This document shows positions 1 to 64,000 of a stretch of DNA of 64,000 nt, piece after piece. The translations under genes and the position numbers were made by a program. The stretch's first letter is position 1, and each line of letters opens with the position of its first letter. Under the pieces are notes generated by a model that ran no database searches, was not told the origin of the DNA, and worked only from the letters and a program-made list of their open reading frames with translations. Where the stretch lies: the NCBI RefSeq assembly GCF_037042905.1, contig NC_087250.1:19346001-19410000 (forward strand), given 5' to 3'. The DNA is from Lytechinus pictus (taxonomy: Eukaryota).

Positions 1-2602
1 TCTCCCTGCTAGTACGGACTGAGTCAGGACGGGTACCTAAAGATTCGATGCCCTGTAGCATCATGTCAGTGATGGAGTGGTTGGGGAGGTTAAAATGGCG
101 GCCAACTGGAGTGTCCAGCTTTGCTGTGTTGACGGTGGATCTGTGCCCGTAGAATCGTTTCTTGAGTGTGGTCTTGGTTTCCCCTATGTATTGTACCCTA
201 CAAACTCTGCAAGTGATGAGATATACAACATTAGTGGTAGTGCATGATGTTGCCCTTGATTTGGTGAGACAGGCTGGTAGAGTTGCTGGTGAAAGTATCG
301 CCCTCGTGAAGGTGTATTTCACATATGATGCACCTGTTGCTGGTGCATTTGAAGGTGCCATGCTGTATGGGAGAAGAATGGTTGGTGAGGGAGGGCACTT
401 CAGCACGAACAATGAGGTCCCTGAGATTCGGTGGGCGTCGGTATGCTAGAAGGGGAGTATCGGGAACGGCCTGTTGGAGACGATCAGAAGTGTGTAAAAT
501 GTGGTGGTTATCAAACAGGATTTTGCGGAGAGGGGGTAGATTGGGATGGAAGGTGGTCACAAGCGGTATTCTGTCGGTGGTCTCCTTGTCACTTTTTGGT
601 TTGAGAACTTCAGATCTGGGGAGAGAACGAACTTTGTTAATTGCCAGTTGGACTGCCCTGGCCCCGTGGCCCCTAGCACAGAGATATTTCTGCAGATTCC
701 TGGCATGGAAGGAAAAATCAGGGTCCTCGGAGCAGATACGGCGAAGTCTGAGGGCTTGACTGTAAGCGATGCCGGTTTTGCAGTGACGGGGGTGGCAGCT
801 GGATGAGTGGAGGTACTGGTGGGTATCTGTGGGTTTAGAGTATAGGGTAGTGGTGATACCATTAGACTTTTTCTGGACTGTAACATCAAGGAAGTGGGTT
901 TCCTGTTGGGAGAAATCAGAAGTGAATTGGATGGTCCTGTGGAAGGAATTGATGTGGTCAATGAATGTATGGAGGCTGTCTTCATCCCTGGTCCAGATGA
1001 AGAAAATGTCGTCTATGTAACGCCACCAAATCCATGGGCGACAGGGGGCTGAATCTAACATCTGCTGTTCCAGCTTCGTCATGAAGAGACAGGCGAATGA
1101 AGGAGCCATCCGGGTGCCCATTGCTGTACCGAATATCTGTAGGTAGTGCTTGCCCATGAATGTGAAGTTGTTTTTTGTTAGTACATGAGACATCAGAGAT
1201 TTGATATCGGATATGGGGGGACTGGAATGGCCACTGGCGGCCAAGCTAGGCTTCACATGATGCTTGGATACCTTCGTCGTGGGGAATGCTGGTGTACAGT
1301 GAAGAAACATCGAAAGTGCCGATGATCGCAGTCTCGGGTATCTGGTCCTTGATGTCATTTAGTTTCCTGAGAAAGTCTGGAGTGTCGTGGATGTAAGAGG
1401 GTGCACGTGAGACAAGGGGCTTAATGTGGTAATCAACAAAAAGGGAGATGTTCTCTGTTGAGGAACCATTTCCTGAGAGGATGGGTCGACCGGGGTTGCC
1501 AGGTTTGTGGATCTTCGGGAGGAGATAGAAGCGGGCAGGTTTAGCATTAGTAGGGGAGAGAAATTTGTGGGCCTTCTCAGAGAGATACTCGCGTTCTTTC
1601 ATGTCATTCAGTGTCGATTGGATCTGTAGGGAGAAATTACAAGTAGGGTCAGAATCGAGGAGTGCATAGTGAGATCGATTATTGAGATGTTTCATGGCTT
1701 CATCGATGTACTGCTGGCGGTCCATAACAACGACGGCTGATCCTTTGTCTGCAGGCTTGATGATGACGTCGGACCTGTTTTTGAGTGATGAGAGAGCCTG
1801 GCGTTCTTCTCGAGGAAGGTTGTCATGTGCTCTGGTGTCGAGGGTATCTGTGGAGCGAACTTGGGATGAGACAGCTTGGATGTAAGTTTCAAGGGAAGGA
1901 ACTCTATTCTTAGGTGGAATCCATGTGCTTTTCTTGTAGAAGGGCTCGGGATCAGAAGGGGGTGCATCTAAAAAGAACTCTTTGAGACGTATCCTGCGAT
2001 AGAATGTAGAGAGGTCTTGGCTGAGAGCTATCTGTTCAACTTCTGGTGGCGTGGGGCAAAACTTGAGACCTTTAGAGAGAAGAGAGGTTTCTGCTTGGGA
2101 GAGAGGGGAGGATGAGAGATTAACAACCAAATGGGGGGATACATCATTGTTGTTGGTATGTCGTCTAAATCTGTTTGACCGTTGTCGCTTCTTTGTGAGG
2201 TTGCCTATTTTCTTGTTCCTGCGTTCAGTGAGGAGAGACCTGTGTTTAGAGAGATCAGATTCAATTTTCATCATTATACTGAAGCCATTGGGTTTGGGTA
2301 CAGCAAGAACGTAGTTCGTCTTCCAGGCTACTGATGTCAGCTGAAAAAGAATCAAGAGAAGCAATACACTGTTCAGAGAGGATGTTAATTAATCGAACTG
2401 AAGCTCCATGTAAGGTCTGGTTCCATCGTTTGCGAAGTTCAGGTGTGAGCGTACCGAGACCGGGAGTGCAATGAAGTTGGAGGCCTGTGGGTATAATGCG
2501 ATTAAGGGAATAAAATCTGTAATTGTCCTGGTGAAAAGAGGTCTTGAGGGCCTTCAGCTTGATCTTCCTGAGCTGGTGAAATAAAGATAGATGGTTAGTC
2601 AT
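1..2602 (-). mobile_element. Penelope-like retroelement (probably Neptune-type) RT + GIY-YIG ORF, broken by 3 frameshifts; 3' end runs off the window start
   Basis: Joining frames from ATG at 2602 (MTNHLSLFHQ...) gives LLSKGLKFCP, IKPADKGSAVVVM, FYLLPKIHK, GRPI, FDVSSLYTSIP, GTAMGTRMAPSFACLFM, WWRYIDDIF, FLDV and KPTDTHQYLH. A Cys linker (CTSNRCIIC) follows, then after a frameshift near 245, CTTTNVVYLITCRVCRVQYIGET...RFYGH (GIY-YIG). Frameshifts lie near 2265-2285, ~1246 (apparent 4-bp insertion) and ~245. Confidence 0.93.
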
Positions 2603-2609
2603 GGTAGAA

Positions 2610-2928
2610 AAGAGACCTAGAATAAAAAAAAGTGTAAAACAAAGAAAATGGATATTCATAACAAATCAAAATATAAAGAAGGAGAAAAGTCGAGTAGATT
2701 TGAACTAGACCTAAAACAGAATGATAATAAGAATACACAAAGTTAATTGAATCAAGCTGAAAGAGACCTAGAATAAAAAAATAAAAAAATAAAAAAGGTG
2801 TAAAACAAAGAAAATGGAAATTCAAAACAAATCAAATATAAAGAATGAGAAAAGTCGAGTAGATTTGAACTGGACCTAAAACAGAATGATGATAAGAATA
2901 CACAAAGTTAATTAAATCAAGCTGAAAA
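2610..2928. repeat. Two-copy ~155-bp tandem duplication upstream of the Penelope-like ORF
   Basis: agagacctagaataaaaaa...aatcaagctgaaa occurs at ~2610-2762 and ~2763-2928. Confidence 0.85.
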
Positions 2929-3585
2929 GTAAAATCGACCAGACAAAGATACCAGAAAAAAAACAAAAAACAAAGTTATGCAAGTTTAAGTATGGAAGGA
3001 AAGTAAACAAGAAAACACTAAAATACAAATACTTATTTTATGTAATAGCGCCACCTTGTGGTCGCTTTGGCTTGTTGAAGTGTTTTTACTGTTTTGCGTG
3101 CTAGCTTTGTAAGCACTTCGGTAGCATCTCCTACCTGCTGCGGGTCGTGTTGAATAAAGAGTTCAAATTGTACGCCTTGTCTGTCGACTTGTTTGTTCTT
3201 TCGCTATTTTTTGGTTCAGAGTCTCTTTATAGGAACCTGTTGAAAACTTGTTGTTGGGGACTTCATTTTGACCACAGACAAGATTAAATTGATTTTAATG
3301 AGTAAAACAAAAAAAAGATATATTTATAAATTTGTGCCAATTTGATGTACACAAATTTCGAATTTTCGGCAATTTGGGGTCCGCGTGCAACTTATAAACG
3401 TTGCATGAGACTCGAAAGTAAAGTCATCGAGCAACGTGTTCCAAAATGCGATTTATCGCCAAAAAATGTGGCGGGGCGGGGGGGGGGGGTTAATCAACCC
3501 CCCCCCCCCCGTTTTATAAGGGTTAAATCTCAAGTAGTGTAGTGTTGACAAATTTGGGGGATGGGAGAGGTAAAAACAGAAAAAG

Positions 3586-5378
3586 AACAAGGCAAAATCA
3601 ATTTTGTGTCTCGCCCACTTATGAAAATGACCAGTAATATCGTGATTTGCGAGGGCACGCAACAGAATTCATTGTGAAATGACAGATGGAATAACACTTA
3701 TCATGTGACCTCTAACTGCAGCATAACATGCAGGTCCCCAAAGTCCATCCACCATCCAAGTTTGGTTGAAAACCCGGGGGGGGGGGGCACTTCCATTCAC
3801 GAGTGGATACCATGCGCAACCATGGGGTCTCGAAAAGCACCCTAAACACGTATTTTCCATATACTGAAAATGCACCCCTTAACAAGTATTGGCGTGTAAA
3901 ACCCTACCCTTAACAAGTATTGGAAACAAAACGATACTCTTGGCAAGTATTCCCTGAGATGAACCCCTAAACAAGTACAGCAATATTTTATTCTTATGTC
4001 ACGGGTCCTTCGGTCATCGGTTTTAACTTTACACATCATTTGGTTTTGTACGACCCCATGCACCTTCCACACCTCGCGCAAATCGGACTCTAAACACGTA
4101 TTGCTGGGGCAAAAAGGACATCCTTTATAAAACATTTTAATTTTGTTTTATCATCCCCACAATTTGACCCTAAGCACGTAACTTTCCTAGTGAAATTAGA
4201 TACCCTTTTTTCATTATTTTTGTGTTTTTGACACCCTTATCATGTTACGTACGTAACGTGCCCTATCTTAAAAAAGACATCCTTTTTACGTCTTTTTTGG
4301 GTCGTGCATGGTATCCATTCGTCAATGTAAGTGGCCCCCCGGGGTTGAAAAGCAACTTACGGTTGCGGAGTTAAGGGAGTCTTGCATGTAAACTTTAATG
4401 TTGACCTGAAAATGACCTTTGACCATACCATGTGATGACCTCCAACTACAGCATAACATGCAGGTCCCTCAAGTTCATCTACCATCCAAGTTTGGTTGAA
4501 AAGTGACATAGGGTTGCAGAGTTTGGTGTCATAAGAGAGTCTTGCATGTAAACTTTAACGTTGACCTCAAAATGACCTTTGACCTTACCATGTGCCCTCC
4601 ACGTCTGCAGCATAACATGCAGGTCCCTCAAGTTCATCTACCATCCAAGTTTGGTTGAAAAGTGACTTACGGTTGCGGAGTTAGGTGTCATATGAGAGTC
4701 TTGCATGTAAACTTTAACGTTGACCTGAAAATGACCTTTGACCTTATCATGTGACCTCGGACTGCAGCATAACATGTAGGTCCCCAAGCCCATCTACCAT
4801 CCAAGTTTGGTTGAAAAGCGACTTACGGCTGCGGAGTTAGGTGTCATAAGAGAGTCTTGCATGTAAACTTTAACGTTGACCTTACCATGTGACCTTCAAT
4901 TGCGGCATAACATGCAGGTCCCCAAGCCCATCTACCATCCAAGTTTGGTTGAAAAGCGACTTACGGCTGCGGAGTTAGGTGTCATAAGAGAGTCTTGCAT
5001 GTAAACTTTAACGTTGACCTGAAAATGACCTTTGACCTTACCATGTGACCTTCAACTGCGGCATAACATGCAGGTCCCCCAAGTCCATCTACAATCCAAG
5101 TTTGGTTGAAAAGTGACTTACGGTTGCGGAGTTAGGTGTCATAAGAGAGTCTTGCATGTAAACTTTAACGTTGACCTGAAAATGACCTTTGACCTTACCA
5201 TGTGACCTCCGACTGCAGCATGACATGCAGGTACCCCAAGTCCATCTACCATCCAAGTTTGGTTGAAAAGCGACTTACGGTTGTGGAGTTATGTGTCATT
5301 AGATTTGTGATGGACGGACAACGGACCAACGACATTTGGATCCCTAAGTCTCGCCTTCACCTCTGGTGGGCAAGACAA
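3586..5378 (+). mobile_element. Helentron-associated (HINE/pearl-like) non-autonomous element with ~157-bp internal tandem array
   Basis: Starts aacaagg with subterminal gtctcgccc; ~6.5 units (gttgaaaag at ~4343, 4495, 4654, 4810, 4947, 5105, 5262); ggac microsatellite; 3' hairpin gtctcgcc...gggcaagac then A-run. Absent from the paralogous site in copy B (~42495). Confidence 0.75.
3773..4343. mobile_element. MITE with CCCGGGGG...CCCCCGGG ends and 8-bp TSD (GTTGAAAA); related copies at ~29935-30499 and ~53524-53977
   Basis: TIR includes gcacttccattcacgagtggataccatgcg; gttgaaaa at 3765-3772 and 4344-4351. The copy at 53.5 kb is flanked by gcatgcat and is absent from copy A. Confidence 0.85.
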
Positions 5379-5938
5379 AAATAGAAATCATACAGAAAAA
5401 TGTTAAAAGTTCTAGTCATATAGCTATTGGATCGATTGCACTTTAACTTTTAACCAACTTCAATAAATACGAAGCAATACATGTCAAGTTCATATTATAT
5501 ACATTTATTGTAGATGATGATAACTTGATGACAGATAACAAATAGCGCAGGATACCTTTACTCTGAAGATTAAGGTAGGATAAACTCTGCAAACTGACAT
5601 CAATTACGTATTGATGTATTATTGAATGTGGGATATGTCTTATAACAGAATTAAAGTTCAAAGTTTAATTTTCACATTCCTATAAAAATGTATAAAAACA
5701 ATTTATGCTACAAGCATATCATATCATAGCAAATATCACGTAGACACAGAGCATAACCATAGAGAATACAAAATACATTACAAAAATGTGGAGGGTCAAA
5801 AGAAGTAAATTAGAAACTTAAAAGATTGACCCTAATTTAAGTGGGAGAAAATACAGTGGCATATTAAAGATATGTACAAGGTAGAAATAAAATAGAAAAG
5901 CAAATGTGTGATTAAATTGAATTTAGATAATTTCTTAA

Positions 5939-7531
5939 CCCTAACTAGGCCGGGCTTTTTTGGCTGTTCTGTGGCCGGGGGGGGGGGGGGTTCAACCCCC
6001 CCCCCCCCGAGATCTCGGCCGCCGATCTAGCGAGCGCCGCAAAATTTGCACGCTGGTAGTGTGCGATGTAATCTACAAGGCTGTATGGTAACATTTTCCA
6101 AAATAATGAGATTTTATTTTATATGAATTAATTATGCTAATTTATGCATAAATCATACTTTTTGCTCTAATTCACTAAATAAAGCTCCTAGAATGCTAAT
6201 TTTTTGTAAAAATATTCTTTGTAGCATTCTTAACAATGGCAATTGAAAACGAGTGGAACGCCTCTGGCAGTCTCGCCTGCATTACGCGATTTAATATAGC
6301 AGCAGTGCTAACTTTGAAAACTACTATAAGATAATCATTCACAAAAACACCATTCATATAATGACATAATACCACGTTCATTGACCATAGATGACATTTG
6401 AACGGTGACTTAAGACTTGTCAACAGAACTACACCCATGTCCACATTTCATTCACTCTATCCATAAACTTTCAAAGTTATGATGGCAATTCAACAATTAC
6501 CCCAACATGGCCAAAGTTCATTGACCTTAAATGACCTTTGACCATGGTCATGTGACCTGAAACTCGTACAGGATGTTCAGTGATACTCGATTACTCTTAT
6601 GTCCAAGTTTTATGAACTAGATTCATAAACCTTCAGAGTTAGAATGGTAATTTAACAAAGACCCCAACACGGCAAAAGTTCATTGACCTTAAATGACCAT
6701 TGACCATGGTCATGTGACCTGAAACTCGCACAGGATATTCAGTGGTACTTCATTAACCTAATGTCCAAGTTTAATGAACTAGATCCATAAATTTTCAAAG
6801 TTATGAAGGTAATTCAACAAATACCCCCAACTTGGCCAAAGTTCATTGACCCTAAATGACCTTTGACCTTGGTCATGTGACCTGAAACTTGAGCAGGATG
6901 TTCACTAATACTTGATTAACCTTATGCCCAAGTTTCATGAACTAGGTCCATATACTTTCTAAGTTATGATGTCATTTCAAAAACTTAACCTTAGGTTAAG
7001 ATTTGATGATGACGCCGCCGCCGCCGTCGGAAAAGCGGCGCCTATAGTCTCGCTCTGCTATGCAGGCGAGACAAAAACTTCAGTTTGGAAATCAATTTCT
7101 TATGTATTTTATTGTTTTATGAAATTCTTATGTATTTCTTTGTTTTTCAACCTTTTGTTTTTCTTTGTTTTTTTCACCAGATTTATTGCACAACCTTTTT
7201 GAAGCATAATTATGCTAAAATCAATTGCTTTCAGCTGTTTAAAGTAAAAATAATCATATCTTTATGAATAAGATAAGAAAACTCAATTTGCATTGACTTT
7301 GTACACAAAATCACGTTTTGGAACAATTTTTGGTCTGACATGCACTTACAAAACGTTGTGTAATTTCGATACCGCGTACCCGGGCGTCGTAAATTTGGTC
7401 TCAAAAAATGCGCGAGACTTAAAAGTATAAACTCTGCGAGTGGCGCGCTAAAAAAAATTCGCGCGGCGGAATGATCGCAGAAAATATTGAGGGGGGGGTT
7501 GATTCAACCCCCCCCCCCGGCCATTTTAGGG
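5939..7531. mobile_element. piggyBac-like MITE (TTAA target, CCC...GGG ends) interrupted by a HINE
   Basis: ttaa|ccctaactaggccggg ... ccggccattttaggg|gtaa; empty site ttcttaagaga in copy B (~43830). Confidence 0.85.
6247..7075 (+). mobile_element. HINE/pearl-like element (family 2) with ~160-bp tandem units, inserted in an A-run
   Basis: 5' aacgagtggaacgcctctggcagtctcgcctgca; 3' (gcc)n then hairpin gtctcgctctgctatgcaggcgagac; no TSD. The uninterrupted target is seen in the inverted MITE copy at ~8270-8310. Confidence 0.8.
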
Positions 7532-7823
7532 GTAAGAGATAGGGTATATAAAGTAATATTTAAAAATAGTGATTTGCACTGTTAAAGTTCATGAGGCATC
7601 TAAAAACAAAAATAATATATATTGCATGAAGATTTACATAAAACATTAATCACTCTTTTAATATAGGCCTTCTACTATCAATACAGTCGTATCATGGGGA
7701 TTTTCCATTTTTAGATGACAAAACCGTATTTTTGATGTAATGGGGGTAAGAAACAGATCCTGAATTTGGTTTCCCTAAATGAAATACATAAGAATCACTT
7801 TCTTGACACGTCAATAGTGTTAA

Positions 7824-8591
7824 CCCTAATTCTCCCGGGGGGGGGGGGGGCCATAATGGCCCCCCCCCCTTCGACAATTTTTGTGATATATCTGCTGCGC
7901 AAAATTTTTTGACCTCGTCGCTCACTGACTTTACTTTCAAGTCTCGCGCAAATTTTGAGACCAAATTTGTGACGCCCAGGTACGCGGTTACGATATTTCA
8001 CAACATTATGTAAGTGCATGTCAGACCCAAAATTGCTCATAAACGTGATTTCATGTACAAATCCAATGCAAATTGTGTATTTAGCAAAAATTCATAAATG
8101 TATCATTATTTCTACTTTTACTGATTAAACTTAATTAATTTTGCCTTGTTTATGATCAGAATTATGTCTGGAACGATTTCCATTGAAAAACCAATAAAAA
8201 ACAAAAAGTAAAAAACAAGGAAATACATAAGAAATTCATAAAACAATAAAATACATAAGAAATTGATTTCCAAACCGAAGTTTTTTTTAATTGCGATTGT
8301 TAAGAATGCTACAAAGAATATTTTTACCAAAAATTAGCATTCTAGGAGCTTTATTTAGTGAATTAGAGCAAAAAGTATGATTTATGCATAAATTAGCATA
8401 ATAAATTCATATAAAATAAAATCCCATTTTGGAAAATTTTACCATACAGCCTTATAGATTTCATCGCACACTACCGGCGTGCAAATTTTTGCGTCACTCG
8501 CGCGATCGCCGGCCGAGATCTTGGGGGGGGCCATAATGGCCCCCCCCCCCCCGGGAATGACAAGAATCAAAATACCCCGGGAGATTTAGGG
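7824..8591. mobile_element. piggyBac-like MITE, same family as 5939-7531, opposite orientation
   Basis: ttaa|ccctaattctcccggg ... cccgggagatttaggg|ttaa; empty site gtgttaagattc in copy B (~44035). Confidence 0.88.
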
Positions 8592-8899
8592 TTAAGATTC
8601 TTTGTAATGGTGATAAAAAAAATAATAATGTTGTCTTTTATAGAGTTTCTATCCGATAACCAACAATCATATTTAATAATTTCAAGCATTTTTCATACTA
8701 AGAATATTGTTTATGATTTTCGTGGTGCCACTGACATATTTTCTTTTACTGCATTAAATTTATTTGAAAATTTAATATTTAAATTATTTTTACAGCATTT
8801 GCATAATAGTTATCCCATTTTTCTTAATTTTACATAATTTTTTAAAATATGAATTTAAAACAAAAAATTACATACTTTTTTCACACATTCTAACATATG

Positions 8900-9836
8900 A
8901 ACAAGTGGAATGCCTCTGGCCGTCTCACCTGCATCACGCGATTCAATATAGCAGCAGTGCTAATTTTGAAAACTACTATAACTCGCACAAGATGTTCAGT
9001 GATTCTTGGTTACTCTCATTTCCACGTTTTATGAACTAGACCAATGCACTTATAGAGATATGATGGCAATTCAACAAATACCCCCAACGTGGCCAAAGTT
9101 CTTTGACCTTACATGACCTTTTACCTTGATCATGTGACCTGAAACTCGCACAGGATGTTCAGTGATACTTGATTAGTCTTATGTCCAAGTTTCAAGAGTC
9201 AGATCCATCAACTTTCAGTTATGATGGTAATTCAACATATACCCCCATTATGGCCAAAGTCCATTGACCTTTAACCTTGGTCATGTGACCTAAAATGTGC
9301 ACAGGATGTTCAGTGATACTTGATTACTCTTATGTCCAAGTTTTATGAACTAGACCAACACACTTTCAAAGTTATGGCGGTAATTCAACAAATACCCCAA
9401 TTTGGCCAAAGTTCATTGACCCTAAATGACCTTTGACCTTGGTCATGTGACGTGAAACTCATGCAGGATGTTCAGTGATACTTGATTAATCTTATGTATA
9501 AGTTTCATGAACTAGGTCCATATATTTTCTAAGTTATGATGACATTTCCAAAACTTAACCTTAGGTTAAGATTTTGATGTTGATTCCCCCAACATGGTCT
9601 AAGTTCATTGACCCTAAATGACCTTTGACCTTGGTCATGTGACATGAAACTCAGGCAGGATGTTCAGTAATACTTGATTAACCTTATGGCCAAGTTTCAT
9701 GAACTAGGTCCATATACTTTCTAAGTTATGCTGTCATTTCAAAAACTTAACCTCTGGTTAAGATTTGGTGTTGACGCCGCCGCCGCCGTCGGAAAAGCAG
9801 CGCATATAGTCTCACTCTGCTATGCAGGTGAGACAA
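8900..9836 (+). mobile_element. HINE/pearl-like element (family 2)
   Basis: aacaagtggaatgcctctggccgtctcacctgca ... gtctcactctgctatgcaggtgagac; empty site catatgaaaaatgatg in copy B (~44351), no TSD. Confidence 0.85.
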
Positions 9837-9916
9837 AAATGATGAAAATGAAAAGCCTTAATTTATTGTTCGAAATTGACATGAAATGAAATACTCCAAA
9901 AATTTGCTTTGCCCAG

Positions 9917-10028
9917 GGTAGCAGCAACTCCCATCTTTAACTTCTTTTGGTCTGACGCGGCTGAGGTTTGAACTCCCAACCTCCCGGTTGTGAGACGGAT
10001 GCTCTATCGACTGAGCCAACACACCAGT
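9917..10028 (-). mobile_element. tRNA-derived SINE 5' head (paralog at ~44510-44622)
   Basis: Minus strand: ggtgtgttggctcagtcgatagagc (A box) ... gggagttcaaacc (B box), followed by non-tRNA core gtcagaccaaaaga. Confidence 0.75.
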
Positions 10029-10280
10029 ATACAAACTGGTCTGTCTTCCGATGCTGAACACATGCATTTTGCTTCTCAACCACAAAGCATGCAAGAGCTT
10101 TTTTCTTCTTTCTGATTCACAAAAAAATTATTCCACTGGATGCACTTCTATCTGATGTCGTGCAAATTAAAAAATTAAAAAATGTTCAGACTGTATTTAT
10201 CAGAAACGTCTGTGAATTTGTTTTGTGAGGATAGATCCGCATCTAATTTCTGTCGCACATTGATGACATACATATGCTAC

Positions 10281-10286
10281 TTTATT
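10281..10286 (-). terminator. Candidate polyadenylation signal (AATAAA) of ZNF gene copy A
   Basis: tttatt on + strand ~365 bp past the stop codon; conserved in copy B at 44857-44862. Confidence 0.4.
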
Positions 10287-10649
10287 CAGGAGTCAACTGT
10301 CTGTTGTTAAAACAGTGGACTCAAGCATACTTAACCATGGCAACAAGCGTAAATTTGGCGACCTGAAAAGCACACATCAACATTGGAAATTGTTCTCTTG
10401 CAAGGAAAATTTATACAGGAAATCTGCATATGAAAACAGTGGGTTTAACCGATGGTTTTCAAAACTACCTTTGTGAATTCGAACCATTGGGTTTCTTCAC
10501 TGAATGGATTTGTTCATGTTTTTACTGATGACAAAATGCCCTGCCATATTGTTACTGTTAGGGCTTCTCAACTGTATGAAATTGCATACGACTTTTGAGA
10601 TTGCTTCCAAGATGAAAAAAAAAGCTTCACCGCACATGCAATGGGCTTC

Positions 10650-11845
10650 TCACTTGTGCTTACTTGTAATGTGGCTTTTGAGAGTGCTACTTTGACGAAA
10701 TGCCTCATCACAAAAATGACATTCATAGGGCTTTTCACCGGTATGGATTCGTTTATGAATTTTTAGATCACACGCATAATTAAATGACTTACCACAATAA
10801 ATACATACATAGGGTTTGTCAGAATCATGAATTCTTTTATGTGCTTTGAGATGATCAACTCTATAAAATGCCTTACCACATTGATCACAGAGATAATTTT
10901 TCTCACCTGTATGGTTTCGTTCATGTATACTTAGATTTAGCATTTGATTAAATGCCTTACCGCAGTGAACACATACAAAGCGCTTCTCATTTGCATGACC
11001 TTGTTTATGTCTAGTGAAAGTAGTTTCTTCATTAAATGCCCTACCACATCGATCACATACATAGGGTTTCTCACCTGTATGGATTCGTTTATGTCTTGCG
11101 AGATTACCCTTCCCATTAAATGCCTTACCACACTGATCACATACATAGGGCTTCTCACCTGTATGGATCCGTTTATGTGCTTCGAGAGAAGAGGAAGTAT
11201 ATAAGGCCTTATTACAATAATCACAAACAAACTTACCACTAGTATGATATAGTTTATGTGCGCGGAGATGACTTGGTAGAATAAATGCCTTACCACAATG
11301 ATCACATACATAGGGTTTCTCACCTGTAGGAATTCTTTTACATCTATGTGCTTTAAGAGCGGAAGCAAAATGGAAAGTCTTATCACAATAATCACAAACA
11401 TGCACTTCATAATGGATTTGTGCATGGGCTTTGAGAGCACTTGCTTCATAGAATGCTTTGTCACAATAATAACAAACATAGCGCTGATCACCTGTATGAA
11501 TTCTTTCACCTGCTATGGCATCCCCAACTTGATGATTAATTACCTCCTCACATTGTCTGGAGAAGTAAGAATTCTGTTTTTGCTTTTCACTCGATTTCCT
11601 AAGATATATTACATATTTAGTCTTCCTTCTTATTTTTGCACTTCCTGTTTCATCATGTGAAGGCTCTTTGGGTTTATCAAAAGGGTTTTGTATTTCTCCA
11701 TTGATGATCTGCAGAAAACGTGAATGGGATGAATCTGGTACCAGAATACCACCATTATGACCATGTTTGTACTTGAGATGCCTTGCTAAGATAAGAGGAA
11801 TAGCATAGGGTGATCCACAGTACTTGCATCTGCAAATTCCAGAAC
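10650..11845 (-). CDS. ZNF gene copy A, last exon: isolated C2H2 finger + spacer + 10-finger C2H2 array (finger 2 degenerate)
   Basis: Acceptor ctttgtttctttaacattag|GT at 11845. Open frame [28 protein letters not shown]...[11 protein letters not shown]... is continuous with ORF 10650..11405 (TGEKP linkers). Confidence 0.93.
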
Positions 11846-11909
11846 CTAATGTTAAAGAAACAAAGATATATCTAGTGTTATAAATATTGGAATTGATTAA
11901 ACTGGTAAG

Positions 11910-12075
11910 TAATGTGGAAGCCTAAAATAAATTCCAGACATTTGTGTTACGGGGGCCTCAAGAGCATATTCAGGATATTGACCAAAAGAAGAGTAAGTAC
12001 AGTGTCTGAGCTGCCAGACGAGTTTGAGGTGAAGGTAGGTATACCTCAAGGTTCTGTACTGTCACCATTGCTAAT
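11910..12075 (+). mobile_element. Degenerate non-LTR retrotransposon RT fragment in intron (paralog ~46810-46970)
   Basis: 12020-12073 translates EFEVKVGIPQGSVLSPLL, the LINE RT 'GxPQGSxLSP' motif. Confidence 0.7.
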
Positions 12076-12469
12076 TGGAATTAATGTTTGAGAGGCACAA
12101 AAATATTTTTGTTAGTGGAATATGTCATGCAGTGTGAACCCTTCAATTTTTTGCTTGCCAATTTTTTCTTTGGACAAAATTACATTGATTTGGTGGTGAA
12201 AACCCTTTTTTTTGCTTGTCAAAATTTTCCTGGAACAAATGACCTCAATTTGGCAGTGAAACCCTTTTTTTAGGGGGGGGTGGGTCAAATTGTTAATGGA
12301 AGAAATGACCTACATGTGTAAATTTGGTAGTGAAAACATTTTCTCTGTCAAAATTTTCTGAAAAAGCCCCCCCTTTGGAAAATCCTGTATCCACTCCGCC
12401 CCTACATACACCTTATTAAAACATTACCCTATTGAAAGCTTTTTAGCTAAATTTACCTCAATATATGTA

Positions 12470-13212
12470 CAGTCCGACCTCTCTTTTCTGGTTACGTTGG
12501 GACCAGCACCAATATGGATAAGGGATTTATCCGGATCTGGGAGACCCAATATTAAATACGCGCAGCTGCCTCACAAATGGTAGCTACACATAATCTATTG
12601 CAGTGGACCTACAGACAGTATTTCACTGCTGTCAGTACAAATAATGGGGGTTTTTTTGCGGAAATGAAATCGAGTGGTTGCCAAAACTCTTGGATGATTT
12701 ACCTGCTGAAATGATAGAGGAATACATCGAGCATACCGTGAAAGAAAAAAAATTACTTGATGAAAGTAAGAGTCTAACGTAAAAAATTGGATCATCTTTG
12801 CAAATTCAGCCATTGTTACACTAACTGTATGCTCAAACACGATAGATGTCGCTGTCCTAATACTAATGAAAGACTAGGCAGGAGCATGGACAGAAATTTC
12901 TGTGGGCCTGGGCGTGCTAGCGAGACATGCATTGTTTTGTAAACAATAAAAATAAAACGTGATGAAATAACAAAATGCTTGTATTCTTTCGGTGATTTGG
13001 GCAAGATATTTTCATAAAAAGTAATGATGTTGCAGATATAAACTATATTGGAAAATGTATGTAATCAAAGTGAATTTGCGTAGAAATTTTAGATTGAAAT
13101 CCCTATTCCCCACGTACTAGATTAAAACAAAAATAAAAAAATCTCTGCAACTTTGCATCCAGAAAATATAGAGATCTAGATAAGGGGAGGCCAGATAAGA
13201 GAGGTCGGATTG
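12470..13212. mobile_element. Tc1/mariner (pogo-like) MITE, TA TSD
   Basis: ta|cagtccgacctctcttttctgg ... ccagataagagaggtcggattg|ta. Confidence 0.8.
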
Positions 13213-13320
13213 TACATCAAAACTTCACTGCGGGCAAAGGATAATTACAGTCAAAAAGTCCATCCAGTATTCAAAGTCCTTCCTATCATACAACTCCATT
13301 TCATTTTAAATCATCTTTAC

Positions 13321-13626
13321 CTGAAAGATTTCCACCCTGTCCAGTTACTTGTCCATTGTCATCCAAAGAAGTTGCCTGGGACTGCTTGGGGGTTTGGTCA
13401 GTTCCTTGAGCTCCCTCTGTTAGTTTGGTCTTCTGATCACATGACTGGGTGTTGAGATCACCTGATTGACTACCCTGATCACCTGATGATGTTGGATTGG
13501 TTTGTAATGGGATGGATTTATCAAAGTCTGTTGATTCAAGGAGATTACCATTTCCCAAGTCCTTTAGGATCGGTTTCTTTTCACTTTGCTGAGGCTGCAA
13601 AAGCTCCGATGGACGGACATCTAATC
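13321..13626 (-). CDS. ZNF gene copy A, 306-bp low-complexity linker exon (phase 1-1)
   Basis: aaatag|GA TTA GAT GTC (GLDVRPSELLQ...GGNLS) G|gtaaag; same length and open frame in copy B. Confidence 0.85.
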
Positions 13627-13840
13627 CTATTTTCAAAAGAAGAGTGAAGGTTGGAAGATGTCTCAAGAACTTTTCAGTAAAATTAAAAAAAAGAAGGATC
13701 TTGTAGGTAACTATTTTTGCTACCTGCAGGTTGCCCACATTGACAGTCTCTAGCATGCATCTCACATGCAGCGTATAGTTTATTTTTTTCTTTACGTAGT
13801 ACATAGTATATGATAGTAATAACATCCTGATCATTATTAA

Positions 13841-15177
13841 AGGACAAGTCCACGCAAACGAGAAGTTGATTTGAATAAAAACAAGAGTGTCACTAAGGCG
13901 AGCACATAATACGCCCGTCTGTAATGCGGAAAATGGAGCTACTGGTCAAGCAAGCAAAGTGGAAGATGGCAACTTCACCTTTGACCTTCTGACCTCAAAA
14001 TCAATATAATTGTTAGGATCTATGCTAGTATCATACACACCAAACTATATGAGCCCAGGTTAAGTTCAACTAAAGTTATCTCGTGAACAAGGACTGCAGA
14101 AGGGTAAGATGAAAACATGTCACTGTGATCTTGACCTTTTGACCTCAAAACCAATAGGCTTGCTGGGATCCATGCTAGTATCATACACACCAAACTATAT
14201 GAGCCCAGGTTAAGTTCAACTAAAGTTATCTCGTGAACAAGGACTGCAGAAGGGTAAGATGAAATACGTCACTGTGACCTTGACCTTTGACCTCAAAAAT
14301 CAATAGGCTTCCTGGGATCCATGCTAGTATCATACACACCAAATTATATGAGTCTAGGTTAAGTTAAACTGAAGTTATCGCATTTACAAGGACTGCAGAA
14401 GGGTACGATGAAAATACGTCACTGTGACCATGACCTTTGACCTTTTGACCTCAAAATCGATAGGCTTCTTGAGATCTATGCTAGTATCATACAAACCAAA
14501 TTATATGAGCCTAGGTCAAGTTAAACTGAAGTTATCGCGTTTACAAGGAAAAGTTAACGGACGGACGGACGGACACCGAGCGTGATACCATAATACGTCC
14601 CGTCGAGACGGGCGTATAAAAAGAAAAATCCAACAAGCACAACACTGAAAATTTCATTAAAATCGGATGTAAAATAAGAAAGTTATGGCATTTTAAAGTT
14701 TTGCTTAAATTCACAAAACAGTTATATGCACATCCTGGTCGATATGCAAATGAGGAGACTGATGACGTTCCACTCACTATTTCTTTTGTATTTTGTGAGA
14801 AATATGTAATATTCTAATTGTCTCCCCATTGTCAAGCGAAACAACGATTAATTCCTCCATGAACATGTGGAATTAGCATTGTTTAATACTATGTGGTTCA
14901 ATCAAGTTGGTCCTTATTGTCAAATTTGTAAAATATGAAATATTGTATAATTCGAACAATAAAAAACAAAAGAAATAGTGAGTGAGGGACATCATCGAAT
15001 GTCTCATTTGCATGTCACTGAGTTTTGCATATCACTGTTTTGTGAAAACTAAGCGAAAATTTAAAATGTCATAACTTTCTTATTTTACATCCGATTTTGA
15101 TGAAATTTTCATCATAATACTTGTATGATTTTTCTCTATTTATTCAAATAGACATTTTTCTGGGGTGGACTTGACCT
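13841..15177. mobile_element. Kolobok-like MITE (TTAA target, AGG...CCT ends); shared with copy B (~54173-55687); another copy at 31490-32089
   Basis: ttaa|aggacaagtccac ... gtggacttgacct|ttaa. Confidence 0.8.
13879..14618 (+). mobile_element. HINE/pearl-like element (family 3) with ~140-bp tandem units
   Basis: aacaagagtg...ataatacgcccgtc; units tgacctcaaaatcaataggctt...; (ggac)n; 3' hairpin atacgtcccgtcgagacgggcgtat; inserted in an A-run and absent from copy B. Confidence 0.8.
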
Positions 15178-15376
15178 TTAATAGGTGGTTTGTTGCCATT
15201 TATGCATGGGAGAGCAAAAACTTAACTCAGTGAGGTTATCATGAATCACTAACATTTAATGATATTTTTCTTTCAAGTCTCACACAACTTATCAGACCAA
15301 ATTCTTATGCCAAGGTACACCGTGCACCACCTTCCCAGAAACCAGTGTTTTCATGGAAGTCAAATATTCTAATATA

Positions 15377-16145
15377 CAGTGCGTCCCACAAAAAACGAAA
15401 CCGAGATTAATCAATGATTTATCATAACTCAATCAAAAATACAATAGACAAATGACCTACTTATTCACGCATGAGTGAGCAAAAACAATTTGAAGAGGGG
15501 ATACCAAAAAGTCACTTGGCGGGCTGTATCTGGGTTTCAAAACGAAAACCACATTTTTAAAAATTTCAATATCTGCTCTTTAATTTGATACATTACAGAA
15601 ATTGGTCAAGAAATGACAAAGTTCTGGTCATTTTAAATAAGGCTTGAATTTCAATAATTTCATAAAATGAAGCAGATTTACAGGCTAGCTTTCAAACTCA
15701 CTCGACACTCTGCTTTGTTGACGATCAGCCATGCATTAAGTCTTTTGTTAACCGTGTGATAGCTTCTGCGGGAAACCGGTGAAAACATGTTTATTTAATG
15801 AAATTATGGAAATACACGTACAAGCATTGTTTCGAGAGAACATAACTTTTTTACTTCTTGACCATTTTCTGTGATTAAGGTATCAAATAAAAGAGCAGAT
15901 ATTGAACTTTTAGGCATGCAATTTTCTCTTTGAAATTTAAATACCCCCCACCAAATGAGTTTTTGGTATCCTTTCTTCAAATTGTTTTTGGTCACTCATG
16001 CGTGAATGAGGAATAATCTAAGTAATTTCAGAACAAAGAGGACATTCTAAGCTTTACAATGGTAGGTCATTTGTCTATTATATTTATGATTAAGTTATGA
16101 TAAATCATTGCTAAATCTCGGTTTCATGTTTTGTGGGATGCACTG
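15377..16145. mobile_element. Tc1/mariner-type MITE, TA TSD
   Basis: ta|cagtgcgtcccacaaaaaacgaaaccgagatt ... aatctcggtttcatgttttgtgggatgcactg|ta; absent from copy B. Confidence 0.85.
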
Positions 16146-16282
16146 TAGAAAGGGTTAATGCCTTTTACACTTTGTCATGATTTAGGACATCTTTAAAATA
16201 TTTCTGACGTAATACATTACTGATACACAAACTTTTAGAAGTCATAATGAAATATGGCATTATGCCAGCTACATCCACAAAC

Positions 16283-16384
16283 CTCTTGACTTTCTTTCTT
16301 CCTTCCCTCCATCACTTTCCTCTTTGATCTCTTTCTTTATAACTTGCACACGTTGCATGAACTTTGGTTGATTTACTTGTAATC
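16283..16384 (-). CDS. ZNF gene copy A, cassette exon c (102 bp, phase 1-1)
   Basis: tgtttttacacatag|GA TTA CAA...: GLQVNQPKFMQRVQVIKKEIKEESDGGKEERKSR G|gtttgt. Confidence 0.72.
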
Positions 16385-16871
16385 CTATGTGTAAAAACAG
16401 AACAAATTGTCACAAAAAAATTCACAAATTTGAACAGATGTTTAATCAAGGAAACTAGTTTTGTACGCGATTTTTTTTCTGAGGGGCTTGAACAACGTTG
16501 ATCAAATAAACAAGGTACTGGAGGAAATGATATTGTCTGTGCGGCCTGAATGACTTTGATCAAAAATTCAATTTACATTTAGAGTCTCTCCAAGTTACCA
16601 TCTATTAGGCCAGTCAAGTTGAGATAATAACTTTTAAAAACAATTTTTTGTTATATTGCAATTTGTACAATTTTGTTCAAACTTTAGTCTAGACCTCCTC
16701 TGATGTTTTTTCCTGATTTCTTTGGGGTTGGAGTCCCCTTAGTTTGGAGAATTTTCTTTGAAAAGTTTGCTCTGTGAAATAGTTGTAGGTTTCTAACACA
16801 ATACATTACTGATACACATACATTTAGAAGCCATCATGAAATATGACATTATGCCAGCGACATTCACAAAC

Positions 16872-16976
16872 CTCTTGACTTTCTTTCCTCCTCCCCTCCA
16901 TCACTTTCCTCTTTGATCTCTTTCTTTATAACTTGCACACGTTGCATGAACTTTGGTTGATTTACAACAGGTATTC
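16872..16976 (-). CDS. ZNF gene copy A, cassette exon b (105 bp, phase 1-1)
   Basis: cttatacacacag|GA ATA CCT GTT...: GIPVVNQPKFMQRVQVIKKEIKEESDGGEEERKSR G|gtttgt; frame-preserving +3 bp. Confidence 0.65.
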
Positions 16977-17368
16977 CTGTGTGTATAAGCAGATCAAATA
17001 AACAAGGTACTGGGAGCATATGATATTGTCTGTGCGGATTGAATGACTTTGATCAAAATTTCAAATTATATTTAATGTCTTTCCAAGTTACCAGCTTTTA
17101 CGCCAATCAAGTTGAGATTATAACTTTTTGAAACAATTTTTTATTATATTGAAATTTGTACAACTTTGTTCAAACTTTAGTCTAGACCTCCTCTGATGTT
17201 TTTCATGATTTCTTTGGGGTTGGAGTCCCCTTAGTTTGGAGAATTTTCTTCGAAAAAAAAGGTCTGCTCTGTGAAATAGTTACAGGTTTCTGACACAGTA
17301 CATTACAGATACACATACTTTTAGATATCATCATGACATATGACATTACGCCAGCGACATTCACAAAC

Positions 17369-17470
17369 CTCCTGACTCTATTTCCTCCTCCCCTCCATCA
17401 CTTTCCTCTTTGATCTCTTCCTTTATAACTTGCACACGTTGCATGAACTTTGGTTGATTTACCTGTAATC
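17369..17470 (-). CDS. ZNF gene copy A, cassette exon a (102 bp, phase 1-1)
   Basis: ctgtttgtacacacag|GA TTA CAG...: GLQVNQPKFMQRVQVIKEEIKEESDGGEEEIESG G|gtttgt. Continues the aKRAB similarity (cf. PRDM9 GLRATRPAFM). Confidence 0.8.
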
Positions 17471-17942
17471 CTGTGTGTACAAACAGAACAAATTGTCACA
17501 AAAAGTTCACATATTTGAACAGATAATTCATCAATGAAACAAGTTATCTACACGATTTTTTTCTGAGCGGCTTGAACAACGTTGATCAAATAAACAAGGT
17601 ACTGGAGGAAATGCTATTGTCTGTGCAGCCTGAATGACTTTGATCAAAAATTCAATTTACATTTTAGTGTCTCTCCAAGTTACCATCTTTTAGGCCATTC
17701 AAGTTGAGATTATAACTTTTAAAAACATTTTTTTTGTTATATTGAAATTTGTATAATTTTGTTCAAACTTTAGTCTAGACCTCCTCTGATGTTTTTTCAT
17801 GATTTCTTTTGGGGTTGGAGTCTGATTAGTTTGGAGAATTTTCTTTAAAGAAAAAAGGTTTGCTCTGTGAAATACTTCGCAGGTTTAATACCAGGAGGAT
17901 AGAATCATCCTTCAACAAATTAAAAAAATTGAATGTACGTAC

Positions 17943-18078
17943 CAAGATTTATCATCATCTCATAGTTCTCTTTGACATTCTTGATACATGTTCTCTCATA
18001 AACGCTGATCTTTGCCCATTCCTTGGCTGTGAAGTAAACCTGGACATCTGAATATTGATCCATCTCTGGAAGGGACAT
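17943..18078 (-). CDS. ZNF gene copy A, first coding exon: PRDM9/Meisetz-like ancestral KRAB (aKRAB) domain
   Basis: Acceptor at 18115 (atatcacag|), start atcaccATG at 18078, MSLPEMDQYSDVQVYFTAKEWAKISVYERTCIKNVKENYEMMINL G|gtacgt. Matches by eye the human PRDM9 KRAB [38 protein letters not shown]. Confidence 0.85.
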
Positions 18079-18451
18079 GGTGATTAACTTCCAACCCAAC
18101 GGCACAAAGACTTTCCTGTGATATGCATCAAATAGTAGAAATAAAATTTGCATTTAAAAGTAGAAATAATTGTGAAAGTTTAATTAAAGCTAAATGAACG
18201 TAGTTGCAGTAAAACACTGATTTTGTGAGAAAGTCTGTAAAACCAAGGTAAAGTATTATATCATCGTGGATCTAGATCTGGTACAGTTACATAAACTGAA
18301 CTTTGTGAAATCATAATATCTAGCTAAAAACGATCACACTGAAGATCGCCAACACAGATAGGCACACGTGGGACAGTGTATTATTATTGCTGGAATAAAG
18401 ACCCGACGGAAGTGACCGAATCCGCGCTTATTTTGCCTATTTCTCAGCAAT

Positions 18452-18901
18452 AGACCAGTTCGTAGTTACCTCATGGACAATTTTGGTCAAATGACCTTTC
18501 ATTTCTTTCATTATGATAGGCAGATTTCAAAGCAAGATATTACGTAAGCTTGCCTTATATAGCAGGATGAAGAAATTGAAAAGACTTGATGACTAGAATA
18601 GCTCACCAATGAACACTTTATGAAGGTATTTGTTGCATTCCTACTTTAAATGCATATCATAGCATGTTGCACAATGTACTTGGCAAACTGTGAAATACCA
18701 GCCGTTCGTGGACGCATTGTTTTTTTTTTTTTTATGTAAATGAAACCACAATTCAAAAGAATATATGAATAATCAAGACATCAAAGTTGGTGCTTATCTC
18801 ATTAGATTTTAAACCACCATGTCACTTTAGTACAAATGACCTTCCTCTGATCATGCGTAGAATCTTTTGATCATGCGCAGAAAGGAACTACGAACTGGCT
18901 T
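18452..18901. mobile_element. MITE with ~17-bp TIR in an AT site (superfamily uncertain)
   Basis: at|agaccagttcgtagtt ... aactacgaactggctt|at. Confidence 0.65.
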
Positions 18902-19760
18902 ATTACACAATTTCCTCCAGAATCCTTTGGCACATATTTTTTATTCATGAATACAAACAGACACTTTGGTGATCATTATACTGTGCGTCCCAAAAAAAAT
19001 ATACAGTTTTAAAATGGCTGCCAAATAAAAAATGTAGCACTTTGGGGGAAGAGACTTATAGATATGGAAAGCCAATAAAGTCAACTTTCAAATGACACCA
19101 AAAAGTTGGAAAACTATTCATGCTTGAGCGAGCACTGCCCACTGAAACAAAGGGTATGAAAATTAGGGTGGGCCGGAATAGATTCCAATTTCTTTCAGGT
19201 TTTTTTTTGTTTGGTACTTGCAAAGTTCAGGGTTATTTGGTGAATTAAAGATCAGTTGTGATCAGTTTGTTGTTTGTGAAAATTTAATGCGTTATTAAAT
19301 TGAAATTTAATGCATGAGTGATCATGAATAGCAATTTTTAGTGAAGCATTTTGTCATTATTATGTGGATCTCAACAATGTTCATGACAGTCAGAAGAGGG
19401 GGTGATATGACTTAGGTAGGTGAAGTATAATACGTTGATGGGATAAAGGTCAACAGAACATTTAGCACCCCCTCTCTCATCTCACCCCCCCCCCCCACGC
19501 TTCTCTCCTCCTGAGAGACTATGAACTCGGGTAGGCTTGGCAGGAATTAGCCTTAAAGTTTTTTTTGAGTGGTTAGTCCTTTGGAACTTGCTAAGCTAAA
19601 TTAATGAGTGAGATAAGTTTTGGTTTCTTAGGCAAATTTCATGAGTTACTAAATTGAAATGTAATGCATGAGTGAACAGGAATTGTAATTTTAGTGTAGC
19701 ATATTCATCTTGTGGACCTCAGAAATGTGATCATGAGAGTCAGAGTAATGTGATAGTACC

Positions 19761-22700
19761 TATGAGGCGCCGAATGTACCAATATTATATAGAACAATTA
19801 TTTGTTATATAATCATTATTTATTAAATAATAACTATTATTTATATATAATTTACATTTTATTTGTAAATAACTACTATTATATAAAATATCATTTCTAA
19901 TTATTTATATATAATTCCAAGTAATACTTCATTATTTGTAAATAATAATAGTTCGACATTCCATTATTTATAAATAATGATTATTTGTTTTTCATTATCT
20001 ATAAATAATGATTATTTGTTTTTCATTATTTATAAATAATGATTATTTGTTTTTCATTATTTACAAATAATGATTATTTGTTTTTCATTATTTATAAATA
20101 ATGATTATTTGTTTTTCATTATTTATAAATAATGATTATTTGTTTTTCATTATTTACAAATAATGATTATTTGTTTTTCATTATTTATAAATAATGATTA
20201 TTTGTTTTTCATTATTTACAAATAATGATTATTTGTTTTTCATTATTTATAAATAATGATTATTTGTTTTTCATTATTTATAAATAATTTGTTGAGTTTT
20301 CCATTATTTATAAATAATGATTATTTGTTAAATAATGAAAACGTCTACTTCATTATTTATAAATAATTTTTTCGAGTGCACCATTATTCTCATTATTTAT
20401 AAATAATCATTATTTAATGTTCGAGTTTTCCATTATTTATAAATAAAGATTATTTGTTAAATAATGAAATATCTACTTCATTATTTATAAATAATAATTT
20501 TGTTTCAATATCCCATTAATCATTATTTATAAACAATTTTTACAGTTTGCCATTATATACAAATAATCATTATTTATATACAAATAACCATTATTTATTA
20601 AATAATGCCATTATTTATTAAATAATGCCATTATTTATTAAATAATGGAAAACTCGCTATAACATGCAAATGTGGGACCGCCCATGATATGAATATTCAT
20701 GATGCGATTTCCTTTTTCTTGATTTTTCTTCACAAATTTTTGTCCATTTCCTCTTCATAATGACATTTCTTGAAGCAATTTTCTAGGGATATGGTCTGAT
20801 TGTAATATTCTTCATTTTCTATATAACTTCGTCTTCGTAGAAATATCAAAAAGTGTAATTTTATACGATTTTTCCTACAGTTCACAATCCCCATAGGCGC
20901 GCGTGTACGGTAGGGACAACCGGTGAATCGACGGAGTGCTCTTCATCGAAATACTACGTTGGTTGGTCCCCGGAAGTGGCGGGCGGAATTTAGCCCGAAT
21001 CCTCGATGGAAGTCGATCAAGTGCATATGAGCTGAGAGAGTGAAATATCAGTGTACTTGTACAGGCCCTTCTACTTTTTATAAATATTTCTTGTTGCTTT
21101 TTTTGTTTAGTTAATTTTTCCTGGTGTAGAGATAAGTTTCAGTTCTAATAATGCACTTCAAATACATTTTGGAGTGTCTGTTTGAGGCGTTTGGGGCGAT
21201 TTCACCCTGGCCCCAAAATGCTCGCAACGACAATACGGGGGCATGATGACCCCTAAATTTTTAAAAACTTATTTTTCTATTGAAAATTATCACAAAATTC
21301 ACCAAAAGTGTGCACGAAAGCCTTCGTATTTCACTTTTAAAACTCCAAAAAGTGCCCAAATGACAAGCTTGGTCGCTTCGCTGTGTCGCTTTCAACTTGA
21401 AAACGTTTACGCGTCTGCTTCCCCCCCCCCTCCTCCGAAAGAAATTATGTATACGGCCATGCTCTAAAGAGCCTGGCACATTGATTTATGTATACTTCAT
21501 TTTCATTATTTTTATCTCATTATCATCATGGCCTTACGCAGAATTTTTTCCGGGGGGGGGGTGGGGGGAGCAGGACGCGCGTAAACTTTCTCATAAAAAT
21601 CTTGAAAAAGCGAAGCGACCAAGCTTGTCATTTGAGCTTGGTCGCGTCGCTGTCTCGCTTTCAAGATTTTTTTGAGAAACTTTACGCGCGTCCTAGCTGC
21701 TCCCCCCCCCCCCCGGTAAAAATTCTGTGTAAGGCCATGATGATAATGTGATAAAAATAATGAAAATGAAAAGTACATATAAATCAATGTGCCATATGCT
21801 CTTTTGAGCATGGCCGTTCACAGAATTTCTTTCGGGGGGTGGGGGCAGACGCGCGTAAACGTTCTCAAGTTGAAAGCGAGACAGCGAAGCGACCAAGCTT
21901 GTCATTTGGGCTTGGTCCCGTGGCTGTCTCGCTTTCAAGATTTTTTTGAGAAAGTTTACGCGCGTCATGCTCCGGCCCCGGCCCCCCTGGAAAAAATTCT
22001 GCATAAGGCCATGTTGATAATGAGATAAAAATAATGAAAATGAAAGTATACATAAATCAATGTGCCAGGCTCTTTAGAGCATGGCCGTATACAGAATTTC
22101 TTTCGGAGGAGGGGGGGGGGGGGAAGCAGACGCGTAAACGTTCTCAAGTTGAAAGCGACACAGCGAAGCGACCAAGCTTGTCATTTGGGCACTTTTTGGA
22201 GTTTTAAAAGTGAAATACGAAGGCTTTCGTGCACACTTTTGGTGAATTTTGAGATAATTTTCAATAGAAAAATAAGTTTTTAAAAATTTAGGGGTCATCA
22301 TGCCCCCGTATTGTCGTTGCGAGCATTTTGGGGCCAGGGTGAAATCGCCCCAAACGCCTCAAACAGACACTCCAAAATGTATTTGAAGTGCATTATTAGA
22401 ACTGAAACTTATCTCTACACCAGGAAAAATTAACTTAACAAAAAAAGCAACAAGAAATATTTATAAAAAGTAGAAGGGCCTGTACAAGTACACTGATATT
22501 TCACTCTCTCAGCTCATATGCACTTGATCGACTTCCATCGAGGATTCGGGCTAAATTCCGCCCGCCACTTCCGGGGACCAACCAACGTAGTATTTCGATG
22601 AAGAGCACTCCGTCGATTCACCGGTTGTCCCTACCGTACACGCGCGCCTATGGGGATTGTGAACTGTAGGAAAAATCGTATAAAATTACACTTTTTGATA

Positions 22701-23843
22701 TTTCTACGAAGACGAAGTTATATAGAAAATGAAGAATATTACAATCAGACCATATCCCTAGAAAATTGCTTCAAGAAATGTCATTATGAAGAGGAAATGG
22801 ACAAAAATTTGTGAAGAAAAATCACGAAAAAGGAAATCGCATCATGAATATTCATATCATGGGCGGTCCCACATTTGCATGTTATAGCGAGTTTTCCATT
22901 ATTTAATAAATAATGGCATTATTTAATAAATAATGGCATTATTTAATAAATAATGGCATTATTTAATAAATAATGGCATTATTTAATAAATAATGGCATT
23001 ATTTAATAAATAATGGTTATTTGTATATAAATAATGATTATTTGTATATAATGGCAAACTGTAAAAATTGTTTATAAATAATGATTAATGGGATATTGAA
23101 ACAAAATTATTATTTATAAATAATGAAGTAGATATTTCATTATTTAACAAATAATCTTTATTTATAAATAATGGAAAACTCGAACATTAAATAATGATTA
23201 TTTATAAATAATGAGAATAATGGTGCACTCGAAAAAATTATTTATAAATAATGAAGTAGACGTTTTCATTATTTAACAAATAATCATTATTTATAAATAA
23301 TGGAAAACTCAACAAATTATTTATAAATAATGAAAAACAAATAATCATTATTTGTAAATAATGAAAAACAAATAATCATTATTTATAAATAATGAAAAAC
23401 AAATAATCATTATTTATAAATAATCAAAAACAAATAATCATTATTTATAAATAATGAAAAACAAATAATCATTATTTGTAAATAATGAAAAACAAATTAT
23501 CATTATTTATAAATAATGACAAACAAATAATCATTATTTATAAATAATGAAAAACAAATAATCATTATTTGTAAATAATGAAAAACAAATAATCATTATT
23601 TATAAATAATGAAAAACAAATAATCATTATTTATAAATAATGGAATGTCGAACTATTATTATTTACAAATAATGAAGTATTACTTGGAATTATATATAAA
23701 TAATTAGAAATGATATTTTATATAATAGTAGTTATTTACAAATAAAATGTAAATTATATATAAATAATAGTTATTATTTAATAAATAATGATTATATAAC
23801 AAATAATTGTTCTATATAATATTGGTACATTCGGCGCCTCATA
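19761..23843. mobile_element. 4.1-kb foldback (near-perfect palindrome) transposon, TAT...ATA ends, 6-bp TSD AGTACC (IS3EU-like signature)
   Basis: agtacc|tatgaggcgccgaatgtacc ... ggtacattcggcgcctcata|agtacc; arms ~19761-21607 and ~21933-23843; no protein-like ORF. Confidence 0.9.
19963..20290. repeat. 31-bp AT-rich minisatellite in the foldback arm (mirror copy ~23315-23645)
   Basis: ~10 units of ttatttataaataatgattatttgtttttca, each junction forming the palindrome cattatttataaataatg. Confidence 0.9.
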
Positions 23844-24723
23844 AGTACCTGGGGCATTCCTCTTTTTGTCCTTTTACAAATTAAAAGTCATATGTACCCT
23901 CCCCTCTCCACCTCCGTTTCCCAGCCCCCCTCTCCCTCTCTGTCTCACTTTGTGGATTGTAGCCTATTCAAAATTTAACTGCCACTAAAATGACTGGTGG
24001 CTGATGGTCAGTTTTTCTATTGAATGATTACCACGAAATTTAATGATTATGATGATTAATGAAATAATTTATTGAAAAAACTGAATGTTTGATCACATTG
24101 CACATTGAATGAGTCGATTTACTGATAAATTGCTGATTAAATGATTGATAGGAAAATTCAAAATTAATCATTAAATCAACATTCTGCTCTGGACTTCACG
24201 CGTACATGACAATAGCAATCAGTCTCTCAACAGGAGGGGAGGGCGAGAAAGAGGGAGGGGGCGGGGCTGAATGTTTTGTTGACCCTTATTCCATCAACCT
24301 ACTTCTCCCACTTAAGTCCTTTCTCACCCCCTATTCTCCCGACTCCCATGAACACATTGCTGAGATCCACATGATAAAGTTGAAATGCTACCCAAAAAGA
24401 GATCCAAATGATAAACTTGAAATGCTGCCCAAAAAGTGTAATTTGTGTTCACTCATGCATTAAAGTTCAATTTAATAATTTTAATTTATAAAATTTGCTT
24501 AAGCAACCAAAACTGGTTACGGTTGATCATTAATTTATCACAACGCCCTTAACTTAACATGTTCGAAAGGATTTGCCTCTCAAAAACTGACATAAATTGG
24601 AAGGCTAATTCCAGCCCACCCCAATTTTCATACCCTTTGTTTCAGTGGGCAGTGCTCGCTTAAGCATGAATAATTTTCCAACTTTTTGGTGTCATTTGAA
24701 ATTTGACTTTATTGGCTTTCCAT

Positions 24724-26189
24724 GGGGGGTATTCTGAAAAGTCTCTTAAGTCTCCACTTAAGTTTCCTCATAAGTTACCCATTTAATGGAGCGCTAATGT
24801 ACCTCCAAATTCGTATTCTGAAAACTCTATTAGCGCTCAATTAACTCCCTTTAGGCCACGCCCCTACTGAGCCGAATTAGCCAATCAAATGCGCTCTTAC
24901 AACGTAAAATTTTCTCCCAGCGCGTAGTGTCTCTTCACTTTGCTGGCTTGCAGCGCAGCGCCCGGCTGCTGCAGGTGGACTGCACCACGATATTGATACA
25001 AAATTTTTTTGCTGAAAAATAATGCTAAAAGCATTTGCATCGGAGATTAACAGGAGGGTCATTATGTTGTTGAAGCTAACTGTTGTCTTTTCCCTTTCTC
25101 TCATTTATTGTACCTTTGTGATTTTCTCTTTTTTTTCGAACGCGTTCTGATTTCACATCCACCTATTGTAGCTTTCTTTGTTTTGTTTTTTTTACAATAT
25201 TTTATTTGCCTCTGTCTCGGGGTCATGATGGGGGGGGGGTTCTTCTTTAACTTAATTCCTACTTATTTTAAAAATAACATACTTTTCATTTTTATGAGAA
25301 ATCTTCTTCAACAAAATGCTGATTTGAATAAAATGATTTTAAAAATCAAACTAGCATAATCGTTAAAAAAGCCGAAATTTTATTGAAATTGGATGTACAA
25401 ATGTTATGATATTTAAGATTTTATAGGTGGGGAAAACGATGGCATCCCTCACTATTTTTTTTCTTTTGTACCAAAGGGGTCAATGCTTATTTTTTCATTG
25501 TCGGAAACAAGGTTTGATTCCCCCCTGAACATTGCTGCATCTATTGTTACTTGGCAATCTCATTATTGTCAAAATAATGTGCAAAAATACTTTATGATGC
25601 TTATAATAAAAGAAAATATAGAAAAATAATAGTCATATTTCCCCTATAAGTACACAATTTCTGTTTTCTTTTTCCTTCTTTTCTAATTTCTTTATTACCA
25701 AATATAGCCCCCATTCCTTATTTTACTTGTATAAATTGTGAATATTTTTTGAACAAATTTAAGCCTGAAACATATTGTTTAAAAGTCCGCCAAGTTTGGA
25801 CACCCATACCACCTTCTTTCCCTTTATTCCCTTTTTATACCTTTCTCCTTTATTCTCTTGCTTCCTCCTAAATTTGGTCGCAGTATTAAACCGATTTGAT
25901 GATATTTATACGAAATGAAAGCCACATTTAGCAAGAGAAAATGAGACTTAATGGACCTCTTATCACCATTATCTTTCCCCACTGGAAAGTCCGCTAATTG
26001 AGCGCTAAGAGACTTTTCAGAATACCAAAAGTCTCGTAACTACTCAATTAAGTCTTCGCGCGGTCATAACGCGTACTGTTGCAAGTGCGCGCAACGCAAC
26101 CCTGCCAAATAAGGAAAGGGGCACTTAAGTGACTTTTCAGAATACCAAAATGCTAATTGAGTGCTAATTGAGCTTTCAGAATACCGCCC
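24724..26189. mobile_element. PIF/Harbinger-like non-autonomous element, 3-bp TSD CAT
   Basis: cat|ggggggtattctgaaa ... tttcagaataccgccc|cat; removing it restores the host TIR. Confidence 0.85.
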
Positions 26190-26339
26190 CATATCTATAA
26201 GTCTTTTCCCCCAAAGTGCTACATTTTTTATTTGGCAGCCAATTCAAAAGTGTATAGTTTTTTGGGACGCACTGTATTAAATTCTGTAAAAAAGTCATTT
26301 TGAGATCGTTCCCACAACTGGAATTTTTTTAAATAAAAT

Positions 26340-26880
26340 ATTATAAATTGTGAAAGTTTGCACTAAATAGTCGAAATAATTGTGAATGTTTCTATCAAAA
26401 AATAGAAATTGTGAAAGTTTGCATCGGAGAGTAGAAATAAGTGTGAAAATTCGCACCAAATACATTAGAAAAAATTATGAAAGTCTGCATCAAAAAGTAG
26501 AAATAATTGTGAAATATGAAATATAGCATCAATAGTAGAAATAATTGTGAAAAATTGCATCAAATAGAGTTTGTCAAATTTTGCATCAAGAAATACTCAT
26601 AAAAGTTTGCATCAAAGAGTACAAATGATTAAAAAATTTTGAAAGTTTGAATCTAATACATAGCAGAAATAATTGTGAAAGTTTGCATCAAATCTAAATA
26701 TAAGAAGACTTAATGTATTAAATTGAGATGACCTTGGCCTAAAAAAATATAGATTGTCAAATTTTGCATCAACAAATACTTGTGAAAGTTTGCATCAAAG
26801 AGTACAAATAATTCAAAAATTGTGAAAGTTTGCATCTGATACACTGTAGAAGAAATAATTGTGAAAGTTTGCATCAAGAA
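26340..26880. repeat. Degenerate ~32-bp tandem repeat (agtagaaataattgtgaaagtttgcatcaa), continuous with 18120-18181 across the nest
   Basis: Repeated gtgaaagtttgcatc motifs on both sides of the 18187-26330 insertion. Confidence 0.7.
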
Positions 26881-27486
26881 GACTTAATGGATTCAATTGA
26901 GATGGTCTTGGCCTAAGAAAAAAATCAGATTTTTGTTTCAAAATAAATTATGGATTTTCAATTTTTCTTTCTCTCTACCTCTTTGAAAGACTTTGATGCT
27001 CGAAGTAGGTTAAGCGTACAATCGTGTATGATCAAAGAGGATAGGAAATACAGGATCTCTCAGTCTCAACATCAAGAATCTCTCCATTTCAATCTGTTTT
27101 TGTTGAACATATATAAAGTACATTACATGTAGGGTCGGAAACTTTCCAGAAATTTTAGTGTAATTTATCTTTCATTTTGTCAAGGGTTAAGAAACTATCT
27201 TTCATTTACTAATTTAAATACATGTACATGTAATAACATTATTTTTTAAATTGGTTTTGTATTGTGAATATTTTCGTGAACAATTTTAAGCCTGATAAAT
27301 ATTTTTGAAATGTCCGCAAAGTTTGGACACCCCAAACTGAAGAGTGGAAGCACCGTACCGGTGTGGCTCGCGGGCCGCTGGGCTCCGACCGAGCAGACCA
27401 CCACAGTACCGTACCGGTACACTGAATTGTCTCTGCAGCATTCATGCCGTACCGTACCAGTCACACGTACCGGTACTGCGAGGTTT

Positions 27487-30400
27487 ACCTCAAGCGAAGT
27501 TCGTGCAGGCTCCACTCCACTTCACTACCTCTACACTACTCTCCACCTACCCAAACTTCGTGACCGTGAACTCCTTAGGATACTCCTAGAGGCAAAGGCA
27601 AAATACCAGAAATATTCTAAGAGTTTGGGAAAATATTCCACAAATTATTTTCCCAAACTCTTAGAATATTTCTGGTATTTTCTGAGCCATCCAATATAAT
27701 ATAAATATTTATGCTGTTTGACCTGCGACCAGCCGTGAATAATACGTGTGACTGTGAGGATTTAGATACTGGCCCAATAACCAATTTTGAGGATAACCGG
27801 AGGATGGACACAGAGTGAAATACGGGTGTAGAGTAAGAAATTAAGCTATTTTTCTTTCTCGTTATATTTTTTTCTATAATTGTTACAATAAATAACTTTT
27901 TTATCCCACCTTTGCCTCTATGAGTATCCGAACGAGTTCACGGTCCCGAAGTTCGGGTTGGTGGAGTGTATAGACTGTGGGATGGACAGGGAAAATGTAG
28001 TCTCTATAGTTTTTCATTTCTGTGGGGCGGCAAATGCAACCATGGTTCTTAGACATGATAATATGTAAAATATTATGTGTGAATACTTGCAACATGTTGC
28101 CATCGCTACATTCTGCTCCTGAACTCAAAATTAAAACAATAATATGCAAAATCATACCATTGATTCGACTGGAAATTCCGACATTCACCTCGTGTGTTAA
28201 GGATTTCCGCGAACGAGCGCAAGCGTGTACAATGCATGTAACCCCGTTCGCGTTAATTTTTTTATTCGCTGTACATGCTATACGTTATATACAAATTCTA
28301 TGATGGCGGATAAGATGTCGTCATCTTCGTCGTGTTTTGACAGCGAAAATGACGATTTACCACCAGCAAATATATGCTACATGCACGTCTTACCCAAGGA
28401 GAGAGGGCCAGTAAATTTCTTTCAAATAAAGAGCTAGAAAAAATTCAATCCTTTGCTGCATTCGTTGAATTAGACTACCTGGGACTTCGGAATAAAAATA
28501 GCTATTCGTGCAGCAGCAGAGAAGTTTGCGATTGACTTGCAACCCGGCCCCTGGAGCAGTGGCGCAAGCTGTCCCCCCTGGCAGAGTTCACCGGGAAATG
28601 AAAAAAAAGGGGGAGAAAGAAAGGGAAAGGAAAAAAAAGAGGAAGGGGGGAAAGGGGAAAGAAAACTAAGAAAAAACATAAAAAGTGAAAACTGGAAAAG
28701 GAAGGAAAGAAGAACAGTTAGATTGTCATGATGAGGTGATTTTTTTAAAAATCTCGCTCGCTTCGCTCGCTCGGGACTTATATAAAGCTACTTCTTGCCA
28801 CACGCGCCATACTGGGCCCCCTCGAGCATAGAGCTTCGCCGATGGTCGCGCATGCAAAATCATAACAAAAATCCTGTTCACCTTGACGTACAGACCAAGA
28901 AAAAAATAGAGAACAGGGTGAAATATATTATCTTCTTTAACATTATGTCAAAATCTATCACAAAATTGGATTTTTGTAATAAAAATGTCAAAATTTTTGC
29001 TCACTCGCATTCTTTTTTTTACCCGATACACCATATCGCCCCTCAAAATGTTGCCTCATGACGCAATTGCTTGTTCCATGATTGCCTGTTCCACCCCCCC
29101 CCCCCCCCTTTTGAGAAGCAAAAACAAAACTATTGTAATGTAAAAATGCCATTAAAACAGAGGTGTGCCCCCTCTTTTGAAATTTAAGACTTTTTTTTGC
29201 TTTTTTTCATGTACGAAATATACTTAATTTATGGTTGAAAACATTTTTTTTTTTTTTTTTGCTTGTCATTTTTTCGGGTACGAAATATCCTTCAGTTGTG
29301 GTTGAAAACCTCTTTTTTTTTTGGGGGGGGGGCTTGTCAAAATTTTCCTCTGAAAAATTGGCCCCCCTCTTTTGGAAAATCCTGGATCTGCCCCTGATAA
29401 GACCAGGAAACGTTATAGACGTCACGTGTTACATGCATTAGCGTACCTATGGGGGTGTGGGGGGTGGGCAGAGTGCCCCCCCTGATGAGTCACAACTCAT
29501 GCAAGGGACGTATGCCTGCCCCCCTGACGAGTCACAACTGATCTCTGCCGAGCCACAAGTGGCCTGCTCCTTGAACTTGAAGTCCTTTTTTTTTTTTGCT
29601 TGTCAAATTTATTTCTGGTACGAAATCCTTTATTTGTGGTGAAAAACTATTTTTTTGGGGGGGGGGCTTGTCAAATTTTTTGGCGGACGAATTTGCCCCC
29701 CCTTTGAAAAATCCTATGTACGCCACATCTTGCCCAGAGCCAGGTCAAACATCGTTCGTATCACCAGCATTCCAGCAATCAAGCGATCGAAGGTGAAAAA
29801 GATACAAAGGATGATTTTGAAGATGGTGATGTTTGTGACAGCGATCTTTGTCCATGCCAAAAATGTTTCACTTTGTGCTCTTGCATTTCATTCTCTGCAA
29901 AAGTGAAGCAGTGCAAACTTTTATGATTTTTGTATCGGGCCTCTTCCAATGACGAGTGGATACCATGCACGACCATGGGGTCTCGAAAAGCACCCTAAAC
30001 ACTTATTTTCTATATTCTGAAAATGCACCCCTTAACAAGTATTGGCGTGTGAAATCCTACCCTTAACAAGTATTGGAAACAAAACTTCAAAAGATTTTCT
30101 TGGCAAGTATTCCCTAAAATGAACCCCTAAACAAGTACAGTGATATTTTATTGTTATGTCACTGGTCCGTCGGTCGTCGGTTTTACCTTTACACATCATT
30201 TGGTTTAGTATGGCACCACCTTCCACACCTCGTGCAAATCGGACTCTAAACATGTAGTGTTGGGGCAAAAAGGACATCCTTTATTAAACATTTTAATTTT
30301 GTTTTATCACCCCCGCAAATTTGACCCTAAACACGTAGCTTTCCTAGCGAAATAGATACCCTTTTTCATTATTTTCCTGTTTTTGACACACTTATCACGT

Positions 30401-30549
30401 TACGTACGTAACGTGCCCTATCTTGAAAAAGACATCCTTTTTACATGTTTTTTTGGTCGCGCATGGTATCCACTCGTCAATGTAAGTAGCCCCCCTGGGT
30501 GTAGCGGTAGTGAAGTGGAGTAGAGCCTGCACGAACTTCGCTCGAGGTA
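27487..30549. mobile_element. Long-TIR MITE whose right TIR is split by later insertions; a further right-TIR copy ends at ~33305
   Basis: tacctcaagcgaagttcgtgcaggctccact... (27487-27600) is complemented by ~27909-27970 and 30499-30549; similar sequence at ~33236-33305. Confidence 0.65.
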
Positions 30550-33387
30550 ACCAGGGGCCTGTTGCATGAAATGGTCTTTGGTAGAACCGCTCTACGTAAG
30601 ACCGAGATATCGCTCAACTATTTCACAAAGCCGATCATTGGGCTAAACGAAGAATGGTCCTTGGAAAGACACCTCAAGACATGTCCTACGTAGTCATGAT
30701 CTTCTTTGGACACCGCCCGCCACCGTCGGCATTGAGAGAAAATGCGTTTATGGCAAGCCACACTGATATATCACCTTTAAACATTTTGGGAGGTCCTTCG
30801 ATTGCACTCAGATGCATTTTATCTTGGATGGGGCTTGGATGGCGATCATGGCGCCAAGTTACGTGGCTGGCATCAAATTAAAAACAGAGGTCATTTTTCT
30901 CCGAGGTAATCTATAGGCCCGAATAATTTTTTTTTTAAATATGCTTTCTGTTATTTCCTCACATCATTTTCTCCCTCTTTCCCCACCCCTTTTCCATTTT
31001 TTTTAAACCAAACTTGAAATATCGAAATGGGCGGCAACCTCTCAGCTCTGACCCCCATGCTTTATCATTAGATGAATATTATGAAAAAATATGTATGGTA
31101 AAGTAAACATGTGTTTATTACGTTCAGCAAAAAAAAAATGAAATAAAATAAAACATGATACAAAACTGAGATGTTACTAAGCATGCTAAATCATTTCTCT
31201 ATCTGTTTATATATATATTTAATTTATTTTCTTTATCATGACTATTTTTTTGCTGAGATTTATGTCAATCAATGAGAATTGTTGAATTGGTGTTAAGGTG
31301 ATGAATGAAAAAAAAATCTGCCAGTAACAAAATAACTAATTGAATTAAAAATATTAGGCCTATACATGTAGCTTATGAATCCATCACAATCATTACAAAT
31401 AAAGTTAAGTTCATTGTACCTATGATGATAGACAGGGTTGTGGAAAGTCCATACGAAAAGGCTCATCGTAGTATGTCTCGACTCCTTAAAGGACAAGTCC
31501 ACCCCAACAAAGAGCTAATTTGAATAGAAAGAGAAAAATCAAACAAGCATGCACTGATAATTTCATCAAAATCGGATGTAAAATAAAAAAGTTATAACAT
31601 TTTAAAGTTTCGCCTAATTTCTCAAAAGAGTTATATGCACATTCTGTTCGGTATGCAAATGAGGGGACAGATGACATCACCCACTCACTATTTCTTTTGT
31701 ATTTTATTATATAAAATATGAAATATTTTGATTTTCTCGTCATTGTCATGTGAAACAAAGTTTCATTCCTCCGTGAACACATGAAATTCCATTATTTTAA
31801 CATTTTGTGGTTCAAGCAAGGGGGTCCTAATTGTCAAATTGGTAAAAATTGAAATATTGTATAATTTAAACAATAAAAAACAAAAGAAATAGTGAGTGAG
31901 TGACATCATCAACTCTCATTTGCATATCACCGAGTTGAGCATAGAACTGTTTTGTGAAAAATAAGCGAAACTTTAAAATGTCATAACTTTCTTATTTTAC
32001 ATCCGATTTTTATGAAGTTTTCAGCATTATTCATGTTTGATATTTCTCTATTTATTTAAATCGACTTTTTTCTGGGGTGGACTTGACCTTTAACTTTGAA
32101 ATGTTGAGCATATATTTTTTTTTTAAATTATCAAAGCTTATGTTATATTAACTTCCATAAAGTTATCAACTTTAAACGTTTATGATCATTGTGATTTTAG
32201 CATTGTTTCTGTAAAAAGTAATTTCCCCCGTTCAATTGATTTCACATATTTTTCTATGTTTTATTATTGTAGTGCTACTATACCACCTTGACAAGTTTGC
32301 AGCAAGTTTCATATTTTGATTGTCCTCGGTTACTGAAACTTAATTTTCATGCAAATGTATGTTTATACTCTAAACACTCACATTTGTATTTCTTGCGTTA
32401 TATCTGATGAATGAAATAAATAAATTCGATTTTTCACACGCAGCCTCTCATATTTTCCTTTTTAAATTATAGTCTCATACAATCAGACACGTTGATTATG
32501 TTTACACCATTCAAACCCCATTTTTACATCAACAAATAACATTTAAAGCATAATTTGCAAAATTATCACTTTAAGTTTAGATAAGTATTCTATAAAAAAT
32601 CAGAATATTGAAATAATACAATGCCGAAATTAATTAGTTACTTTAATTTTTATTTTCGGACAAGGGTCTCTTTCGTTGGAATATCAATGAAAGGTGTCCT
32701 TAAAAAAAAAGGGCACCTTGTCCTTGAAAAGAGGAAATAATGAAAATTTCGATTTTATCCAGGTAGGCCTATGTTTGTGAAACTTCAATTTTTGTTCTCC
32801 TTTTTTTTAGTCTTACCTCAGTCAAACAAGTGATCTCCATACATCATTTCTACTATCGGTAACAAACAAATTATTTGAGCTCCATTAATTGAAATAAATG
32901 ATTTTTTGATAAGTCGTCATTTCGAAATAAATCAATGGTTCAGCCTTCAGTTCAGGTGAAGATGAAGACTAAATATTTTTCTGATAATATCGAAATAATA
33001 TGGATATCAAACGATGTCGCGGACTTGGAAGACAAGAATGCCTTCGTGAAACGGAAAGCGCCGATTTGTCGCCAATCTTCCTATCTCAGAAGAATGGTCC
33101 TAGGAGTAGGACTAGGAGTAGGAGTAGGACGTTCCTATACGTATCGCTCCTCTCGCCGTGCAACAGGCCCCGGCCATAGTCCTACCCGTAGATTCCCCAC
33201 ACTCACAGGCAGGATGGTTGGGGGTGTAGTGGGCCAGTGTAGCGGTAGTGAAGTGCAGTGGAGCCTGCACGAACTTCGCTCGATCTCGAGCCTCGCCTCG
33301 AGGTAGGTACACAGATTCACGTCTTACTCTTATTTACTAGATCTATATACTGCAGATCTGTAACTAAATCATAGTGAAAAAACTCAC

Positions 33388-33520
33388 CAGACTCTGTCTC
33401 AAAAAGATTCAAGTCAGCTGTGCCTATGCCTTTTGGCTGCGAAATTTATAAGGTCTCCATTTCTGTTGACTAAATAAGCGCGGCTAGCCGGCCGCGCTCG
33501 TGTCGACTGTCGTCGATGTC
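33388..33520 (-). promoter_or_regulatory. Candidate promoter / non-coding first exon of ZNF gene copy A
   Basis: CpG-rich patch (33478-33525) followed on the minus strand by the strong donor CTG|GTGAGT at 33388; lies just before copy-B homology begins (~34.0-34.3 kb). Confidence 0.4.
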
Positions 33521-34681
33521 CGGGCTTTTTTCTTTTCATGATTTGTATTATTAAGCATACGGTAACATGAAATGTACGGAAAGCAATTTGTCCAAGAAAA
33601 AATTTATCATAAGGTGTCACGCGCGTAAAACATTCCCCATAGACTTGTGTGTTAAAATGGCACTTCTGAAAAATTCATTAAAAAATAAACGTGAAATTAG
33701 AGGGTCGAATGCCTACTACTGTTGGATAGGATATATATCTGACCAGAGAAGAGTATCGTAGCCAGCTCATTTTACTAATAAATCGCCATTTATGAAGATA
33801 ACTATGATAGAATAAAATTTATGAGCTATTCGAAACAGTAAAATTGCCCCAATTCTTCCGCCAGTCAAAAAATAGTTCCAAATTCATTGATATATCTTCC
33901 CAATTTGGGGAAATGAAGTTCAGTAGTTACCATTTCTAGAATCAGTGTTAGATTTTCGATTATATTCATATACTTTTGTCAATCAACAATATAAAATGTG
34001 AATGGGTTAATTGGGTCGAACAAATATCTTTAGCCTAATTAGGAGACTGAATGGGGGTGGGGGGTGGCTGAGTATGATCTCGGCTATCGATCATGCAAAC
34101 GCGACAAAAATTGGCATGTACGTTACCCATGTCATGGCATAATCTACAAAACTAGAAGTCCCTAGCCTAATATTATAGAAAAAGATCAAACTCTTCAAAA
34201 ATCCAATTGATCAAAACTGCTTAATTATTCATTTATTCGTAAAATCATAAGTATGCTCTATCTAACTAAATAATGCCCCTAAATGCTAATTTTTGGTTCA
34301 GAGACTCTTTATAGAAACCTGATGAAAACTTGTGTATTTTTTTTTTTTTTCTTATGTATTTCTGTTTTTAATTCTTGTTTTTTCATTGGAAATTGTCGGG
34401 GACTCATGACGAAAAACCTCCATTTGAGAATACTATACCCCAGTTTCTTCTTCACCAATTCTCTTCTCCAAGTACTATAAGCCCGAACTAGCTAGCTGCC
34501 CCAAGCAGCAATCGGTCCGAAGATATATAGCACGACAGCCCAGCACATACAGTCACAGCAGGGGGCCACACACGATGGATTGCAACGTGTCTAAGGCTGC
34601 GTTTATGCGACCTCAATCCAGAATCATGATTTGAATCATGATTTGAATCATGATTCAAAACACAAACATGAATCACGATAT

Positions 34682-37600
34682 TGTGACGCGGGCCACCCCA
34701 AGGGCTCTCTCTCTACAACTCTAAAAGTATTTGCTGCCACCACATGTTTTTAGAGGGACATGACCCCTGGATCAACTGAGGAGTATTCAGTTGATCCCAA
34801 TTTGAAAGTTAAACTACGTCATAAAATCAAGTGACGTAATAGTACAAGACTTTAACAAGAGCGAGAATTCTAATTAATCAGATATGCACACGTGACAGAA
34901 ATGCATACCACTGATTGGCTAAGAGTTTTGCGTGCCTGGGCCTTTAACTAATTTTCCCCAGACCATGCTTTCAAACTACAATCTCAAGCCGCTCATCCGT
35001 TGTGCTCTACAAGACCGAAGAGAAAGTTCACCAAGATGTCCGTTTTAAGTGCAACAAGCTTCATTTAAACTGAGCAAGAGACAATTCAAGACTTCTTGGT
35101 AAATATTCTGTACTAAATTAATTGGTATAATTTGTAATAATTGACTTGAATTCATCTCGGTCTTTTACTCGTCTCTGCAACTTGCTCTCGTCATACACAC
35201 GTGTACTATTAATCAATGCACGTAAACCACCACATGCTCCGTACTTTGACAATTTCTCGCACATGCACTAGACTGGCCATGTATAAGCAGCCATTCTCAA
35301 CTCGTATCGGGCCTCTCATTGCACTGTCTTAGCCTCTCGCTTTTACAGTCTCGTACTTCTCCCATTCCAAGCAAGGTTCGATGGCTTAAAAGGGTCATTT
35401 GCATCAAGCAAACTTTGGCTAAATAATTTACTCTCAATCTTGTCTCGTGATCATCATTCATCTTAACTACTATTGGTCAGGCAGTGCTGCAATAAATTAA
35501 TCTAAGAATGCTTTGTAATAACATGTAACTTGAACTTTAATATAAAATTGCTGTTTGTAGTCTGCTACATTTCAACGTTTATACATCTATTTACATTGAG
35601 CTCAGGACAATCCGACATAGTAAACTGGTTCACCCCAAGAGAAGTGAAAATTCTATAAGCCTAAGGTACATTAGATTAATTTCACATTCCTTACTTTCTA
35701 TTTCAAATTCATTCATACCATAGCTTATCTCCGAGTAGGCCTGTTATTATAACTCGCGGTCTTCCAAACAAATCCATCCTAGTTTCTTAGTTAGTTTTAT
35801 CTCTTCTTTTCCAATTCAATTTCCTAAAACATGTTGATGCGACCAGCGCACAACACAACCTTTCCTTTTAATATAAAATTCCAATTGTCTCAAAACCAGA
35901 CCAACTCCAACACTCCCCTCCTGGGCGTAACCTGAACTCAAATAACTGGCCACAAACATGTAAACATGACCACTCTGTCGGTCCATGCCTACTAAACTTT
36001 CTAATCACCGTCGCTTATAGTAACTGGCCTCAGAGATGCTATCTCCCAGAAACTATGCAAAGAGAAATCTTTACTAAGAAACAACTTCCTGTGTTTAACC
36101 TGGACCATTACTTTCAGAGTTGAAACTCTAGTATCTCTTACATAGGTAAACATTAAATAAATTAAGCATGATGGTGCACTATGGGGGAGTTAGAGAGGGG
36201 TGGGGCATCTAAGTACTTCAATCCTGGTTTTTCCTCTGCTCATCATCATCAAAGATTATAGGCCTCCATGATGGCCTAAAAGAATGATCATCTCATCATA
36301 AATTGCTTTATGTTCTGTCTAATTCCATCGAATGATCATCAATAAGTTCATCACATTGCCATTCCTTGTCACTTTCCTCAGCACCTGGAACCTCTGGTTG
36401 TGATGGGGGAGGGGGGGGGGGTAGGGGGACTAGTGACACCACCAAGACTATCACACTTGAAAATTTAGTAAGCGTAAATCATTTCATTCACAACAAAAAA
36501 ATATATCCATGTAGTAATACAAAATGACCAAAGTATCTATACTTAAAAAATGTCGGTCTATGCAATGACCACAGTGTCTATACTTAGAATATTATTATAC
36601 CATGAATGACCAAAATGTCTATTCTTTGAATATTTTTGATCTATGAAATGAACAGTGTCTACACTTAGAATATTATTTGTACCATGAAATGACCAAAGTG
36701 TCCATTCTTAGAATATTTTTGATCTATGAAATGGCCAAGGTGTCAACACTTAAAAATATTATTTTCTACCATGAAATGACCAAAATGTCTATTCTTAGAA
36801 TATTTTTGATCTAAGAAATGAACACAGTGTCTACACTTAGAATATTTTTGATAACATGAAATGACCAAAGTGTCTATACTTAGAAAATGTTGATCTATGA
36901 AATGACCAAGGTGTCAATACTTAGAATATTTTGATCTATGAAATGACCAAGGTGTCAATACTTAGAATATTATCATACCATGAATGACCAAAATGTCTAT
37001 TCTTAGAATATTTTGATCTATGAAATGACCAAGGTGTCAATACTTAGAATATTTTGATCTATGATACATTCTATGGTGATTAATACATTAATTGGTACAA
37101 ATCATGAATTTAAGGCACTATGAGACACACTCAACTTCAGGGCTTAGCCAAAAGACTAAGAGTAAGTAATAAATTCAATGTTCAAGGTCTATAATAATTA
37201 AAGCCAGAGATATTTGTTAACAATGCCAGGGTCCCAGACCCTACACGTAACTGGTGCTGGAATCATCTTGTATTTAGTTGTTGATTCTATAATAAATAAT
37301 TACATACAATGAATGCAGTGAGTGATTGTTTTCTATCCATGTCCCAAGTAAGAGAACCAAAATAGTGACACTTAGAAAATTTTCGACTGAAAGGCCAAAA
37401 TAGTGACACTTAGAAAATTTTCGACTAAAAGGCCAAAATAGTGACACTTAGAACATTTTCGACTAAAAGGCCAAAATAGTGGCACTTAGAAAATGTTCAC
37501 CATTGTTCCAATCTAATGACAAAAACAATACAAGAATTCAGTTAAAATTATCTCAACATACACTTAATAGATCATTTAAATTATCTTCATTAGATATTAA

Positions 37601-38285
37601 AATACCTCTTGAATGAAATTTCTTACAAAACCCTCATTTTAAAATCCAGGGTTCAAGAATCAATTTTTCCTTCACAAAATCTTTCTTTCATCCTATAAAT
37701 TCTTTAAAATCAATTTTAGGAAGCAGTCTACATCAACCTCATATTTCTTTCTCCTATAGAATCACGATAAAGGATTACTTACAGTGTGAGATGTTCAAGA
37801 TTGAAATTGAGAAGAAAAGAAAATTGTTTACAGATGGAGATGACCGTGACCTCTCAAGATGGCGACTGGAACAAGTTGTGCCGAATTTGTGCCTCCCGCC
37901 CCGTATTTATACCCCAAAATCCTGTCCCCTGATTGGTCAAAAATACCCCGCCCAACGTGAAACTTCTATGACGTCACAATGCATGCGCGTCACTCATAGT
38001 CTGCCGACCAAAGGCCAATACCACTATGACGTCACAATCAATTCCAACCCTAACTATCACAGGACGTATAAAATGATGATTGCGGAAACGTGACAATCAG
38101 CCAGCTTCCCTGAAATACATTATTACTGGGAAATGTCAGAGGTAAGTACTAATTCTTCAGTTTATAATAACAGGGTGACAACTCAGCATGACATCTTCAT
38201 TTACAATTAATAATAATAGCCTTTCATAACAGCATCGTTCATCATAAGATTTTTTTTTTTTTGGGGGGGGGCAAAAACCGTCACA
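34682..38285 (-). mobile_element. 3.6-kb TG...CA element with 4-bp TSD ATAT (giant solo LTR or Ginger-like non-autonomous element)
   Basis: atat|tgtgacg ... cgtcaca|atat; no long ORF; internal ~42-bp (36520-37065) and 38-bp (37357-37495) tandem repeats. Confidence 0.8.
37777..38034 (-). promoter_or_regulatory. Pol II core promoter inside the TG...CA element
   Basis: Minus-strand order: CRE TGACGTCA (38027-34, 37969-76), GC box (37946-53), CCAAT (37932-36), TATAAATA (37904-11), YY1-type CGCCATCTTG (37855-64), donor GTAAGT (37777-82). Confidence 0.75.
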
Positions 38286-39079
38286 ATATCACAGAATCAG
38301 CGTTTAGACGACCTTCATTCCAATGCTGTTTCTCCTCAGATTCGGGCCAATCCAGTGCGCATCACTAGTGCGCAGTTTGACAGAGGAAGTTTTTCGCACG
38401 TGTTTCGGCTCTCGAAAAATCTTTTGCTTCCAGAATTCAGTCTAACTTTTATACCTAATTTTGTTTAATTCTATCATATAGGGTCCATATGCTTCTATTC
38501 ATCTTGTTAGTTTATCCAAAATAGTGTTCGGAAGTGAATTTCAGCGTAGATCCAATTTAATATTGACACTCTATACTCAACAACAACTGAGATCATTGTC
38601 TGTCCAGTTAATTCATTTACTAGAACTTGAAGTTGAAGACATGACCAAAAAATGAAAAGTAGTGGACGATGCGATGACCAACACGGAACTTGAACATGAC
38701 AAGAAATGCATGCAGAATAATCATGTACATACAATGAGCATATAGAGAGCCTTGAGCTTGGCAAGAGTCAAACCGAAAGTAGCCCGACACAGTGAGGTCA
38801 TATAATCATGATTCAAATCACGATATATCGTTTATTCGAACATTTTCGTACGTGATTCTGCAGAAACGTCTTTCCAAACGCCCCTTTTTTCGTGTTTCAT
38901 GTTTGTGATTCTAATCATGATTATATTCAATTTCGACTAAACGCAATCGTGATTCTGCAGAATCATGATTTGAATCATGATTCAGATCATGATTCTAGGG
39001 TGAAAAAGTGGCGGATAAACGCACCCTAAGAGCCTGCTATGGAGTTCCGTGTATACACGCGGTGAAGTGCAACTTTTTT

Positions 39080-39106
39080 CTTCTTCCTTCTTTCCTTTCT
39101 TCCTTC

Positions 39107-39140
<34 letters not shown>

Positions 39141-39176
39141 AATTTCTTTCCTTCTTTCTTTCCTTCTTTCTTTCCT

Positions 39177-39252
<76 letters not shown>

Positions 39253-39268
39253 TCCTTCTTTCTTTCTG
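39080..39268. repeat. (TTTC)n microsatellite
   Basis: Direct inspection. Confidence 0.95.
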
Positions 39269-40060
39269 TCTGGATGTTTTTTTTTTCTGAACGTTAGGAC
39301 TGTATCAATGCGCGAGTGAACGGCATGCATCCCATATTTTCTTGCTGGACGGACTATGGGATGCATCGCAGCGCTGAGGGCGGTCCCTGCATGCAAATTA
39401 GCATACCGTAATTTTTATTCGCTTATTTTCCTTATTTCGAGGTCGATTTTCTTCGTTCGAAATTGAAAAAGGACTTATATTGGATGTCTGAATACAATAT
39501 GCCTTTGGAAACGTAATTAAATATCGAATACAATAATTTCATTCCGAAGGTCCTTCTACAGGCAGAGAAGTCTTACATAATAGCACAGCTGTTGTTTATC
39601 ATTTCGTCCTTGGCTTTACTGGCCTGTGGAGGTGAAATTGAGACAACGGGGATTACCTGGCCAAGATGGGTTTATCGGGGCTTGGAAATGTTCAAATGAA
39701 AAATGAGAGTTTCAAATGAAAAATGGGGTCTAAAACCGCGCAGTTTGCGATCAATCGTAACTATGGCAAGCCAGCAAAGTCTACATACGAAATGCATGTT
39801 TGATCCAAAAAAATTCTAGATATGAATGCATATCCATAAATTCATTGATTTCTTGACAATTTGGGGTGTTCTCCTTTGATTACAAAGGACATTTTGCAAA
39901 TTTCCTGTAGAAAAAATTATGACACTGATGGATTTCCATAGAGTTACGATTGATCGGATCAATCGTAACTCTTTGTACAACGGGGCCCTGGACTGCGGTG
40001 ACTACACACAAGATTAAATTAATTGATTTTAATGAGTGAAACAAAAAATAATTCCTAATT

Positions 40061-42191
40061 AGGTGGTCTGTCATGAATATGACAGATCACCTATTATATT
40101 CGTCAGATTTTACTTTATTTATTTTTATTGCCAAATTTTGTTCCCACTTTATCTCCAAATCGGGCTTGTCAAATTTCTTGATTTTCATGTCATGTATGGA
40201 AATTATTATGGAATCGCGAAACGAAACTTTTCAAGGTTATCAAATCATGATGACGTCATCTAGGCGCCATTTTGTAAAAATAAATTATTGATCATATCAT
40301 CGCAACTAATCATAAAAAATCATCCATATTTGCATCATATCAAGTTCAGGTGACAGGTCATCAGGACATGTCATCAGAGGTCATGCAAAGGTCACGACGC
40401 GCACGTACGCGCGGTTCAAAATTTAAAAATTCCCCAAATCAACCGTGGTCAAGTTTGGGTACGTTTCAGGTCATTTTGAGCATGTCAAGAATTTGCACGC
40501 GCACAGGTATGCGTGCGCGTTCTTGCACCTACCATCGGTATGCATCTTCGAGTCGTCATTTATTTTATGTCTGTTCATTGTCCATTATCTTCTGATTAAT
40601 TTGATACCTCATTCAGCCTCTTACGACCAATAATACGGGAATGCGCGTCCATTCAAATTTGCATTACACGCGCGTGCAAACTCGCAAAATAAGTCATAAG
40701 TGGGCAAAAATATGCCTATATAAAATTCACTGTAGCTCTTCAGGGAGTCCGTTGACCCCCAACTTTTCCTCATTCTTGGATATAGTCAAAATATTGTGTA
40801 ATAACGTTAAAATTACGTTAGAAGTGAAAATAACACATTTTCGCAATTACGTCAACGTATTTATGCATATTTGACCGTATCTTCGTTATTACTAGTCAAT
40901 TTTCTTTCAAATTTTGATATGATGTAGTGAAAAGAATTTTCTACAAATAATGTGTGATTGATTTTCACTTTCAACCACAGCATCAGAGTGTTATCACCTG
41001 TTTAAGTTTTTGCAAATTTTTTCTGGACCTAATTTTTGAGAATTCTTTTAAGAAAATGCTTTATTAATCAATTGTACGGTCTTGCTGAAAATATCAAGCC
41101 CACTTGCCTTGCGATTTTTTATGTAGGACATTTTTTAAATATTGCCGGAACATTTTAAGGGGTAGTTTTTACATTATAAAACATCATTTATGCATTTTTG
41201 GGGAAACGCTACAATATTGAAACGCTATTTGGTTGATAAATTTCATTCTAGACATTTTGCGGAAACTCCTGGATTTTTTTCTATTTGGTTATTTTCTCTA
41301 AATATAACATATAACAAATTTTCAGATACCTTCTGTGAAATTAAAAATAGTGCAATTTAGTAAAATACTCATTTTCCCGAAATTTTGCGGGAAAATTGCC
41401 AGTATTTGAATCTTTTACCTGACTTTTTTCAGTAAAATCATCAAGAAAGAATTTTCAAGTAAATGTTTAAGTCATACACAATTAATAAATGGACATTGAA
41501 AATTCTTGACGGAAAATATTATGTGAAATGTTTAGGAATTTGCAGAAATTTTGCAAACATTTCCCCTAAAAAAAATCTACTTAATTCTTTTATCAAATAC
41601 ATCACTGATGAGTTTTGAAGTGAATGCTGTGAAATTGTATCATTGCGAAACTTCTCATTATAAAAAATAATTGAAAATTTGCAGAAATTTTGAATAAAAA
41701 TATTTAAGATATTTTAGTTTTTAAAAAGTATCACCTATGAATTTTCAAGCTTTCTGTGAAATTGATACCCACTGACATTGTGAAAATTCTTGCTTGAAAT
41801 CTTAAAAGAAAAATTGCTGACAGTAGAAAGAAATTTTAAAAAGATTATGCATAAAAAACATGAAACTGTCCATTTAAAATTAGCTACTCTGAAAATGAAG
41901 GCGCTTTTTATTGCGCAATTTTGGAAAGCCAATTTCGGTAAATCGTCTAAAATTTTTGAGGACTTATTAAGGCATTTTACGTGCTCCAAACTTAATTTCG
42001 TATTTACCGTATTGCATTATCACCACCATCATTATAATCATCACGGTTGTCATCACCACATTAATAATCACATTTAGCAATGGTCAAAATGTATTCCTAT
42101 GATGTCTATGATCAAGATTATCAATCATATCTAAATGATTCATTTCATACAAATTAGCCGACACTGAATGAAAAATCATGACAGACCACCT
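40061..42191. mobile_element. Non-autonomous DNA transposon, 4-bp TSD AATT (Sola-like)
   Basis: aatt|aggtggtctgtcatga ... tcatgacagaccacct|aatt; absent from copy A. Confidence 0.8.
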
Positions 42192-44886
42192 AATTCGTCC
42201 TCATGACGAATTAAAATCTAGTTTGTATTGGATGTGTACACAAATTCATGTTTTTGAGCAATTTTGGGTCTGCGTTCCCTTACAAAATGTACCTTGCTTA
42301 ATTTCAGAACTGCTAGGGCTAGCGATTTTGATCTCAAACGTTGCATGAGACTTGAAAGTAAAGTCATTGACTGATGTGTTAAAAAATGTGATTTATCGCA
42401 AAAAAATATTTTATAAGGATTATAAGGATTAAATCTCAAGTAGTGTAGTGTAGTGTCGACAATTTTTTGGGATGGGAGAGGTAAAAACGCAAACATAGAA
42501 TTAGAAATCATACAGAAAAATTTAAAAAGTTGAATCGATTGCACTTTAACTTTCAACCACCTTCAATAAATACAAAGCAACACATGTCAAGTTCATATTA
42601 TACATATTTATTGAAGATGATGATAACTTGAATCCTAAGATTCTGCTAAATTGTATTTATATTTATGTTATTTGTTTGTATTTTATCAACTGAACATGTC
42701 AAAAATATAAGTCAATGTTTACAACTATTTTACTTACTTCAAACCCCTTGGACAGTTTACAGTATATACATACATCCAAACATTTCTCGATCCTTATAAT
42801 GTACTCACTCACTCACTCACCCATCAATTGGATCTTCATTTAAAAAGAAACAATCCATTTACTGGTAAGCACGAGTTAACCCATCCAATGGACATGTATA
42901 TTGTATTACCAGTTGTGAGAATTGTGTTTTCTATTCGCAATTTTCTGCTTCCCTCGCTTTATCTTCCTATACCTTGTATAGCTCTGACTACCTTTTTTTC
43001 TATTTATTTGATTCACCCGCTCTCTCACACTTTCTCATACACTCCATCTTGTTTTATCTCCCCTGAGTACCACTCTCTCTCCCTCTCTCTCTCACCCTCT
43101 CCTATTGTTTTTCTCCCGACTCTCTTTCTCGATCATTCGTTTGTTTTCCCCTCTCAATTTATTTTTCTTTTGTAAGTGCACATTCTATTTATACTTCTTA
43201 ATATTTAATTGTAATACATATTTGGGATTTGTTATAGGCCACCTATTGTGTAAACATTGTTACTACAATTCAGAATTTCTTGTATTGTAATAATGTTTTG
43301 TATTTTAACCATTTTATACAGTACTTTGTAAATCATTTTGTATCTGCTTGCTCGAGATTACGATGATGAATAAATAAATAAATACCATTATATATAACTT
43401 GATGACAGATAACAAAAGCGCAGATGTAACTATATTGATGACTTTACTCTCAAGATGAAGGTAGGATAAACTCTGCAAACTGACATCAATTACATATTGA
43501 TATATTATTGAATGTGAGATATGTCTTATCACAAAATTAAGTTCAGTTTATTTTTCACATTCCTATAAAAATGTTTGGAAAAAGCAACAATTTACTTTAT
43601 AAGCACATCAATTCATAGCATATATAACGTATACACAGAGGATGAACATATAGAAAACAAAATACATTATAAAAATGTGGAGGGTCAAAAGAAGTAAATT
43701 AGAAACTTAAAAGATTGACCCTAATTTTAGCAAATTAAAGTGGGAGAAAATACAGTGACATAAAAGATATGTACAAATGAAATAGAAAATAGAAAAAGCA
43801 AATGTGTGATTAAATTGAATTTAGATAATTTCTTAAGAGATATAGGATATAAGCAAGATTTAAAAATACTAAGTAATTTGCACTGTTAAAGTTCATGAGG
43901 CATCTAAAAACAAAAATTATATATATTGCATGAAGGTTTACATAATACATTAATCAGTAATGAGGGGAAAGAAACAGATCCTGAATTTGGTTTCCCTAAA
44001 TGACGTAAATAAGAATCACTTTCTTGACCTGGTGTTAAGATTCTTTCCAATGGTGATAAAAAAAATAATAATGTTGTCTTTTTTAGATTTTCCATCCGAT
44101 AACCAAAAATCATATTTAATTATTTTAATCATTTTTCATACTAAGAATGTTGTTTATGAATTTCGTGGTGCCACTGACATATTTTCTTTCACTGCATTAA
44201 ATTTTTTAAAAATGATTTTTTTTAGTTATTTTAACAGCATTTGTATAATTGTTTTTCTATATTTTCCATTTTTACATAATTTTTTTATGAACTTTTTTTT
44301 AAATATGAATTTAAAACAAACAATTATATACTTTTCTTCACACATTCTAACATATGAAAAATGATGAAAATTCATAATTCATTTTTTGAAATTGACATGA
44401 AATGAAATACTCCGAAAATTTGCTTTGCCCAATTGATCGTGGGGCCCGGCAGCCGCTGTGCAGCGGCAGATCGACGAGGCTCTATCCCTTTAATTGTTGA
44501 ACGCAAAAAGGTAGCAGCAACTACCATTTTTTAACGTCTTTTGGTCTGACGCGGCCGGGGTTTGAACCCCAGACCTTCTGATTGTGAGACGGACGCTCTA
44601 CCAACTGAGCCAACACACCGGTATTGGTCTGTCTCCCAATGCTGATCACATGCATATTGCTCAACTACAAAGAATACAAGAGCTTTTTTCTTCTTTCTGA
44701 TTCACAAAAAACTATTCCACAGGATGCACTTCTATCTGATGTCGTGTAAATTAAAAAATGTTAAAACTGTATTCATCAGAAACGTCTGTGAATAAGTTTT
44801 GTGAGGAAAGATGTGCATCTAATTTTTGTCGCACATTGAAGACATACATATGCTACTTTATTCAGGAGTCAACTGTCTGTTGTTAA

Positions 44887-45481
44887 AGGGGAATCCAGCC
44901 TTGGCCATAAAATGTTGTGTTGGGAGGAAGAAAAATAAATTAAACAGAATGGTGAAAGTTTGAAAGAAATCAGACAAGCAATAAGAAAGTTATAGCTGCT
45001 TTAAAATTGAGATCACTAATACTATGTAGATTTCAAATTGGCAACTGAGTAAGTAAATTATGACAAGGGGCAAGGACAACTTTCCCATAGGCCATGTACT
45101 TTATTATCAGGGATTTGTGGTTTTCTTTTAAGTATCCATTCCCCTGGGGCAGTAATCTAACTACAACCCAGGTAGTATATTGTTTTATGTCCTCATGAAA
45201 GAAAAATATAATTTGAAATAAAACTTTTGGAAAAAATGACATTTTAGCCATAATGTATATTGGAGTACATGGGAGAGTAGTTCTTGCCTTACATCACTAT
45301 GACATCACATATGCGGCCAATTTGAAGTCTCCATGGGTATAGTGATTACCAATATTTACAACTTTTAAAAATTCATAACTTTCTTGTTGTTTGTCCAATA
45401 TTGTTAAAACTTTCACTTATCAACTTGTCTGATTTTTCTTTTCCTTATAAAAACAAGTTTTTATTTGGGTTGGATTCCCCT
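44887..45481. mobile_element. Kolobok-like MITE (TTAA) in putative 3' UTR of ZNF copy B
   Basis: ttaa|aggggaatcca ... tggattcccct|ttaa; empty site gttgttaaaacagtgg in copy A (~10305). Confidence 0.85.
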
Positions 45482-45794
45482 TTAAAACAGTGGACTCAAG
45501 TGTACTTTACCATGGCAACAGACGTATATTTGGGACATTGAAAATTTGTCTTTTGCAAGTAGATTTGTAATTTATACAGGAAATTTGCATAAACCATTTA
45601 CCGATGGCTTTCAAAACTACCTTTGTGAATTTGGACTATTGGGTTTGGATTTGTTCATGTTTTTACTGATGACAAAATGCCCTGCCATATTGTTACTGTT
45701 AGAGCTTCTCAACTGTATGAAATTGCATACGTCTTCTGAGATTGCTTTCAAGAAAACAAAAGCTTCACCGCACTACTCACATGCAATGGGCTTC

Positions 45795-46741
45795 TCACTT
45801 GTGCTTAGTTGTAATGTGTTTTTTGAGAGTGCTACTTTGACGAAATGCCTCATCACAAAAATGACATTCATAAATCTTTTCACCGGTATGGATTCGTTTA
45901 TGCATTTTTAGATCACAAGCATAATTAAATGCCTTACCACAATAAATACAAACATAGGGTTTGTCAGAATCATGAATTCTTTTATGTGATATGAGATGAC
46001 CAGCACTATAAAATGCCTTGCCACATTGATCACAGAGATAATTTTTCTCACCTGTATGGATCCGTTTATGTGCTTTGAGATTAGAGGAAGTACGGAAGGC
46101 CTTATTACAATAATCACAAACAAAGGCCTTACCACTAGTATGATATAGTTTATGTGCGCGGAGACGACATGGTAGAATAAATGCCTTACCACAATGATCA
46201 CATACATAGAGTTTCTCACCTGTAGGAATTCTTTTACATGTATGTGCTTTAAGAGCGGAAGCAAAATGGAAAGTCTTATCACAATAATCGCAAACATGCA
46301 CTTCATAATGGATTTGTGCATGGGCTTTGAGAGCACTTGCTTCATAGAATGCTTTGTCACAATAATAACAAACATAGCGCTGATCACCTGTATGAATTCT
46401 TTCACCTGCTATGGCATCCCCAACTTGATGATTAATTACCTTCTCACATTGTCTGGAGATGTAAGAATTCCTTTTTTGCTTTTCACTCGATTTCCTAAGA
46501 TACATTACATATTTAGTCTTCCTTCCTATTTTTGCACTTCCTGTTTCATCATGTGAAGGCTCTTTGGGTTTATCAAAAGGGTTTTGTATTTCTCCATTGA
46601 TGATCTGCAGAAAACGTGAATGGGATGAATCTGGTACCAGAATACCACCATTATGACCATGTTTGTACTTGAGATGCCTTGCTAAGATGAGAGGAATAGC
46701 ATAGGGAGATCCACAGTACTTGCATCTGCAGATCCCAGAAC
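45795..46741 (-). CDS. ZNF gene copy B, last exon: isolated finger + 7-finger C2H2 array
   Basis: Acceptor ctttaacataag|GT at 46741; open frame continuous with ORF 45795..46505; lacks copy-A fingers 5-7. Confidence 0.9.
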
Positions 46742-49700
46742 CTTATGTTAAAGAAACAAAGATATATCTAGTGTTATAAATATTGGAGTTGGTGAAACTG
46801 GTAAGTAATGTGGAAGTCTGAAATAAATTCCAGAGATTTGTGTTATGGGGGCCTCAAGAGCAAATTAAGGATATTGACCAAGAGAAGACTAAGTACAGTG
46901 TCTGAGCTGCCAAAGTAGTTTGAGGTGAAGGTAGGTGTGCTTGAAGGTTCTGTACTGTCACCATTGCTAATTGGAATTAGTGGTTTGAGAGGCACAAAAA
47001 TGTGTTTTTAGTGGAATATGTCACGCAGTATGGACCCTTCTTTTTTTTTTTGCTTGTCAATTTTTCTTGGAACAAAATTACATTGATTTGGCGGTGAAGA
47101 TCCTTTTTTTGCTTGTCAAAATTTTCCTGGAACAAATATCCTCTATTTGGCAGTGAAACCCTTTTTTTTGGGGGGGGGGAGGTCACATTGTTCATGGAAG
47201 AAATTACCTCAATTTGGTTGTGAAAACATTTTCTGTGTCAAAATTTTCTGAAAAAAAGACCCCCGCCCCCTTTGGAAAATCCTTTATCCGCTCCTCCCCT
47301 ACATACACCTTAGTAAAATAACCGGTAAGTAATGTGGAAAAACTGGTAAAAGTACCAGTTTGGAACAAAAGTTGGAACAAAATTTTGTTCCAAGAAAAAT
47401 TGACAAGCAAAAAAAAGAAGGGTCCATACTGCGTGACATATTCCACTAAAAATATATTTTTGTACTTGTCTTAGTCTTAGATTTGAATGAAATGGCGTAG
47501 CCTACCCTAGACCTAAATCAGGTCTATTTGAACAGGATACCCTGGGCCCGGCCTGGGCTGGGGTGGTAATTTGAAAACGTTTTTAGTGTTTACTTCATTC
47601 AAATGTGATGTGATTCTAAAGTTATACAGGCCCAGCATAAAACAGATCCAGCTATATACAGCTGTAGAAATATGTGGTTGGAATCATTTTACTTTTATAA
47701 ACAGAGTGAGGTAGGCCTATGCCTCTATGTGATCGATTGAGAATGAAGTTTCGGGTCCAGATAACTTTTTTATAATAACTAGTTTGGAATATTCATACAT
47801 AGACCTGGGATATGGGCAGCTGGAAATTTCAAAAATATTGTTTAAGAAGAGTAATTTTATTATCTCTAAAACTCTCAAATTTAAATTGTCAATTGCAGAT
47901 CCAATGGGACCAAGTTCTTAGCAGTTCACACCTAGTCAGAAGTACACAATTGAGAACCATGCCGATCAGCAAGTGTTATTTACAATCTAATGAGGAACAG
48001 GATATCTGAATGGAAAAATTGCAAGGTATGCTTACTGTTTTGATAATATACAGGCTGTATCTAAGCTCATCACCCCCCCCCCCAAAAAAAAAATAAAAAA
48101 ATATTCCCCCTTTTTTGGGAGGGGGTGGGCTATGGCCAATTGTGCTGAAACATGATGCAATATCATGTAATGTTAAAGTTCCATTGTGAGTAAATATTTG
48201 TTTGAATTCAGATTCACCAGTATTTCCATTTTTAACACTGCATACCAATTATCCATATCTCCTGTCTATACATGCATTTGCATAAAAAACCCAAGATATT
48301 AACAGTTATCACAAAATTGTGATAAATATTTGAATTAATTTGCACTCTTTATTTTCAAAACATACTGTAGATAGTTATATTGATATATGAATTTATCTGG
48401 ATGTGGGACGAAAGTGACTGCATGTGCTAAACTTGTTTTATCACTGAAGATATAAAATAGGGTTTACATCTTTTTTTTACTAAACTGGACTAGATGAGTA
48501 AAAATAATTTACAGCTTATTTTGTTCTTTTCTCTTTTTTACCATGCAGGTTTCCCACTTCCTAAGCTGTTTAAGTACTGGTATCACAACATAAGTGCCAA
48601 GAAGAGATATGAAATGGTCTCAAAAATTTTGCTGGTGCCCCCCCCCCCCCCACCGATGCCGTGACCCATGGTACGCCACTGCAAGTCTTCATAAATTATG
48701 TAGGGTTATTAAGTTGCATTTATTGTTATCTTCATTTTTAAAAAATGTGAAATGGGCTACCACTGCAATAATATATAAATAGACTATATTTCAAAAATAG
48801 ATTGAATTCTAACCACAGTGACAGTAGACAAATCAAATTTTGTTAATGATTCGCTAATGTATTGATTGGGGAAGGCACTCTTTAGGATTCTGGCATTGTG
48901 TCCCCCCCCCCCCCCCCCTTATGAGGAGTGCTCTCACATCAGTAGACTATTTCTTGTCAGCAAATTTGAAAGGAATTTACCAATTTTTTTGAGTGACAAA
49001 CTTTTGTGGAAGAAAATAAACGAATATCAAAGGTTTTTATGCTCTTTTATGGAATATTAACTATAGGCTCATCGAGATCCTTTGAATGAAATTTTAACAA
49101 ACATTGTACAATGTAGAAAAATGTACTTAATCCTATTTTTGTACATTTATATACCCACCCCATACTACCCCTACCCAGTAACAGCCCTTTTTAGCTATGT
49201 ATTGCCTTCATTTTTAAAAATACAATTTAATGCTTGGTAGATGCTAATTATTATTTTTATGTTAATGTCAATGTTTTAGAAAATGGATTCCTTAATAAAC
49301 ATGTTAATTTTGAATTGAATTTTTTTATCTTGGTAATTTTCATTTATCAATTAATTGTGATGATATATTGCTTCTGAGCTGTTATGCACAAATGGCACAA
49401 GATGTTGCACTGTACTGAAATGTGATGATGCCACTGTTACATGAGATCAAACAGCAGTCAATTAAAATATTATTCAAGAAAAATAAGGATAAGAGTGGGA
49501 AAGAAAGTAAAATGACAGGAGAATTATTTGCTTGTATGCATATAGTTATGTCAGTTCCTGATAGAGAGACAGACAGAAAGAGAGAGAGATGGGGGGGGGG
49601 TGAAAGTTCAGTTTGTTTTGAAAGAAGCAATTATAACACCTTACTGTTCATGACGGGTAATGGGGGGGGGGGGCTAATTATTTCTCCAAATTTTTTAAAC

Positions 49701-50679
49701 CTACATATAAAATGTATTTTTTCTTTCCAAATGAAAATTACACCAGATTCATTTTTAAGTTGAAAATAAAAAAGAAATAGCCTACGATCGGTTTGCTCTC
49801 TTGCCTTTTTAATTTTGAGAACCCCCTCCCCCCTAAAATATGGTATATACCTAGGTCATGATTATTGAGGTTTGAAATAGAAGTCGCCATTTAAAATTAA
49901 GTGCTCCGAGGACTGCTATTCATAATAGGACTTATATTGGAGACTACAATTATGGAAAAGAATTTGATTTGTTAATTATTATCTTTGTTTATATTATGAA
50001 AAGAGGTTCATTTCGTTTTCTGCAATAAAAAGAAAAAGGGCTCCAGAAACCTAAAGAGATGTCATCGTATATGGCAACATTTTCTTTGGGAACCTCCTCT
50101 GTAATATTTTTTAGCAAAGATCCTGGCCATTTGCAGCTAAAACAAAGCAAATATGCAGTAATAATCGTAACAAGCAATAACAAATAGATCATTAAAATAG
50201 ATGAATAATAAAACTCTGAGGAGGAAAAAAACGAATGATCTGACATGATGTTATCACTGACAGACACCATAAACGATATTAATCAGGTCGCGCATTATGC
50301 TAATTAGTGACAAAATACTAATTTACATATTTTTACACTATGCGCGAAGGACGTTCCGTGACCACGCCTTCATTTCGCTGGTGTACCAAAACAGTGGCGG
50401 TGTCCATAGGCTTGTATACGAAAAATGGGAGCAGTGTGCACTTTTGACCCTCCAAAATTTTCTTCAATTCTGACCGGATGCAGAAGCGGAGTTTCACCCC
50501 CCTGTCCTAATGAAAGACTAGACAGGGGCATGGACAGAAATTTCTGTGGGCCTGGGCGTGCTAGTCAGACATGCATTGTTTTGTAAACGATTAAAAAAAC
50601 GTGATGAAATAATAAAATGCTTGTATTCTTTCGGTGATTTGGACACAATATTTTAATAAAAAATAATGAGGTTGTATAT

Positions 50680-52805
50680 GGGCAGGACCAAGCTATTTGA
50701 CTTGTGACCTACAGGACATTTAGAGAATTTAAAGGAGAATGAAACTCTTGGAGCAAGTTAGCTTTTGTGAAAGCAGAAAAATCAAAGAATAAGATCAACA
50801 AAACTTTGAGAAAAATAGGACTAGCAATAAAAGAGTTATGAGCATTTGAATGTCGAGATCACTAATGCTATGGAGATCCTCCCATTGGCAATGCGACCAA
50901 GATCTGTGATGTCACACACGTACAACTCTCCCATTTGGACACTGAAAATATACCCCAAAACATCTCTTTTTGCTCATTCTAATCATATGACAAACGATTC
51001 ATCAATGATATAATGTTGTGAAACCTCTGTACTTGTCATCTCATAAAGAGAACACCTCACCTTGTGATAGACTCTATAAAAGTGAGAATATAAGTGAAAT
51101 TAGTACTAAAGTAATGAGGGAGTTGTACGTGTGTGATATCACAGATCTTGGTCGCATTGCCGTTGGGAGGATCTACATGGTACTAGTGATCTCAATATTC
51201 GAATGCTCATAACTTTCTTATTATTCATTCAATCTTCCTCAAACTTTCAACAATATGTTTCTTTGATTTTTCTCTTTGATATGGATTCAGCTGGTTTCAA
51301 GGGTTTCATTCTCCTTTAAAGTCGTATAACATAAAAAGTAAATGCATAACAGAGAACCTTTTATGGATTGGGAAGGCCAATTGTGCCCTCTTTATTCAGT
51401 AAAAAACTTATTGATCTACAATTCCATTAACGATGTAATATTTCAATTTAATGCGCTGTGACATACGGGACCAGAAAAAGGCTTGATTTTTTTTTTTAAT
51501 TTGTCATTAAAACTCTGTGAATTGGAATGAGGTGGAAATCTCTCAGTATCATGTTTTCATCTTGTATCTTATCAAGTTTCATTAGCCAAAAATGAAATGA
51601 TATAACTCATTGTTGTTATTATGTAATAGTGCAAAATATAAACATCCCCGCTGTGACGTATGGGACATGTGACGTACAGGACATTTGTCCATGTGTTAAA
51701 CGAATGGGAAAGTGAAATTTCATCAAAATTTATAATTAACTTGATGTAAACCAGAGTAAGTTAAGTTTTACATGGATTATCTTGATTGATATATATTTAT
51801 TTAATAGTAGACAATGAAACAAAACATAGCAAAAACTTTATGACCTTATAAATATTATGAACGATGTCTTGCAAATAATTGCGTGTTAGACGAATGGGGA
51901 AAGTGAAATTTCATCAAAATTTATAATTAACTGGATGTAAACAAAAGTAAGTTTTACATGGATTATTATGATTGATATATATTTCTATTATAGTATATGA
52001 TGAAACAAAAAATAAACTTTTTATGGCCTTATAACTATGAAAAATTTAATTAATAACATAAGACATATGTTAACAAGTATGTTAATATATGCACCTTTGT
52101 TATTTATTACAAATCATAACTTTATGACAAGCCTTTTACCAATATTCAACCAGTAATGTAGTATCATTTATCACAATTTACTTTATCAGAGCTACTTCTA
52201 ATTGAAAAATAACTCTAATTAAAATTACATAGAAATCCTATGCATAAAGTATGGTGTGTCCCGTACGTCACACATTTGTCCAGTACGTCACAAAGCTTAA
52301 TTAGCTGATATAATTAAACATGAAATTAATTCAGTAAATTCACTTCAATTTTTGGATGTATAGTAATATAAATTAGAACTCTCCAAAGTTTGAAGAAAAC
52401 TGTTCAACTTTTCCTTAATTATAATCTAAAAAAACATATATGCTAAATTGTGACGTACGGGACACTGCCTATTGGACACCAGATAATTAACTTAATTAAT
52501 AAATTTTCAAAATCATTTTTTTCAAATGTTTGTAGTTACTTAGCACTACAAGTCCCCACATAAGTATTTCCACATATATCATTTGCATTATCTGCAGATT
52601 AAAAAATGTGATGTCCCGCACGTCACGCTAATTAATGATTTCTTGGAATTGTGACCTTGGGATTCATTAACTTTACGTTTTCAGAAGAAAAAAAAATATA
52701 GGGAAAAAAACTTCAGAGTATAAGCTTTAAAATGACATACAATATGTTAGATTTAGGCAAAGATTTAATTTTGGCTTCAGAGGGGACAATAGCTTGGACC
52801 TGCCC
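50680..52805. mobile_element. Non-autonomous DNA transposon, 4-bp TSD ATAT (Sola-like), containing a Kolobok-like MITE at 50733-51315
   Basis: atat|gggcaggaccaagctatt ... aatagcttggacctgccc|atat; repeated tgtgacgtacgggaca motifs; absent from copy A (~13035). Confidence 0.82.
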
Positions 52806-53088
52806 ATATATAGACTTTATTGGAAAATATATGTAATCAAAGTGAGTTTACGTAGAAATTTCAGATTGAAATCCCGTTTTCCCACGTACTAGATTAAAAA
52901 AAAAATTAAATCTCTGTAACTGTGCATCCAGAAAATAAAGAGATCCAGATAAAGGGAGGCTGGATAAGAGGTCGGATTGTACATAAAACTTCACTGCAGG
53001 CAAAGGATAATTACACAGTCAAAAAGTCAATCAAGTATTCAAAGTCCTTCCTATCATAAAGGTCCGTTTCATTTAAAATCATCTTTAC

Positions 53089-53394
53089 CTGAAAGATTTC
53101 CACCCTGTCCAGTTCCTTGTCCATTGTCATCCAAATAAGTTGCCTGGGACTGCTTGGGGGTTTGGTCAGTTCCTTGAGCTCCCTCTATTTGTTTTTTCTT
53201 CTGATCACATGACTGGGTGTTGAGATCACCTGATTGATTACCCTGATCACCTGATGATGTTGGATTGGTTTGTGATGGGATGGACTTATTAAAGTCTGTT
53301 GATTCAAGGAGATCACCATTTCCCAAGTCCTTTAGGATCGGTGTCTTTTCACTAGGCTGAAGCTGCAAAAGCTCCGATGGACGGACATCTAATC
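53089..53394 (-). CDS. ZNF gene copy B, 306-bp linker exon
   Basis: Same splice sites and frame as 13321-13626 (GLDVRPSELLQLQP...GGNLS G|gtaaag). Confidence 0.85.
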
Positions 53395-54257
53395 CTATTT
53401 TCAAAAGCAGAGTTGGAAGATATCTCAAGAACTTTTCAGTAAAAAAAAGAAAAAAGAAGGATCTTGTAGGTAACTATTTTTGCTACCTGCAGGTCGCCCA
53501 CATTGACAGTATCTAGCATGCATCCCTATTGACGAGTGGATACCATGCGCGACCATGGGGTCTCGAAAAGCACCCTAAACATATAGTTTTCATATTCTGA
53601 AAATGCACCCCTTAACAAGTATTGGCGTGTGAAACCCTACCCTTAACAAGTATTGGAAACAAAACGATACTCTTGGCATATATTCTCTGAAATGAACCCC
53701 TAAACAAGTACAGGAATGTTTAATTGTTATATCATCGGTCCTTCGGTCATCGGTTTTACCTTTTATATACACATCATTTGGTTGACCCCACCTTCTACAC
53801 CTTGTGCAAATCGCCCGGGCAAATCTGACTCTAAACACGTAGTGTTGGGGCAAAAAGGACATCCTTTATAAAACATTTTAATTTTGTTTTATCATCCCCG
53901 CAAATTTTGACCCGTAATTTTCCTTGCGAATTAGATACCCACTCATCAATGTAATTGCCCCCCCCCCCCCCCCCCCGGCATGCATCTCACATGCAGTTGC
54001 CAGCAAAGCGCATGGAAGTCTGATTGGCAGGCTGAAATTATTTTAACATGCTCAAACCTTTTTGCGGGTGGGTTGGGGGCAAGGGCAATCACCAGCAACG
54101 CTTGCGCAGAATTACATGACTGGGTGCTTTTAGTTATAATTATGATAGTAATAACATCCTGATCATTACTAAAGGACAAGTCCACGCCAACGAAAAGTTG
54201 ATTTGTTTAAAAAAAAGAAAAATCCAACAAGCATAACACTGAAAATTTCATCAAAAT

Positions 54258-55011
54258 GGGCAGTTCCACGGTTATGGAGTGACATTCAGAAACAACTTTT
54301 TTGCTTTCAAACAAAGATATCAACCATATTTGAAAAGCTATTTGCAAAGAAATAGTACCTGATAGTAGTTGCTGAAACCGATTTTTCAAAATTAAAAATT
54401 GATTATTTTGATCCACTGAATTAATGAGATATGAATATTCATAATCATGATTACGGAGTGAAGCAAAATTGACATGCATATTTGAGGAGAAAACGTATTG
54501 CTCAAACTCTGTAAATTATTAATTGCTATCATAATTTTGATTTATTGATTGGATTCTATGTTGTTCTAGCTTTAATATGCTGCATTTCATGAAAAAATTG
54601 GTGTATTATTTCATTATTTACGACTGAAAACGTAAACACATACCCGTTACGGAGTGACATGAGAAATATCCACTCACGGGCAGCATAAAATGAACTTATA
54701 TTTTAAAATTTTTAGTGATATGATGTAAAATGATAACCTTCAGATTATCCAAAAAAATTGACAAAACAAGCAATAGTTTTCTGTTAAATTGAAATTAAGT
54801 AAAAAAGAATATATGTAGTCCCATGTATAGAATTTCTTGTATAGTTCAGATTATCCTATAAGGAGATGCGTAAGAAAAAATTGTTGCTAATTATGTTCCC
54901 CTTTTGTATTCATGAAATTCCGTATGAGTTTTGATAGAAATATTTGATCCAGATTTGAAATAGAGCCAATATAAATTGTTGGAAAAAGTCCAATTTTGCT
55001 TGGAACTGCCC
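54258..55011. mobile_element. Non-autonomous DNA transposon, 4-bp TSD AAAT (Sola-like)
   Basis: aaat|gggcagttcca ... tggaactgccc|aaat, inside the shared Kolobok-like MITE. Confidence 0.8.
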
Positions 55012-55258
55012 AAATCGGATGTAAAATAAGAATGTTGTGGCATTTTAAAGTTTTACTTAAATTCACAAAACAGTTATATGCAATATGCTCATCCTGGTCG
55101 ATATGCAAATGAGGAGAATGATAAAGTCATCCACTCACTATTTCTTTTGTATTTTATTGTGAGAAATATGAAGTATTCTTGTTTTCTCCTCATTTGTCAA
55201 GCGAAAGAATTATTAATTCCTCCATGAACATGTGGAATTGGCATTGTTTAATACTACT

Positions 55259-55405
55259 AGGGCCCGTTGCAGAAAGAGTTGCAATCAAACGCAACTCTAA
55301 AAATCATGCGCAAGTCTCAAATGCACGCTGTTGATTAGTTGATAATCAAGTTGCGCATGATTTTTAGAGTTGCGATTGATTGCAACTCTTTCTGCAACGG
55401 GCCCC
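55259..55405. mobile_element. Small palindromic Harbinger-like MITE
   Basis: gggcccgttgcagaaagagttgc ... gcaactctttctgcaacgggccc. Confidence 0.8.
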
Positions 55406-55968
55406 TGTTCAGTCAAGTTGGTCCTAATTGTCAAATCTGTAAAAATGAAAATATTGTATGATTCAAACACTAAAAAACAAAAGAAAAAGTGAGTGAGGGA
55501 CATCATTGACTGTCTCATTTGCATGTCACCGAGTTATGCATATCACTGTTTTGTGAAAAAAAGCAAACATTTAAAATATCATAACTTTATTACTTTACAT
55601 CCAATATTGATGAAACTTTCAGCATTATGCTAGTTTGATTTTTCTCTATTTATTCAAATAGACACTTTTCTGGGGTGGATTTGAACTTTAGTAGGTGGTT
55701 TGTTGCCATTTATGCCTGGGAGAGCAAAAATATAACTTAGTGGGATTCATCATAAATCAGTAACATTTAATGACATTCTTCTTTCAAGTCTCGCACAACT
55801 TATCAGACCAAATTCTTCTGCCAAGGTCACTGTGCACTATTATAGAAAGGGTTAATTTAACCTTTTACACTTTGTGATTTAGGACATCTTTCAAATATTT
55901 CTGAATACTGATACACAATTTTAGAAGTCATCATGTAATATGACATTATGCAAGCTACATTCACAAAC

Positions 55969-56070
55969 CTCTTGACTTAATTTCCTCCTCCCCTTCATCA
56001 CTTTCCTCTTTGATCTCTTTGTTTATAACTTGCACACATTGTATGAACTTTGGTTGATTTACCTGTAATC
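55969..56070 (-). CDS. ZNF gene copy B, cassette exon (102 bp)
   Basis: acacatag|GA...: GLQVNQPKFIQCVQVINKEIKEESDEGEEEIKSR G|gtttgt. Confidence 0.68.
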
Positions 56071-56321
56071 CTATGTGTACAAACAGAACATATTGTCACC
56101 AAAAAAAAAAGTTCATTAATTCGAACAAATGTTTGATCGATAAAACAAGTTTTCTATCCCATTTTTTTTCTGAGCGGATTGAACGTTATCAAAAAACAAG
56201 ATGCTGGGACCATATGATATTGTCTGTGCAGCCTATTGACTTTGATCAAAAATTCAACTTACATTTAGTGTCTCAACAAGTTACAAGCTCTTAGGCCAGT
56301 CAAGCTGAGATTATAATTTGT

Positions 56322-57282
56322 AACAAGTGGAATGCCTCTGGCCGTCTCACCTGCATCACGCGATTCAATATAGCAGCAGTGCTGATTTTGAAAACTACTA
56401 TGACTCGCACAAGATGTTCAGTGATACTTGGTTACTCTTATTTCCACGTTTTATGAACTAGACCAATACACTTAAAGAGATATGATGGCAATTCAACAAA
56501 TACATGTACCAGCAACGTGGCCAAAGTTCTTTGACCTTACATGACCTTTGACCTTGATCATGTGACCTGAAACTCGCACAGGATGTTCAGTGATACCTGA
56601 TTACTCTTATGTCCAAGTTTTATGAACTAGACCAACACACTTTCAAATTTATGGCTGTAATTCAACAAATACCCCAATTTGGCCAAAGTTCATTAACCCT
56701 AAATGACCTTTGACCTTGATCATGTGACCTGAAACTTGCACAGGATGTTCAGTAATACTTGATTACTATTATGTCCAAGTTTCATGAATCAGATCCATAA
56801 ACTTTCAAAGTTATGATGGTAATTCAACAGATACCCCCAATTTGGCCAAAGTTCATTGACCCTAAATGACCTTTGACCTTGGTCATGTGACGTGAAACTC
56901 ATGCAGGATGTTCAGTGATACTTGATTAACCTTATGTATAAGTTTCATGAACTAGGTCCATATATTTTCTAAGTTATGATGACATTTCAAAAACTTAACC
57001 TTAGGTTAAGATTTTGATGTTGATTCCCCCAACATGGTCTAAGTTCATTGACCCTAAATGACCTTTGACCTTGGTCATGTGACATGAAACTCAGGCAGGA
57101 TGTTCAGTAATACTTGATTAACCTTATGGCCAAGTTTCATGAACTAGGTCCATATACTTTCTAAGTTATGCTGTCATTTCAAAAACTTAACCTCAGGTTA
57201 AGATTTGGTGTTGACGCCGCCGCCGCCGTCGCCGTCGGAAAAGCGGCGCCTATAGTCTCACTCTGCTATGCAGGTGAGACAA
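56322..57282 (+). mobile_element. HINE/pearl-like element (family 2), nearly identical to 8900-9836 but at a non-paralogous site
   Basis: Same termini, internal units and 3' hairpin. Confidence 0.85.
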
Positions 57283-57422
57283 AAAATATTATCTGATTTT
57301 TTAATGATTTTTTTTTTTAGCTCTGTGAAATAGATGCAGGCTTCTAACACAATACATTACAGATACACATACTTTTAGATGTCATCATGACATATGACAT
57401 TATGCCAGCGACATTCACAAAC

Positions 57423-57524
57423 CTCTTGACTCTATTTCCTCCTCCCCTCCATCACTTTCCTCTTTGATCTCTTTCTTTATAACTTGCATACGTTGCATGA
57501 ACTTTGGTTGATTTACCTGTAATC
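57423..57524 (-). CDS. ZNF gene copy B, cassette exon (102 bp)
   Basis: gtacacacag|GA...: GLQVNQPKFMQRMQVIKKEIKEESDGGEEEIESR G|gtttgt. Confidence 0.75.
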
Positions 57525-57950
57525 CTGTGTGTACAAACAGAACAACAAATTGTCAAAAAAAAGTTCACAAATTTGAACAGATAATTCATCAATGAAACAA
57601 GTTATCTACGCGATTTTTTTCTGAGCGGCTTGAACGTTGATCAAATAAACAAGGTACTGGAGGAAATGCTATTGTCTGTGCGGCCTGAATGACTTTGATC
57701 AAAAATTCAATTTATATTTAATGTCTTTCCAAGTTACCATCTTTTAGGCCATTCAAGTTGAGATTATAACTTTTAAAAACAATTTTTTGTTATATTGATA
57801 TTTGTATGAATTTGTTCAATCTTTAGTCTAGACCTCCTCTGATGTTTTTTCATGATTTCTTTTGGGGTTGGAGTCTGATTAGTTTGGAGAATTTTCTTAA
57901 AAGAAAAAAAGTTTGCTCTGTGAAATACTTCGCAGGTTTAATACCAGGAG

Positions 57951-60900
57951 TAGAGTTACCAAAAGGTCGGCCGATCCACTGAGCAAAATTGCTATGGGCA
58001 AATGAAAAGCCAATTGCAAGTGCGTAAACAGTGTGCATTGCCACCATCGTCTGTTCTCGACGGCAAAAATGAGCATTGAAATGCTTTTCCTCAGCAAATT
58101 AGTTCATCTTAGTGAAAAAAATTAGGCCCTGTGTTTTCTTTATGTAAATTGACTTATGTGGGATGAAGTGTCTTACCTTCATGTGGTATCGAAAGTGACG
58201 TTTGGAGGTTAAATCCACGAGAAATCCACAGAGTTTCGTCGCGTGTATTCGCTATGGAGAAAAATGCGTGCGATCGCATGCGTTATTGCAAGCTCGAGAC
58301 GGCGCTGTTGAACTTGGTCTGGAAATTCATAAAAATAAACAAAAATCCTTGAGTAGGCTCACAATAAAATCATAAAAAATATGCTTTATGGCTAAAACGG
58401 TAGTTCTCTTGCCCACACATATCATACTTGTTGTTGCGTAAGAAATCCTTTTTTCATGATAAAAATATAGCAATAAATGTTTTAAAAATTATGTTTCCCA
58501 CATGGAATATGTTTGAAACATCTATATTAGAAGAAAAATGTGTTTTTTGAATGAATTCAAACTAAAATGAAGTTTATACATGCTTGCACTTTTTCATACT
58601 ACTCAAAAAACAAAATGGGCCGTCAATCAACGTTGGTTACCTCGGCAAGTAGGCGTGGTCTATCGTGAAGTTTGCTGGTGACGTACCTTTCTCGCTAGAC
58701 TTTACTCAGCCGCCGAATTTAATTCATTCTCCGCGCATGTGCAACTGCAACTTATTATCGTCACTGCACTGCTGGTGTTTGCCGCATTGAGGACAGATGA
58801 AACAATTCAGATAGAGTTGCGCGTGTACAATGAGTGAAACAGCGCGATCGTTTCATGATCGAATGAAACAGTGTGCCTGTCGAGATAAAATTCATCTGCC
58901 ATGTTATTTTTTATCGTGTTTTATGCAACTGCAATTGATTTGTTATATTATTTTCTTTGATATTTCCTGTATATGTATGTATGAATTTTATTTGAAGTGA
59001 ATGAATTATGCTGGTGTCCTTGACATTGAGGACAGATGAAGATGAAACAACACTGATAGAGTTGTGCGTGTACAAGGAGTGAAACAGCGCGATTGTTTTA
59101 TGATCGAATGAACAGTGTGCCTGTCGAGATAAAATTCATCTGCCATGTTATTTTCTATCGTGTTTTATGCAACTGCAATTGATTTGTTATATTATTTTCT
59201 TTGATATTTCCTGTATATGTATGTATGAATTTTATTTGAAGTGAATGAATTATGCTGGTGTCCTTGCCATTGAGGACAGATGAAGATGAAACAACACTGA
59301 TAGAGTTGTGCGTGTACAAGGAGTGAAACAGCGCGATTGTTTTATGATCGAATGAACAGTGTGCCTGTACTGTCGAGATAAAATTTATCTGTCATGTTAT
59401 TTTCTATGATGTTTTATACAACTGCAATTAATTTTTTTTTTCTGTGATATTTTCCTGTTTATGTATAAATTTTATTTGAAGTGAATTATTATAAAGATTA
59501 ATCCAAAACAAAGCAAATAATTGTCGGCTTCATTGTATTCGTGATGAACAAGTTAAGGTATCAAAAAATGATGCTTATTTTTTTTATTTGAATGACTTTG
59601 AGTAAATTGGAATTGAATAGGACGTTTAGTGTTTCCTGTTCAGTGCAATTTTTTTTTCTTTTTTTCATTTCACATTCTCGGGATGCGAACCTCCACTATA
59701 ATAATTATAATTAATGAATACCATTATAAACAAAAATATTTGAAAAATAAAGACTCGCAAAAATTGTAATACTAGTGCAACGGTGATTTTTTTTATTTTG
59801 TTATTTCATTTACTGGGAGGTACGACAGACAAATACCCGGTGTAGATCAAAATTTTGCTAATGGGGGGGGGGGGGCTACAATTTTTACCTTTTAAATTTT
59901 CGCACCGCCAGTAGGAGGGGTTGCCGCCGCCCATAATTGGGTCCGGCACCTGGATCTGCCTATGGAATGGATGAGGAATAATGAAAGGGGAGAAAAATAA
60001 AGGTGCCCCCTCCCGTAATATATCAAATATTTGTTAGTGGATTTTGTCGTTCATTCTCAAGTGAGGACTTATTTTTCAACTTTTCCCAGGAATTTTGTGT
60101 ATGGAATGATTTTTTCTTAGCATACTAGGTCTTGAATGCCCCCACTTTGGAAAATCCTGGATCAGCCCCTGTCAAGGTGTATATAGATGAAACTAAACTT
60201 GAATAGGGTTCCACATTAATGATTTTCAAAATTTAGCCATTTCCTATTTTCCCCGTTTAACACTGTGAGGTGAATAATTCAAATGCTTTCACCATCGCTA
60301 CCATAGAAGGATCCAGGGGGGGGGGCGGTCATCCCCCCCTAGCTGTTGGCGGATTAAAGACCAAACAATGGAGAAAGGAAGAAGAAACAGAAGGAAAAGA
60401 GAGGGGAAAAGGAAGAGGGGAAAGGGAGGGAGAAAAGTGAATAAAATTAGGGAGGGGAGACTTCGATGATTTAAAAGAACATGCAAAATTGAAATTTTCG
60501 CTCGCGCTTCGCACTCGCATTGCTCATTTTCGATGAGTACATATTGCTCAATAGGCTGATATATATGAGCTTGACATTTAAGCTTTGCAGTCAAAATACA
60601 AAACAAATACTGTACGGTCAGCTAGGACATTGAACTTTCATTATTCTTTTTGATTTATACCTCGGTCACATTTGCTCTGCGGCGGCCGTACGGAGAGTCA
60701 AAATAGCCGTTTTATTCATTTTTATTCAAACCACCTATATTGTGCTTAATTTGACCTTTTCACATCGGAATATCCAATATTATCAGTTCGCGCTTCGCGC
60801 CCGCATTATTGATTTCCGTGGTAAAAAGTGTATTAAGAATGCACAAATTCTAGAACACGCATGTTTATTGAGACGGGCTGCTTATCCTTTATTGAAAACA

Positions 60901-63900
60901 GCATGCTTAAATTATCTCGCTTCAGATTAGAATAAAAAAAAAATTATTCTCGCTCTTGCATTATAAAATAATGTAAGACGGTAACCAATTACCCACCCTT
61001 TTCACGATTTAGAAAACATAAATATAAAATAGTGTTCCTTTTAGGTCTATATATCTCAATTGTTATCCGCTCACGCTTCGTGCTCCCACTGTGTTCTGTT
61101 CATACACAAAGTGCTTGGAATGTCCATTTTTATGGTCAGAATTTCAAACATTTTAGCTCGAGCTTTGCGCTCGCATTATTTTGATTGAAATATACATTGT
61201 CTTCTTGGCTAACTGTAAACCGCCATTAGCAAGTCCCTTTTCGATCAGGCCAGAACGTATATTTCTCTCTTTTCTTACTTACTTTTTTTTTGCTCCTTCA
61301 CGCTCGCAGCAATTTTAGTAAAATACGCATCTTGTTCAAGTTCACAAACATTGCCCAGAATGTTCAATTTTGAGGATAAAAAACATGAAATTTCAAAAAT
61401 ATTTTAGCTCGCGCTTCGCACTTGCACTATAGGGGCTATGAGATTATTGTATATTGTATTTTGTGTATGCTGTTTAATGAGAATAAAGAAGTGACTGTTA
61501 GGACTACCCATATTAACTTTGAGCGGCTGATTGTGGAAAATACGGGTGCAAATATTTTTCGACCCCTTCCCCGGTTTATTTCCAATTTGTCTAATTGCCA
61601 ACTCGTCTACTATCGTTTGGTCCATCAGTTCGTCAACTCACCACATAGTCTTTTTTTTTCTTCATTTAGTCTAATGCCATTCCGTCTAATGACCAGTGGA
61701 CCCAAAAGCCATTTGGTCCATATACCATTTCATCTAATTGGACTATAAGTGTATTATTGTGCAAAATGAATGAAAATAAAACGGGTATTAGACCAACCGG
61801 TTATGAGACTAAATGGTCATAGACGAGATGGTTATTAGACGAAGTGATGATTGGACCAAATGGTTAATGGACCAATGGCTGTTAGACGAAATGTTGATGG
61901 ACAGATTGGCATTAGACTAAATGAAAGTAGACCATGTAGTGAGTGGACAAGTTGGCCGTAGACGAATTGGCACCCCCCCCCTCCTATTGGCGATAGATCC
62001 GCCCATGCACTACTACTTCTTTCTTATCTCATTATGATCTCTCAGTTCCATATCCCCTCTCTCTCTCACTCTTTCTACGAGGACTCTTTTATCGTATATG
62101 CATATCTTCCTTCGATTTCCTCCCCCCCCCCCTCTCTCTCTCTTTCCCTCTCCTGACTGCTGTTCCTTTATAGTTAATTCCCCTCTTTTCTCTCAAACCC
62201 CCTTTCTGTCTCAACATCTTTGCCCCCCCCCCCCATCGGCTTCTCTCCCATTCGTAAATTTCATTCAATTATTCTACCCCTTTCAATATCTCCAACATGC
62301 TTCTATACTCCTCAATGTGCCATACACACCTTGAGAGAGAGAAAAAAAACCCTCAAGAGATAAATGGGCAGAAATAGCATGGGTCAAAGAAAGAAGCATT
62401 AATGGTTCAAGATTATGGGATTCACAGAATTTAATGCATATGTAGAGTAAATACATGATTATAGTGTAGTAACATATTTATAATGGCAGTTAAAAGGAGG
62501 GTAATCCTTGTGACTTGGCCTTATAAAAATTTTGGCTCGCGACTTGCACTCGCATAAACGGTTAAAAATATTACCTGATACATCATATTCATAATTACAA
62601 AAGTGCTTGAAATTTCCAGTTTTCATACCATGTTATCATCAGATTTCGCGTCTCATTAGGCATTTATAGATCAGATATTAATTGTAATGGTTAAATATTA
62701 TTGTCCTTTCTGTTTCATCTCGCGCTTAGCAAGAGGAATAGGAAGATATCCATCACTTTCATGTCCCGGTCCTTTGTCAAATCCATCAGCTCTTTATTAA
62801 GTGCGATCCAAATCCACCTCACAAAGTACTTGAGCTGAAATTGACCCCTTTTTCAGATCAGAATGTCAAATATTTTAAGGTCGCGCTTCGCGCTCGCTTT
62901 GATTTTCAATTTCATGTTAAAATATATATTCAGAATTCCTAGATTGTAGGCCTAAATTGGAAACACGCGAGCGCATGTCTATCTAGATACTCAACTTGTT
63001 AGTATTTCAATCATTATCCAGTTTCTGAAAAACAAAATTCTGCTAGCGCTTTGTGCTCGCATTTTTTATGTAGGAAGAACCCCTATTACTCATCCTTATT
63101 ATACAAAACATGAATAGAGTGTCCCATTTTTTAAGGTCTAAATCTCGATTTTTTCCCGCTCGCGCTTCGCGCTCGCATTAATTGTTTTATAGCGACGATC
63201 CTGTTCATGGTCACAATAATTGATTAAAATTTTCCATTCTTTATGTAGAAGTGTAAAAAAAAATCGGCTCGCGCTTGCATTATTTTATTGTTGAAATATG
63301 TAACGTCTCCATGGCTAAGTGAAATAAGCAGTCCTTAACAGGTACCTTTTTGATCAGTTCAAAACGTATACAAAAATATTATGCTCGCGCTTTGTGCGAG
63401 CATTATTAAAGTAACAAAGATCGGCAATTTGACATCCTTTCCATGATGATTTAAAAGACATGACTAGACATGTCTCGTTTTTAGGTCTAAATCTTCCAAT
63501 TTTGTGCTCGCGCTTCGCATCAATTGCCAAGTTATATACCTATCCTGTTTAAGTTACAAAAAGTGCCTATGATTTCAATTCTGTTCGCACTTCGCGTTTT
63601 TAGTAATTATTTAGTTGCATACACATCTTTTTCATGATAAACATTGCCCAGAAATTTCAAACTTTGGGGAAAAACATAATTTTTTAAAATAAATTAGCTC
63701 GCATTATATAAAAAGGTTATGATATCATATATTTATGTTGATTTATAAGACAAAAGCTAAGAAGTGACAATTTCTTCATAGAAACAAATATAAATCATAT
63801 TCGCGCGGCCGATTGGGGAAAAATAATGGTGAAAAAAAATTTGCCCCCCCCCCCTTTGGCTGGATCCACCCCTTCATCCTATTTATTTCTCTCCTTCCGT

Positions 63901-64000
63901 CCATCTCTCCATTCTTCCAGGAGCCGCGGAATAGTTTTGAAAAATGTTTTTTTTTATATTTCTACCAATAAAATTATTAATGAAAATAATGCGGTACAAA
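57951..64000. mobile_element. Large insertion (possibly hAT-like, TAGAG... end) in the intron of copy B just 3' of the expected KRAB exon; other end outside the window
   Basis: Homology to copy A stops at ataccaggag|tagagttacc (57950/57951). Contains a 3x ~240-bp repeat (~58786-59490), dispersed gctcgcgcttcgcgctcgc motifs and a small IR element (~61596-61972). Confidence 0.55.

Follow-up and report, generated by a model that had tools for sequence, protein, structure and literature searches.

Which transposase superfamily moved a 4083-bp foldback element now found in the Lytechinus pictus genome, and what would its transcription mean for the gene that carries it? The element, at positions 19,761-23,843 of the window (the whole stretch of 64,000 nucleotides analysed, to which all positions refer), has TAT...ATA ends and is flanked by two copies of AGTACC; its coordinates, its ends and the presence of a 6-bp flanking repeat agree with a preliminary description of this DNA. 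The probability that 6 bp agree by chance at two fixed places such as these is about 4e-4. A contig of the public run X1 is identical to the element end over 165 of 165 letters, carries a different flank and breaks exactly at 19761. Because this contig presents the same end on another flank, both the boundary and the mobility of the element hold, and copies are dispersed. Ends located further out, at 19756/23848, were ruled out by the same break. Variant element ends are present in at least 21 contigs of run X9. In both known insertions TA is found at the junction, and AGT lies at equal distance from the element end in both known flanks (two sites). The complete copy with a target-site duplication (TSD) is a single one, the second copy in X1 being represented by one end. 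No read or contig spanning the empty site was found among the 24 of 1460 loose ends and 24 of 26,453 pieces examined. These results support a real, young foldback transposon, the parts of which are collected in Table 1.

Table 1. Features of the foldback element, its host element and the surrounding gene.
Feature	Positions	Strand	Evidence
KRAB-box exon, downstream of the element-bearing intron	17942..18115	-	Pfam KRAB, 21.8 bits (cut-off 20.4)
Host: non-autonomous Tc1-like element, TA flanks; 1736 bp without its two nested insertions	18981..26274		
Left AGTACC, candidate target-site duplication	19755..19760		Direct repeat, 6 bp
Foldback element, entire	19761..23843		Own sequence; matching end beside another flank in X1 contig
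Left terminal segment: 20-bp tip GC-richer, then AT-rich; same as right end	19761..19958	+	0 mismatches/198 bp
Left array of 31-bp units, one 20-bp palindrome per unit; variant units out of step between arms	19959..20290	+	
Left degenerate outer domain, three 20-bp units at its end, ATTATTT/AAATAAT half-sites	20291..20647	+	
Left inner domain, non-repetitive, 38% GC	20648..21356	+	
Central module U1: 76% self-palindromic, inverted ends 25 bp perfect	21357..21634	+	
Central module U2: extra copy without partner; U3 90%, U1 (reversed) 92%	21635..21908	-	
Central module U3: mirrors U1, 253/270 columns	21909..22187	-	
Right inner domain, mirrors the left one	22188..22896	-	
Right outer domain, made up of six 20-bp units, a degenerate stretch, the 31-bp array and the terminal segment	22897..23843	-	
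Right AGTACC copy	23844..23849		Direct repeat, 6 bp
Second insertion in the Tc1-like host: GGG...CCC ends, CAT flanks	24724..26189		
Upstream coding exon piece, AG/GT donor, frame of the KRAB exon	31420..31466	-	XP_063957186.1, XP_063957189.1; 16/16 residues
Candidate first exon, extent approximate, donor 33387	33388..33450	-	Donor score

The left arm (19761-21632, 1.87 kb) and the right arm (21907-23843, 1.94 kb) agree in 1837 of 1867 columns (98.4%), which bears out the near-identical arms of about 1.9 kb described earlier. Mismatches are absent from the terminal 198 bp and from the 357 bp that follow the array, where a 60-bp indel is located, and amount to 10 in the 31-bp array, three in the 709-bp inner domain and 17 in the 277-bp innermost module. 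Each arm has 13.0 copies of the 31-bp unit. The 20-bp unit had been counted three times on the left and five times on the right; the left count stands, and the right arm contains six. In the left outer domain (0.9 kb) the half-site ATTATTT/AAATAAT occurs 61 times, as compared with 0.95 per kb outside the element, with a spacing of 20 or 31 bp, that is, about two and three helical turns. The centre consists of three self-palindromic modules of about 275 bp, in accordance with the extra central unit and nested palindromes reported before. A separately inserted MITE was considered as the source of these modules and was ruled out, their flanks being inverted and not direct repeats.

Nine frames of 70-126 residues from the inner domain and the centre were compared with Pfam; none reached a cut-off and no coding remnant was found. 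The left inner domain contains a CpG-rich core (20880-21030) with words that we take to be ETS-like and GC-box-like, and its sequence suggests that the inner domain may be an inward promoter. Rfam returned three matches to miRNA-precursor models on the element, all of them far under gathering scores, owing to its hairpins. A protein search with the open frame over the left junction, aimed at spurious gene calls across the empty site, gave no candidate.

The foldback is nested in a Tc1-like host element, both of its flanks being collinear parts of that one host. The host's own empty site is represented by 167 reads of the RNA run X24 and by one X1 contig. With respect to the other insertion in the same host, a CCAT flank also fits, given a right end that is one base shorter.

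Judging from its sequence, the element is probably a non-autonomous cut-and-paste foldback moved in trans by a transposase of the IS3EU/GingerRoot type, which is an integrase-like DDE enzyme. This reading is the best one because of the TA..TA ends, the 6-bp duplication and a modest likeness to fungal IS3EU ends. The published IS3EU rule consists of TA..TA ends and a TSD of usually 6 bp (PMC10045372), GingerRoot likewise combines TA..TA with a 6-bp TSD (PMC6839031), and Styx/REP9 has a signature matching that of IS3EU/GingerRoot (PMC8232023, PMC10853768). The preliminary description had stated the rule correctly, and the present copy conforms to it, with TA..TA termini whose position the X1 contig fixes independently, terminal inverted repeats (TIRs) of about 1.9 kb and a 6-bp TSD in the single complete copy.

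The likeness to fungal ends is partial. Compared by eye with 27 fungal IS3EU 5' ends, a set that comes from fungi while the present host is an animal, and in which most ends are from rust fungi and the families are not independent, the tip matches seven of 12 conserved positions; 189 of the 8783 TA-starting 22-mers of the window (2.2%) also reach this level. CA at positions 20-21 is shared by the tip and 24 of the 27 ends, and IS3EU-1_TuIn equals the tip at positions 16-22. The G at position 5, present in all 27, is absent from the tip, which misses four other conserved positions too; with respect to the TAYGG start of rust-fungal ends, it has TAYG and differs in the fifth base. A degenerate IS3EU motif drawn up post hoc found both tips and two other places (1.53 expected by chance), and was replaced by the count over 12 positions because it had been fitted to the tip. 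Besides the ends, there are differences of build: the IS3EU/GingerRoot TIRs described are short (over 30, 43 and 100-150 bp), whereas those of this element span about 1.9 kb and contain minisatellites, and, unlike IS3EU/GingerRoot, it has neither a transposase nor a second gene.

Scanning metagenome, prokaryote and viral collections for the terminus disclosed no transposase-bearing partner. The metagenome scan gave one match (L001) of 20-21 letters, judged to be due to chance, prokaryote genomes gave none, and viral contigs matched neither the tip nor the module end. A scan with the right flank produced two matches in prokaryote contigs, 20-23 letters long and due to chance, and a literature search with the first 11 letters of the tip retrieved unrelated matches only.

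Several other origins have to be weighed. A foldback from some other superfamily, named or not, that makes 6-bp TSDs (derived from Polintons, Ginger or LTR integrases, or unclassified) seems to us unlikely. Polinton ends differ from TA..TA, which counts against it. Its appeal is that Polintons, Ginger2 and some of the LTR elements also make 6-bp TSDs (PMC6839031, PMC10045372), and that several superfamilies have given rise to foldbacks (PMC4079207, PMC3688188); LTR elements, however, prevalently have TG...CA ends (PMC6839031), as opposed to the TA..TA ends fixed here by the X1 contig. Derivation from a hAT6-type element, of the hAT lineage, would be quite unlikely, for the likeness of the tip to IS3EU ends is somewhat above chance. 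In its favour, hAT elements commonly have binding sites repeated near their ends, while the third base of the hAT end consensus, unlike that of the tip, speaks against it; to our knowledge, no foldback form of hAT6 has been described. hAT6 makes 6-bp TSDs, as seen in the single complete copy here, and is placed among animal hATs (PMC12730594).

If the foldback belonged instead to Tc1/mariner or to other TA-targeting elements, TA would be duplicated, the element would start two bases further in and AGTACC would be a coincidence. The TA at the junction of both known insertions agrees with this, as do paralogous tracts of the host, in which 5 to 8 bases read like an empty site with TA alone; the internal repeats of the host align slightly better with such a site (143 vs 139; 111 vs 105). 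ITm elements duplicate TA (PMC10045372). Nevertheless, a chance 6-bp repeat would be required, and even when the host repeats are credited to TA, the likelihood ratio, a rough estimate, ranges from 114 to 2440 in favour of the 6-bp duplication. The AGT common to both flanks also suits a 6-bp site preference, although weakly with two sites. We therefore consider a TA-targeting origin very unlikely. An artefact of assembly or library preparation, or an inverted duplication formed in place and never mobile, is extremely improbable, although long palindromes are a known artefact of long reads (PMC12870357), because the arms differ at 30 places and by the 60-bp indel, the three-module centre is asymmetric, the host is collinear on both sides of an element flanked by a direct repeat, and the same end lies on another flank in X1, with variant ends in the X9 contigs.

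Under the IS3EU/GingerRoot reading, the transposase would grip the 20-bp tips and cut the target with a 6-bp stagger. The ATTATTT/AAATAAT half-sites of the outer arrays could serve the transposase or a helper as additional docking sites, by analogy with the arm repeats of Galileo, a precedent for binding sites (PMC3688188). The foldback may have originated when one parent end, comprising tip, array and promoter-like inner domain, was copied inverted; alternatively, the genes of the parent could have been deleted from between long arms. Slippage would then change array size in each arm separately, and the three-module centre may stem from events at the hairpin modules, either recombination after mis-pairing or a switch of template. 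The element is selfish DNA.

Together with its host element, the foldback lies within the 13-kb annotated 5' intron of a L. pictus KRAB zinc-finger gene. It had been proposed to be intronic on the assumption of a first exon at 33.4 kb; the intronic position is now better supported, with the RefSeq upstream exon at 31.4 kb, and the 33.4-kb exon is still a candidate, donor 33387 having the highest minus-strand donor score between 18.15 and 42.5 kb. The KRAB exon is further backed by RefSeq L. pictus proteins and by strand-specific RNA depth in X24. XP_063957186.1 and XP_063957189.1, the models with the 31.4-kb exon, depart from the window in the last exon (94.8%) and may be mixed or paralogous; among 24 of 1460 loose ends examined there was no match to the upstream exon.

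Since the element lies in this intron, an RNA hairpin of 1.8 kb is predicted in the zinc-finger gene transcript, the modelled fold having 1825 arm-to-arm pairs and -3123 kcal/mol. Read-through from the host gene would produce an intronic duplex that could be a target for ADAR or small-RNA pathways. Young repeats are the main targets of A-to-I editing, also in sea urchin (PMC9989829). In X24, the organism code of which differs from that of X1 and of which about 6/100 was read, RNA depth at the element tip is low on both strands and about 1 by 19881-19925. Substitutions in X24 over the element are uninformative on editing because they are drawn from many repeat copies. The intronic site makes it inexpensive to examine whether a young insertion is hyper-edited or silenced, here in a gene of the KRAB zinc-finger class, which may itself police transposons.

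The structure and function of IS3EU are largely unexplored (PMC11934779). Our literature search found no paper on end recognition by the IS3EU transposase and no description of an IS3EU foldback. It is possible, although doubtful as a whole, that IS3EU/GingerRoot yields true foldbacks whose helically phased ATTATTT/AAATAAT palindromes are a docking code of its transposase or of a partner protein, that the promoter-like inner domains are relics of a two-gene convergent parent, and that the KRAB-gene pre-mRNA carries a 1.8-kb duplex. If so, this would be the first handle on end recognition in the superfamily, and the arrays would provide a concrete candidate binding motif for its enzyme. Specialists would probably regard an IS3EU foldback as convergence of an expected kind and not as surprising, and the evidence for the link consists of the end signatures of one copy.

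Among known foldbacks, the preliminary description had pointed to the sea-urchin TU elements. The general layout, with outer repeat and inner domains, is indeed that of TU. On structural features, however, membership was rejected, since TU elements (Liebermann et al. 1983) reportedly have 8-bp TSDs, outer repeats of 15 bp and arms of roughly 0.84 kb, as opposed to the 6-bp repeat, 20/31-bp units and 1.9-kb arms found here. The Drosophila FB is a modular foldback with arm periods of 10, 20 and 31 bp, the last two as in this element. The features of the foldback class are all present: long TIRs with an outer tandem-repeat domain and an inner domain, a unit number that differs between arms (3 vs 6) and a non-coding centre. 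Tetris (PMC4079207), Galileo (PMC3688188) and Tm1 (PMC3169594) share long modular TIRs, outer tandem repeats of varying unit number, a complex inner domain and a non-coding centre, but they have been placed in Mutator (8-10-bp TSD) or in P, whereas this element has a 6-bp TSD and TA..TA ends. An IS3EU foldback, if true, would add a further superfamily with long modular arms, after Mutator and P.

The foldback element is clean and real, and the bounds and 6-bp flanking direct repeat claimed in the preliminary description were both recovered (see table). Its arms are identical in 1837 of 1867 aligned columns, but mismatches are distributed unevenly across the domains: the terminal 198 bp and, apart from one 60-bp indel, the 357 bp beyond the array of 31-bp units are free of them, the array itself has 10, the 709-bp inner domain three and the innermost 277 bp 17. 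The indel equals three 20-bp units; therefore, the left arm carries 3 of them, as claimed, and the right arm 6 instead of 5. The 31-bp unit is present in 13.0 copies per arm, and its T/C variants are not in register between the two arms, which suggests that slippage may have occurred independently within each arm. The outer domain (14% GC) is composed of a single half-site, ATTATTT or its reverse, with 61 occurrences across a 0.9-kb part of the left arm versus 0.95 per kb outside the element. The inner domain contains a CpG-rich core, with words that we take to be ETS-like and GC-box-like, that may be an inward promoter.

The centre consists of three consecutive modules of about 275 bp, U1 in forward and U2 and U3 in reverse orientation. 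The extra central unit previously described corresponds to U2, U1 and U3 being the mirror pair. U1 and U3 agree in 253/270 columns, U2 and U3 in 244/270, and U2 and U1 in reverse in 241/263; self-complementarity is 76-79% in U1 and U2. Because the ends of U1 form a perfect 25-bp inverted repeat and the DNA flanking the module block is repeated in inverted and not in direct orientation, the modules look like a part of the palindrome itself, a later insertion being disfavoured. None of nine frames tested, 70-126 residues long and taken from the inner domain and centre, reached a Pfam family cut-off, and the three miRNA-hairpin matches obtained with Rfam on the element were all sub-threshold.

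The element sits mid-way in a Tc1-like non-autonomous host, which is itself inserted within a high-copy repeat. Reads of this repeat carry many internal deletions, e.g. from 18449 to 18902. The empty site of the host, in which loose ends behind 18980 read as the window from 26277, is supported by 167 reads of the RNA run X24 and one contig of the run X1.

Features of the window (window positions)
Feature	Position	Strand	Remarks
Broken reverse-transcriptase reading frames	231-2388	minus	presumably Penelope type
Segmental duplication	5.4-17.9 kb, 42.5-57.9 kb		two paralogous KRAB zinc-finger genes
Short acidic exon, three copies	16280-17490		steps of ~500-600 bp; RefSeq isoforms use differing numbers
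KRAB-box exon	17942-18115	minus	C2H2 zinc-finger gene; Pfam 21.8 bits (cut-off 20.4)
High-copy repeat	18130-18980, 26277-26950		split by Tc1-like host
Tc1-like non-autonomous host	18981-26274		TA flanks; 1736 bp without inserts
Foldback element	19761-23843		4083 bp; starts TAT, finishes ATA; AGTACC at both sides
Left arm	19761-21632
Right arm	21907-23843
GGG...CCC-ended element	24724-26189		nested in Tc1-like host; 3-bp flanking repeat CAT; ends resemble a Harbinger table row
50-bp motif, three copies	27485-27536, 30499-30550, 33236-33283		bracket candidate 5' exon region
Upstream exon piece	31466-31419	minus	AG|GT donor; in frame with KRAB exon
Near match to first codons of paralogue's upstream exon	33135-33151	minus	without start codon or donor

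Part of the window is contained in 20 of the 24 public runs listed, and half of it in none. Four runs were compared over 17880-19925. An X1 contig of 258 letters matches 19761-19925 without any difference, a further 29 letters being a different flank with the break exactly at 19761, and the run X9 carries a variant foldback end in at least 21 contigs. Thus, the boundary at 19761 is right and the family is present at more than one place, read depths in these runs being no measure of its copy number. No record spanning the foldback's own empty site was found among the matches listed (24 of 1460 loose ends, 24 of 26453 pieces). That the duplication is perfect and the X1 end identical points to recent activity; the similarity of the arms does not date the insertion, given that conversion can keep them alike.

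The junctions are compatible with a 6-bp duplication and TAT...ATA ends, or with a TA duplication and ends two bases further in. Aligned to the two predicted empty sites, internal repeats of the host score slightly higher against the TA-only version (143 versus 139, and 111 versus 105), but this reading requires a chance 6-bp repeat at the junctions (probability ~4e-4), and a likelihood ratio of 114 to 2440, rough and with the host repeats credited, favours 6 bp. The 6-bp duplication agrees with the IS3EU rule invoked in the preliminary description: in PMC10045372, IS3EU families, a single lineage with GingerRoot, are given TA..TA termini and usually 6-bp TSDs. TSDs of this length are also made by hAT6 (PMC12730594) and by Polintons, some LTR elements and Ginger2 (PMC6839031). 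Reported TIRs measure 100-150 bp in GingerRoot (PMC6839031), 43 bp in Styx/REP9, with 6-bp TSDs (PMC8232023, PMC10853768), and more than 30 bp, ending TAYGG, in rust-fungal IS3EU (PMC12730594).

The tip of the element was compared with the 27 IS3EU 5' ends listed in Table S1 of PMC12730594, all of which come from related fungi. By-eye counts gave 12 positions beyond TA conserved in at least 22 of these 27 related ends; the tip matches 7 of them, and at least as many are matched by 189 of the 8783 TA-starting 22-mers of the window. The tip shares CA at positions 20-21 with 24/27 ends and positions 16-22 with IS3EU-1_TuIn, but its fifth base is not the G that all 27 have there. This likeness lends modest support to the IS3EU link, and the foldback element is probably worked by an IS3EU-type enzyme, as a candidate and not a proven member. 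Among the fungal ends, CA at 20-21 is a signature additional to TAYGG that may aid the classing of gene-less copies.

With respect to the surrounding gene, XP_063957201.1 (RefSeq, L. pictus) matches every coding exon at 100%, and the KRAB exon is positioned left of the nested-element stack. The first 16 residues of two further RefSeq models exactly match the upstream exon piece; these models may be mixed or paralogous because they diverge from the window in the last exon (94.8% identity). The donor at 33387, on which a first exon at 33.4 kb had been proposed, outscores every other minus-strand donor from 18.15 to 42.5 kb; the first residues of a paralogue map near 33150 with one substitution, where there is no donor and 6 of 200 shuffles match equally. 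From these upstream matches and the donor, relative to the KRAB exon, the foldback element most likely lies within a 5' intron of at least 13.3 kb. For the second paralogous gene, whose KRAB exon is outside the window, XP_063957204.1 shows 100% identity over the exons that were compared. In the L. pictus protein P0008 a THAP domain is fused to a related KRAB exon. The dsRNA hairpin proposed for the pre-mRNA is reproduced as a folding prediction, with 1825 arm-to-arm pairs and -3123 kcal/mol for the minus strand. A-to-I editing in animals falls mainly on young repeats, and in S. purpuratus 86% of sites lie within repeats (PMC9989829).

Foldback elements have been described from both Mutator and P, and the build is held to have evolved more than once (PMC4079207, PMC3169594). 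No description of an IS3EU foldback was found among the papers listed by the literature searches, outside which lie Repbase Reports and the papers on sea-urchin TU foldbacks, and a Repbase entry may exist; the one listed paper that contains both terms, PMC8268682, mentions IS3EU and foldback in separate connections. If the IS3EU link is true, this build would extend to IS3EU, the literature precedents being Mutator and P. A transposase acting in trans would work on the 20-bp tips, and slippage and mis-paired recombination would have reshaped the arrays and the centre. Arm repeats of the foldback Galileo are demonstrated docking sites (PMC3688188), and the phased palindromes described here could, by analogy, be additional ones. 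The arms would descend from the end region of the parent, promoter included, and such a promoter-bearing end would be in keeping with fungal IS3EU elements, whose genes form opposed pairs (PMC12730594).
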